Assembly: GCA_047495785.1 (NCBI GenBank) | Contig: JBLDXI010000001.1 | Span: 2,852,001 to 2,916,000, forward strand | Origin: Lepidodermella squamata | Taxonomy: Eukaryota; Animalia; Gastrotricha | Direction of reading: 5' to 3' | DNA: 64,000 nucleotides | The notes under the pieces: model-generated | The model's input: the letters and a program-made list of their open reading frames with translations, nothing else | The model's database searches: none | What the model was told of the DNA's origin: nothing | Program-made: the position numbers and the translations under genes | In this document: positions 1-64,000 of the stretch, piece by piece | Layout of the letters: each line of letters opens with the position of its first letter | Numbering within the stretch: position 1 is the stretch's first letter

Positions 1-762
1 GAGTAAACAAATTATTGGAAAAATGGCACTTTTTGATCATTTGCGTTTGGTGCCAACTATTGAAATTTGGTTCCGCTACAGCCAATTTTGGTTCCGCCAA
101 AAGATATTCTGTTTTTTACACATTTTCTTGAATAAATATGTTGAGGCCGAAAAATATTCTTTTAGTAGGAAAAACGATATCGTCCCGGATTATTTTCGCC
201 TGGACAGAGAAAAATGGGATGCCGAATAAAAAATTATTCCGCTTTCATTATTATTATTATCGGCCGCCTCCAAATGAGCTGCCCATCGGCATTTTGCCAA
301 TACTTAGATTACCATGACATGCGTATCAATTTTCGGCGACACAAGAGGCGCGTCCAATTACGCCGCTTCGGGTGCAATTTTCCGCGCGAATCGCCAATAT
401 ATGAGGAGAAAAAGTGCGCGTACTGAAAAAACAAGGCACTCTAATGAGTTTGTTCTTGTTCTGAGTTTTTTATTTCATTTTTTTCTGAACATAGCCGATT
501 TTTTTCTTCAAACGACAAAATCTCAGGAAATATAATATATTTATAATTATATCAAAAACGCGATGAAATAAATCCTCATAAAACGACCGTGGATTATATA
601 GAGAATAAACAAGATAGTAAATGATAGCCTCTCATTTTCGATGATGATGGTCACGTGAGATATTACGAAAAATTTGAACCTAAAAATTTTGTTTTTTTTT
701 CAAAGGGCTTGATCGTGGTTTAGTAACAAAATGCACGTTGTGTTTGTTAGTTGTTGTGATTC

Positions 763-3700
763 TCAGGCTACCGGATTTGCGAAGGATAGCTGAACTTCGT
801 CGAGACTTGTCGCACTGTAAGCCGCGTTAACACGGGTCGGTTCTTCCTTGCTGCTCAGCCCTGTTTCCAGGCAATTCTTCTTACTATCCATCGGGTCTGG
901 GCTGGCGGCTGAGGCCAACGTCGACTCGCTGAGGCTCGAATTCAAGTTACCGCTAGACACCATTGTGACCATAGTCGAGGCCGAGGCGGTTTTGCCGGGT
1001 TTCCGCCGGCCCCACAGCTCTAGGAAGTAGTCCGGGATTGTCTGGCCGCTCGGGGGTTTGTACAACAAGAAAGCGAGTAGGTACAACAGGAAGGCGAACG
1101 AATTGAGGCAAACGCATAGCGTTGTCAGCCGCATGGCCAAGTTCTTAGAGTCATACGTGAAACAAGCGCCTTGGTCGCTCGAGTTACAATATTCGCGTCT
1201 GAAACAAAAATCATTAATCATCTTTCATCTCGTAAAATGGGTGGATCTTATACCGAAAAATACAACTGAGATCAATGATGCGACCGATTAATAAAGGACC
1301 AGGTATATTGCCGAGAAATCTTTCCACCGATTGATTGAAAGCCAATGCCATAGAACGATCTTCATCGTGAACGCATCGCATCACAACTCCTGGAAAATGT
1401 ATTTAAATTACTACAAATTCTAGAATAAATACTAGGAATTTACCAGTCAATGGAACCGTCGTGAAAAATCCGCAGAACAACAGGAAAAACATGAGAATCA
1501 TTGCAGGGTAGAATTGCGGGCAGTACTGCTCGCAAATGCCTGGCGATAGTGAGTAAATATCGGGATCGCTAGCGTTGAGTTGCATCAAATCCGGCCGAGC
1601 TTCTAAGCATGTGCAGTTGGTGAAAACAGGAGACGGGTCTTTAGGCGAGAGGCGTTTCACTGTCTGGCAACCGGCGTGACAAGCACTAAGAAGAAGAACA
1701 GAAAATTATTTTAAAAAAAAATCAAATCAACACGACTTTTAATGCTCGAATCTATTGAGTCTTTATAGGCAAATTTAAAATCTCAAAAATATAATCGAAA
1801 TTTTTCAAAATTTCTAAATTTTCTCCTTCGCATGTCTAAAGAATCGGAAATTATAAATACCGAAGCTATTTCCGATATTATGGTATCAGGGTATTTTGGA
1901 TGCCATGGAAATTATAGCCAACTAAATATTATGAAAATTGTTCAACCGAAAGAAAAAACCGACGAAGCAGAGAAAATACCGAAAATACCAAACGGGTTTT
2001 TCGGGTTTTTTTGGTAAAAATTGATGAAAAATACCGAAGTCTCCAAAAAAGTTGCAAGTAGCAGCGAAACTTATGGGCGCTGAGGGCATTGAATTTTGGA
2101 GAAACAAATTCATTTATAAAAATCCCCACTAAAAATCTATGCCGGCTCTGCAGATCGCCTTAGTGTAGGCGTGAAAATCGGAGATTACCACGCTTCAAAT
2201 CTAAAAAAATTGTCTCTGAATCTATCATTTATGGAGTGAGATTAATGAAATTTTCCTCAAAGGTCATCAATTTTACTGGTATCTCAGTTTGTTTTATTTT
2301 TTTAGAATTCTAGAATTCAAGAAAAAAATTTGCGAGCCAATTAATTTAAAAAACTGTTATAATCGGTCATAAAAATTCAGATAAATCACGAAAAAATCAG
2401 CGTAAATTTCTGAAAATCTAAAATAATTTCCTCGCTCATATTTATTGAAACCCAAGAAAAAATCATTAATTTTGAGTTTATAGTTTAGTTTTGGACTTGT
2501 ATTTACCTGAAGAACTGAACATCGGTGGCCTTGTGGCAAACCGGGCGATAGGCGGTGGACGAGCAGTTGCAGGCGGCGTTGCACGTCGCGGCGAGGTTGC
2601 GCTGCGACGGCGCGGCGTTTTCGCGGCCGAACGCGGCGTAGTCGATGTTGATGCCGACGATGCGCTCCGTATCACAGTGCATCAGCAGCGAGAGCGAGAA
2701 GCCGAGCGACAGAAAGACGAAAACGGCGATCATGAGCAGCGTGCCGCGCACCGTCATCTCGAAGCGCTTCATCAAGTAGCCGCTGCCGACCGTCGCCGAG
2801 CAGATGCCGACGATTATGATCGCGCCAATTATGAAACCGGCTTTGCTTTCACTTACGTGAAATTGATTTTCTACAAATTCCAAAAAAAATATTTAAAAAA
2901 TATATTTTAGAATTTTCACTTTCCACTTTGGATTTCTTGCCAAAAAATAAGCAATATTTTGGACGAATTTTTTGAAGGGACACTAAAATTGAGCTAAAAT
3001 TTGAGAATTATTGCGATTTTGACTTTTTCCTTTCTTAATCGATGAGGATTCGTTGGACTGGAAAAACCGTATTTCTGGCTAAATTAAAGCGTGTCCCAGA
3101 AGTTGCGCAATTATTTTTTAATTTGGCACCATTTCGTAGGAAATTCAAATAATTTCATTGAATTGGATCTGCCGAGAGAGTATTCCATCTTTTACCTGCG
3201 ATTTAGCCGGAGAAATAAAAAATTTACTGGAGAAAACCCGGAAAACCCCGATGGTAACTGGTTCGGTAATTTTCGGTTTTTTATCCGTTTGGACCAAATT
3301 TCTCGGGAATTTTTCAATCCCAGTAAAATATAACATACATGACTTTTTTTTAATATTCCCGTGATTTTTCCGAATTTTTCAAAAAAATTCTGGCCATGAG
3401 ATATGACTTCGTCTCTCATTTCAGAGTTTCTGAATCCTTTTCCATGTATTTTCTTTGCTTGCGTTACTTTAATGGGACACGCTGTAATGTTGGACCCCCT
3501 AAAATTGAAGCATTGAACGCCCTTTTTATTTTTCTATTTCAACTTATGCAGACTCTGAAAATAGAAGAATTTGGAATCGCACTCTATTGTTTCTCAACTC
3601 AACAAGAGCCCCTCTAGGAATTACAGTAGAAAATGGACTTGTTTCATCTATCTTAATAAGCTCTGCGTAATTTTATTTACAGGCGTGTCGATCTTGAAAT

Positions 3701-5506
3701 AAAAAGTCCCACGTGGAATTTGAGTGGATGATTTTTTAAGACAAAAAAAAACGACTCGAAATTTACCGATAATTTTGACGAAGAAAGGTTGTGTGCCCTG
3801 ACTGAACAACGCGTGGGAGACGAGGGCGAGCGTGACGCAGACCAGCACCGGATTTGTGACGAGTTTAAGCAGTGAGTTGAGGAAGTCGACGACCGCTGTC
3901 ACGGCCCGCGATGACCCGTCAACAAGTTTCACCGATGAAAAAGAGACGGCATGCGTTTCACTGACGCGCTTGCTCCGCAACAGCGCCGTTTCCGGCATTT
4001 CATAGTCGAAACACGAAAAGCCGAAAACGATCAGCAAAAACGCTGCGCTGCATATTAAATAACCTAAAAAAAATCAGAAAAAATCTTAAATTAAAAATAC
4101 AAAAAATAGCCAAATTTCCTAATAAAATATTCAATAAAATCAAATAAATTCTAATAAATTCTAGAATAAAAATGTTAAAAAAATAATTTACCCAGCCACC
4201 AAGCCCCAACGTAATTTGGGTCAGCTGATTGCCGGGCGAATTGCGGCCAGTCAAGTCGGTCGAAATTGACGCTCATCGTAAGAAGGGCCGAGCCTGCGCC
4301 ATAGCCAGCCGCAGCGCCGACAGCCGTCGACAAAAAAGTGACGCCGATGTGGAGGCCGGACGAGGCCGGTTCGGAGAAGTCGTCGATGAAGGCGATGCCG
4401 ACCGTGTAAATAACGGCGCCGCCGACGCCCATTATAATCTGACCGGTGAGCAGGACCTGTTGCCAGTAGGCGGCCGGCGACCCGGCCGACCCAGCCTCCT
4501 CGCCGCCTGAGCAATGTTTTGATGTTGATGTTGAAGTCGAGAGCGGCGGCGTGTTCGTGTAATCACGCGCCAGACACACCGGCGTCTGGGTCAGGCCGCC
4601 ATTATACGGCGGCGCGACGAAATGCGGCAGCGCGAAGATGAGTGACCCAATTGTGAAGCAAATCGCTGAGAACATCAGCCATCTCGGTTTGTGTCTCCGA
4701 TCTAAATTTAAACATTAAAAATTATAATAATTCAGCAATAAAACCAATTAAATCATTAAAAAATTTTGAATTCTAAAATCCTTCGAAAATAATGAAAAAT
4801 TGAAATGTGTCAACGTAAATTTTTCCAAAATGTATCGAAAAAATGTAAAAAATGTATAAAAATTTCTCAGAATTTTATAAAATGCAGATTGACTTGGGTA
4901 GCCCTCAATTAACATGCGGAATTTGAAGAAATTTTCCAAATTTTAAACTCGAGCAAAAGTAATTTCTTCATCTAGATAATGAGAATAAAATTTAAAAATT
5001 AAGCTGTTTTCTCCTAATTTGCATGATCAATTTCAAATTTTCCGCAATATTTTACCTGCAAGATATGACAGGAAGACTGTGGCAGTCGCAGCAGCCAAAT
5101 CATAGGCGCTATTTAGCCAACCGGTTTCGACGCTACTAAGCCCAAACCGGCGTTCCAAACTGCCGGTATTCAACGGTGTCAGGCCGTTGACAACCACGCC
5201 TTGCAGAAACGCAAAGCAACACATTAGAAGCAGGGCGGTTTTGTAATTGTAAACCGGCTGTAGGCACGCCGGCTTCCAGCAGCACCAGCCACACCGCGGC
5301 GGCTCTTCGTCGGCGATTTTCCTATGATTTTCCGCCATCTCCGCCAATTTATTAGGCGTACTCGCGCCGCTGAGGCTGATTGATGACGTCGTTGAGGTCA
5401 GCGAGTGGGACAAGGCCGGAGAAGCGGCGGCCGCGTCCTCGGCGATTATCTCCTCGGCGAGTGCCAACTCGGCACAGCGCATAACGTCCGACGACACCGA
5501 AGTCAT
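763..5506 (-). CDS. Organic anion transporting polypeptide (OATP/SLCO, SLCO4-like), 7 coding exons
   Basis: In-frame GT-AG exons ~5056-5506, 4192-4701, 3767-4063, 2507-2870, 1444-1685, 1254-1389, 763-1198. OATP motifs CGWCCWKPACLQ, LERRFGLSS..G...SAYD, HKPRW, FIDD, YVGAWWLG, Kazal-like CNAACNCSSTAYRPVC..FFSACHAGC, GNIPGPLLIGRIIDLSC, GACFTYD. Confidence 0.95.
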
Positions 5507-8234
5507 ACTGCTGTCACGAATTGATTAAAAATCGCCGCCTCGGTTTCATCATCGCACGGTAAATAAATATACCTATTTAATAATTCCGAACGAGTGGATA
5601 AATAGCGAGAAAATATTATTAATAATTTATAAAGACGGACAACAAATTGTGTCGCGACTTGATTTATCGAAAAAAATGTTGGGACAAGAGAGAGAAAAAT
5701 AATATAAATGTGAATATTTAACTAAATCCTGCCATTATCTCTCACATGTATGGGTAAAATCGATATGGGCTTATCCTTCTGGAAGTTATTGAGAGATTAT
5801 GTGTGTATTCAATTTGAAGAAAGTAATACTAAAAGCTTGGAATATTAGTCATATTTCATCTCTTCTCAAGATCGAGGAGTTGATTGCAGTAAAATCTAAA
5901 AATAAAAACTTTTATTCACGATTGATCCTATGCCCTCGGCTCGCACCTGAATTACCGAATCATGAAAATATCACGAGTGGTTCTGTACGCCATCCGCGGC
6001 ATTGTTCTCATTAAACCGAGAGTGAAAAAATCAAGTAAATAAAAATTCGTAACGAGTCAACACCCGGGTAATAGCGCGCAAGAGAAAGGAATTTTAATAA
6101 ATAATTCATTAAGGTGGCGGCGTGTCACAGCGTCGCCGAAATAACATAAGAAGAAACAACATTCTTGTGCCATCGCATCATCAGCAGCAGAAGTCGCGAT
6201 GCTATTGCGGCAGGCGGCCGAGCCAACATCCGCGACGTCGGAGTATTTCGCGGGATGCGCGCGCGCGACGATACATCGATAATGAATACAAAGAACACAC
6301 CTGCTTGCGGTCCACACGTAAGGTAGGTATATATTGCAATAATAAATATTGCTGAAAAATGCAGCGGGGAACAAGAACGTGTGTTTACTATTAATACCTA
6401 TATCGCGCGGCGCGAATAAGGCGGCGAAGAAGAGATGTTGTTGGCAACAAAAGACGGCAATGCCATTATTCATCGCGTTGCATGTGATAAAAAGCCGCCT
6501 TAATAATAACAACACAAGGCGCAGTGTTGCTATTATTTGCTAATCGTGAGAGCCATAAATTGACGACAGTAAGTAAAAGGGAGTGGATGAGATGTTGCTG
6601 CCGTTGCCGCTGAAAATCTCGCACAGGTCACACACAACACGACACACGCGTCGGCGCAGGCTAATTACTAGCCATAAGCCTATAATATTTACCGCACGAC
6701 AATAAAACGCAGCACGACTATAATAAAGATGTGTGCAGTGATAACGCTTTGTTTGCAGTGTTTTTTCTTCCTTAACAATAGATGGTGGTGGCCTTTTCCA
6801 GGCAGGAAATAATATGAAAAAGTTCCAGGCCGAAAAAGCACTTGAGAAAACATAATTTTTTAGCAATCACGCCGTGTGAAATGATATATTCCGCAAGTAT
6901 AATATTGTATACAAATAATAATAAGCCAAATTTATGACCCAGGTGCAAAACTGCGGATGTTATTATTTATTGCGCTGGACACATCAGGTGCGCGCGCTCT
7001 TTTAGCCACCGTCATTTGAGGCACTAGTTTGATGTTATTTCGAACGCGCGCGCCGTCTGACATTATTAAACTAAAAAACTGCGCGGCACTTGTTGTTTAC
7101 GCGCACGGGTATTTTTGTGCACTAATAACATTAAAATAGGTAATTTTTGACACATAGGCACATATACACAAAGTGAAATACATCCAGTGATGAGGGCAGG
7201 AGTTGCTGATTTTTTACATGTCATATAGGTTCATCGCTATGTATTTTTTTGGCGGCGTGTAATAGATTTTTATCTCCAGTGATTTGAGTGCGCCGGCAAG
7301 TGCATGGCAAAGTGGCCATGGCGCATCGTTCTTGTCGAGTTGAGACGCCCTCGCACTAGTGACTGCTACTTATAAGCTACGCAGCGCGTCTCTCTTGCGA
7401 GTCTAACGCGGCCGAAAAAAGACGACACGAGACAATATAGTATAATTTCAAAGGGACGCCACAAACGCGGCTGATCCTATTACACTATACTATAGGCGAT
7501 AGTAACTAGAGGCATAAACAAATACTATCATCATCATAGTCATCATCATAACAATGACTCGACATTGAAACAAAATGCTAGCTTACTAGCTGGGAAAGAT
7601 GGGAAATGATAGAAGAACACAACATTAGCAGCTACAGCTGAATAAATGTCTCTTATATCGTTAGGCTCTTAGAAAACAAGAAATCGTGAGCTGTTTTACG
7701 CGTGACGACTGCTTGTGTAAGAGCGACAGAGAAACAGTCGTCGTTTTTGTGTATATCTCTTCTTACCATCATCTAATTCCGGTCAAATAATGCGCGGCAA
7801 AAGATGCCCCGTTTTTATTGCTACAACGCCGCGCATTTTTATATTTTATATGCGAAAAGAACGACAAGGCCTTAAAATAAAAGGCAATCCCATTATTTCA
7901 TGAAAATTGATCAAGCGGCCTGCGAAACGATGTTTACGCGTCAATTGAATTAAAAAACTTTTTTCGCGGCTGCTGCTCCGCAGCCAAGAAAATTTGGCAG
8001 CTAATTTTTAACACGGGTGTGCGTGTTTGCAAAAATTATCCAATTTAATACCTAAATTAAACGGCGCGTGATAAACCGTAAATAAAAATGAAAATTATTA
8101 TTTTGCATATACTGCGTCGCAAAAGCCCTTTCATTTTATTATTAACAACTGATGAAAGCAAATAATTTCATTAAATTTTAATTTGATATTATGATATTAT
8201 GCCAAGCCTGCTGTGCGTGTGCGTTTAAGGTGGC

Positions 8235-9101
8235 CTAAATTTTGGCAGACCACTGCAAAGCTTCGCTGTCGTAAATAACGCCAAACATGGCGGCAGGATG
8301 GCCGGTAGTTATGCATTTCTTGCCAAACTCTTGCCAGCGTTCCAAGCTATCGTCGGGTCGTGTTGCCAAGTAATTAGTCAAAGACGGCTTCGATGCTGCA
8401 ATTCGATCTATCAATTCCTTCAAAATCGGATGCTCTGAGTCAAAATCAGTGTAAATGATTTTCAGCTTGAGCGAAATGTCAAGCAAAGCCAAATCAGCCC
8501 AAGTTAGCTAAAAGAACAGAGTAAAACGAAATAATTTTTGAAAAATTCCAAACTCACCTCTTTTCCCGTTGCAAAAGAGCCCATACTTTGAATGAAAATA
8601 ACTTCAATATGACTTAAAAGGCGTTGGCATTCGCTCTCCAGCCTGTTTTCATTGGGGTTCGAAACGGCGACCATGAGGTTGTTATAAAGTTCGTTACAAG
8701 CTTCAACTACACTGTCTGCTAGAGCTCTTTGCAAAGCGGTAGTTCCATCCAAACCTGTTTCAACACGCTGTTCAAATGGTGTAGAGTAACTAACTGAAGA
8801 CTAACCGAATTGGTGAGCCAAATAGCGAGCAATCGCCATGCTTTGAGTAAGGGTGACCAATCCGTCGATCTCTAGAACGGGAAGGCGACTGTATGGCCGG
8901 TACCCTGAAAGTGAATAAATGCTGCATCAGCACTAATCATTTGATAATTAAAAATTTACGGGACGATAATTCGCCCCAATCATCGAATTGAATCCTGATG
9001 TCTTCGAATGGAAACTCAGCGTAGTGAAACAGAATTCGGCTTAACTCGGCTCTCCCGGAAATATCGAAATATTTCAGCTTATAGGTGTGTAAATGAGACA
9101 T
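8235..9101 (-). CDS. Glutathione S-transferase, sigma-class-like, 4 exons
   Basis: ATG at 9099-9101 gives MSHLHTYKLKYFDISGRAELSRILFHYAEFPFEDIRI, then PYSRLPVLEIDG..LTQSMAIARYLA, and C-terminal helical domain (ALADSVVE, LTWADLALLD, YLATRP), joined by three short introns. Confidence 0.93.
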
Positions 9102-9280
9102 ATCTCTCGTTATCTCTAGAATATGGAAAGAAAATGAAAAAAATCGAGTCTCTCAATTGAAGATTTTCAGCAATCAGCAATCAGCCGGACAGCGGTTGAT
9201 TCCTTTCGAGAGATGAAAGCTGAAGGCTGTTCCACGCTAAAGATTCTAGATTTTTAAGTTGATAGAAGCTGAAGGAAAAT

Positions 9281-9702
9281 GGGAGTGGTATTTCTTGCCA
9301 CCAGAATAAGATTTTCTGCCATGGGATTAGAATTTCATGCCACCAAATGTGTATATAAAAAAATTGCCATTAAAATGAGGTTTCTTGCCACCAAAGTAGT
9401 CACATCGCCGCCAAAACAAGGCTTACCCACCATGAATTTGAAATTTCTTTGGAATTGTTAAACACCCCCAAAGAAATCCTGTAAGTGGTTCTCAGTTACA
9501 AATTGTCTATGAATCTTGCAACGAATTCTAAGCCTATGTTCAGCTTGAAAATGCCCGAAAAAGCTTCAGCTAAAGCTCGCTGCGCTCGCTATTCAGGTGT
9601 TTTTCCGACCGCTAAATTTTCGAAGTCGCGGCTACATACAAACATTATCACCTCCAAAAATTAATCCCGGCTACGCGCGTGGTGGCAAAAAGCATTTCTC
9701 CC
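9281..9702. mobile_element. MITE-like element upstream of GST
   Basis: Imperfect terminal inverted repeats GGGAGTGGTATTTCTTGCCACCA / GTGGTGGCAAAAAGCATTTCTCCC and several internal TTGCCA(CCA) repeats at 9290-9420. No clear TSD. Confidence 0.45.
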
Positions 9703-10146
9703 AAATAAAATAGCCATTGATTGAGAGAAATAAGGCCATCATTGCATTTCATTCTGCCTCGGAACTTAGGTTCTGCTGAGAAAAATATCAAGGGTTAGTC
9801 AGCAGCTCGGATTTACGATAAGGGTTTCTCATACGGTTATAAGAACCATGGGAAAATCAGTCACCCAGCCATTATCAAAAACACGCACAACGCTTAGTTC
9901 GAAATTTCATTTGTTTTATTGATCAAAACTTGTAGAAAATCATTATTTCACCAGACAACAAACGACTCAAGGTAGGAATCGGCAATAAATTGTCATCTTT
10001 TTTCCTGCAACGAAATATAAAAAACACAACCTGAAAAATGAGCCTGATTGACTGAATTTCATTCAATTAAATTAGGCGTAATTTTTACGTAAAACATGAA
10101 AAACTGTTTCTCACAACCTTTTCCCGTCGAAAAATTAGCAAAAGCA

Positions 10147-12134
10147 TTATTGTAAAACATGAACAAGCACTATGAATAGCAAGTTGAGTAACGTTAACCG
10201 TTGCAAGCTAGCGTTTGAGCTTTGTTGAAGTGGCGTGAAATTCCAGTTGTCCAGGGTTTTCGCAATATATTCCTGCGGCCGGCAATCACGGTCGAAATTA
10301 TGGAAAGGAAGATCTTTGAGGCGCGTGAATATTTGAAAAACTCGTCGAATCTGAAATGAAAGGAAAAATTAATAAAATCCAAGTATCCGGAATTTAGCTT
10401 ATGAATTTTTACTTCAATATTTTCGATAAATGGAACCCCTTCTCTCACGAAAAATAAACAACGATGGAAACACGATTTGCTCGCGACCCGTCTAAACTTC
10501 AATTAGGTACCGTAGCCCATTTCAAGAGGGCCTTGGAGGAAAGGGCGAGTCGAGCAAGCCGTTTGCCGCGAACTCGGCCTGGGCACAGCTGTTGTTACCG
10601 TGGGCTGAATTCATACAGGCACCTGATTTTCCTTGGATCAAGCCGCTGAAGGTGGCTATTGCTAAGAAGTACCACAAATGGATGGCCGAAGAGATGGACA
10701 AAGCAGGCACTCGAGGAGGTAATTAAAACCCTCGCCCTTCGAATTGGTTTGTCAATGGGTTAGCGAGGCGGGGTGGGAGGATCTAAATGCGCCACTGGTT
10801 CCTAAGTCGTTCCGGTCTGTAGTATCAAGTATCAATGCTGTGGATGGTAGCGAGGACAACGAGATCTCCTGCATGAAACCCGGCAACGGGGCGATCAAGA
10901 TTCTGCAAGCCAAAAATCAAAAGCCGATCGTGCCACTGTATTTTGTTGGATGCGAGGTGTTAGATGCTGCCTAATCCCAATGCAGACCTTCGCGCTAGGC
11001 GATTGGCCGCCAAGGAAAAAGCCGTCGCATTTACGATTTCGGCCGTAGCTGCAAAAACGTTCAGCAAAACTTCTGACAGCATTTTCAAGCCAAAAAATCA
11101 TACACGCCTTCTCTGTTACTGAACGTGCTGTTCAAAACCTAATCTGATTTCACAAACTACCAGTAACTACCTTACATTGGTAGCAGCGGTTGCGAAAACG
11201 ATGACGTGAAATTAGTTCACGAGGATGATGATGATGATGATTCGTATTTTCGAATTCGATAGAATTTAAGCGAGTGCCATCCAAAAAAATCGCCCATCTC
11301 TATCAGTAGCCCACTTTTTGGAATTTTCGGGGTTACAAATTAAAGCGGCTGCTATTGGAACAATTACGGTATGTATAATTTTACCGTTAAATCACAATAA
11401 TTTTCGAAAAATAGTTGTTACGGAGAACTAACCTCTTTTCCGAGCCAGTCAGCATAAAACGTTTTCAGCCCATTTTGCGCAGATTTCTTACACGCAGCTT
11501 GAATTCCGAGCAAAACGCAATCGATGACGCGTTCGAACAAAGTGCAAACACTCGTCGCCTGCGAGTTATCAATGGCTAGAAAGGCCTCAGTCGTGATGCA
11601 TTTCGGCGATCTCAGGTACGACGAGTAGTCCAGCATACAATACCGATATTCTGCATAATCATACATTCTCTGCTGATCGTCGCATAGCGTTGAGCCGGGG
11701 AATAACAGAATCAGAACGTTCGACAGCGAATTAAAAGCCGGGTTGTTAGAAATCAGCCGAACTCGCTCGATTAGACCAGTCGAATCTCGCCAGAGCGTAG
11801 TCGGGGTGACGCGAGACCGCCATAACGTGTCATTTACCAGCTGAGTGAACGTTAAACAGCGATAGCTCGATTTGGCTTTATTTATCGCGCATTGAATAAA
11901 TTTTTGTAAGGCAGCCTGATTTTCGGTTGAGCACAACGCGTCTCGAACGCGGAAAGTTTTCGCCTCTTGTACGTTGATAGCTTGATCGACTCGGTCGACA
12001 GCATCTGTGAGGGTGATATCAGGTGGGCACTTTTCTTTGATCGCCCAATAATCACACGGCTCGGGCTCCATCGATTGTGCGATGCAAATTGAGATCAGAT
12101 TCAACAAAATCACAACAGTTGGCTTCCATTTCAT
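10147..12134 (-). CDS. Orphan secreted Cys-rich protein with probable GPI-anchor signal, 2 exons
   Basis: Signal peptide MKWKPTVVILLNLISICIAQ and spaced Cys in exon 11433-12134. Phase-0 splice to exon 10147-10350 reads IRRVFQ...DCRPQEY...QQSSNASLQRLTLLNLLFIVLVHVLQ* (small-residue site followed by hydrophobic tail). Confidence 0.8.
10510..11369 (+). mobile_element. Degenerate pogo/Tigger-like (Tc1-mariner superfamily) DNA transposon remnant in an intron
   Basis: Broken translation ~10630-10900: KPLKVAIAKKYHKWMAE..TRGGN*KPSPFELVCQWVSEAGWEDL...KSF...NAVDGSEDNEISC, matching the C-terminus of pogo DDE_1 transposases. Flanked by TA|CCGTA ... TACGG|TA. Confidence 0.75.
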
Positions 12135-12245
12135 TTTAAGGATTAACCCTATACGAGAAGAGCAGAACATTCAGCAAAATCGACTTCAATTTATCATTGC
12201 AACAGTCAAGCTCAAGATGGAAAAAATAATTGCTAACATCCGATT

Positions 12246-13772
12246 CTAATTAGATCGCAACATTTGATAAAGCCTCGAGTTAGCTTTCAAATACTCAATA
12301 ATTTCGTCTTTGCTGAGCGAATCTTGGTCACTAATAGCCTTGTCAATAGCAATGACCCCAATCAGAATTTCACATTTCCCAGCAGTATTGACAACTATAT
12401 TAATATCCGATTCTGATGATTTGAAACGTTTAGATTCAAGGATCCACTCGCCAGAGTTTGAGGCGTTGAAAGGCAGAGAGCAAAAAGTTTGAGAACCATC
12501 CACCGACTCGAGTACTATCGCGCCACCGTTGTCGCAGCAAATGACTTGGTAGGCAACGACTACGTGATAATAAATATCGATTTCAACCAAAGAAATCGGA
12601 AAAACATCGATCTTGCCGGCTGAATTGAGCGAAATTTCTAAGCATGAGCTGCCCATAAATGCTGTTTTATCTGTTATTGAACAAGTTTCAGAGCTTGAAG
12701 TGTGGCATGGGGATTGTATGGCAAGATTATAACAGGGCGGATTATCGCATTTAACGCCGAGCCAGTAAGAATCTTTGACATTGCTAGTACAGAATGAAGT
12801 AAGAAAAGGTACCGCGAATCGCTTTTTTGCAGGCAACAAGCTTGCAAGGTCTCTCCAGAATGTTTGCTGATTTCTCAAGAAATCGCAGCTCGGCAACGTT
12901 TCGAAGACCCATCCAAAAGCAAAAATCGCAATCGATAAGTTCGCTTCGACAGCTTTCTCTACTGCTAATTTCGTGTCAAAGCCCCCGCCCCCGTAGCAAT
13001 TTCTGCCGAAAACGTCAATTCCAACGTAAACATCAAACTGCCGATTTGTTGCCTTGGCTAGCTCGAATGAATTGCTCAAGTTTTCCGGAGTCCAGGTGTA
13101 ATTGAGAAAAATTCCATCACATGCATTGAAATAAGCTTCGTTAAGAGAATTGAGTTCATTCTGCCATTTCAATTTGCCATCAGGATAAGTAACGCTGTCG
13201 TACCATAATGTTATACCCCCGCTGATAGCCTGTCGGATTTTCTCGGCCAATCGTTGAGTTAATCGAAGAACCAAATCTGTCTGGCCGCAAACTTTATTTT
13301 CGATATTCAACAACCAGCCATCAAAACCATAATGAACAGCTATTTCTACAAGCTTATCAACGAGACCATCGATAACTTCAATACTATTAAGCTGATTCTT
13401 CCATATTTCAAGACCAGTATCGAACTCCGTGATGAAAGTGCCAATAACTTTCACTCCATTAGCTTTGGCAACTTCAATCCAAGAGCGTGGAGGAATGGTA
13501 ACGAATTCATGAGAGAAATAAGTAAATATGTCAACAGAGCGCCAGTTCCAAAACGAAAACCCGAATCCTTCCTCCTCAATGCAACCACATCCTTCGTCAA
13601 ATCTATCGGCCAAGTAGCCACCTTTCATGTCATGGCAAAGCAAAACTTTAGCACGATCAGAAGTTGTGTCTTGTTTTACATAACGGGTATAAAATTCAGC
13701 TCTCTGGCCTTGTGGCTGCCAAGACATCAAATCTGCCAGCGTTTTCAGTGGGAGTGTGCATTTTTGGGCCAT
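12246..13772 (-). CDS. ENGASE: Cytosolic endo-beta-N-acetylglucosaminidase (GH85)
   Basis: Single-exon 508-aa ORF with VLLCHDMKGGY, DIFTYFSHEFVTIPP, catalytic YGFDGWLLNIE, WYDSVT..GKLKWQNELN, DGIFLNYTW, VYVGIDVFGR. Confidence 0.96.
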   Translation of the reverse strand: MAQKCTLPLKTLADLMSWQPQGQRAEFYTRYVKQDTTSDRAKVLLCHDMKGGYLADRFDEGCGCIEEEGFGFSFWNWRSVDIFTYFSHEFVTIPPRSWIEVAKANGVKVIGTFITEFDTGLEIWKNQLNSIEVIDGLVDKLVEIAVHYGFDGWLLNIENKVCGQTDLVLRLTQRLAEKIRQAISGGITLWYDSVTYPDGKLKWQNELNSLNEAYFNACDGIFLNYTWTPENLSNSFELAKATNRQFDVYVGIDVFGRNCYGGGGFDTKLAVEKAVEANLSIAIFAFGWVFETLPSCDFLRNQQTFWRDLASLLPAKKRFAVPFLTSFCTSNVKDSYWLGVKCDNPPCYNLAIQSPCHTSSSETCSITDKTAFMGSSCLEISLNSAGKIDVFPISLVEIDIYYHVVVAYQVICCDNGGAIVLESVDGSQTFCSLPFNASNSGEWILESKRFKSSESDINIVVNTAGKCEILIGVIAIDKAISDQDSLSKDEIIEYLKANSRLYQMLRSN

Positions 13773-14948
13773 AACGCTCTACCTGTAATAAGAGACCTAG
13801 CGGTAGTCAATAACAGTTAACTATAAGCGTCGAGCGTCGAGACCGAAGTGAGAGTGCTAAAAGTTTTATCTGGCTCATGGCTCATAACGTACTAAAGCTC
13901 GAATTACCACAGAATAAGCGATTATCTGGTTATTAATCAATTATACACTACTTCAACTGGGGTCAGTTGTTGGAAGTCAGGAAACAAATCGAACAGGAAG
14001 TCACCCAACAAAAGCGGTTAACTCAGTCTAGGACCTCCACCAGTTGCGCAAGTTTTTAAGACGCCATACGGCCTTCACACATGATAAAAGCGACGCATGT
14101 GCGGTGAAGGTCGTGTGCGCAGAGTGGCGGGAAATTCAAAATCAACAGTGTTATCGCGCATGCCCATCGCACAACCTCGATTTTCCTGTGGTAAAATATA
14201 TTTCAGGTATCAAAAATGTACAATAAAGAGAGTAAAACTGCAAGGCTATCAAATCTCGAATCTCTAGCTATCGCATAATCATAATCACTACTACACACTG
14301 CTTAATTCTGAAGTTGAGCTGAAGTCCTTCGGGATCCGTCGGTCACTCGGTGATTAGGATTTCCAGTTATTGACATGCCTATCAGCGTTACACGAGTATA
14401 ACACATGGCTGAGCGTTGTTCGCTCATAAAATCTGAGACTTAGCGTTTATCAAGCGTCACTGTATTGCCTTCGGTAGACATCTAAAGCGCGCCTCTAGAT
14501 AGCTATGTTGAAAACAATATGATGAGTGTTTTAGACTAGACTTTTTCGGCGCTGAGTTATGGTTGATTCATTGCCCTTGATTCACTAGCCAGTTCGGATT
14601 CAGCAATCTCATAAATAGGTGACCTGTGACGATTGGCTAAAAGAATCCCATAAAGTGTGTATATTTTGCCCGGTTTTATGTTGAAAATGATGACTCAGTT
14701 ACAGACCAATGTCGTTTCTTTATTTATAATACATTTCCAATTTCAAACAAGCACAAAAATGTCAGGTCCCAAAAATAAGGAGCGGAAAAACTAACCACAA
14801 CGTAGCACAACATGAAAATCGCATACACTATTCAATTTATAATTTAGGCTAACAGGCGATCTTTGATCTCTTGAAACAATTAGTTGCACTTGGGCGCTGA
14901 AAGATTTGAAGTGAATACAGCATCAGCAGTGGACGCGTGCTCGAACGA

Positions 14949-17900
14949 TCACAGTTGGCACCTCCTATTAGTCGCGAGCTTTAACTGAGTGAACCGGTCA
15001 AAGTCGAGAACGCTCAGTCTCAAGAGAGCGAAACCGCCATTTTTCGATTCTTCGTTGGCGGAAGCCAGGGATCGCTCGATGTCAACAGCTAACCGCGATA
15101 ACAACCGCAGTAATTGCAGCCGACGTAACGATTGGCATCGTGTGGGTTTGAAATCAAATGAAGACTCCAATGATAGCAGATCTGTTTGGCGCTGCCACAA
15201 GCGCCGTTGTAACCAAAAAATGTGGGCTAATTGGCGACGAAGACACGACGAAGTAGCACCGGTAGATAGACCGCAAGCTAGCAGCTTGTCAGCAAGCGGC
15301 AAATTTCGCCACACACTTGTAACTAACTGCGAGCTTGGGGCATGAGGTATCTGAACAGCCGCAGCATTTCTAAATCGAAAAAATGTTCAAATCTGCGATA
15401 AACACGAATTCAGGAAACCTACGTTGTACCATGTGGGTATAAAACCAGAGAGGGGTAATGAGGTACCGAGAAGACATTATCGCTATAATGACCGCCGCCA
15501 GTTCGATTCTTGCGGCCGAAAGAAATAGGCTCAGACACTTGATCACTATCTACGACGTGAACGAATCGAAACCTCGCTAAATTCCGCTCAAAGTGCTGAA
15601 CAGCTAAGAGAATGCGAGGCTTCAACACGCCGCAAAAAACACACCAAGGCGCGTCGTAGAAAACCAAAGTTGGGACATTGTTGGTTTCAGGCAACCAGTC
15701 GGGTAGTTTCAATTTTTCCGAGGTGGTTTGATCGCCATCGCTGTGATAAGTTTCGGTTAACCAATCAACAAGATGATTGACAGCGCCACTTTCCTCGCTT
15801 TGATCGCCAATAGCCGAGACGTTGATCAGTCGAACTGGCGATTCCTGCCTAGCATCGAGCAGGTACACTCCCGTCGGGAGATTGAGCGGCTTTCTTGGGC
15901 CGAAATGATGATTCAGGGCGGGCGAGGCCGAATGGTTGAAAATTACACCGACTCCGCCGTGGTGTTCGGCAACAGCGAATGAAACTCGCATTGCTTCAGC
16001 ACCGTATCGACTGGGTAGTTGCCCGGACTCGTCTCGGCAACCCCGACCGATAAGTTGCGACATCTTATCTAACTCCACACCGCCATCCTAGGTGAACAAA
16101 AAAATGGTTCAAAAATAATACTAATAATACTAATAAAACTAATAATAAATCAGCGTAATACAAAGCGATATAGTTTTCTGAATAAAACTGACTTTTCATT
16201 ATTTTATTCCACAAAATAAAAGAAATAAAATTCCAAGGTCTTATGTTAGTATTTCTCAGCGCAATAAAATATGTTTGGAAAATAATTTAGAACAGAAAAC
16301 GATGATTTGTCGCAGACAAAGCCCCCTAAAATTAGGCAGTTTCTGGGGTATTTAGAAATATTTTGGCTCTTGAGCCTATCCGCAACTGATCAGCTACAGG
16401 CGTGCAAGGAAAGTCGTGCTCTCAAGGCAAAAAATAGAAAATCGATATAGCCGTTTTTATGTTTAGTACATGAAGAAGTACTTTGAAGCGCCTCCCATCG
16501 GTAAATGCAATCGGTAAATCCCTCGCTCCTCAAAATGATTCTGGCATGATTCAATCAACATGGTTCAACGTCTCCACTGCACAGATACAAGATGGAACAA
16601 TCGTACAAGTTTCAAACGCTAGGTTCATCAAATCCTAGGCTTTGACGTTGAACAGAGCTCAAGGTCAATCTTTTGAGTTTGTCGGGCTCTCCTTTCCCAC
16701 TCCGCCTTTTGCCACTGGTCAACTATACGTCGGCTTATCCAGAGCGGCAGATTGTCGCCGAGTCAAAATAATGGTTTCTCCTGATTATATAATAGACAGC
16801 AAATTCTACACCCGAAATGTTGTCTATTATGAAGTCCGGTAACGGGATCAGAGTTTCAGCTCTGTTGCGTGCAGTTAACATAAGTTTGCAAGAGTTTGTT
16901 CGCAGAAGCTAAAGGCCAAAACACAACGCAATAGTCTGCCGTTCTTGACCACAACTTAGCGTCTTTTTTCCACTAAATTGGACAGTGTTGCATTAATTTA
17001 CTGCTATTTTATCCATAATAAAAATATCGGATTTTGTTCAAAGTCGAACCTGACCACTTTGGAAATCATCATAATTCGTAAATCGTACGTCATCGCTTTA
17101 TAACCTCCTTAGATAGAAACTTCAAATATCGCGCCAACGGGAAAGAGTCTAGTTCTTTCACCAGGCGCTTCATTTGACAGATTTTCATCACCAACTGAGT
17201 TTTTCTGCGTGCCCTGATGACTCTTTTTCCAATAAGCATGACTAAAACAGCCACTCAAACCAGCCTTTCAACAGTTACTCAGCCTGCCGAATCGACTCAA
17301 GAGCAAACGACGAAAACAACGCCCGGTCAATCAGCTACGATTTTCGACCTGCTCACCAACATCAATGATCCGAAAGTTACTATCGTCCTCACCCCCGTGT
17401 TCACAGGTCATGTTCAGAAAATCACTTCAATTTCTCGGCTGGGTAACTCCAATTGTCCCTGATTTTTAGTTAAGAATATGCGAAATGAGCAAAAACATAC
17501 CTGCAGTAGCCTGAAATGAAGCGGGGCGAACTTGGATTTATCGCCAGATAGCCGCAGCAGTTCTCGGCATTGCGCCTCTTCAGTTGCCAGACTAATCGTA
17601 ACTTCGGACAGCAAATCAGAATGTGTTCGATTCGGCGTAACACACTCGCTATGAAGCCAAGAAGCCGCCTTAATCAACGCCACTCCAGGGTTGCAAAACT
17701 GCGGACCAGTCGTTGGCAAGAAAGAATTCACGACCGCGACAACAGCTCGATCGATCCCGCGATCGACCGGGGGTAGCTCAGCCACACCTGTTTCAGGTGA
17801 TGACTCACCTTGTTTTGGAATTTTAGGCGGCTGGGTGTTGGACGCTGGTTTCGGAGGCAACCAACCAGTCCAGTTCGTTGGCACAGCTGATAGTTGTAGC

Positions 17901-18720
17901 GAAATTGGCGTATAGAAATAAGGCAGGCCTAGTCGAATAGTCGGAAATAAAGAATGGGGAACGAAAACCGGCAAAGCTCCGACCATCACAGACCGAATTC
18001 CAACTTTGAGCATATCACCAGATATGGATCTCATTTTCAGCGGTTTTTCGATCGCCATAGCATTTTTCACGAAATTTCTCGGCGAATCTGGCTCGATATT
18101 TGAGTTTTCAGTCTCGTTAATAGCGACGACTATCAGGTACGAAGACGGAGCTAAAAGTCGCAAGCCAGCCAGGGTATGAACATCCGCGGCTTGGTGGAAT
18201 GGAAACGAGAATTTGTACGCGAAAAGCAGCAGTTCAGACTCAGATAATACTCCAGTATAGAAAACATGGCCGGTGAAGTGGGTGAAGAATGAAATGTAGG
18301 GATAACCGCCTTTCAGGCTGAAAGCAGACCGGCAAGTTCCAGTGCCCGGTTGCCAGCAGTTAATGGCGAGAAATTGGAAATTTTGCCGCGCGTGTTTACC
18401 AGCTAATCTTTCAAAAACTGGGCGGAAATGCACCGAAGACCTTGACCAAGGTGCGTAAAATAAAACTATAGCGGCTTCTGATCGATTAAGATAGCGAGAT
18501 AACGAGTCAATACTTCCGTCGTAAATATCCGCAAAATGTGGCGAGGGCGAAGGGCCTTCGAATAGTGGGCCAGGTAGTGGTTGAAGTCGAGTTATTTTTC
18601 CACTGTCTCCCATCAGGAGGGAGATGGGAAGCCAGCGAAAAAAGCTGGCAATCAGCAGTAAATTCGATACGCCTGTCATTACAACCGCCACGTAAGTTGA
18701 CAGCATAATATAGGAGGCAT
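14949..18720 (-). CDS. TXNDC11: Thioredoxin domain-containing protein 11-like (N-terminal TM, two Trx folds, C-terminal helical/coiled region)
   Basis: N-terminal hydrophobic segment; Trx1 FYAPWSRSS...LAINCW...CR...YP; Trx2 FYDAPWCVFC...VPHYPSLVLYP; last two exons splice in frame (stop 14949). Start could be 18720 or 18706. Small middle exons at 17160-17460 could not be resolved by eye. Confidence 0.8.
16113..17152 (+). mobile_element. Non-autonomous Helitron remnant in TXNDC11 intron
   Basis: 16642-16842 encodes the PIF1-like helicase C-terminus (TLNRAQGQS..VGL..P..F..GQLYVGLSR...TRNVVY.EV). 3' end GCGCCAACGGGAAAGAGT-CTAG|T with CTAG at 17149-17152. The ATACTAATAAT repeats near 16113 are taken as the approximate 5' end. 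Confidence 0.75.
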
Positions 18721-18846
18721 TTCTATGTCACTTTATGTAATTCTAATCAATCTATCAAAAGAAATAAATATTCAGTGCCTGATGATTTAGAAGAAAAATC
18801 AAGAAAAATAGGTATTAGTTAGCAAAGCAAAATTTGTCAGGTTTCT

Positions 18847-20591
18847 TTAGGCCGATCCGTTCATCATTGCAAGAATTTCATTCTGGTCAGCCAGCATTTT
18901 TCGGTAAACTTTGTATTTCTTTTGATGAAAAGCGACCAAATCACCGTCTGTTTTCGGATAAATCAAATCGCAATCAGTTGCCATTTGACTAGTGGCTTCG
19001 TCGACGTTGGAATAAGTTCCAGCCGCTACACTGGCCAATATAGCATTTCCCAACAAAACTACCTCGGAGCATTTTGATACAGCAAAAGGCGTGGCCAAAA
19101 TATCGGCGTGGGTTTGTAAATACAACTGATCGCGAGACAATCCTCCACAGGCTACCATTACTTTTGGTGGCTTGACGCCATTCGACGCCATCAATTCCAA
19201 GGTAAATCGAATATTATAAGCTAGTGATTGAAGCGTAGCCAAGTAATAAACGGCAAGTGAGTCAAGCGAGCTGTCCATGTCCATCCCAACAATCCAACCA
19301 CGATAATCGGGCCTTGATTTCGCACAATATAATCGGGTTAATTTTTACATTTAATATTTAAAAAAAAATCCTACCTAGCTAATGGGGCCCTATTCCCGTG
19401 GAAATCCGGGCAAATGTGAGTATCTTTGGTCAAATAATTAAAATTGGCCACTGATCGAGCTGAAGCCAGCTTTGATAGATGATTGAGCAGCGTTTCCGAG
19501 CGTTTGCTCGCCTCAATATCACGACCCGCTGGGTGGAATGTGCACAACCAGTCAAGAAGCTTTCCTGCTACGCTTTGGCCCGCTTCGTAAACCCATAAAT
19601 TGTTACCAAGGGCGTTGAAAAAAGGTCCCCAAACTCCCGTGACAAACGGTGGACAATTAGATTGCGGGTTTTCAGAAAATAAAAACATGCACGTGGATGT
19701 TCCGCAAATCATTGCCCCCATTTCGGAAGACCTCAGACGTTGGCCATTAATTTGAATCTTGGAGGCAAGGCAACCAAGCGCACCAGAGTAGGCATCAACC
19801 ATGCCAGGAGAAACACCAATAGGCGAGTTTCTTGTTGACACATCGGCTTCAGATTTTAGCAAATCATTCGCGTGGGCGTTGTCTGCAATGTTTTTTCCTG
19901 GTGGCACCACTACATTTGACTTCAATAGATGTTCGTAAACATCTGCCATTCCAACCGTTTCCCAGAAATCAGGACGAAAGCTCAAATTCTGTGAATCGTA
20001 AGCCCATTTGGCGGCGACAGTACAAATTGAGCGAACCGAACTACGTCCGGTAAGTTTAAATGTGATGAAGTCTGCCAAATCATGAACAACGCCGCACTTG
20101 GACCAAACAGCCGGAAGATTTCGTTTAACCCACAATAGCTTCGGAGGCTCCATTTCGATTGAAACGCTACCGCCGTAGAAATCAAGAGCTTTGTGCTTAG
20201 TTGCATTAATTTCAGCATGCTCATCGCCAGCGCGATGATCAAGCCACATAATAACGTTATTGGAAAACTTCGGATTACTTCTTTCAGTTATGAGATGCAA
20301 CGCTTCGCCTGATTTATCTCCAAACGCTAGAGAACAAGTAGCATCAAAACAAGCACCGATGATTGAGAGTGTTTCTTTGTTGTTCTCAGAAGCTTTCTTG
20401 AATGCAGCTTTGGTAGATTTAAGAATGCCTTGCCAGATTTCGTCAGTGCTCTGCTCGCAAATATCCCCATTTTTATCGCAACGGTGGGAAGTTGTTGGGG
20501 TTACATCCATGCCAAGCAGTTTTCCACTTTTATCGAACAAGCCAACTCGAACTGACCCAGTTCCAATGTCCACAGTCAGGAAAGTATCCAT
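18847..20591 (-). CDS. FGGY: FGGY carbohydrate kinase (D-ribulokinase-like), 2 exons
   Basis: VDIGTGSVRVGLFD, FDATCSL, NVIMWLDHRA, SIEMEPPKLLW, DLADFITFKLTG, ICGTSTC, GVWGP, EAGQS..GKLLD, PDFHGNRAP, CGGLS. Intron 19313-19374. Confidence 0.96.
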
Positions 20592-21617
20592 GACTTTCAG
20601 GAAACGGGCAAACGGCGGCTAGGATTTATTTAACAAAATACCTAAAAAACACTCATAATCATAAGAAACATATTCACAGGACGCTGAATGAACGCCTGGG
20701 TACCACAAGACAAGGATCCTGGAGAAACAGTCAGCAAATAAGTAAATGGAGTACCAGGGTACGGACATTGCAAGTAGTAAAGAAAACCTTTTTCTAGGAG
20801 GTTATATTTTTCTTAGAGCGCGGAGAAATTGCGCAATCGTGATCGCGAGACTACTGGCTATCGTCAATGACAAAAGTAACTAATAACCCAAGCAATAATT
20901 AGCAATAGATGTACAATTAACAACTGGCTGGCTTTTAGCAAACATCAGCCTCTGCGGTTAGATGAAGAAACTGAACAACCGTGGTTAGATTGCTAGAAAA
21001 TTCGTCTTTTTCTTTCTACTGGCTGAGGATGACCGAGTCAACTCTTACAAAACTATTGCTAATATGCAATTTTAAAAATTTAAGAAATTCTGATGAATTT
21101 AATATACGACAAGGTCATCATAAATTAATTCTAAATGCCGTTTTTTGCCCCGCCCCTTTACGGCTGGCGAAGCGGACTCGCTGAGTACTTACCTGTCGGC
21201 GCTTAATCTCTTGCCGTTCGCTTTATGTGCCCATCAGCATCTGGGCGTTGCGCTCCACCTGTCCGTCTTTTACAAAGCGAAGCAATGATCATTAGCTGTT
21301 CAGTTTCTTATATTCTGCAAGGAATCTTTTCTTGTCGACGCTAACTCCGGAATTTTTTTGACTATTCGACTCTAATTTCGGCTGTAATATTCAAAGCCAT
21401 TAGTTGCTGAAATATTTTCAGCCCAACTAAAAGCTGTTGCTAAACTTTGAACGCCAAACCCAGGTTAACTGCCATCTAGATATCACGTACAATCGTTGTG
21501 ATTGTTGTAAACCTTGAGAAATTTTTTTTGCCCGATTTTTTATCTGCTATGACCTTTTCTACACCTATGTTTAACCTCTAGAGACACTATCTTTTAAATG
21601 GGTGGATGAAATGCTGA

Positions 21618-24600
21618 ATGTCGCGGCTTCTTGAGAGGAAAGGTTATTCTAACCGCGCCACCAAGCTGGTGTCGGATTCGAAAATCACCGAAAGGCCCAG
21701 AGCCTTGGTGAGCATGCGGCGAGTATCTCAGGACAATCAGCTCCAATCTTTTCTTCACAATCAACATCAAGCGATATCCGGGGGTAATGAGGATGGCGAA
21801 GATGAAGAGCTCGTCATGGGAGCAAATGCAGCCAACGGCGACGATATTGAAGATGTGCCCATGTCTTGCGGAATTGGTTCTTGGAGACCCGCTTGGTTGC
21901 AAAAGTGTTACAACAACAAAATGGCCTTGGTTTTGTTATCATGGTTTGCGGTGTTACAAGGCTTTGTTGTGAATGGGCTAAATAACGTCAACACTACTTC
22001 GTACGAACGACGTTATCAGCTTACTAGCACAGAAGTTGGCCTAGTCTCCAGTGCTTATGATTTTGCTGCTGGTCTTGCTGTTGTCATTCCATCATATTTT
22101 GGCAGCAAGGGCCATAAGCCGCGCTGGTTGGCATGTTCAGCATTTCTGTTCGCTATGGGCTCTTTTGTTATGACACTTCCAAAACTAATAGCTGGACCTT
22201 ACCCTCCACCTTCCAGCTCAGATCAGACAGCTGTTTGTCAATTAAATGGTAGCGCATTTTCATGGGGAATTTTTATGGTATATTTAATTCATTTTGTTTC
22301 TATAGCAACGTCATGCCCATCAGTGACTGTAGAGAATGAGTCTACAATATGGAATATCTTTCACACAACAATCTCGTTTCCATCGTCATATCAATACCTG
22401 GCACTTCTCATTATGGGCCAAGGATTGCATGGTTTAGGTGGCTCGATTTTATACAGCCTCGGAACTGTATTCATCGACGACAATGTTCCACAAACTTCGT
22501 CTCCCTTCTACATCAGTAAGCTTTGCAGCGGGAAATTCATTTCATCACAGACTAAATTGTGGACAATTTATTTAGGCATTTTTTACTCATTCGCTGCCGT
22601 TGGACCTGCTATCGGTTACATTGTTGGCGGAGAATTCCTCAAATTATATGTGGATTTTCCCACTGTTGATTCAAAACAGTAAGTTGATAAACCTTAATCG
22701 CGAATGATCCTATAGTTATTTGAAATTTATTTAGCATTATGGATGAAAATGGAAAGTAAGTTTATTGATGTTATGGTTATGGTAGTTTCTAAATTCCTTG
22801 ATATATCCACAGTTATACATCTCTGACCGATCAAGATGCTGCTTGGGTTGGTGCGTGGTGGTTGGGATTTTCCATAGCGAGTCTCTTATTCCTCACGGTC
22901 GCTGCGGCTTTGCTGTGCTTTGACAAAGAGCTGCCAGGTTTGTTCACTGTTTTTTTAATTAAGACCCGGCTAATTAATGCGTTGATTCACAGAGGCTGCT
23001 GAAGTCAGACGGACCCGTGTTTCAGAACATCATTTCAGCAACAATTTCCGGCACCGCGTCTCCTCCAAATACACGCTGTGGCATTTGCCGCGCAACGCTT
23101 TTCGGCTAATTCGCAACCCCGTGTTCGCCTGTGCCTCGATTTCTGCGGCGATGGAAGGGGCCGTGCTTTCAGGATTTGCCACTTTTTTACCGAAATTCAT
23201 CCAAAGTCGATTTTCGCAGTCAGCTTTTATGTCAGCTTTGCTCACCGGTATGATTGATTTTCTTAAAATTCGGCTTTATTAAATTATTCTTAACAGGCGT
23301 GGTTGTCGTACCAAGTGGTGCCCTTGCTCAGTTTGCGAGCGGATTCGTAGCGCGAAAACTGCGGCTGAAAGTTCGTGGTCAAATAATCGCGTCGATCATC
23401 TCGCTCATTCTAAGTATCGCCTTCTCGGCGGCATTCTTGTTGAACTGCGAAAACGCGCCAATCATCGGCGTCGACGAGCCGTACGAAGCTCTCGACCCGC
23501 CCAACTACCAGAGTCTACTACTCACGTCGACTTACAACCCATCGGAACATCTCGGCCTGAACCATTCGTGCATGAGCCATTGCGGGTGTTCGACCAGGTC
23601 TTACCGGCCGATTTGCGCCGGCGGCCAGCACCAGTTCTTCTCGCCGTGCCACGCCGGGTGTCACTCGGTGAACGGCAAGTACAGCAACTGCTCGTGTCTC
23701 GTGCCGGTTAATGCGACGAAATGGCCGACGTACCAACAGCCGGACGTTGTCGACGGGCTGTGTCCGGGTGAATGCCCGGCGTTGTACGTATTCCTCGCGC
23801 TCTTTTTCCTCGTCGTCTTCTTCACGTTCTACGTGCAAGTGCCGTTGAATACGATAACGCTGCGTTCGACTTCGGACGCTGAGCGGCCCTTTGCTATCGG
23901 GTTGCAGTGGATTTTCATCAGATTCATGGGCACAGTACCCGGTCCCATTGTCTTTGGCAGTGTTATCGATTCCAGCTGCATTGTATGGCAAGAGTCGCAA
24001 ACTGGCCAATGCGAAACAGCTCCAACCCGAGCGGTACGTATTTTGCGGTTATTTTTAGGCTTTCTCGATAATCGATCACAGTGAGGGGGCTTTATTTTTA
24101 CTAGAATGAGAATTCTCATCATCCCTAAAAGATTAGTGTATTCATTTTTTTATCCCTGTGGTCGATGTAGCTCTCTATTTTTAGACGGGGAAAATTCTGA
24201 AGTGGTACATTCTGAATTAAACTGGCTATTTTGGTGCGTGATAAAGTAACTACAGGCGAAACAGAGTTATTACTCTATTTTTTGCGTATTTTTTCTGTTT
24301 TTATTACATAACTGCCCCGTTTTATTACATCTGCATTTTATTGCTGATTAGCTATGCCTGTATTTTTTCTGTTTAGTAAAGCAGAAAATTACTCATGCCT
24401 TAAATTTGAGACGCCTAATAATAATTTCTTCCGAGACACATGGCATTAATTTGATAAATAACTCAGGTGTAACAAGACGAGACAAGACCCAATTATTGAA
24501 ATGAGGGGGTGCAAATATCATTATGACTCGAGGTTTTTCAATGCGTAGTTTGAAATCGATATATTTCGCAGAATTTCTATAATTAAAAAAATTGGGTTAA

Positions 24601-25850
24601 AAATTTACTATTGATTATTCAATCAATTTTTATTGATCCAGTACAAAAATATTCTGATGAGTAATGGATAGCTAGGAATAAGCGTAACGCGGGATAATTG
24701 GAGCCAGGGTAGTCTTGCAAGATGTTAGCATTACAGGGGAACAGATTTGCAACGCCGAACGATAAAAACTTGGGGATTGATGCATAAAATTCTTCACCTC
24801 TCCACCTTTTGAATTTCATAAAACTCAAGGTAGATGGAGCAATATCTGTTTTTTGACGAATGTTTCAATGATTGCAATTTGGGACGGCTGTCATATCTTA
24901 ATGATAATTAAACATTTGTAGATGACATTTGGCATTGAAATATCCAGGGTTTCTCTTTAACTGAAAAAAATCGGAGCGGGGCATCCGTCTTAAATTTCCG
25001 TGCGAAATCGGTAATTTTGGACGGTATAAATTTGCTCCCGATTTCTTGTTAATTTGACCCACATTTTGGGGACAAATTCATTCCGAAGCTTTTTGTTAGA
25101 AAAATTAGCCTAATACAGAAAAATTCTCTAAATTTGCAGGGAAATTAGGAATTAATTCTGGGTGGTTTCTAATATTCGAAAAATATAATTTCATCAAAGT
25201 TTAAGGTGGCTGAGCATGTAATTTAAAATTGAAAAAATTGATGGTAATTTTTTTGCTTACAGGGGGCGTGTTGGCTGTACAACACGAGGACGACCAGTGT
25301 GTACCTGATGGGCGTCGGCATGGTCATCCACTTCATATCGCTGCTGGCGAACGTCGCCGCCCTCGCCTTCTACCGCCCACCACCGGGCGTCGACCTCACC
25401 GACCCGTTGACGCGTGCCATGGGCCGGCTTTGCTTCTGCCGCCGCAACCGAAACGGGTGCCTGGCGAACCCAGAGCCGCCGGAGGGTGACGAAGACAAGG
25501 GCGAGGAGGACGCGGTCGCGGCACCGGCCGGCCAACCGACCTCGGGCAGCGGTGGCGGGGAGACGAATGCCGGGTCGACTGTGGCGGTCGTCGAGGCGAC
25601 GCCGGGTACGAGCAGCAGCAGCGCGGCGGCTGGCGGCGGCGGTGTGGCGACGCCCGGCGGCAGCGGCTCCGTCTCCTCACTAAAACGCGCCTTTCATCGA
25701 AACAAATCCAGTGATACGATCGCGCTGGTCCACTGCCAGGACGAGCCGGTGCAGCAGGCGCCGCCGACGCCGACGCCGTCGCCCACGGCCGAGCAGAAGC
25801 AACTGCGCCGGCCGCCCTCCATCCGGCACTTCAAGCCCAGCAATGCTTAG
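21618..25850 (+). CDS. Organic anion transporting polypeptide (OATP/SLCO, SLCO4-like), multi-exon
   Basis: CGIGSWRPAWLQ, YERRYQLTSTEVGLVSSAYD, HKPRW, FIDDNV, WVGAWWLGF, FLPKFIQSRF, Kazal-like CMSHCGCSTRSYRPIC..FFSPCHAGC, GTVPGPIVFGSVIDSSCIVW. Last exon 25263-25850 starts GACWLYN. Includes a 21-nt exon at 22735-22755. Confidence 0.95.
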
Positions 25851-28800
25851 TAGAAATTACTAAAATCTATCAACTCATCACCATCATTTTATGGCGGACA
25901 AAAAATGTGTTCTATCAATAACACCACTACTACAATTATCGCACACCGAGTGTCTTTTGTTGTGCTATTCTTCATCCTTAATTACTAAATATTTCATTTC
26001 TAATCTGGCGTACAAGTTATCATAGAGGAAATCAGTCGTGCCCCATCTTTCACCACGCGTTCGTCTCGGGTAACTGAATTTCTAAAAAATTAGCCGTTAT
26101 AATTTTTCTCTATGATAATCTCTCAACTATAGTGAAGTTTGTTGGCGCATTTCGAATGATAATTATCAAACCGGAATAGTATTGCGTTAATAATTAGGGC
26201 GCATGCGTATCGATCGGCTAGTCAGCAAACTTCGGTGTTTTGCATGTTTAAAACGCGATGATTAAAAACCATGATAGACACGAAAAGAACCTACATTATA
26301 GGTAACTATATATCACTTGAAAAGTTCGTATTTTGAAGGTCGCGCCTGTCTTTCCTTTGAAAAAATGATAATAATAATGGAATGTCGATGTTACTACTAT
26401 TATTCTACCTAACTTTCTTTGCATCGAATGAGATCTTTGTTTCGTTTCATGTTTTATTCGCTTCTTTCTTGGCTTGAAAATCAAGAAGATCAGCTCCGCT
26501 ACCAAAAGACGACCACACCTCGCAATGCATTGCATAATTTTAATCGATTTACTTATTCGTGTGCCAATTGAAACAAAAATAACTGGCAAAAACGTGAATT
26601 TATTGTCAAAAAAGATAGTATACAAGCAAATTTGTGACAAAAATAGCGAGCAAATGTAGTTGGAACCTAGCACTTCAATCTCTTTAATCGATTAATATAA
26701 TTATAATACTGGCTTGATCTCTGTTCTCGCAGTAATTGTAAATAATTCGATCCATTTTATTCATTCAATTGAGAAGCCGTTTGATGGAAAATCTCTCTAT
26801 TCCCGTTCTTTTTCGCGTCGGATTGTAGTATTAATAATATTATGATATAGCGAGAAATGTTATTGCTAATTAATATTGTGAAGACTACCATTTTTGCAGC
26901 TATTTTTTCAGCTACAACGCCCGTATAATATTTTACGCTCTCCTGACAAGGTGAACAAAAATTCAATTAATTACCTTCTTTTTCTGTATACATGCGAATA
27001 ATAGTATTGGAAACTTATTCGAGGAAACGCAGAAGCTTTGTGCAATTTTCAAGTGCATATTCACATGCCCACCGTAACGCACTTCAGTTTTATTATTGTT
27101 ATTATTATTGTTATTTCTTCTTCATTCGCTTTTCAAGAGAGAACGAGAGAGTGAGCGAGAAAATTGTTATTTTATTCAGTAGCTTTCCAACCGCAATGCT
27201 TTTTCTGACTCTACAGTGACAAATAACGACGAGTTTTAGACGTGTAGCAGTTTTTCAACACCTACTTGCGACATTTTCTGTGTAATACACTTGCTAGAGA
27301 ACGATATTGTGTCATTTTTAGGGTATTATATTGTTTTGTTGTTGATAATCTCTTTTAGCAGCGGTATGAAACAATGATAATACAGGTATTAATTTGCATG
27401 CCCCATCTCCTAATTGCATAAAAAAGCTGTTCTTGATATCTCCTTTTAATTCTGTTTTCCGTGGCTTTGTTGCGATTGAAAAAAATATTGTTTTAATGCA
27501 TAAAATTTAGTAGTATTAATATTATTATTAATCGTTGATGTGGGTGCAGAGGCCTGCATTTGCAAAAACTAATTCTATAAAATGATGAAATTGAAAATAA
27601 AGGAAAAAACGTCGTTCAATTTTTAGCAGAGGTGTGTATGTCTGTGTTCTGGTTTAAGCTTAATTCTGTTCAGAGTCGAGTGCTGTATCAACTTCTTGAT
27701 TTTTGAATCTGAGACCGATTTCCGGCTCCGGCGTGTTCGCGCATCGCCATGGTCACGATTGTTTAAAAAATGACGAAATATTGATTTGATCGTGGAACCC
27801 TAATACCGAATCATGAGGGGCAGAATCTGAGCATGGACGCTTGGCTGAAGTTGAATTCATAAAAAATGGGACAGGACCGAACTCGCCTGTAACCTAAGCG
27901 TCAGAACATTTTGTGAGATTCCGCAAAATCTAGATTTTTGTAAATGGATTGTTGAGTGACAAAGCCACGGATCTTCGCAAGTGACACAAATGCCAGCTTA
28001 ATTTCAATTTTTACTGTTCTTTATAAAATTGAAAAATTGAAAAATAGCGGAACCGTTTTAGAGGACAAACCCTGAATTGATGGCAGGTGTTTTCTGTCGT
28101 TCGAAAAATGAAAGACTGTCAAGCAATGATGAGGTCTTGAAGTATTATTTTTATTTTCTCTTTAACTAATTTTACTCAGACTGCGGCTGTCCGGCTGTGT
28201 GTTTATTTGTCACCCGTTTTTTTTACCTGTCAACATATCGCGGGTAATGAGTAGGGACTGGTGAATTTATAATTATTGTTAGGTAGCGGTTATACAGGAT
28301 TGCCTGACCGGGACGAAATTCGCGCATACATTCAAGTTTATAAAGGAACCACACGGTTTGGGTGCTTATATATTACCCGGCAGAGGTGGACTTTGCAACC
28401 ATCACTCGCGATCCATAATTTGCATCGAATTTTCACTGTGGCAATCAATCTTGAAAAGGTCTTCATTACTCATGTAAGAATGTACCATGAAAAGCGGTAA
28501 TTTAGCCGAAAAAACGGGCTTTCGAATAAGCTATCTGGTAGCTTTCCAGTGTTCACACTGCAAGTTGGATACCAAAACATCCGTTTAATTGTCGATTGAC
28601 AGGTCGAACCCGGCCAAAAACAGATGAAATCAATCCATTCTATCAAGGTAAAAGCGATCAGAGCTAAGTGGGGCAATGTGGCAACGTGACCATCATTTCA
28701 CGCGAGGATTATCGATATGGCTAAACCCAGGACGCAGATACATCGATCAGCTTTGAGCCATGCACACATTTTACTGAGCATTTCATGCGATTTACCCTTC

Positions 28801-29020
28801 AAAATTCAGATGGCTGAAGCTCTAGGTTCCCACAACGGTTTCAAAGTTCAATGTATCGTTGGAAAGCTGCCATCGAGAGGAATATGTCCAAGAAATAGCC
28901 GGCCAAGTTACCTCACACTGAAAAAGAAAAATTAGGGTGCGCAAAAATTGCAATCAGCTGAATCTGCTGAAATCAGCTGGGCGGATAGGGCGAGATTTCG
29001 AAGGTGAAGGTTTCGACTAC

Positions 29021-29169
29021 ATACGCACCCTATTCACAAACTCTGCATGCGTATGCGTTATGTTTTTGCTGAACGGCGTTGTCACCTAAAAAAGGCTTGC
29101 TTTGACCGGGGATCGAACCCGGGTGACTTGTTTGTGAGATCGGCATAACACCGATTACACTAACAAGAC
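29021..29169 (-). mobile_element. tRNA-derived SINE-like copy (degenerate tRNA head plus shared body)
   Basis: Minus strand has A-box-like TAGTGTAATCGG and B box GGTTCGATCCC with T-arm CCGGG/CCCGG. Acceptor and anticodon stems do not pair. The downstream body matches 29573-29628 in inverse orientation. Confidence 0.55.
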
Positions 29170-29477
29170 GCATGATTTCGAGTTGTAGTAATCAGTACTT
29201 GACGGATCACGCATCGTGATACAATTATTAATTAATATAATTGGTAATTATTTATAGAGCACTTAAAATTTCTTATTTATTTATCCCAAATGACCCCAAA
29301 AGGTACAGGGAATTAAAAAAAATTCTTCTGAATTTTTATGATTTTTTCCTGAATTTCCATCGAGTTTTTGATAATTATTCAATTAGTCATAATAATTAAT
29401 ATTTTCAACTTCAATGTTCGCAGAGTTGTGATGGTGGCACGATTAAAACCGGAGAAATTATCTCACTGTTTGCGTAA

Positions 29478-29628
29478 GTCGTTGTGGCGAGGTTGGTTAT
29501 TGACTGGCCTCGACGATGGGAGGCTCGGGTTCGAACCCCGCTCACCACACGACTTTTTTAAGCGATCAGGCCTCGTTGCAAAAATACATAACGCTTACGC
29601 ATTCAGAGTTTGTGAATCGGTCGTATGT
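29478..29628 (+). mobile_element. tRNA-derived SINE-like copy
   Basis: A box TGGCGAGGTTGG, B box GGTTCGAACCC, followed by body CATAACGCTTACGCATTCAGAGTTTGTGAAT shared with the inverse copy at 29021-29077. Confidence 0.55.
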
Positions 29629-29953
29629 GATATGTTTTTCTTAAAACATGCGAGCGAGGCAAAAAACTTAACGCAAAACTTGTCTACTTATTTCATGCAG
29701 AGTTTGTGCGGAGACCTTTAGGATCACTTTTGCGCTTTCTGGTCGCAATGTGCACAAAATGCAGAATGCATCATTATTTAGGTAATAATGTCGCATTCAT
29801 CGATTTCCTTGACTTATTTTATGTCGAATATGGATATTGAACCGGGTTGGTATTACTTAAAACCGGTGCCGGCTAACCCTGCGCGTCATACCACTTGGCC
29901 TAGTGAGAGGCGAGAAAAACCTTAAGAAAGTATCACATTTATTCAAGAGAGGT

Positions 29954-30299
29954 CCAGAGCAGGGCTGGCATATGTTGGCATGTATAAACAGGAATGTAAA
30001 AACATGTAAAAACATGTAAAAAATATTGAATAAAATCTGTTTTTACTCAAATTCTGTAAAAACTAGGTCGGTATGACAGGAAAGGAAACTGGCTTCCCCA
30101 AAAAAGCTTTCGCTGGCTATTTGAATGGTTTGAAGATCAAGAAAAAGACAATTTATCATAATTGATGATAAAATTAGGTAAATAATAATGGGAAAAGAGA
30201 GCAAAATAGGAATGGGATAATGGCCAAACACAAATGTTAGTTTTTTACATGTTTTTACATGTTAAAATTATGAACAACACTGTAAATACCCATCTCTGG
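29954..30299. repeat. Possible MITE with inverted subterminal ACATGTAAAA repeats
   Basis: ATGTAAAAACATGTAAAAACATGTAAAAAA (~29993-30023) is inverse to TTTTTTACATGTTTTTACATGTT (30241-30263). Ends CCAGAG / CTCTGG. No TSD seen. Confidence 0.35.
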
Positions 30300-30856
30300 T
30301 TCGGAGGATAAACTAATCATTACTCATCATCATTTGTTTATGCTTTTCCAAAGGTTTGCTGAAAAAAACTGAGATTGTCAAAATTGTACCTCGCTTGACA
30401 AAGTCTTTACCTTTATTTACCTGTTCGATGCTCCAAGCCTAAACTGATTTAAGCTGGCCTTTGGCATACAAATTAGTGCCAAGTTATTATGGTGACATCA
30501 GATTTCCCAAATTCAACAATCCTGAATGTTTATAATTTATTTTAGAAAAGAGTGTCGGCAGTTACTGGTCGGCAGTTGTCAAAATTGTACAGCTCATTTT
30601 ACAGCCAAGAGCTCTATAATGAATAAACATTGAGAAGAAGGCCAATTAGATACTTTATTTTGCTATTCCGTGCCATCCAAGATAACAAATTTCATTTGCT
30701 TATTTGAAGAGAATAATCAACTCTGGTATATGTCGTTGAACTCAGTGATGAAATCAAAAAAGACATAATAGCGAAGGTTGTTATTCTTAAAAGCACTGAT
30801 CGACTCTTGAATAAGTAAGGTATCATTGAGCTCAAACTGAACACCGGTTATATCTG

Positions 30857-33823
30857 TCACGGCTGCTGATCGAAGCGGTCGTGCTTGACTTTTGTTCTTT
30901 GCAGACGGTCCGCCAGTTCATTATTGATCAACGAATCTGCTGCCGGATTTGAAATAGTCAGCGATGATAACGTCTGGTTGAGCTGACGCGTGTCCAAGTC
31001 AAAAAATTCAGGTTCAACCTCGACGATAGGCATTTCTTGCCAACATATACTTTTGCCGCAACCAACAGTGTTTTTTTCTGCCATATCCAGATTCACATCG
31101 AGCTGTCTACGCCCAGTAATGGCGTCTCTGTAGAGCTTGATGCTATGATCGGCGATATGTGGCATAAGCCAGGCCTTCGAGCCGCTGATTGCTTTTTGAT
31201 AGCTCGTATTAGTGTGATCGAGCATTAAGCTCATTTGGTGCAGTGCATCAACTTTGTGAAAATCGAGAGGAAAAGCAAATAGCTCATTGAGAATATTGTT
31301 AAGCAACACCGCAGTTCGCTCATTGTCTTGGCAATTTTTAACAATAAGCCCGGCCTTAGCAGCTATCAGCTTGTCCACCATTTCAAGCCAATTTTCGTAG
31401 AGTTCAAACTTCATCAGCAACACAGTCATTTCCTGCCACATCCCAACGATATCGAGATTGCATGATAAACTTTCTTTATTGCGTGGATTGTGATTCAAAA
31501 ACGTGAAAATACTGCGAAGACTCCCAACAGATATGCTGTCAAGTTGGCTTTTGCGAAAGTCAATGCGCTTGACCTGGCTTAAAGGTTTTACCGTGATGGG
31601 CGCTTTATCAAATACGTAACCATCTGATTTATTCGCGGCCTTCTTCCAGAGCCATTTGAAAATTTTCCTACCCGAATGGAACACAGAGACGGCGGATGGC
31701 AGAGATCCGCAGAAAGTAGTGCCGTCGCAACCTTCCACGCGAGTCCAGACACAGTTACAATATGGACACTTGCGAAACGGATGCTCCGAGTCAAGGCTGC
31801 CTTCCAAATGACTTCTCGACTGTAAACAGTGATCAAAATACGCTCTCACTTTGGAATTCAGCTCCTCGCGCAAGTATTTCGACCAGTAGTAATCGTCAAC
31901 TCTTGTAACGTCCAGGTTGTTTTCGCGCACGAATTCCTCAACCAATTCGTTGAAACGCTGCTTCATATCTTGAAGCATGCACAACATAAAATCTTGCCGT
32001 TCTAACGGTCCCTTGATACGCTGGGCATTGTCGACGACGGATTTTACGAAGAGGCTCGCCTCGGCTATAGCATCGCCAGCCGATTTCAGAACACCCTGTT
32101 CATTTCTTCTGAGGTCAAAGTAACGTGAAAGATCTTCGACTGATATTTCGATCACCGCAGCTCCCGTCAAATGGTGCTGGCCTATACAGTCGACGAATAG
32201 TTCCTCAACATGCGACATATCTTTGGAGATGTAAAGCGTACTGTCGACGCCGAATCGCTGAGTCATTTTCACCTGAACGCGACGTTGAACCTCAGCTTTA
32301 CTCGTTCGTAATTTCTCGGCGAAATCCCAATGTGTCACAACGATTGTAATGTTGTTCTTCAAATCAGCAGCTAGCGGATCAACAACACATGCCACGTCGG
32401 TCACCATATTATCCATGCGGTTGTCAAATTTGCATAGTACAAAAATTCGCGTGAGAGGTCGATACCGCAGCGCGTTTGCTATGTGAATAGCATGGTCGAC
32501 ACGGTTATCTATTGACCTGTAGCCAGGCGTATCGGCGAATTCAAACATTGGCATTGAATAAACTGTGGTCTCAGTTGTGACACTCTCGTCGAAGTCGCTT
32601 GTCACCAACGGTTTCCGAATCAACCGCTCTGCTAGTGTAGTTTTCCCGCAACCAACTGCACCAATGAGAACGATATAGGGCAAAGCTAGTAAACATAAAA
32701 TTTGAGTTGGGGATAACTTTTAAAGAAATAGAAAAGCTCAGAACTCAAGTAGGGATGCTCGGCAGCTTGTGACATGGTGAAACGGTCGATAGGTGAATCT
32801 TTGAGAAGGTTATTGACTAGATCATCCAGTTTAGCGTTGTAACCACAATCGGAGGGTTTAATTTGCCTATTGAGCTGTGAATAACAGTACATGATATTGT
32901 TTATTGTTCACATCTAGCCTAAAAAAAACGGTATTCCTACCTTCAACTCGAAAGTAGCCATCTCATTGATTGTAACGCCGAGTGACCAGTTGTCACACTG
33001 CTGTGTGTATTTTTGCCCACCTCTGAACTCAGGCGCGAGGTAAGGCAGAGTTCCAGCTGGCGTATCTGTTACCCTAAACCGACCAAACTAAAAACCAACA
33101 CTCGATTCTAAAATCTCATTTAAATTACTCATCCTCCCGTTTCGCCAATCCGAAGTCGCCAAGTTTAATGACACGCTGATTATCGCTTAGCAGAATATTC
33201 TAGAGGGATGAAAGAGTAATTTTTCGGCAAATGCAGCTTGTCATTTTGATTTACATCTGGCTTGATGTCGCGATGTACAAGAGAGCAATTATGCATGTAG
33301 TTGAGTGCATCGACCATTTGCTTTGACCATGACAGCAGAACTAGCTGGGGCAAACGTTCACGATTAAAGACAGCTTTATTGATGGCTTGGCGCAACGATC
33401 CGCCATCACAGTATTCCATCAAAATACAAAGAGTTTGTTCGCTCGCATCTTCTGTAAAATCAGACGAATTTAAGTCGTGTAGACGGAAACGTACTTCGAA
33501 CCTATGACGATCGCATCAAACACGGCAACTACGTTCTTGCACTGGACGTACTTCATGTTTTCAGCCTGCAAAATGTAATTATTATTTTGTTGGGATTATG
33601 ATGCGGCTATAACCTCCAGCAGAACTCCTTTCCACAACTTCTCACCCAACTCCTGACTGCCCCTTGTTTTCGACATCAATTTAGATTTGACGACTTTTTT
33701 TAGAGCGTAATGAGTATTCCCCGCGTTGCTTTCCTTAACCATAAATACATCTCCGAAGCTGCCTGAACCCAGTGGTCGGATGGTGTCGTAAAATCCTAGC
33801 CTGTCCAATGATTGTGTAGCCAT
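30857..33823 (-). CDS. Ser/Thr kinase (NEK-like) fused to AIG1/GIMAP-like P-loop GTPase and Cys-rich C-terminal region, ~877 aa, 7 exons
   Basis: Exons 33614-33823, 33502-33565, 33255-33451, 33129-33199, 32941-33073, 32745-32874, 30857-32685 sum to 2634 nt with no internal stop. Kinase motifs GSGSFG, YALK, MEYCDGG, HRDIKPDN, KLGDFG, YLAPE, DNWSLG. GTPase motifs GAVGCGKT, SVT, DTPG, VVTHWD. The GTPase ORF has no ATG ahead of its P-loop and is preceded by a splice acceptor. Confidence 0.82.
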
Positions 33824-34018
33824 TGATTGCCGCGATGAAATAGAATATGATTCTAGTCTGTTCTAGGCTTGTTTAAAAAGTCTGAAAGAAGACAGCGAAA
33901 CAGAGACCGGAAGAAAAAGATAAGGGAAAAAGGAAGCAGTGATAAGTTCATACATTTATTAAACCTCCTGATTTTTTTGCCTTCGAGAAATGTGATAAAT
34001 TTGCCGGCAATTTTATCT

Positions 34019-34343
34019 AGAGCGCGAAGAATTTGCGACCATTTTCCCTTTTTATTTGAGACTGTGACGTTTCGACGTCATCTGACGTCATCTTCAGACA
34101 TTAAAGAAATCTATAAGACATCAAGATAGAAAGCGGTTTAAACTAGACAACAACAACAACAACAATTAGAGTATAATTTGAAAAGAGGCTACAACAAGAC
34201 AGATTAATCTATTTAAATAGTTTCGCCTTAATTGAATCCTTCTGGGTGTTTCTTTCTTTAATGTCTGAAGATGACGTCAGATGACGTCGAAACGTCACAG
34301 TCTCAAATAAAAAGGGAAAATGGTCGCAAATTCTTCGCGCTCT
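34019..34343. mobile_element. MITE / palindromic element with ~91-bp inverted arms
   Basis: 34019-34110 is essentially the reverse complement of 34253-34343. The spacer contains an (ACA)n run. Confidence 0.85.
34083..34090. promoter_or_regulatory. Perfect CRE palindrome TGACGTCA (second copy at 34272-34279)
   Basis: Exact CREB/ATF consensus in each MITE arm plus adjacent TGACG/CGTCA half-sites, 260-450 bp upstream of the kinase ATG. Function not shown. Confidence 0.35.
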
Positions 34344-34986
34344 TGTTCACATTGAGAATTACAAAAAAGAAACATCTTATCAATTTTATCTAGCATCGCC
34401 GAAATTGCCAATGGGAACTGCCCACTTTTAGAAGCATCTTTTACCTTCTAGGCAAACGTTCCACGTTCTACTCGAATAATTCTCCCCATGTTTAACAAAT
34501 TCGGCATCTTCCTACGAGATCTTCTTTTCTCTTTTTTCCATGCTTCACCGAGGCATTACTTCAAATTGATCCTTTCAACTTTCATGAAACCAAATAGAGA
34601 TAGAATTATGGTTCGTCGACAAAACCAGGGGCAAAAAATTACTGATACTATAAAGTCTTATCGATAGAATTAGCTTAGCTTATCACCACCTCGCTGTAGC
34701 TCATTGTTCGCTGGCTATGGCGACAAATTCGATACTGCGAACGCTACGAAAGGAAGCTTGTATGTAGTATGTAGTCATTCATCTTTTTCCTGCCTGGTGG
34801 GTTCCCCCAAGCAAAACATTCACAGAAACAGAACCAATAGGAAAACGAATAACACTTTATTCAAAAATAAATCGACATGGCGATGAGTATTGTCGAAACA
34901 ACCATGCTATTGGCAAATTTTCATTTTAAAAAATCAACAGCGGAAAACTAGGCATTACTTTGGCATATAAAACATAGTAGAATATT

Positions 34987-37945
34987 TCAATTTGTAATAT
35001 TTTCATGATTATCAGTGTCCTTGTCATGTTCTGGCTGCTCGCTGTCGTGGTGATCTCGAGAGCTTTGAATGTTCGAGGTCTGAGTCGGTGGTCGAGTGTC
35101 CCATACTGTCCGACGAGCCTTGAGATTAGGCGGCCGAAACGGAACCCCAGCTCCGTCATTAGTCGGCTCAGTTCGGCTCGAAGGCCCTCGGTGGGGATCA
35201 AAGGATCCTGAAAGAAACAGCGATTGTCTTAAATTTCCGAGCTTCAAGAGTATTCAAAGGAGAAATTTACCCGAGTGATGAGCCGAAAAACCGTCGTGAG
35301 TAGTTTTCGATCGAATTGTAGTGTCGACAGGCTTAGGAATGTCTTGAGAGAGAGCGTGCTTGCCAAACTGATAAAATCATTTAGATATTCAGTTTTCGTT
35401 CGAAATTTTAATGAAGGTTTTAAAATTGATATTCTCATTATTAAAAAATTTGAAATTGATTTTAATGTAAAGAATCTTACCACAAAAGCAACTGCGGAAG
35501 TGTGTAGTTGGGCCGCCTGTTTTTCGAGGTACCGCCGCACGAACATTTCATCCTTGAGCGCGTGCAAGCTCGCCTGTAAAATGTTGAATTTTTTCTCCCA
35601 CATGCGATGCACGCGGTCCAATTCACGCCGCATGCGCTCAACTTCAGCCTCAGCACGCTGTTTTGCAGCTCGCATCGCCTCAACATCGCGATCGTCCTTG
35701 CTTCGCTCCAAAATCGCTTTCCGCTCCTTTAATTTCATAGGAAATATTTTAAAATTCGATTTAAAAGGATTAAAATGGAAATTACCTTCGCAAGTTCTTG
35801 TTCAACGCGTCGCTTTTCCTCATTTAGAGCACCATACTTGGCCCGTTCTTCCAGCAGCAACTGCGCCATTTCTTGCTTATGCTGCTGCCTTAATTCTTCC
35901 CTGGCAGCATCGATTGAAGCTTGGACATCCAATTCCAGAGCGGCAAGTTTTTCCTTGAGCTGTTTATCACACAAAATTCGTTATAAATTTTGCAAAAATT
36001 ATAATTCAACAGAAAATATTGAACAGACAGGTGATTTTAGCGTTTAATTTGTGCTATACGCCTAACGACCAATTATACCTTGGCCTTACGAGCCCTCGGC
36101 GAACTCTGTCGTTCCAATTCGTTAAGCTGTTTTTTAGCAAGCAGAGTATAATAAAGGTTCAAGCAGATAAAAGCTTCGGATAATTCTACATTGATACCAT
36201 ATACTATTGATTTTTCTATCGCTAGTAGCTAAATTCTGCTGAAAATGGCCCGACTTTAAATGAAAAATTGTCTATCAAATTAAAGGGGTAAAACCGGGTC
36301 GTCTAATTGATCGGATATTTCCAAAATTTACCCTTTTAACCGATGGATTACTGCTTATCTGTTTGTAAAGAAGCAGATGAACAAGATGCAAATGATTTTT
36401 CAGACAGTAAGCCCAGATCAGAAATTGAAGGGGGAAATCGTAAAAGAATAAGGGATGAGTGCAACAAATCACACATACGTGCTGTTCCCTATCAATCTGT
36501 CTTCGCAATGCTAACTCCTGATTCAAGTTAGGCATATCAAAAAACGATAATTTTGGGAATTGAGGTCAAAATACGAACCTGCGCTTTGTACTTTTCAGCC
36601 TGCGATACCATGTCATTCTCCAATCTCGCTTTATCTTGCAAAACTCTCTGCATCTCGGTGGTGGCATTAGCATGGTCTGATCCTAATTCTTGCATTTCCT
36701 TCTCGAGCTTGGTAATTTGAGCATCTCGAGCCTTCAAAACCATTTCGAGCTCGAGTATTTTCGATTTCATGTCATTGATGGTGTTATCTTGAAGTTGTAG
36801 CTTGACCATCAGCGCCGGATCTGCAGCGGGCTTGTTCGAGTCGTTGAAAGGCGAAACTGCAACTGAAACCATTTCTTCTTCGCCCTGAAAGCAAAGCGCG
36901 CAATTTTAATAGTTCCAATGTAGCAACACCAAGATCATACCTCGTTCCAATCGATAGTTGTTTGCTGTCTGGATCGCTCCAAATCGCTCATTTGGCGAGT
37001 CATGCTTTGAATGTGATCTTCTAGTTGACGAACGCGGTCTTTCAAACGTAGGTTCTCCGAGGTGTATTTATCAGCTAGATCTGTTTGACGCAATTCGACT
37101 GTCTTGAGCTTGAGATTCATGTTTTTCTATAAAAATCGGAAAAGCAATATTGAATAAAAGGCCAAAATTAGAAAGAAATGAATATAGCAGGCCAGCAAAA
37201 TGATTCAAAGCCGCGCAATAAACTAAACAATATATCGGCATTCTAAACTTACACGACCCTTGTGATCATTTATTATACAATAATCAATATATGAATGTTT
37301 TCAAATAAAGCTGAACATACAGTGTACATGGTGCTGAGATTTGAAATGGCATCAGCCAGTTGCTGTTTGTACGCACGCCTAGTTCGCTCGAGAGTCTGTC
37401 ATCAAAACTCAATGAACAGAGGTCTGGCCATTAGGAAATAATCATACCGCGTCATTTTGTCGTTGAACATCCCTGAGAAGTTCAGCACATTGATCGTAGC
37501 TATAGAAAAAGACAGTATATCAACACAAGCACGCTAGGTGACTTAACTCACATCAGATTTGCTTTGGTATTGACCAAGTTCTGATATTCCGTCATTGTCG
37601 ACTCATAAAAGACTTCAAGCCTTGATTTCAAATTCTTGGAGTCTTCTGATAGCCCCATGAGCACTTTGGTTGCATTCTTCACTTCAACTATTTCAGATTC
37701 CTCAGTTTGAGTAGCCTCGTCAGCGATCGATGCGCCTGCGTAATAGACATCAGCAGCAGAGATCCTTTTCAAAGCAATAAGGTGTGATGCAATTTAGATA
37801 ATTGGCGAACTCTTTACTTTTTGGTTTTAATTTTTTCCATGATCGACTCATAGCGCGTCTTGATGGCGCTAATCTCTGCATCGAACTCAGGGTTAGCTGA
37901 AAATTCGAATGCAGGCAAAGAAGATTTGTGGACCATCAACGTCAT
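34987..37945 (-). CDS. C10orf67-like (DUF4709) coiled-coil protein, multi-exon
   Basis: ADEATQTEESEIVEVK, RRAYKQQLADAISNLSTMY and ELDRVHRMWEKKFNILQASLHALKDEMF recall C10orf67-family segments (from memory). Long heptad coiled-coil exons. Last two exons splice in frame to the stop at 34987; ATG at 37943-37945. Confidence 0.72.
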
Positions 37946-39184
37946 GTTTCCTGTGTTTCTAAACAAATCTAGGTAAGTATGAGGATTCAGATTCAGATCA
38001 CCAATTAGAACATGACTAATCCACGATAAGGTAAGACTAGATACAACGTAAGAAATATGACATAAGTGCAGAACGTCGAACTCAGAAGGAGAAGATAACA
38101 GCGCTAGTTACGAGGCAAACGGCAAGCTCGTTTGAATGGATGGATGGATGGATGTTAGACCCTGACACCAATTCTGGTGATTTAACAGGGCTTCGGTTGA
38201 TGAGTTAAAACCTGTCATGTTAGGCGCAGAGTGGCACAATATTTGCTGGGCGCTACTGAAATCGGCACTTAAATTCACCGCTAACATTATCACGCGAGAC
38301 ACCAGGATCAACGTTGCTATGCAACATCTACTGGTAATTATTTCTATTCCCGCAAATATTAGCCAAAAGAAATGTTACATTAAATATCAAAATTGATTCT
38401 CGAATGCTTTTGACGCCGCATGCTATACACTTAGCAAAAAAAGTCCGGTCCCTCCGCCTCCCATAAAAATTCCTGCTGTGAAAAACTGTTAAAAATAAAT
38501 TATTTAACTAAATTAATATAATTTTTAAAATATATTTTTATATTTAATAACCCGCTAGAAGTTGGCAGTCCACTTTGGTATTTATAACAGCGGCCCACTT
38601 TTAATCATTTGTGATCCACCTTGCCATGTGATATCCTTGATCATTAATCAAGGCAGTTTCATTTTTTTATTGTCTCGAGATCATATCAACTAATTAGGGG
38701 TGGGCCGCTGAGTGTGGGCCGCCAACTTCCAAAAAGACCGTAAAAATAGAAGTTGGCGGCCCACTTGTCAGCGGCCCACCTTGCCAATACACCAATCGAT
38801 TTGCCATGACGTGACCATCTCAAATCTATTTTAACTTCGTACCTATGACTTCGGTAACCGGATTTATTTGTTATCGAACTTGAAAAGCAATATGCCGTTA
38901 TTACAAGAAAATGAGTTCCGACATGTTACTGCTTTAAAGGCTTAATCATTTTCAAACTAAATGGAACAAGTGTGTAAATTGATAGACAGTGCAAAGGCGT
39001 GCGTTTCGCAGATGGCGCGATGTCGGGCTACAACGCGTGTTGACAAGGTGATCCTAAATTCGGGCGGTTAACGTTAACGCCATGTTAGTATTTTTTTGTG
39101 AGTGCTTTTTGATTTCCAAAGTCTAAAGCATTGTCAAGTTTATATCTACCATGATTCAAAGTCAAAGATTAGCAATTTGCCGAG

Positions 39185-41419
39185 ATGCCATCGAAAAAGC
39201 CGCACCAGGGAGCAATTGGAAATGTAAGTATATACTAATATTTTTTTCAGGTTCCTTGCTTATGCCAATTTTTCTTAGGGCGAGATGTGAAGTCCTTGTG
39301 GGGGCTAATTGCGACGAGAGCGTACGGTTCAAATTCATGGAAGAATCGAAAACGATCATATCAGTTATGGCAGGCTAATAAGCCTTTCGAGCAAGTTCCG
39401 CTGCCACAATCCGAAACATCCGAAACTTCGTCGCCATCTTTCTCAGCTGAATCGTTTATCGTCCGCGTTAAACAAACCGAAAAATTCAACCCTGTTCTCA
39501 AGCCGAGCGGGAAGACTAAAGGTGGCAAGGATAGATTCAAATTCAAGTTTGAAGATGGCTGGGCCGACCAATTGAGAGCAGCAGCGAAGCCGATCATCGG
39601 CTGCTTATTTTTCCCCAAAGATCACTACGTGAGCTCTGGGTTGATTATGGCGTCAGGGACAGGGAGTTGTGGCTACCCAAAATGCCGATCGCTTAGCTTC
39701 ACTGTCAGCTTGGACAGCATCGATGATGGTTTTCTAACTTTCGAGTTCAAAGTTACCAAAGGTCGGTCAATCATAAACTGATAATTGTGCTAAAAAATAA
39801 CAAGCTGAATTTGCATTTAGGGGAATTCAACCATGAGGGTGAACCCCGAAGGGAGAAAATCCAAGGTGAGAAACGGGCTGAAATGGCTGAACGGCTGAAG
39901 AAATCTACCGCGGTGAAGGTATTGGGCGAATTGTGCTCTGCAATGCCGGAATGCGAAGCTCCCGAGTTGGCGACTTTACACAAAATTCAATCGGAAGAGA
40001 TTAACTTGGGTAAGTATATGTTTAACTTGTTTATCATGGATGTTTATTCAATCGTCTGTCATTTTAGTGGGACGCGCTGACCCCGACCCCTATCGAGATT
40101 TGAGCGCCCTCAAGGCAGAGCAGATCAGCCAGGGAAGGCCATACATTCGTGATATTATTGTAAGCTTACTCGTTGAATGCCTAGTTACTTGTCTCAAGTA
40201 ATTTATCGTAGGATCCCTTTGGAGTTTACCTCTATTTCGAAATTTCACTCGACCTTTTCTTTGAAGCGGTTAAAAAAGGTTACGTAATATTAAACTTCGA
40301 CGCTACGTCTGGAATTTGGAAGATCGACCTGCTTACTGGAAAACGAGTCTTCTACTACGCTATGCTCCTAACCACTGCTGAAGGCCAGGCGTTGGATTAC
40401 CCCGTTGGCGAGTTCATCTCCGCCGTCCAAACATCTGTATGCATCGGCAAAAAGAAGTCGATGCGACCTCTGCACCACCCGAAACTCAACAAAGTTACTT
40501 ATCAAACGTTGATGCGAATTCGAGAGCGTTGGCTTCCTCCAGCTCAAATTCCTAGCTGCGCGGAGGCGGATTCACGGCAACTTGACGCTTTCTTGTCGGA
40601 CGATTCTAACCCTTCGTCTTCGGCTGATCCAATTGCACGCGAAAACCAGCAACCTTCGCAGGCTGAATTACCCCAGATTCCTCAAAAGAGAGGTCGTGGA
40701 AGACCAAGGAAGCTGGTCGAAGATGTGGCGCCCCGTAGCCAGCGTTTGCGTCCGCGTGAAACCGCCCCGACACGCTTTGCTACTGACTTGGCTTCATCTG
40801 CACCTACTGCACCAGCCTCTACCGCGCCAGCCTCTGCCGCGCCAGCCTCTGCTGCGCCAGCCTCTGCTGCGCCAGCCTCTGCTGCGCCAGCCTTTGAAGA
40901 AGCGCCCCGACCTTCGCTAAGCGAGCTGAGGCGTTATTTCCGAGAAAGACAGTTTTTCCTGAAAAAGATTGCAGGTGACGGGTCATGCCTGTTCGGCTCG
41001 GTTGGGGACCAGCTGGCTGTCGTATGCGAGCAGCTAATTTCGGCGCTTCAACTGCGTCAAGACGTGGTAGAATACTTCAGGATTAACAAGGCACGAATGA
41101 AAGGCTTCCTGCGAGGATTTTTCGCAGAAGAGATGAGCGGCGAAGTCTCGGACGACGACTACGACGGATGGGGTTAGTTGCAATATTCTACCTTGCTAAA
41201 AGTTTCAAATTTTTCTACGTAGTCGACAACTTGGCCCTACCTGGTTCGTTCGCCGGCGAAGAGGCGCTCGTCGCAATCGCCGAAATGTATGGAGCACGAA
41301 TAATTATACACCGTTACAATGGCCCGAGGACTGTCGTGGCGGCGCCAGAGGGACACGCGGCCGAATTAAACATTTTCTTTAACGGCCGCGACCATTACGA
41401 TAGCCTTCGTAGACTATAG
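39185..41419 (+). CDS. Internally deleted MULE transposase fused to AT-hook, PASAA repeats and OTU cysteine protease, ~662 aa, 6 exons
   Basis: Exons 39185-39223, 39251-39761, 39821-40009, 40068-40159, 40212-41172, 41223-41419 total 1989 nt, open. MULE-like DPFGVYLY..LNFDATSG..VFYYAM..PVGEFIS; KRGRGRPRK; OTU IAGDGSCLFGSV...FAGEEALVAIAEMYG...NGRDHYDSL. Confidence 0.85.
40811..40893 (+). repeat. 15-bp coding minisatellite (CCAGCCTCTGCTGCG, PASAA), ~5 copies
   Basis: Direct tandem repeats within the MULE ORF linker. Confidence 0.9.
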
Positions 41420-42194
41420 CACGACATCGCGCCATCTGCGAAACGCATGCTTTTGCACCGTTTCTCAATTTACCCAGTTTTTCATTTAGTTTGAAAATGA
41501 TTAAGCCTTTAAAGCAGTAACATGTCGGAACTCATTTTCTTGTAATAACGGCATATTGCTTTTCAAGTTCGATAACAAATAAATCCGGTTACCGAAGTCA
41601 TAGGTACGAAGTTAAAATAGATTTGAGATGGTCACGTCATGGCAAATCGATTGGTGTATTGGCAAGGTGGGCCGCTGACAAGTGGGCCGCCAACTTCTAT
41701 TTTTACGGTCTTTTTGGAAGTTGGCGGCCCACACTCAGCGGCCCACCCCTAATTAGTTGATATGATCTCGAGACAATAAAAAAATGAAACTGCCTTGATT
41801 AATGATCAAGGATATCACATGGCAAGGTGGATCACAAATGATTAAAAGTGGGCCGCTGTTATAAATACCAAAGTGGACTGCCAACTTCCGGCAGATTATT
41901 TAATATTAATTCTCCAATTTATTTTTTATTTTATTGCAAAGTTTTGCCGCAGGCGATTTGAGGGAAAATTGATTTCAAGTTGCGGGTTAACGCGCGCTCC
42001 GGGGGCTCTCACTGCATACTTTTTGTGGATTTTACCCGCACTTTTCAGCTAAAATGATAGAAAATAGTTGAAAGTATCATAAAACAAATAGAAATGCATA
42101 GGCAACCATGGATTTTTCACCGCTAGGCGTCCTGAAAGTGCAAAAACCTAGAAAATATGCATCCCCTAGCGTCTTTGAAGGCGCTGATTCAAGA

Positions 42195-42870
42195 AACAGA
42201 ACAGGTTCGACCACAGTTTTTTCACATTTTCTAGTAGAGCACATTAAGAGCTTACTAGAAAAATAAGAAATAGCCAGTTAATGTGGTGGTTATCCACGGC
42301 TTTTCAGTCTTTTTCCTCTCGGCTTGCAAATCAAGGAAAAAGTGAAAATTTGGTGTTTTTAGTCGCCCTTATCTCGAAAAAACCCATGGCTGCACCATAG
42401 CTTTTTGTAGTCAAATAGGAGAAGGCGTTCGGTGGAAGGTTTCAACAGGGAAAACAGCAAGATCCACCCCAACTTATCCACGACTTTTTCGTCCTGAATA
42501 GCACTCACTACGGCAGACACAACACCTCGAAAATGCACGACCTGGAGTCATTTGGGGCTTTGCTGCAAGACACTGAACAGGTTCAACCACAGTTTTTTCA
42601 CGTTTTCTAGTAGAGCAGAACAAGATCTTACTTAGGAAGTAAGAAATCGCCTGCAAATGTGGTGTTTATCCACGGCTTTTCAGTCCTTTCCCTACACTTC
42701 CGAATCAAGTCCGAATCGAAGAATAAGTGAGGATTTTGCATCTTTTCTCGCACTTTTCTCGAAAAAAACCCATGGTTGCACCACAGGTTTTTGTATTCAA
42801 ATAGGAGAGTAGATTGAGAAGAAGGTTTTACAAGAGAAAACAGCAAGAACCACCACAACTTATCCACGGC
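42195..42870. repeat. Diverged ~380-bp direct repeat pair inside the foldback arm (mirrored at ~45110-45785)
   Basis: AACAGGTTC.ACCACAGTTTTTTCAC.TTTTCTAGTAGAGC at ~42200 and ~42577; TTATCCACG at 42290, 42474, 42666, 42860. Confidence 0.85.
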
Positions 42871-45800
42871 TATTTCCTCCCGATTAGCCGTCACAATTTA
42901 AGCTCAAAATCGAGTTTAGGAGCCGTGGTATTCTGAGATCTTACCCATCAGACCGCTTATTTCACGTATAACAGGTTTAATCGAGTGCTTACTTCTATAA
43001 AAATAACAAATATGCGGGTGCTGCCATGATTTGCGCCATCCATCCGTTCCTGTCCTTTATCCTTACGGCGCCAACAAGCCGGCTGAGATATGGAGCCATT
43101 CTATTTCAATCCCTGGTATCTGTGAACCGGCGTAGTAAACATGCATTTCCCATCATCTTCAGTGACTCTCATACTTGCTAGCATCCAAGTCAAGAACTTA
43201 CCGACATGAAATAAGTAAGTTTTGCTCATTGCTCATACGGAATGCTCTTTGTGATGTTAACAGAAGTGGCGAACAGAGTTGGTTTCTTTATTCAGATTTG
43301 GTAGGAGTGGTAAAGGGTACCATTTTGACACTAGGGTATCCACCCGCTGTATCATGAAGAACGCTAAAAGTCTTGCTAAAATGACCCACAATGGTAATTT
43401 GATTAATTGCCGCGGCAGCGGTTGGCGGTTGGCGGTTGGCGGCTGGTCTTGGCGTTGATCTTGCAGCTGCATGACTGCCTACAACATGCGCGGCCGCACC
43501 ATCAACCACCGGCCAATATGCTCTCTTTCGAGTTGTAGCTATTGTTTGCTTGTAAGATATAGTTCCATTCCTTAGGATCAACTTCCCTCTGCTTATGTTG
43601 TATACTCTTTTCGAGATTTTAACAGCAAAATTGCTAAAATGAGTAAGCTACTTGCATTGGTCACAAACTCTGGTACCCTTGGATCTTGACGCCACCCATT
43701 CATCTGTGTATTGTATGAAAAACTGTCATTTCAGTGAACATTTTCTGAGGGATCTAAAACAAGTATTCAAGGCGGATTAGTGGTTGTTATGGAGGATTTT
43801 GCCTTCGGCGAAACGGTAAATAGTCGAGTTAGTTTTATCGCACACTAGATGCCGTAGATGGGCAGATACGACAGTGGACAGAGTTGTCCTCCGGGACAGC
43901 GGGTGAGAGCTAAAAGGGCCTTCCCTTGCCTTCCCTTGTTGTAAACGGGCGATAAACATTGGCAAAATCCTTAACATTGACTGCTAAGGAGCAAGAATTA
44001 ATGCCGAGAGAAAAGTAATAGATTCGAGTGGTGCTGTCTCTTTTCGCGTTCTTTCCGCGCTCTTTCCGCTTAACTCTTTCCGCGTTCGCGATACAACGTG
44101 ATGGGGTGTCAGTTGATATGGTTAATATCCACGGATATTCACTCCACACTGCACTTTACAAATCGAAGGAAAAGACTATGAATTGGTATCTTTAAATGCT
44201 TCTATCATGTTCATTATTCGTGGCGCTGCCATATCGAATTGAAAGAGTAAGCTAGCAAGCAAGCCTCTTCAGAATAGGAAGAATCCAGTGGTAGCAGAAG
44301 TAGTAGTGACCAATGCATGTTGGGTACTCATTTGAGTAACTTTGTTAACATCTCATAAGGAGTATGCACTATGAGCAGGGTGGACGTTAAGCTCACGATA
44401 TGAAACGTTCACAGCTAACTATATCGTATAAGCAAATGATGGCTTTAACTCAAAAGAAAGATCATCGGCCGGGGGCTGGTGGTGCGGCCGCGACTGTTAG
44501 CTTTCTTGCCACTGCAAGATCAAGATCAAGCCCAAGGACGAGGCGAGGCCGCTGCGATGAATCAAAGTGCCTTTGTGGGCCATTGTAGCAAAACTTTTCG
44601 CGTTCTTCATAAAGCGTGATGGAATAAACCAGTATCGGTGATTATGGTATCCTATTCTACCACTCCTACTACTCCTTGCAGATCGAAAAGAAACTAACTC
44701 AGAACGCTACGTCTGTTATCATCTCACTAAGAGCCTTGTTTCGTAAAACAACTCGGCAAATTTTCTGGTTTACCGCGGTAACCTGTTGGATTTGATGCAA
44801 GCAAGTATGAGAGCCGTTAAGGATGCTGGGAAAGGAATCTTTACTACGCCAGTCCACAGATATCATGACTTCATCCACAGATTGACATGGTATGGCCCCA
44901 TATCTCAACCGTCATATTACCACGGTCCAATACCGGATGGATGTCGCGAATCATGGTAGCACCCGTATATTTGTTATTTTTATAGAAGTAGGCACTTGAT
45001 TCGACTTGTTATACGTGGCATTAGGGGTCTGCGGTGTAAGATCTCAGAATACCACGGCTCCTAAACTCGATTTTGAGCTTAAATTGTGACGGCTAATCGG
45101 GAGGAAATAGCCGTGGATAAGTTGTGGTGGTTCTTGCTGTTTTCTCTTGTAAAACCTTCTTCTCAATCTACTCTCCTATTTGAATACAAAAACCTGTGGT
45201 GCAACCATGGGTTTTTTTCGAGAAAAGTGCGAGAAAAGATGCAAAATCCTCACTTATTCTTCGATTCGGACTTGATTCGGAAGTGTAGGGAAAGGACTGA
45301 AAAGCCGTGGATAAACACCACATTTGCAGGCGATTTCTTACTTCCTAAGTAAGATCTTGTTCTGCTCTACTAGAAAACGTGAAAAAACTGTGGTTGAACC
45401 TGTTCAGTGTCTTGCAGCAAAGCCCCAAATGACTCCAGGTCGTGCATTTTCGAGGTGTTGTGTCTGCCGTAGTGAGTGCTATTCAGGACGAAAAAGTCGT
45501 GGATAAGTTGGGGTGGATCTTGCTGTTTTCCCTGTTGAAACCTTCCACCGAACGCCTTCTCCTATTTGACTACAAAAAGCTATGGTGCAGCCATGGGTTT
45601 TTTCGAGATAAGGGCGACTAAAAACACCAAATTTTCACTTTTTCCTTGATTTGCAAGCCGAGAGGAAAAAGACTGAAAAGCCGTGGATAACCACCACATT
45701 AACTGGCTATTTCTTATTTTTCTAGTAAGCTCTTAATGTGCTCTACTAGAAAATGTGAAAAAACTGTGGTCGAACCTGTTCTGTTTCTTGAATCAGCGCC

Positions 45801-46869
45801 TTCAAAGACGCTAGGGGATGCATATTTTCTAGGTTTTTGCACTTTCAGGACGCCTAGCGGTGAAAAATCCATGGTTGCCTATGCATTTCTATTTGTTTTA
45901 TGATACTTTCAACTATTTTCTATCATTTTAGCTGAAAAGTGCGTGGTAAAATCCACAAAAAGTATGCAGTGAGAGCCCCCGGAGCGCGCGTTAACCCGCA
46001 ACTTGAAATCAATTTTCCCTCAAATCGCCTGCGGCAAAACTTTGCAATAAAATAAAAAATAAATTGGAGAATTAATATTAAATATAAAAATATATTTTAA
46101 AAATTATATTAATTTAGTTAAATAATTTATTTTTATCAGTTTTCAGAGGGATGGACCGGACTTTTTTTGCTAAGTGTACCTTGACGTTGAAAGGCCGGAT
46201 TGTCTTACGCTGCGCTTGGCAGCGTGGCGTAATGGGCAGGTCCCTAGCTTGATAAATTGATAACAGGGGGAAGTGAGGAGAAGTGAGGGGAAGTGAGGGG
46301 AACAATCTAAAATATCATGAGGATTGGATTGGAATCGAGATGTCACAGGTTCATCACAGCTCTCGTTGTCGAGGACACGAGCTGTCGACTTCACTCTTTA
46401 CGCCTGGCTCGCTTCGATAGCCTAATTGATCTTCAATAACATCCCCTTGTGCGCTTTTCGCCTTTAAGAATGAATAAATAGATCATTATTTTCGCCATCC
46501 GAAACAGGTAAGGGGGACGCACTGTAGCGCATCCTTGCGAGTCGGTCATAAGTTCAAGTTCAGCTACAGTCATACATTTGTGGAATTGAGCGAGTCACTC
46601 CTAACGCTAGCTCGATGTTCAGAGCATACTGTCAGAATGATAATGAACATTTGATGTGCTTAACTGTAATGCGCGGGTATTGGCGCGGTTGATCTGCCAT
46701 CCCCACAACTTTAACAAGTGTGACCTGTGCGACAGCCTGCTGTGAAATAATTCTCGTGATATCCTCGCTCCATATCTGTTGCTGAAGACCGGATATTTTT
46801 CTGATGCATGGCGTAAGCTGACATGCCGAGGCGTATTATTCATTGACGTATTAATTACCTATATAGTGA

Positions 46870-47106
46870 ACGTTGGGAGTCAGGCAGCACCGACAACGTT
46901 GCATCGGCTCCAATCAACTCAAGATACGCTGTTAGAATCATATGTGGCGCTCATCCTTGTTTATGATTTACTGCTCGTGTCTCATTTGACATTGTCCTAT
47001 ACCTTTGTAACTGTCCGGTAATGTTATGTTACCTTTCAATTTTCAGTTATGTCGAGCTGCTCTCTTGGGTGTTATAGCTGTTAAATAGATAAATAAATAA
47101 AATAAA
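46870..47106 (+). mobile_element. CR1/L2-like LINE 3' fragment (second copy ~49925-50160)
   Basis: SQAAPTTLHRLQSTQDRAVRIICG (intact in copy B) resembles the post-RT motif of CR1/L2-type ORF2; ends in an (AAAT)n tail. Confidence 0.55.
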
Positions 47107-47179
47107 TGAGCCTTCTCATTGGAAGATTCTCATGCGTAGAAAGAAGTCTAATTAAAGTAGGCCTCACTTCAAAAACAAC

Positions 47180-47325
47180 TATTAGGAAAAAACCGACGGC
47201 TCTCGAGGACGACCCAAGAAAGATGGGTCAAACTCGATTGAAATAATAGTAGAAGACATGGACTTGCACGCCACCGAATTAACGGCATTAAATAGAGATG
47301 AATGGCAAACAACAGTTTCAGAACT
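47180..47325 (+). mobile_element. RTE-like LINE C-terminal fragment (second copy ~50235-50380)
   Basis: Translation RGRPKK...EDMDL...LTALNRDEWQTTV matches the RGRP.K.W...A.DR..W C-terminus of RTE-clade ORFs. Confidence 0.5.
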
Positions 47326-49253
47326 GGAAAATTACGAATTTTATGGTAAAAGCAAATTGCAAACTGCGGGGGTGGGCGTTTTTTCTTAAAGTTTGCCTTC
47401 CTTCGCTTTCCACAAAACCCGAAAGGGTATAGACGCCTTAGTCGTGTGGAAGTTAAATAAAATCATTCATATTCATATTCATTGGAATTCTTCCACCACA
47501 TTTAAAGAAAAGACAACATGAACTGTTCCTCATCTGTGCTTATGAGACGGCTTTTTAGGCGCTTTCATATATGCGTGCTCTTCGATTCTGAGGTAACAGG
47601 TAAGGATCGATCAACTTGGATGATGAAGAGCACCAATACATTTACACTTAATGAATCTGAATGTCGGATGCACTTCTCAGATTCTCAGATTCGGATTCTC
47701 AGAGAAATACATCCGAAATTCAGATTCATCAAGTGCACAAGTATTCATGCTCGTCATCATCCAGGTAATGAGTAATGAGTAAATAGTCATAAGTAGAGCC
47801 TCGGCTTAATTACTCATGACTCTTATAACGAAAAGCAGCCTTTTCATAATAAACTTTGAAAGCATGCGCTCGATAAATCAATTTCCAAGGAATTTGAGTC
47901 AATTTCTGAGAGGATATTGCAAAGAGGATATCAGAATGGGAAAGATTAATCATACATCTTCAAACTTTATTCAACTTCATGGGTCGACAATTTTGAGTGA
48001 GTGATTGTTGCTTCTTTGTCTTCTTCCTTCTTTCACTCCACGAAAAAGTGATTGTTTGTATAAGATTGTTTACCAATCGGCAACCGAAGCCTGAGGACCG
48101 CGGTTCGACCGACAATCATGGGACTTGTGGTGACGTCTGATTATTGACTGATAATAAAAGAAAACAAAATCTTCTTTGATGCTAACTGCTACACGTTGAA
48201 AGGAAACTTGAATAAATAAGAGTGTACGAGAGTTGTAAAGAGAGTACGAGTATGAAGAGTATGAGTATGATATTAATACTCATATATTGAATATTTTAAT
48301 ACCTATTCATTGGAATGTGGCTATTGTGAAAATTATTTGCCTAGAGATCAGATAATAAAATTTGATTTTGATTGATCTGATGTCTATGATTGTTCGATTT
48401 GCGAAGACTTCTCCGTGTAGCTCCATCTCGGAGGAGCGTGTATTTGCTCAGTTTAGATGCTTACTAAGGTTAGATACGCTCGGAATGATACTCCAAGATC
48501 TCTTCTGATAAATCTTTTCGAAAGCAAACTTAAAATCTCTTATCCCTTAGTTTACTGACCATTTCACGAGGTATTGAATTCAACAGAATGATAGCGCAGC
48601 GTGAGTATCCAGGTTGACAAAGGAGTAAGTAAAAACAGAGCAGACTCCTCAAGGAGCAATTATCATTTAGCTAAATCCGAGTAGGCATAGGTTCAGCGAA
48701 ACCTTGGGTGCTACGTGGCATTAGAGTATGCTTCCTAGATTCTATCTAGATCATCTGAAATCTAGCATTCATGGGCTCGGAGTAAGAATAGCTCACTAAG
48801 CTCTTCTCAATAGCGCATTGTTACGGAGAGTGAATGAATACAAGAAGATCACCGAGAGAGGTTCTCATGAAAGCATGGAGTAATAAAGATGAATTCCAAG
48901 AGACTCAACTATGAACTTGATGCGCAGGGATTACTGTCTGTATATACCAGATGAGGGATAGGAAGGAATTGATAACAAGAAAAAGGCAGATTAGTGAAAG
49001 AGTAAACCTGAGCAAAAAGCCAGACTGAGGAGACATGGCAAACGGCGAACGACTAGCAGACGTCTTTCGCCATAAATGCTGGAAGACGACGAAGAAGAGT
49101 CACGAGGAAGACGACGCTATATCACAGCAACTAATTGTCCAGAAAAAATATAATTTTTCCAAATATTTTTTGGCTACTAGTTTTCACAAAGAATTCAAAA
49201 AGATGAACTCGGAAAACGAGCATCTGCCGCAGTCGCCCACCACAAACAGAGAA

Positions 49254-52200
49254 TTGTCTTACGCTGCGCTTGGCAGCGTGGCGTAATGGGCAGGTCCCTA
49301 GCTTGATAAATTGATAACAGGGGGAAGTGAGGAGAAGTGAGGGGAAGTGAGGGGAACAATCTAAAATATCATGAGGATGGGATTGGAATCGAGATGTCAC
49401 AGGTTCATCACAGCTCTCGTTGTCGAGGACACGAGCTGTCGACTTCACTCTTTACGCCTGGCTCGCTTCGATAGCCTAATTGATCTTCAATAACATCCCC
49501 TTGTGCGCTTTTCGCCTTTTAGAATGAATAAATAGATCATTATTTTCGCCATCCGAAACAGGTAAGGGGGATGCACTGTAGCGCATCCTTGCGAGTCGGT
49601 CATAAGTTCAAGTTCAGCTGCAGTCATACATTTGTGGAATTGAGCCAGTCACTCCTAACGCTAGCTCGATGTTCTGAGCATACTGTCAGAATGATAATGA
49701 ACATTTGATGTGCTTAACTGTAATGCGCGGGTATTGGCGCGGTTGATCTGCCATCCCCACAACTTTAACAAGTCAGACCTGTGCGAAAGCCTGCTGTGAA
49801 ATAATTCTCGTGATATCCTCGCTCCATATCTGTTGCTGAAGACCGGATATTTTTCTGATGCATGGCGTAAGCTGACATGCCGAGGCGTATTATTCATTGA
49901 CGTATTAATTACCTATATAGTGAACGTTGGGAGTCAGGCAGCACCGACAACGTTGCATCGGCTCCAATCAACTCAAGATCGCGCTGTTAGAATCATATGT
50001 GGCGCTCATCCTTGTTTATGATTTACTGCTCGTGTCTCATTTGACATTGTCCTATACCTTTGTAACTGTCTGGTAATGTTATGTTACCTTTCAATTTTCA
50101 GTTATGTCGAGCTGCTCTCTTGGGTGTTATAGCTGTTAAATAGATAAATAAATAAAATAAATGAGCCTTCTCATTGGAAGATTCTCATGCGTAGAAAGAA
50201 GTCCAATTAAAGTAGGCCTCACTTCAAAAACAACTATTAGGAAACAACCGACGGCTCTCGAGGACGACCCAAGAAAGATGGGTCAAACTCGATTGAAATA
50301 ATAGTAGAAGACATGGACTTGCACGCCACAGAATTAACGGCATTAAATAGAGATGAATGGCAAACAACAGTTTCAGAACTGGAAAATTACGAATTTTATG
50401 GTAAAAGCAAATTGCAAACTGCGGGGTGGGCGTTTTTTCTTAAAGTTTGCCTTCCTTCGCTTTCCACAAAACCCGAAAGGGTATAGACGGCTTAGTCGCG
50501 TGGAAGTTAAATAAAATCATTCATATTCATATTCATATTCATTGGAATTCTTCCACCACATTTAAAGAAAAGACAACATGAACTGTTCCTCATCTGTGCT
50601 TATGAGACGGCTTTTTAGGCGCTTTCATATATGCGTGCTCTTCGATTCTGAAGTAACAGGTAAGGATCGATCAACTTGGATGATGAAGAGCACCAATACA
50701 TTTACACTTAATGAATCTGAATGTCGGATGCACTTCTCAGATTCTCAGATTCGGATTCTCAGAGAAATACATCCGAAATTCAGATTCATCAAGTGCACAC
50801 GTATTCATGCTCGTCATCATCCAGGTAATGAGTAATGAGTAAATAGTCATAAGTAGAGCCTCGGCTTAATTACTCATGACTCTTATAAGGAAAAGCAGCC
50901 TTTTCATAATAAACTTTGAAAGCATGCGCTCGATAAATCAATTTCCAAGGAATTTGAGTCAATTTCTGAGAGGATATTGCAAAGAGGATATCAGAATGGG
51001 AAAGATTAATCATACATCTTCAAACTCTATTCAACTTCATGGGTGGACAATTTTGAGTGAGTGATTGTTGCTTCTTTGTCTTCTTCCTTCTTTCACTCCA
51101 CGAAAAAGTGATTGTTTGTATAAGATTGTTTACCAATCGGCAACCGAAGCCTGAGGACCGCGGTTCGACCGACAATCATGGGACTTGTGGTGACGTCTGA
51201 TTATTGACTGATAATAAAAGAAAACAAAATCTTCTTTGATGCTAACTGCTACACGTTGAAAGGAAACTTGAATAAATAAGAGTGTACGAGAGTAGTAAAG
51301 AGAGTACGAGTATGAAGAGTATGAGTATGATATTAATACTCATATATTGAATATTTTAATACCTATTCATTGGAATGTGGCTATTGTGAATATTATTTGC
51401 CTAGAGATCAGATAATAAAATTTGATTTTGATTGATCTGATGTCTATGATTGTTCGATTTGCGAAGACTTCTCCGTGTAGCTCCATCTCGGAGGAGCGTG
51501 TATTTGCTCAGTTTAGATGCTTACTAAGGTTAGATACTCTCGGAATGATACTCCAAGATCTCTTCTGATTGATCTTTTCGAAAGCAAACTTAAAATCTCT
51601 TATCCCTTAGTTTACTGATCATTTCACGAGGTATTGAATTCAACAGAATGATAGCGCAGCGTGAGTATCCAGGTTGACAAAGGAGTAAGTAAAAACAGAG
51701 CAGACTCCTCAAGGAGCAGTTATCATTTAGCTAAATCCGAGTAGGCATAGGTTCAGCGAAACCTTGGGTGCTACGTGGCATTAGAGTATGCTTCCTAGAT
51801 TCTATCTAGATCATCTGAAATCTAGCATTCATGGGCTCGGAGTAAGAATAGCTCACTAAGCTCTTCTCAATAGCGCATTGTTACGGAGAGTGAATGAATA
51901 CGAGAAGATCACCGAGAGAGGTTCTCATGAAAGCATGGAGTAATAAAGATGAATTCCAAGAGACTCAATTATGAACTTGATGCGCAGGGATTACTGTCTG
52001 TATATACCAGATGAGGGATAGGAAGGAATTGATAACAAGAAAAAGGCAGATTAGTGAAAGAGTAAACCTGAGCAAAAAGCCAGACTGAGGAGACATGGCA
52101 AACGGCGAACGACTAGCAGACGTCTTTCGCCATAAATGCTGGAAGACGACGAAGAAGAGTCACGAGGAAGACGACGCTATATCACAGCAACTAATTGTCC

Positions 52201-52369
52201 AGAAAAAATATAATTTTTCCAAATATTTTTTGGCTACTAGTTTTCACAAAGAATTCAAAAAGATGAACTCAGAAAACGAGCATCTGCCGCAGTCGCCCAC
52301 CACAAACAGAGAAAAACGGGGGGGTCGGCTTCCGCCTAACAGCAGTCCCGGAGTCCCGGGACCTGCCCA
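49254..52369 (-). mobile_element. Helentron/HINE-like element, copy B (complete, near-identical to A)
   Basis: Direct repeat of 46200-49253 with only scattered substitutions and small indels. Both terminal structures present. Confidence 0.7.
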
Positions 52370-54985
52370 TTTTCTTACGCCGCTGCGCTGCGCTTGCAGC
52401 GTGGCGTAATGGGCAGGTCCCATTGTCTTGCGTTGTCCTGCGGAAAAAAGGAGTTTTATGTTTAGGTCTATTAAGAGCCAGCGGCTAGAAAAGCCAGCGG
52501 CCAGCTTGAAATATCAGATCTCCCATTCAAAAAAGTCAAGAATTCGAGTAGAGCAGCGGTCAGATGTTCGTGGCATTGAGTAAGTCACCCAGCCCTAGCT
52601 AGACGATCAAAGCATGCAGTCAGTGTGACGATGCGTTTTCAATGTGTTCACTGCATGACACCAGCGAGTATCGGCGCGTTCGATCAGCTGTTCCCACAAC
52701 TCAGTTTTACAAGCTCCCGCAAGCTCTCATCGGAATTATTCATTCAGTTTTATTGTGCTCAGTTGCGTATCTCAATTTGTCTCTAGAGGTATGATTTATC
52801 TGCGCCGTCAAGCTAAAATATCTTAGTTTTGGTGCAGACCACGTTGATGCCATGCTGAATTGAATTGATAACTTCGAACTCGCACGGGCGCTGACATTTA
52901 CGTAACCGCAGTGGCCATCTGTAATAATCGAATCAAAACTTAAACTCTAACTGTGAGTTAGCGAGTGCATTTGTTCTTCGTTTTAAAGAAGTTATACCAG
53001 TGAGTCAAAGCCAACACTCATTTAGCAAACGAGCAACTTGAGAGCATAGAGAACAAAACTGATGTCTCTCTGTGCTTTTTATGGTGCCTTTCTGTGGTTG
53101 AGCTCAAATGCTCAGGTAAGGATCGTTCAACGCGGATAATGATGAATGATAAGCATCTACACTTCTGGGCTTATTGACGATTCTGAACTCCGAATTTCTC
53201 TCGGTTCTGTCACTCTTCTAACGAAAAATATGCAAACTCAAAATCCAAATTGGAAGCACAATTGCGCTCGATATATTAATCTCCAAGGAATTCAGCCGGT
53301 AAATTTCTGAGAAGATCTAGGTAGAAGTTCAAGATTATTCAAAGGGAATAAAATTAACACAAACTAATTGGATTGTGGCTGATGGCTGATGTCAATATTA
53401 TTCCATTTGCGAAGACCTCTCAGGGTAGCTTCATCTCTCAGCATTATGCTTCTGCTCTCTCTAGATGCGTAAGGTTAGATATCGGAATGCGTACCCTTAG
53501 AGGAATTAGCTCTCTCATATAAAAGCGTTCTTCTGATAATAGTTTTTCGAATACAAAACTAAACTATTACTGATGATAAGGTATTGAATAGAGGTTAGCT
53601 ATGTCGTAGAGAAGCTTTCTTCCGATATTACTTGCTCTTTATTAGATACGAAACTCACATGTCATTGATCACTGATCACTGATCAGTTATTAAAGATAAC
53701 ACAGCGTGATTATCATTGATAAAAGAGTAAACAATTCTGTAAGTAAGTCTAGAATGACTCCGGAGATTCCTCAAGGAGCAGCAATCCTGTAATAATAATA
53801 AAACGTGAGTTGACATGAGTTCAGCGAAACCTTAATTGTGTGCTCGGGGCATTAGGGTATGTTTTCTATAAATCAGATGATCTGAAACCTATAATTCATG
53901 TGTTCGGAGTTCGGATGTTGAACAAAAATAAACAATGTAACAAATGTTGAACATTGTTCTCAACAACGGCAACCGTGCTTTTGACCTAGAAAAAGTGTGG
54001 GTGTTGAGAGTGTGTCATCTGCGAATCATACGCACAAGAGAAGCGGGAATTGTAGTCTGCAATCACATTTCAATGGCATTGCAGGCGTCGTGTGCCAGCA
54101 ATATTATATTTACTCTTAGTTGACCGAATGAAACGATGATCAGTGAAAATCAGAAGTCTTCCACACAGGACATTTGATCGACTACTATCGAACGGTGTGA
54201 ACAAGTGTTACAGTGATAAAACACACCTCAGTGACGCGGCGTTCTGCTCTGATCATCGTATGCTGGTGCCTACTAATGTTGAATTGAAGGCGAGGGGGCA
54301 TTGGAAAAGTATCGTATGTGAATCAGAAACGCAATCAGAGTCATTTTAGCTATATGCAATCTCATTTGTTAACTGCAATAGGCTTCAGTGATTTTCAGTG
54401 AAATACTCAGCTGACTAAATCATTGAAAGACTTCCCACCGATGGAGTGATTTTTTGAGCCTACCGTCTCGCCAGTGGCGCAGTTAATACTCCACTGCTTC
54501 TCTTCTCACATTGTAACTGCGAGACGGAGCGAGCAGGGCGAGCGGAGTGGGGTAGAACTCACGCGGCTTTGTAGTTCTACCTCCTTTTGAAACAGAACCC
54601 TCCCTCGAATAAGTTATTCTCGTGTGGCGCAGTTAATACTCCACTCCGCAAGGCTTCCTTAGTTGTCAAACAGGACTGCGCGACAACCGTGTAACAATAT
54701 GCTGCTCTCGTCGAAGTTTTCGCCTCTCACTCTACACAAAATCTGTCGATGAGGGTAAACCCAGCACGAGCACTAAGACGTCTCTCCTCTAAATTAGGCG
54801 AGATCTAATTTGCATAAATTTGAATATTCATAGAAATAAAATTGAATAGAATAAGTATTCAATAAAGTTTAAAAGAATTGCAAGAGATTAACAAGGAAAT
54901 CGACGGAAGTCTGCCGCATTCTTCACGGACAAACTCTCGTCTTCCGACTAACAGCAGTCCCCGGAGGAGTCCGGGGACCTGCCCA
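52370..54985 (-). mobile_element. Helentron/HINE-like element, copy C (diverged subfamily) joined head-to-tail to B
   Basis: Variant termini with the same subTIR (52409-52421; ~54974-54985). Patchy colinear similarity to the A/B body (CAGGTAAGGATCG, ATTTGCGAAGAC, TCCTCAAGGAGCA, GTTCAGCGAAACCTT). Confidence 0.65.
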
Positions 54986-55472
54986 AAACGGGGGGGGGGG
55001 GGGGGGGGGTCGGCTTCCGCCTAACAGCAGTCCCGGAGTCCCGGGACCTGCCCATTTGTTGCGGTTTCATTGTTTTCCGACGACAGCACGCGCCCAGCCA
55101 AGAGTTCACTTCTTGAGCTAGTTTTCCTGAGCGCCACTTTGAACTTTGAACATGACATTGCTCAGCTGAGGGAGGTCTATAATCTGCAGACACTCCGCAT
55201 TAACAAAATAAGACCACATTGATACGTCCCGCAGCATTTATTCTGATACCAAAGAACAGTTAGACACAAATAAGCTGATTAATAGCAATAAAGATTGCTG
55301 ATGCATCACAAAATGACAAGTATACATAACAGTTGTAAAGTAAATCATAGACCTAAACTCTTCACTACATTGGAAAGATTCCAAATTGAACTGAACAAAA
55401 TCGACTACTAAAATGTGGCAGGAAAACATGCAAGGACAAATGGTTGCTCAAACATGAATAGCACCAGGCTGT

Positions 55473-57352
55473 CTATAGCTGCCACACACCACCATTGGCT
55501 GGATAATAAATATCAGCCTGACCGAAGTACCACATACTTTGTCCGCCAAAACTGCCGCGATAGTTCTGTGCACTAAGAGGTGACGGGCTCCCCCAAGTGT
55601 TGAAGCGTGGCAATGCGGCTGGCTGGAAAATATTTGGCAGATCAAAGCCGCTGATTCGATTTTGCTGACTACTGACAGCGGCTCTATAACTGCTAGGGAA
55701 TTGGAAAGCTTGATTTGCAAACAAGCTCTGAGGAGAGCTCGGCGCCAAGAAGGGTAAAATGGGCTGCGAAAATTGCGTCGCTAGATTCTGGCTACCTGAT
55801 GGGATATTCCTATTAATAACGCCATTGAACTGCCTTCCGAAGAGATCGCCTTGAAAGGGTTGAATTTGCCATTGGTTCAGATAAACTGGCGGATTTTGCA
55901 TGCCTGTGAAAAGCGGACCCAACTTGTAAGATGACTGCTGAGCCCATTGACTTTGGAAGCCCGACGCACCAGGAATGTTCCATTCAACCCTCCAAGTTTT
56001 TGTTGTTTCTTCAGGATTATCAGTTGTGCTACGTGTCGTAACAGGAGTCACCGTCGTCTCCTCTTTTGTCGGTGTGGTTTCTTGGCTGGAGCGAGGAGAA
56101 ATGTTCTCTGTCGTAGACCCACGATTATCAGTAGATGCAGTTGTTGGAATATCGTCCTCCACAACAGCTCTCTGAAAGATGGGTCTCACGCTGATAACCT
56201 CTTCGGTAGCCTGAGTAGTTGTGGTTGAAGGGCGCATTCTGCGAGTAACGGGCTCGTCAGTTACAACAGCTTCTGTTGTCGCGAGCTCTACTAGCTCTGT
56301 GGTAGGCTGAGTATCCTCTGCGGTTGTAGGCCGAGTTCTTCGAGTAACAATCTCCTCAGTAGTGGTCTCCGGGGTTGTTGTTGGCCGGGTTCTCCGACTA
56401 GGGGAAGTTTCTGGTGGCGGAGAAGTGACCTCTATCGTGGTTGTAGGACGGGTCCTTCGGGTGATTACTGGTTCCTCGGTCGTGACACCCTCTGTCGTTG
56501 TGGTCGGGCGAGTTCTGCGACTTGGAGCAGGAGTTGTCAGCTGATCATTGTTTCCTACATCACTGCCTTGAATGATAGGCACCTGTCGAACGCTACCCGA
56601 GTCCGGGCAAGTGTTCTTGTAAACCAGCTCGTTAACAGTAGTGGAATCTATGGAGGCCACGTCAGAATCAATTAGTTGTATTACGTAATCTGGCTGAGAA
56701 GCGATAGAGCGTAGGTAGGTAGCGTTGTAATCTTCGCCGAAAGCGACAAAGAAAATTTTGACCCCTGCGTTCTTCAGCAAGTTAGCTTGGTTTGTCGCAG
56801 TTGTTTGGTTCGAAGGGTCAGATCCCGTAAAAATGACCACTGTTGATGGACTGTCCTCACGATGGCCGGTAGTACTATCAGCGTAAAGCTGAAAAGACAT
56901 AAAAGTATGAAGAATGTGTAGATTCTTTATGCTTACTTGGCGAGCAGCTCGAAGGCCTCGAGCTAAATCCGATTCGAAGCCAAGCTCGTTCGCAGTCACC
57001 GAAAATTTACTGAGAGCCTCAGTGAGCTCTGGGCGCGACAAGTACATGCCGAAGTCCACGCTAGGCTGAGAGTTTGAGGCATACTCAACGACTGCGACCC
57101 GAAGATCGGCGCATTGCGGTAAGGTCTGTGCAAACGATGTAACGTAAGGCTGTGCCAATGAGCTATATTTCCTTGGCCCCATGAACGCACGGTCGATCAT
57201 GAACGTAACATCAGGCCGACAGCAGATTTCACTTGATCAAAATTTGAATAAAGGAAAACGAGGGAGACATTGCAATCTTACCTGTCCTGTGACTGAACCT
57301 TGGAGAGGCTCACAATCAGCACAAAAGCTGCTAAAATGATTGAAAGCGCCAT
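55473..57352 (-). CDS. Secreted vWA-domain protein with Thr-rich RRTRP repeats and Q/S/F-rich tail (paralog A), 3 exons
   Basis: Signal peptide MALSIILAAFVLIVSLSKVQS; EICCRPDVTFMID; vWA fold (RVAVVEYAS, GLRAA, STVVIFTG, LKNAGVKIFFVAFG, LRSIASQP). The ORF track reads through a short in-frame intron at ~56890-56936. Confidence 0.9.
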
Positions 57353-58316
57353 CTTCAGTGCTCGAACTAAAAAGAAAACATGGTGAAATTAGCTAGTGGG
57401 TACGTTAACTTGAGAGAAATCTGTCTTTTGATGAGGAAGGAAAATTTGTCTAGAGCCCTTGTATGTGTCTGAAAATGATGTAAATCTAACTTTTTCTGTT
57501 TAGCATCGTTTTGACTGCACGAGCACTGTGGCGAGCACTGGCCTTTTCTGGTCGCCGCCTCCATCACACGAGCTGTTATGATTTACACCTGCAAGCAGTA
57601 TTGAAGTGGTTATCGTGATCATGCCTTCTAATGCTGTTTCAGTTTTAACGTGACATGACGATGCATCCAGTGGACAGTGTGCTATTTTTTGTAAAACTAG
57701 TATCGCTCATACCCGAGTTGCTTTAACTATTATTATACTGTTCCCACGTTAGGTTGACTCTGCTTCAACTAATCGCCATTTGACCCGGCTGACCCGGTTT
57801 TAAATTTTTGCGGATGCACTGAATAATCCCATACAAATATGCCATGGGAACAGCTATAAGAACACTGGATTTGTATACTTTCACAGCTAACTGTTAATGG
57901 TTAATTCGGAGAACTTCGGCAAACCGAATGATAGGCCGATGTTTGCTCAATCGCTCAGAAAAAGCTTCGGCGCATCATCTTTATTAAAATTCACTCTTTG
58001 AATTAATCCGAATTTATTGTGTTCATTTCTTCCATCCAACAACATAAACGTCAACATGCAACGCAACAACGCATAAACATTGTAACAAATCTATAAAAAA
58101 ACATTCGACGCTATTACACGGTAAAATAATCGATTTTCGCATAAATGAGAGGATACGATAACATTTGTCGATAGGCGACTTCACAATCGCTCATCGTTAC
58201 AACGCTGGGATCAGTGGAAGTCAAACTCCTATAATTTCACGAGACTTTCAAAGTGAATACAAGCGAAAAATGGATTTTCATCGGAGAGAATCTTGCTGAT
58301 GATGATGTTGATTGGC

Positions 58317-61300
58317 CTATAGATACCACAGGCCGTTCAGAGGATAGTATGCGATTGGTTGTGCTCGTAGTCTATTTAAACAAGGTAACATCCGTTGACA
58401 GGGAGATGATGCTTGAGCGGTTGCATTGGCAGCTGCGTTCGTTGCATTTTGTTGAGGCGCTACAGTTGTTTGAGCTTGCTCTTGTTGACGTTGTTGCTGC
58501 TGGACGAGGAAGAAAGGAATGCCGTAGTTTTGAAACGGGAACCACGGCATCAAACCAGAAGCACGGTTCTGCCAAAGAAGGCCGCGTTGCGACTGATTAT
58601 CATCATCGTCTTCATCACTGCTATCATCATCGTCACCAGCTGACTGCTTACCCGGCATAGTCAAGTTAAGTTTCGGCATATTCCACGCGTTTTGCGTTTG
58701 ATTCTGCTGGAGTCCAAAGCCTCGCAGGATAGCAGGATTCCACAGTGCAGACGGATCAGCAACAACTGGCATACTTGGCTGATCGACCTTCATTGTTCCA
58801 TTGCCAGAGGCCCATTGTCCCCAAGAAGGCCATTGCATCGGTTGAGTTTGCACCGATTGGTTGTTGTTCCAGAATCCGTTGGAAACATCAACATTCAAAT
58901 TCAGATTAGCATTAGCCATGCCGAATTGACTACCCTGCGATGAATTCTGGTTCAAGTTGAAAGGATTCCAATTAGGCAAAGATGGGAAGCTAAATGCGGG
59001 CATTTGAGGCTGAGTCCAATTTTGTGGGCGAACAGCGCCTTGTTGGAAAACGCTTGGGTCGACCCACGGCAGAGATGGCTGCTGCTGTTGCGGCTGAGCC
59101 GACGGCAGTTTAACTTGAGAAAACAGACTGGTAAGTAAGTTGGTGTTGATGACGGGAGCTTGGGGCATCTGGTTCTTCCAGGCGCTTTGTAAGGCGTCTT
59201 GGTAAACGAATGGGAGCTGGGGCTGGGACTGATTAGCCTCGACTTTGGCTGGGGCAATGTCGATAGCGGGGAGATTCAAGTTTCCGACACCACCCAGGCC
59301 AGACTGGAGCCAGCCATTCCAATTGGATGCGCCACTCTGAGGCCTCATAAATTGACTAAATATATCCATAGGCTGCTGGGCCTGGCTTTGGTTGACATTC
59401 TTACTGACGTTCCACTGATTGACAAACGGAAGCGACTGACCGGCGTTCAGCTGGGGAAGGTTAAAACCACCTAAGAAATCTTGACCAAGAATGCTAACTT
59501 GCGGCATCTGTGGCATAGTCTGGTTTTGCGCGTTCTGAGACTGGTTCCAGTTGTTGTTCCAATTATTGGCCACGTTAACATTGGGCAATTGAATTTGTTG
59601 GAAGATATTCGGCATAGCGAGGCCGCCAGGCTGCTGTTGAGACTGGTTGTTGTTATTCATTCTCGAGAAAACATCAAAGTTGAAGTTGGGCAGTTTAAGG
59701 TTCTGGCCACCGAGCATCCCTTGGAGAGCATCAGGGGCGACAAAAGGCATCTGAGGCTGTTGCGCAGGCATTTGCTGGCTTCGGTTCCACTGCTGCGGCT
59801 GCCACTGCGATTGATTCATATTCGGCTGCATATTATTCAAGCCGCCAAAGCCAAAGCCTTGAAGCATGTTGAATCCTGGCAGTTGGCTCGGCTGACCAGG
59901 CAAAGCGTTGGAGTTATTATTGTTAAACAAGTTCTTGAACAAATCGCCGCCGAGCAAATTGGATGTCCAGTCATTCGAGCTCTGTTGAACTGGAGCGGTA
60001 ACGTTAACTTGCGGTAAAACATTGCGAAGAAGGTCGTTTGACAAAAAGTTGTTTGAACCGTTCTGCTGAAGGAGATTGTTCGTCAAAAGACCGCCGAAGA
60101 AGTTTTGCGACAAGAAGGGATTGATATCTCCGATGAGCACCTGCTTCGAAGATTCGTTAACTGACGGCTTCTCAGTGCTCATCTGCGGAAGGAGTTTGTT
60201 CCAGTCAAGCGCTGGCTGCTGAGATGGTTGGTTGCCGAACAAAGAGTTAAAATCAAAGAGCTGGTTCTGGAGACCCGGCAAGTTCTGGAAGTTCCAGCCA
60301 AACATCCAAGGAGCATTAGCGTCGTCTGGTTTAACAGTTGTTGTAGTCGGTGCAGCTGGGGTAACTGTTGTAGGCTCGGCGGTTGTCTCCGGGAGAAGAG
60401 GGCTGAAGCGAACTGGAACCTGGGAAGCAGGCTCTGTAGCAGGTGCCCTGGTTCGTCGGGTGGTGGGTTCCTCCGTTGTAGTCGTGGTTGTGCGACGAGC
60501 TGGTCGTGTGGTTTGTTCCTCGGTAACTTGCTCCGTGGTGGTAGTGGTAGGGCGTGTTCTACGAGTTGTCTGCTCCTCAGTAACTTCCGGCGCCGGAGTG
60601 GTTGGACGGGTCCTACGAGTTGATGGCTCATCAGTGACGACAACTTCCGGAGGTGGGGGAGGGCGGGTCCTACGTGTTGGCGGCTCGGGCGCAGGTGCTG
60701 GGGTTTCGTTTCCACCAGCCCCCTGGCTGCTAGGCCCAGCATTTGCGTTGGGGCAGGTGTTGCGGAAAATCAAGTTGCTAACAAAGTCAGTGTCCTGAAT
60801 TTCATCGGAATCTGGGTAAGCTAAGAGGTAATCCGGCCGGGTTGCAAGAGAGCGAAGGTAATCCGAATCGTAGTCGCTGCCGAAACCAATGATGAAAATG
60901 CGAACGCCCAACTGCTTCAGAAGGTTGGCTTGGTTAGAAGCAGTAGTGCGATTCGCAGGGTTCGACCCTGTGAAGACTACAACAGTCGAGGGGCTGCCAT
61001 CACGATGGCCGCCGGTGCTGTCAGTGAAAAGCTAGGATAAAAGAGAGAAATTGAAAAAAATCGACTTCAAGCGGTTATGACCAGACCTGGAGACGAACTG
61101 CGCGCAACGCCAGCGCCAAGTTGGCGTCGAAACCAAGTTCGTTCGAGCTTGTCGAGAAGACGTTAAGTGCTTCGCTGAGAGTTGGTCGCGGCGTGTAAGT
61201 GCCGAAATCGAAGCTAACTTGGACGTCGGAGGCGTACTCGACAACGGCGGCGCGCAAATCAGCGCAGTCGGGGATGGTTTGCGCGAACGTCGTCATCACC

Positions 61301-61512
61301 GGCCGCGCGTATGAGCGGTATTTGCGCGGGCCGATGAACGAGCGATCGAGAACGAACGCAACATCGGGCCGGCAGCAGATCTCACTAAAAATCGTTCATA
61401 GCATCGTATTGGTTTATTGAAAGATGACGCGCGCTACTTACCCGTCCTGGGACTGGCCGATGGCGACGAGCGACAACACCGTAAGAACTACCAAGACGCC
61501 GGTTGACGTCAT
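58317..61512 (-). CDS. Secreted vWA-domain protein with RRTRP repeats and long Q/N-rich low-complexity region (paralog B), 3 exons
   Basis: Signal peptide MTSTGVLVVLTVLSLVAIGQS; EICCRPDVAFVLDRS; vWA clearly homologous to paralog A with the same intron positions; several hundred residues of Q/N/P/F/W-rich tail. Confidence 0.9.
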
Positions 61513-64000
61513 TTTCTTCCCTCTAAAAAGATCGGTAAAAATGTGGTCACTCTCTTGTAATGGCGTGGGATTAGCTTCAGTATATTAGGTAACGTTTTTT
61601 TCAAGCGCTGGGGTGGAAAGTTAATGTTTTCGAGGAGTAGAGGGTCTCAGGGGCTATTATCTACAAGCATATAAATTGAAAATTCTTTTGTTGCTGTAGC
61701 ATGGCTGCGATAGTTATGCTGAAGCGCTCCGACACACGAATCACCCTTTCGCGACTAGTTCTTTTCTGGGCGCCACTAGTGTACGCGGCGTGATAATACA
61801 CATACTACTTGGCAGTATTATAACAATGGTCATCGTATTAATCTTGAAATGCCTTTTCGGCCTGAAGCGCGACGGGGTGATAAATAATAGAATGAAATAT
61901 TATATAAATCTGCGAACAAATAGCAGATGCATGTTTTTTCGCGTTCATCAGTTAAACCAAACGCCTCATCATCATCATCATCATCTGACTACTAAAACAC
62001 CAGTGTGTCCACTCTGTGGCATGTAAAGCTAGCTACGTGTGTTCATGTATGTATGCGTGTGCGTATTAAATTTGTCTCCCCTCACTCGTGTTCAACTTCA
62101 ACAGCGCACGCGGCAAAAAGATGCGCGCACGCGAAGAGGCAGCAAAAAATGACAACCATGCCGCCTTAAATATATATTTCATATACCTGCTACCGTTGCA
62201 TATGCTGTTAGTTATATATGAACAAATCGCCTTAAGCGAATTTCTTCTTCTTTTTATGCAACAAATGCGCGTGGCGAGTGCAAAGTAATAAATCGCACCC
62301 CGGCCCGGCCCGCGGTTCGCCGTAGACTTTTTAACTGGCCATCTAGGGTGAAGGGCGTTGATGAGTTGACAGAAGAAAAGCCACTTGCTGCCGCCAACTC
62401 ATCACGCGCATAGATACTTGGTCGCCGCGCGGCGTCATCATCAAAAAACGCGATTTAAATCTCACTTGACACCGCCTTTCTCACTCAGACTTACAAGTGA
62501 CCTTTGCGCGTAAAAAAACTCAAGCAACATGACAAGACTTTTTTTATTTAATCGGTTTACTTTTTTTCGCATAAAATAATCAATGTTAACACCAAATTTT
62601 CATGTCAAGAGGGCTAGGCAGTTGGCGACTTTTTTGTCTGGGTAATCCCTCCGATTCTAGAAAGCGGCCAAATCTGACAAATGATGATACGATATTAAAA
62701 AAAATATGTCAAAAAAATGCAAAAAATACCCTAAATACAACACGTCCAATAACCAGTTTTTCTGCCACTGGGCCGTAATGTCGCGAATCGATCGCTGAAC
62801 CTCGATTGTCTCCTGTGACCCATAAATGCGATTTTTTCAGGGCAGCCTGAAATTTGAGATTAAAAAATATTAAAAATATTAATCTTCACAAACTTTATCT
62901 TGAAGATCCCGCGTATTAGATATTACGCCATCCGGTGTGTTATGACAGCCGGTAACCCTCTTAACGACAACCTGGAGGGGATTGTTGGGTTTGCGGAGAA
63001 CAACAACGTCGTCTCTTAAAATACAAATTTCATCCTCAAAAAATTGGGGAAAATTGTAATTTTTTTATTACAACTGAGGCCGCCGTAGCCACCTTAACGT
63101 GATTCGATCGACCAAAACAAGGTCACCATCGTGCAGGGTTGGATACATTGAGTCACCCTCACACTACGGTAGAAAAAAAAACGAATTTTTTCGTAATTTT
63201 ATTTTTTTCGTCAAATTTACGTGCGCCAACACTGCGACGTGTTCGACGACGGCGTGAGCAGTCACAAAACCACCCAGTACAATCAAGGTGCCGTTTTTCA
63301 ACTTTGCCCAAATGCTTTTTCCGGCCATTTTTTTCTTGTAACAATTATTATAATGCGCGCTTTAAAGGGCAACAAGTTATTAACACAATGCAGATAGCGA
63401 TTAGCCAATTAACTTGACGCTGCACGTCTTTTGTACGCAAATTACGTGCACTGCACTTGACATCGAGTGGCAATTCTATACCTACATCCACTGCCATGTA
63501 TTTAGCAGCAATTACACGAAAATTACAACTCGTTCCCAATTAACGTCACGCTTCACTAAACAAAAACTCGATGCTGGTAGATTACGTTGTACCGGTGCCG
63601 TGTCAGTTTACGAAAATTTAACACACTAAATTCAAATCATAAAGGAAGAAATAGCCAGTGTTTTACACCATCAATGACAGTTTTATTCGAATTATTACCA
63701 ATATTTTTTTTCATAGAAAACAACGGCGCGTTTCGCCTGCACTTCTCTTCTTCATCGAGTCATCATAATAATTCTGATTATAATTTTTTTTCATCATGTT
63801 GCTTTGAATAGCTGTACGTCCGGCCATCGAGAAAAAACGGCCAGAAATATGTCGTCATATTCTTTCAAGTTATTTTTTCAAAGAATATTTTTTTACATTT
63901 TTAAGCGAGACGAAGAACAAGAATATTTTTCAGAGGCATGTAGAATTTATAGATTATACGATATTATTTTTATAGGTAGCAAACAACACTCCCGAGTCGA

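Follow-up and report, generated by a model that had tools for sequence, protein, structure and literature searches.

Within the 64-kb window, that is, the whole stretch of DNA analysed, we found a gene on the minus strand that joins a protein kinase to a GTPase in one chain. Its seven exons, joined from 33823 to 30857 on the minus strand, form one frame that stays open for 877 codons. The frame starts at the ATG at 33823, a short way downstream of an in-frame stop, and ends with the TGA at 30859-30857. The features of the locus are as follows.

30857..33823, minus strand: full reading frame of the fusion, 877 codons and a stop codon spread over 7 exons.
33823-33614, 33565-33502, 33451-33255, and 33199-33129, minus strand: exons 1 to 4.
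33073-32941, 32874-32745, and 32685-30857, minus strand: exons 5 to 7.
33613-33566, 33501-33452, 33254-33200, 33128-33074, and 32940-32875, minus strand: introns 1 to 5.
32686..32744, minus strand: intron 6, at the join of the kinase and GTPase exons, 59 nt, phase 1, GTTCTG...TACTAG.
32745..33823, minus strand: kinase domain, aa 1-268, in six short exons, assigned from Pfam Pkinase, motifs, and RNA joints.
32159..32685, minus strand: G domain, aa 1-175 of the GTPase open reading frame (ORF), assigned from MMR_HSR1, invariant family columns, and fold.
31799..32140, minus strand: three long helices C-terminal to the G domain, ORF aa 182-295, predicted in the AlphaFold model.
31577..31783, minus strand: first half of the cysteine module with beta-hairpins, ORF aa 301-369, CPYCNCVWTRVEGCDGTTFCG, assigned from invariant cysteines.
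31064..31576, minus strand: insert of about 170 aa that splits the cysteine module, ORF aa 370-540, recognised by low column occupancy.
30860..31063, minus strand: second half of the cysteine module, GCGKSICW (ORF aa 541-548), with C-terminal helices (563-596), assigned from conserved residues and pLDDT.
30722..30856, minus strand: 3' untranslated region of at least 135 nt, from a mismatch-free contig of the transcript-type run X1 over 30722-32132.

The neighbouring genes are ordinary animal ones, encoding an OATP transporter, a GH85 ENGase, an FGGY kinase, and a VWA protein. This ENGase shares no more than 47% identity with any nematode, mite, rotifer, or mollusc protein, so the animal appears to have no close relatives in the protein collection. 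The fusion gene has no tandem paralogues in the 64-kb window, where a tblastn search with its protein matched only itself.

The locus is contained in two public runs, a transcript-type run from 2015 (X1) and a genome-type run from 2024 (X2), the latter probably that of the source genome. X1 contains 72% of the sampled words, which is the expectation for exons without introns. A contig of 1122 nt from this run, with a depth of 23 and no mismatches, spans the kinase exons into the GTPase exon. Its blocks are 32200-32685, 32745-32874, 32941-33072/3, 33128/9-33199, 33255-33451, and 33502-33567. The contig omits exactly 32686-32744 (59 nt), 32875-32940, 33074-33128, 33200-33254, and 33452-33501, and all five omitted segments are bounded by GT..AG on the minus strand. 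The omission of intron 6 is flanked by 130 and 486 matching letters. The initial annotation had proposed from the letters that a 59-nt phase-1 intron joins the kinase to the GTPase in a single open protein of about 877 aa, and had suggested an RNA check across 32745/32685, with the lack of spliced reads as the finding that would speak against it; the spliced contig and the open seven-exon frame bear this model out.

The RNA coverage of exon 1 in the X1 contigs consists of nine letters. The 1122-nt contig extends by these nine loose letters beyond the acceptor of exon 2, and their reverse complement, on the coding strand, is TTCTGCTGG, which equals the final bases of exon 1 ahead of the GTTATA donor at 33613. 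Because the nine letters fit the end of exon 1, intron 1 is placed at 33613-33566, and the length of the protein is 877 aa. GTGAGA was rejected as the donor of intron 1, as it breaks the frame, while GTTATA at 33613 keeps it open. Other X1 contigs cover the remaining GTPase exon together with the 3' untranslated region. In X2, the whole stretch is found unspliced in one long contig, and a search of this run for joined, intron-free forms yielded none; this genome therefore does not carry the joined form as a processed DNA copy. The X1 contigs are built from short words, with rare variants dropped, and it is from them that we infer the single full-length molecule. Taken together, these data confirm that one spliced, expressed gene encodes an 877-aa kinase-GTPase chain.

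The same contigs bear on whether the locus gives two separate products, with the kinase ending at the TAG in a retained intron 6 and the GTPase made independently, by read-through, from an internal promoter, or from a spliced leader added at the acceptor; the spliced form would then be no more than a minor side product. The donor of intron 6, GTTCTG, deviates from the usual GTRAGT, and contigs lose rare variants, which could include an unspliced isoform. However, assembly of the RNA gave the spliced form only, with a depth of 23 and 0 mismatches, and the frame is open over all 877 codons. The initial annotation had also regarded GTTCTG as a weak point, yet this donor is not exceptional in the gene, where three of the six donors begin with GTT and two of these are confirmed by RNA joints; this type of donor serves intron 2, whose joint is seen in the RNA, and probably intron 1 as well. 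There is also no ATG ahead of the P-loop in the GTPase exon: the GTPase part has its first methionine at residue 44, C-terminal to the P-loop, and upstream of the acceptor the GTPase frame contains a stop and no ATG. The TTG "start" of the 608-aa ORF is the product of an ORF lister that accepts TTG. As the first methionine lies past the P-loop, the GTPase could not be made alone from an ATG with its nucleotide-binding loop. We consider two separate products to be very improbable.

Pfam Pkinase (PF00069) matches the exon pieces of the kinase in order, with exon 3 alone reaching 41.6 bits where the cut-off is 31.7, and exons 1 and 6 match opposite ends of the profile. The kinase motifs are complete, with GSGSFG at 19, ALK at 40, HRDIKPDN at 151, DFG at 172, and APE at 194, and DNWSLG is also present. 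By these motifs, the first half of the protein is predicted to be an intact Ser/Thr-type protein kinase. Exon-wise searches of the PDB gave mixed matches that do not discriminate between kinase groups (PKR, GCN2, Wee1, MAP3K, IKK, NEK, and STE20).

The GTPase part, 608 aa in length, is encoded by one exon. The protein junction across intron 6 reads ...EHPYL-T-LPYIVLIGAVGCGKTT, in agreement with the initial annotation, and the G domain begins two codons past the splice acceptor, with no linker to the kinase. G1 to G4 are intact (P-loop GAVGCGKT, T36, DTPG, and THWD), so that the motifs of both halves, which the initial annotation had listed as complete, are all located in the sequence. The residue after DTPG is a tyrosine (DTPGY), at the position of the catalytic glutamine of Ras. 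Between G3 and G4, R89 is near-invariant in the alignment of 57 family members described below and is a candidate for a catalytic arginine finger. No membrane anchor was found, the maximum 19-residue hydropathy being 1.4, at the P-loop strand.

To classify the G domain, we compared profiles and folds. MMR_HSR1 (PF01926) matches this protein with 24.7 bits against the gathering cut-off of 21.9, and AIG1 (PF04548) gives no Pfam match in it at E<=0.1. Among the 57 family members, 56 match MMR_HSR1, 31 match FeoB_N, 23 match RsgA, and 16 match AIG1, the last count being taken at E<=0.001. Among the matches to the family profile, EngA/Der came first (5.6e-20) and GIMAP4 next (2.4e-10), followed by Toc, TrmE, and Era. 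The AlphaFold model covers the 608-aa exon only, with a mean pLDDT of 76 and values above 90 in the G domain and helices. Foldseek with this model ranked GIMAP7 at the top (E 1.5e-7), then FeoB, GIMAP2, and Toc34, while VIA-align placed Era first (Z 17.0, rmsd 2.7, 163 residues) and GIMAP7 next (Z 16.3, rmsd 3.5, 191 residues), followed by FeoB (15.7), Toc34 (15.1), and Rabs (about 14.8), scores that are tied.

These comparisons of sequence and modelled fold place the G domain in the TRAFAC class, in the Era/FeoB/GIMAP neighbourhood, and not as a demonstrable member of AIG1; the family appears about equally near to Era/EngA, FeoB, and GIMAP/Toc. The AIG1/GIMAP-like label of the initial annotation is only partly right and not specifically supported: the protein has no AIG1 Pfam match, the fold scores are tied, and the best profile is that of EngA. 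The immune role that the initial annotation had considered is not supported either. Anti-phage defence models (PADLOC) were also tried and rejected, giving only weak P-loop-level matches to LeoA (E 2.5e-4).

We then compared the GTPase part with 1.84 billion representatives in an exhaustive HMMER search. It found 331 relatives, counted as cluster representatives, at E<=0.001; 122 of them reached E<=1e-10, and 10 reached E<=1e-30. Word-indexed searches, whether started from the single sequence or from the family profile, gave only 3 proteins. E-values of phmmer against the family go down to 1.9e-56, and in the ESM Atlas the query adjoins the same clusters as the HMMER relatives. Most relatives are 440-480 aa long. 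They include proteins of Tetrahymena thermophila (XP_001026731.1), Pelomyxa (KAH3757173.1), and Clytia (UniRef100_A0A7M6DPS4), as well as a Paramecium octaurelia G domain-containing protein and a Physarum transcript. XP_001026731.1 carries the name signal recognition particle receptor beta, probably wrongly. Judged by these matches, the 608-aa part belongs to a distinct, widespread, and unstudied eukaryotic family of stand-alone proteins of about 450 aa. The initial annotation had not seen this separate family, nor the conserved C-terminal cysteine module in the GTPase ORF.

The layout of the family is a G domain, then long helices, and then a zinc-ribbon-like CPxC..GCDGxTxCG..GCGxxIxW module. 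In the alignment of 57 members from which conservation was read, the invariant or near-invariant positions of the G domain are G8, G13, K14, T36, D51, T52, P53, G54, and D120 (THWD or THMD). The three helices (196-222, 226-254, and 262-295) are modelled with pLDDT of about 90-97 and are present across all family members. The cysteine module follows the pattern C306-x2-C309-x9-C319-x5-C325-G, then about 45-70 residues, then G-C542-G-x4-W; C306, C309, and C325 are invariant, C319 occurs in at least 90% of the 57 members, G326 is conserved, and G541, C542, G543, and W548 are near-invariant. The first-half cysteine motif was present in 102 of the 152 relatives that were fetched. All family-invariant columns are retained in the fusion protein, and its C-terminal helices (563-596) have pLDDT of 86-97.

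The fusion protein departs from its relatives within the module, where the gap from motif to motif is 215 aa as compared to the typical 45-70. The insert of about 170 aa that accounts for its split module is helical in the model with low pLDDT, its columns have an occupancy of 0.02-0.23 in the family, one short island excepted, and a search for it among the relatives gave no match. This insert is lineage-specific.

To look at the fold of the module, that of the relative P0001 was modelled by itself, using an alignment of 48 sequences (pLDDT 79), and came out as a small beta-ribbon followed by a helix. The module is zinc-ribbon-like and of the one-zinc type. Pfam over the module gave scattered zinc-ribbon families and nothing consistent, and a shape search of the ESM Atlas with the module returned only its own family. 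The zinc ribbon of Nop10, the sole match in a profile search of the PDB, was rejected (E 0.3).

The module could alternatively be the active output of the protein, as a thioester-forming, RBR Rcat-like ligase of the ubiquitin type that the kinase and the GTPase regulate. Its spacing, C-x2-C-x9-C-x5-C with GCDG, resembles the C-x2-C-x9-C*-x4-C with GCNH of Rcat, and C319 in GCDG would then be the candidate ubiquitin-thioester cysteine. Five cysteines are conserved, and one zinc requires four. In the exhaustive VIA-align search, parkin RING2 (residues 406-447) was the top row, with 42 residues aligned at Z 3.1 and rmsd 3.1 A, and lower rows included the IBR domains of parkin and RNF31. A separate local match to RNF216 spans 21 columns with 48% identity. 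However, all Z scores of that search are at most 3.1, level with rubredoxin, LysW, RING, and U-box, Foldseek of the module against the PDB found nothing at E<=0.001, and the PDB profile search gave only Nop10. Pfam IBR or IBR_1 is touched by 1 of 48 members (E 0.03-0.09), with no IBR match in this protein, and RING1, the E2-binding part, and the second Rcat zinc site are all absent. A ligase-like module is thus quite improbable in our view.

The fusion itself was sought in the relatives of the GTPase part. A phmmer search for the kinase in the 152 fetched relatives matched none of them; the longer relatives are tandem GTPase duplications, one of which also shows a weak ART domain at its C-terminus. 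A maximum-likelihood tree places the fusion protein in a cluster with four stand-alone proteins (support 97/90). One of these is encoded with its own ATG in AT-rich DNA on L001, a 50-kb eukaryotic contig with LINE-like genes, and no kinase exons were found within 10 kb upstream of it. Members of the family usually begin 5-40 residues ahead of the P-loop, and by alignment the kinase appears to have taken the place of this short N-terminus in the present gene. The literature was also searched for the family and for the kinase fusion, and no description was found. The combination of a kinase with a cysteine-module GTPase was thus found in none of the relatives and in none of the literature searched, in agreement with the initial annotation, which had not recognised the architecture.

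How the fusion arose is suggested by its introns. There are five introns in the 0.8 kb of the kinase as compared to zero in the 1.8 kb of the GTPase, a contrast that suggests that an intronless gene was captured behind a kinase gene. Composition is alike in both halves, with GC of 0.46 and GC3 of 0.50 and 0.51, and GC3 of the kinase and GTPase halves showed no difference that would mark a horizontal-transfer seam. Because of this equal composition, the capture would be neither recent nor compositionally visible.

The sharp contrast in intron density would also be expected of a recent and neutral accident, in which an intronless GTPase was exon-shuffled behind a kinase gene and no integrated function resulted, and the fact that the architecture was not found outside this genome, in the 152 relatives or beside the L001 homologue, is consistent with such an event. 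On the other hand, the catalytic and family-invariant residues are all retained in both halves, codon composition is equal between them, and the gene is expressed. We therefore regard a neutral accident as unlikely.

A functional coupling of the two halves is suggested by the type of the G domain. In Era, EngA, FeoB, GIMAP, and Toc, GTPase activation comes about through nucleotide-dependent dimerisation or cations. Since a tyrosine replaces the glutamine in the fusion protein, as in the dimerisation-activated Era/EngA/FeoB/GIMAP type, the binding of GTP would pair two G domains. And since the C-terminus of the kinase (...EHPYL) passes directly into strand 1 of the G domain, such pairing would fix two kinases side by side, where they could phosphorylate each other in trans, and hydrolysis of GTP would then reset the switch. 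The helices and the zinc module would be the ancestral part, binding a partner or a target. The likely mechanism is thus a kinase gated by GTP-dependent dimerisation. As an overall explanation, we favour with moderate confidence an expressed 877-aa fusion chain with a GTP-gated kinase that is activated by dimerisation. That the gene represents a private family of single-chain switches in this animal, in which a GTP-paired, protist-type zinc-module GTPase activates the fused kinase and the proteins act as an undescribed class of cell-autonomous sensors in immunity or conflict, perhaps with a cysteine of the zinc module that forms thioesters, is a speculative extension that we hold to be doubtful.

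To our knowledge, single-chain kinase-GTPases have so far been essentially ROCO proteins, such as LRRK2 and DAPK1. An unrelated G domain welded to a kinase offers an independent and much smaller natural case for studying the coupling between G domains and kinases. The fusion also offers a first functional handle on a widespread GTPase family of ciliates, amoebozoans, and a cnidarian, which the literature searched does not describe and which probably bears a wrong name in at least one genome.

Among known systems, the ROCO proteins (LRRK2, DAPK1, and the Dictyostelium Roco kinases) resemble the fusion in that a single chain combines a kinase with a G domain. Their G domain acts as a dimer and controls the kinase, and in DAPK1 the kinase comes first, as it does here. 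In contrast, the fusion protein has no Roc, COR, or repeats, and its kinase abuts the G domain directly. Roc scored 14.2 bits in this protein against a cut-off of 27, and COR gave no Pfam match, in line with the kinase-first, non-ROCO architecture described in the initial annotation. Like the fusion, GIMAP/AIG1/Toc34 proteins have DTPG, a G4 of the TxxD type, and helices that extend the G domain at its C-terminal end, whereas the fusion has no Pfam AIG1 match and no membrane anchor, and Era (by fold) and EngA (by profile) score higher. With Era/EngA/FeoB, it shares the MMR_HSR1 match, the best profile and fold scores, and the replacement of the catalytic glutamine by a hydrophobic or aromatic residue, while it contains no KH or membrane domain and its C-terminal architecture is specific to eukaryotes. 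In the cysteine-module family, the whole 608-aa exon aligns, and the P-loop, T36, DTPG, THWD, CPxC..GCDGxTxCG, and GCGxxIxW are common to both. These relatives, of about 440-480 aa, carry no kinase, whereas the fusion protein adds a kinase and an insert of about 170 aa to the same family layout.

Three of the six introns of the fusion gene, in which a kinase half precedes a GTPase half, begin with GTT in place of GTR:

33613, minus strand, donor GTTATA
33501, minus strand, donor GTTCGA
32744, minus strand, donor GTTCTG

Splicing of two of these three GTT-type introns was confirmed by RNA contigs. Donor sites in the Lepidodermella squamata genome may tolerate more variation at +3.

Within the kinase half, other contigs from both X1 (a public transcript-type run) and X2 (a public genome-type run holding the window unspliced) match the segments at 33256-33295 and 33124-33166 apart from 3-4 mismatches, but diverge beyond them; one such X2 contig is 2085 nt long. 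The flanks of these diverging kinase-like contigs are identical in X1 and X2, which indicates that there is at least one kinase gene paralogous to that of the fusion gene, and that it is probably expressed.

Elsewhere in the window, one ORF has a weak match to OTU proteases, and three uninterrupted ORFs matched nothing in a Pfam scan at E<=0.001:

40362-41177, plus strand, OTU-like ORF (E 3.3e-4, below cut-off)
58317-60911, minus strand, 864 aa, no Pfam match
17414-18706, 430 aa, no Pfam match
11418-12170, 250 aa, no Pfam match

The closest named-source homologue of the GTPase half, a stand-alone protein, is borne by L001, a 50-kb contig with a GC content of 32% and LINE-like reverse transcriptase and endonuclease ORFs (12473-15170 and 17391-17978). 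This contig is a fragment of a eukaryotic genome within a metagenome assembly.

Among the other family members, the long proteins P0011, P0012, P0025, P0026, P0036, and P0059 appear to consist of P-loop/GTPase units duplicated in tandem. The Pelomyxa schiedti protein (P0017, KAH3757173.1) has a weak NAD:arginine ADP-ribosyltransferase (ART) match at residues 652-764 (E 2.7e-4), C-terminal of its GTPase-cysteine module. The Tetrahymena thermophila member (P0013, XP_001026731.1) is named “signal recognition particle receptor beta subunit” in the database. Because the complete layout of G domain, helices, and cysteine module is present in this protein, the name is probably a mis-annotation derived from a weak SRPRB hit.

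Follow-up and report, generated by a model that had tools for sequence, protein, structure and literature searches.

The RBR E3 ubiquitin ligases, in which RING1 and BRcat/IBR domains precede a catalytic Rcat (RING2) domain that holds two zinc ions via eight Cys/His ligands, are among the closest described systems for the locus analysed here; another is formed by the GIMAP GTPases, which to our knowledge do not carry the Cys module described below and have helices or a membrane anchor at their ends. Variable effector domains are typical of conflict and immunity proteins. The Rcat triad consists of Cys-x-His together with a Glu or Gln, represented in parkin by C431, H433 and E444 (PMC3940038).

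The original prediction for a 64,000-nucleotide stretch of DNA from the gastrotrich Lepidodermella squamata (contig JBLDXI010000001.1; the whole stretch is referred to here as the window) was a split RBR RING2/Rcat-like motif behind a GTPase. Our analysis reveals that the two Cys motifs together make up a single conserved five-Cys module of ~105 residues, one as its N-terminal and the other as its C-terminal half, and that this module recalls the RBR catalytic domain only weakly, without that domain's defining parts. Both motifs lie where they had been placed, on a single minus-strand exon: RKCPYCNCVWTRVEGCDGTTFCG is encoded by 31706-31774 (-) and corresponds to last-exon residues 304-326, and GCGKSICW is encoded by 31040-31063 (-), residues 541-548. 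The range given for the second motif holds these eight of the twelve residues quoted; the adjoining QEMP extends to 31028. In last-exon numbering the module contains the cysteines C306, C309, C319, C325 and C542, together with the tryptophan W548; between C325 (the 4th Cys) and C542 (the 5th) there are 216 residues, where ~214 had been estimated. The gene comprises 7 exons with a joined open frame of 877 residues, of which the last exon is a 608-codon stop-free ORF at 30857-32683 (-). Its features, all on the minus strand, are as follows.

33614-33823, 33502-33565, 33255-33451, 33129-33199, 32941-33073 and 32745-32874 (-): kinase exons, from the RNA contig (exon 1 deduced)
32686-32744, 32875-32940, 33074-33128, 33200-33254 and 33452-33501 (-): introns spliced in the RNA contig of run X1
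32745-33823 (-): Ser/Thr protein kinase domain, six short exons, residues 1-269 of 877
32174-32685 (-): P-loop GTPase domain, last-exon residues ~1-170 (Pfam MMR_HSR1)
31793-32173 (-): linker from the GTPase to the Cys module, last-exon residues ~171-297 (alignment A1)
31634-31792 (-): module first half, last-exon residues 298-350, FRKCPYCNCVWTRVEGCDGTTFCG and then the beta-hairpin start IFKWLWK (family HMM)
31766-31768, 31757-31759, 31727-31729 and 31709-31711 (-): first-half Cys codons C306, C309, C319 and C325, respectively
31091-31633 (-): insertion in the family's variable loop, ~181 residues (351-531), skipped by the family HMM
31394-31495 (-): possible degenerate second-half relic, NHNPRNKESLSCNLDIVGMWQEM..., 81 residues after C325
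30983-31090 (-): module second half, last-exon residues 532-567, TVGCGKSICWQEMPIVEVEPEFFD (family HMM)
31058-31060 and 31040-31042 (-): second-half codons C542 and W548
30857-30982 (-): poorly conserved C-terminal tail, with the stop codon at 30857-30859 (translation)

The six short exons encode a kinase domain with a complete set of motifs (GSGSFG, ALKK, HRDIKPDN, DFG and APE); individual kinase exons match Pfam PF00069 (Pkinase) with E values of 1e-12, 2e-8, 1e-3 and 4e-3, and the nearest solved kinases are PKR, GCN2, Wee1 and NEK. The kinase C-lobe abuts the GTPase with zero linker. The GTPase features G1 (GAVGCGKT), G3 (DTPG) and G4-like (VTHWD) motifs, scores 24.7 bits against Pfam MMR_HSR1 (cut-off 21.9), aligns with the homologs P0001-P0005 and scores 0.96 to MMR_HSR1 clusters in an ESM Atlas feature search; NCBIfam and PADLOC returned generic GTPase similarity only. 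Two public sequencing runs contain the locus: X1, which behaves as RNA, and X2, in which it forms one near-identical contig and which may be the source assembly. A contig of run X1 (record 3) covers 32200-32685 and continues into the kinase exons with five GT..AG introns (-) of 50-66 nt removed; the kinase-GTPase join is thus shown in RNA, because one spliced contig spans both domains. We infer exon 1 (33614-33823) and intron 1 (33566-33613) from the open frame and from 9 loose letters at the contig end. The kinase part is interrupted by six introns of 48-66 nt, and one exon alone encodes the GTPase-linker-module part (1.8 kb), whose nearest identifiable relatives are from protists (Amoebophrya and Pelomyxa); this would be in keeping with a gene poor in introns, perhaps gained by horizontal transfer, that became joined to the back of a resident kinase. 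Neighbouring ORFs encode a GH85 endo-beta-N-acetylglucosaminidase (12249-13772, -), an FGGY sugar kinase (19374-20591, -), an OATP transporter in two exons (21618-24081, +) and a VWA-domain protein (55476-57200, -), and the kinase-GTPase gene therefore lies outside any GTPase cluster. Such neighbours agree with an animal genome. A Pfam scan of a further ORF at 40362-41174 (+) gave no match at E<=1e-4.

A word search with the last exon identified five relatives (P0001-P0005) of 380-527 residues, showing 26-33% identity over 52-58% of the exon and carrying both Cys motifs ~50-70 residues apart, except for one truncated sequence. The sequence of P0003, a Logan contig, diverges just after ...CGEVYIKVH and the remainder of the module is missing; this break is likely a frame break or an unspliced intron in a short assembled contig. 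A profile search of a 1.84-billion-protein library returned at least 449 clusters (50% identity) at E<=1e-3, 207 of them at E<=1e-10, and both motifs are present in nearly all of the best 150 of the 449 matches. Most members are ~450 residues long with the module at ~300-420; the length of the linker is conserved, so that the module starts at about residue 300. The consensus reads RKCPHCGxVWxKVEGCDGxTTCGxRP ... GCG[KR]xIxW..M..V..P.E. The homolog alignment that had been suggested as a check revealed the Cys of both halves to be nearly invariant while the loop varies in length: of 153 representatives, taken as best hits with no preselection and aligned by HMM, at least 150 keep Cys in each of the five columns (with members of the 90% clusters added, at least 159 of 162 do so), and W21, G26, G34, G85, G87 and W92 are nearly invariant too. 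In the second half the G-C-G and the W are invariant in the family, with the GCG Cys found in 147 of 148 sequences. A family HMM built from 126 members matches the window protein in two separate pieces, residues 298-350 (HMM positions 7-60, i-E 2.9e-16) and residues 532-567 (HMM positions 77-112, i-E 4.4e-07). The window protein thus has the pattern of the family, an N-terminal P-loop GTPase, a linker and both HMM-matching halves.

The combined reading that we propose, with a probability of about 0.6, is that of a split single-zinc five-Cys end-module with a loop insertion, a kinase fusion and a partner-binding role, distinct from an RBR domain. The module itself is most likely a single-zinc, zinc-ribbon- or rubredoxin-like pair of knuckles. 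The CPxCG knuckle would supply two zinc ligands, and the TTCG Cys and the distant GCG Cys are the most likely other two, with the long beta-hairpin and the variable loop placed between them; the EGC Cys would sit beside the zinc site, in the loop that connects strands 2 and 3. Structural alignments of the predicted models favour C306, C309, C542 and one of C325 and C319 as ligands. C325 is preferred as the fourth, which would leave C319 as the spare, because of the analogy with zinc site 1 of Rcat and because C325 directly follows strand 3.

These assignments draw on AlphaFold models of a compact homolog and of the window protein. In the compact model (P0004 residues 276-392, from an alignment of 126 sequences; pLDDT 82), three short strands surround the first four Cys; a long beta-hairpin at 51-73 and a loop of lower confidence come next, and two more short strands follow the GCG Cys. 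This model aligns across both halves with rubredoxin (1spw; 38 of 39 residues, model 10..101), LysW and the parkin IBR, and parkin Rcat aligns to model residues 3..99; a Foldseek search of the PDB gave nothing below E 1, its top rows being superoxide reductase and the Mis18/YPEL5 Yippee fold at a TM of ~0.2. The window model (residues 285-608, from alignment A5, in which C542 and W548 fall into invariant columns of the family) has a mean pLDDT of 60 with the halves at 93-97 (second half 97), and HOIL-1 RING2 aligns to it over 48 residues spanning model residues 5..268; because of these confidence values and this alignment, the halves are taken to be adjacent in the model. Both halves are accordingly predicted to form one small zinc-ribbon-like core in the compact homolog and in the window protein, so that the structure models bring the halves together as the original prediction supposed. 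Because every small zinc-ribbon match spans both halves, the GCG segment appears in the model to complete the ribbon begun by the CPxC knuckle.

An alternative is that a four-Cys zinc ribbon lies wholly in the first half (C306, C309, C319 and C325, as in Nop10) and that GCG...W forms a separate packing strand, the second-half Cys being spare or having another use, for example in lipid anchoring, redox switching or metal binding between subunits. The best PDB match of the family profile is the archaeal Nop10 zinc ribbon, which pairs those four Cys (E 0.2), and a knuckle could be formed with the C-x4/5-C-G spacing; the central Cys is replaced in three members by His, by Asp or by a 2-residue shift. 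However, the match to Nop10 falls short of significance, the GCG Cys is conserved as strictly as the other four, and all of the small zinc ribbons that align need model residues up to ~99-105, that is, the GCG segment. A ribbon confined to the first half is therefore considered rather unlikely, and we retain the single-zinc module built from both halves.

The ubiquitin-ligase idea is attractive, yet it fails most of its defining tests. The C-x2-C-x9-C pattern of Rcat is found in nearly all members, as a pattern alone that does not demonstrate catalysis, and the longer C-x2-C-x9-C-x4/5-C spacing is that of HHARI RING2 in the stretch paired by HMMER with the member P0096 (Ariadne match, E 0.88). 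The central Cys (C28 in the compact model) is flanked by predicted strands at 21-23 and 31-33, and the catalytic Cys in Rcat likewise lies between two strands (PMC3940038). The original prediction had itself listed the catalytic His, the second zinc site and RING1/IBR as missing, and column counts and Pfam searches agree on all of these. The column two after the central Cys holds Gly in 136 of 146 sequences and His in none; conserved Cys are confined to five columns, with no conserved Cys or His after GCG..W that could mark a second zinc site; and Pfam detects neither RING1 nor BRcat/IBR in the last exon or the module, the upstream exons being Pkinase. Pfam IBR (PF01485) and IBR_1 (PF22191) each match 2 of 126 members, with best E values of 0.084 and 0.021 that are far below the gathering scores, and neither matches the window protein. 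The 'ICW' that mimics the 'FCW' of Rcat is peculiar to the window copy; in homologs the middle position is taken by T, V, N, D or E. A minority of members (P0006, P0096, P0120, P0101, P0106, P0112 and P0136) carries C-x4-C after the central Cys, the exact Rcat spacing (for example GCDNMVC and GCNNVVC); among all members they come closest to the Ariadne RING2 motif. Because most of the defining Rcat features fail, the module is not filed as an Rcat and is regarded as not being an RBR-type ubiquitin-transfer domain: the proposed likeness holds at the level of the motif, and the proposed identity falls with the missing His, second zinc site and IBR match. The module may be a distant relative of the first IBR/Rcat lobe.

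Another alternative is a minimal Rcat-like transfer module, in which CPxC, TTC and GCG would hold one zinc, like the first lobe of an Rcat, and the invariant EGC Cys would be a free nucleophile accepting ubiquitin, a Ubl or another acyl group as a thioester, lending the kinase-GTPase an output similar to that of a ligase; the module would then be a stripped-down single-zinc relative of the Rcat/IBR fold with a thioester-forming or otherwise reactive C319, which we regard as very improbable. If it were so, the family would be a GTP-gated transfer enzyme working without RING1, here coupled to a kinase, and the helical insert could gate access to the Cys.

Under the preferred reading, a structural module of both halves, the long spacer is a lineage-specific insertion into the variable loop. 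Among the best 150 of the 449 matches, the 4th and 5th Cys are separated by a median of 54 residues, with 76 at the 95th percentile and 160 at most; the 216 residues of the window protein exceed all of these and lie outside the usual hairpin and loop of ~45-90 residues, and the window protein is therefore a variant with an inserted region. The large insertion in the loop proposed at the outset is thus borne out, with ~180 extra residues between the halves. The insertion is predicted to be mostly helical at low confidence (AlphaFold2 pLDDT 40-72), and its structural matches are generic helical hairpins only. No relatives were found by word searches with the C-terminal region or with the insert alone, by self-BLAST or by tBLASTn on the window, and its best ESM Atlas feature score (0.81) is at chance level. 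The long insertions of P0135 (Pelomyxa) and P0150 occupy the same loop. The module tolerates 180 inserted residues in this one loop, which is therefore marked as a surface site.

At about the position where homologs carry the real second half lies the NHNPRNKESLSCNLDIVGMWQEM stretch, which MAFFT aligned twice to the GCG..W motif of the homologs and which gives a local alignment score of 40 with the true second half NLDMAEKNTVGCGKSICWQEM (shuffle p 0.0012, uncorrected, with ~100 positions tested); the family HMM picks the distal copy over it. This stretch may be the decayed original second half, replaced by a duplicated distal copy. The repeated 'WQEM' was considered as a target-site duplication or as the trace of a clean tandem duplication and was rejected, as the similarity at the DNA level is short (26 nt with 6 mismatches).

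A second contig of run X1 covers 30722-32132 without a gap, at a depth similar to that of the spliced kinase contig, and extends 135 nt past the stop codon; the spacer is therefore transcript and not intron, as this RNA retains it in full, in contrast to the five introns of 50-66 nt that are spliced out upstream. One candidate donor/acceptor pair for the spacer, checked by eye, is out of frame. That the module is disabled here, the 180-residue stretch being either an intron that escaped recognition or an insertion that disrupts a decaying gene and the split having no functional meaning, would fit a spacing that is fourfold the family median and longer than in any of those best 150 of 449, an insert with no relatives found and low AlphaFold confidence, and RNA contigs compatible with minor spliced isoforms, but is the least probable of the alternatives given the 216 stop-free codons between the halves, the retention of the stretch in RNA at the depth of kinase exons whose introns measure 48-66 nt and not ~540, the strong scores of both halves against the family HMM with every invariant residue kept, and the two other members with long insertions in the same loop.

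No paper on any family member was found in the searchable literature; the proposed role of the module is read from architecture only. The accessory parts vary between members: a kinase is present in the window protein, a C-terminal NAD:arginine ADP-ribosyltransferase in Pelomyxa P0135, and an N-terminal CBM20 starch-binding domain in P0002. P0142 and P0153 contain two GTPase domains, and P0007 carries three tandem copies of the module with no GTPase match. For P0007 a match to Pfam MZB (PF09369) was rejected, being the sum of three weak repeats barely over the cut-off and not shared among members. We propose that a GTP-controlled switch ends in this module as a structural piece, which would bind a partner or target or serve in assembly, and that the accessory domain would be the output that varies between members; here this would be the kinase, which could be activated by GTP-dependent clustering. 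A role of the five-Cys GTPase family in conflict or immunity may be suggested by analogy with the variable effector domains of such proteins. Pfam (2025 copy) has no model for the module region, PDB sequences show no significant match to it, and the searchable literature does not describe it; the module marks a large eukaryotic GTPase family that repeatedly acquires effector domains. To this the locus adds two firm facts, the kinase-GTPase join in spliced RNA and the tolerance of the loop to insertion.

Compared with the RBR Rcat domains of parkin, HHARI/ARIH1, HOIP and HOIL-1, the module lacks RING1 and BRcat, the second zinc site and the His and Glu partners, it has no significant sequence or profile match to them, and in place of four residues in Rcat it carries a beta-hairpin and a loop that together span 45-216 residues. 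With the zinc-ribbon and rubredoxin-like proteins (rubredoxin, LysW, Nop10, Zn_ribbon_3 and UPF0547) it has the CPxCG knuckle in common, and the generic zinc ribbons of the Zn_ribbon_3 and UPF0547 type are the commonest sub-threshold Pfam matches (25 and 22 of 126 members); unlike theirs, its second knuckle has no CxxC and in the models appears to be built from two distant Cys, and it adds a fifth invariant Cys and two invariant Trp, the matches all being below threshold. The AIG1/GIMAP proteins, like the five-Cys family, are TRAFAC-class GTPases with a T-H-x-D-like G4, and the five-Cys family resembles other immune-type GTPases in its variable accessory domains and lineage-specific fusions; Pfam AIG1 (PF04548) gives no match to the window protein at E<=1 and 26.8 bits (cut-off 27) with the relative P0057. 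The eukaryotic GTPase and five-Cys family, including P0005 from Amoebophrya sp. A25, P0135 from Pelomyxa schiedti (KAH3757173.1) and the ESM Atlas clusters named '50S ribosome-binding GTPase domain-containing protein', has the same N-terminal MMR_HSR1-type GTPase, linker length and both module halves with all invariant residues; the window protein differs from it in its fused N-terminal Ser/Thr kinase, in the 216 residues between its halves, against ~54, and in an identity to its nearest relatives of only 33%.
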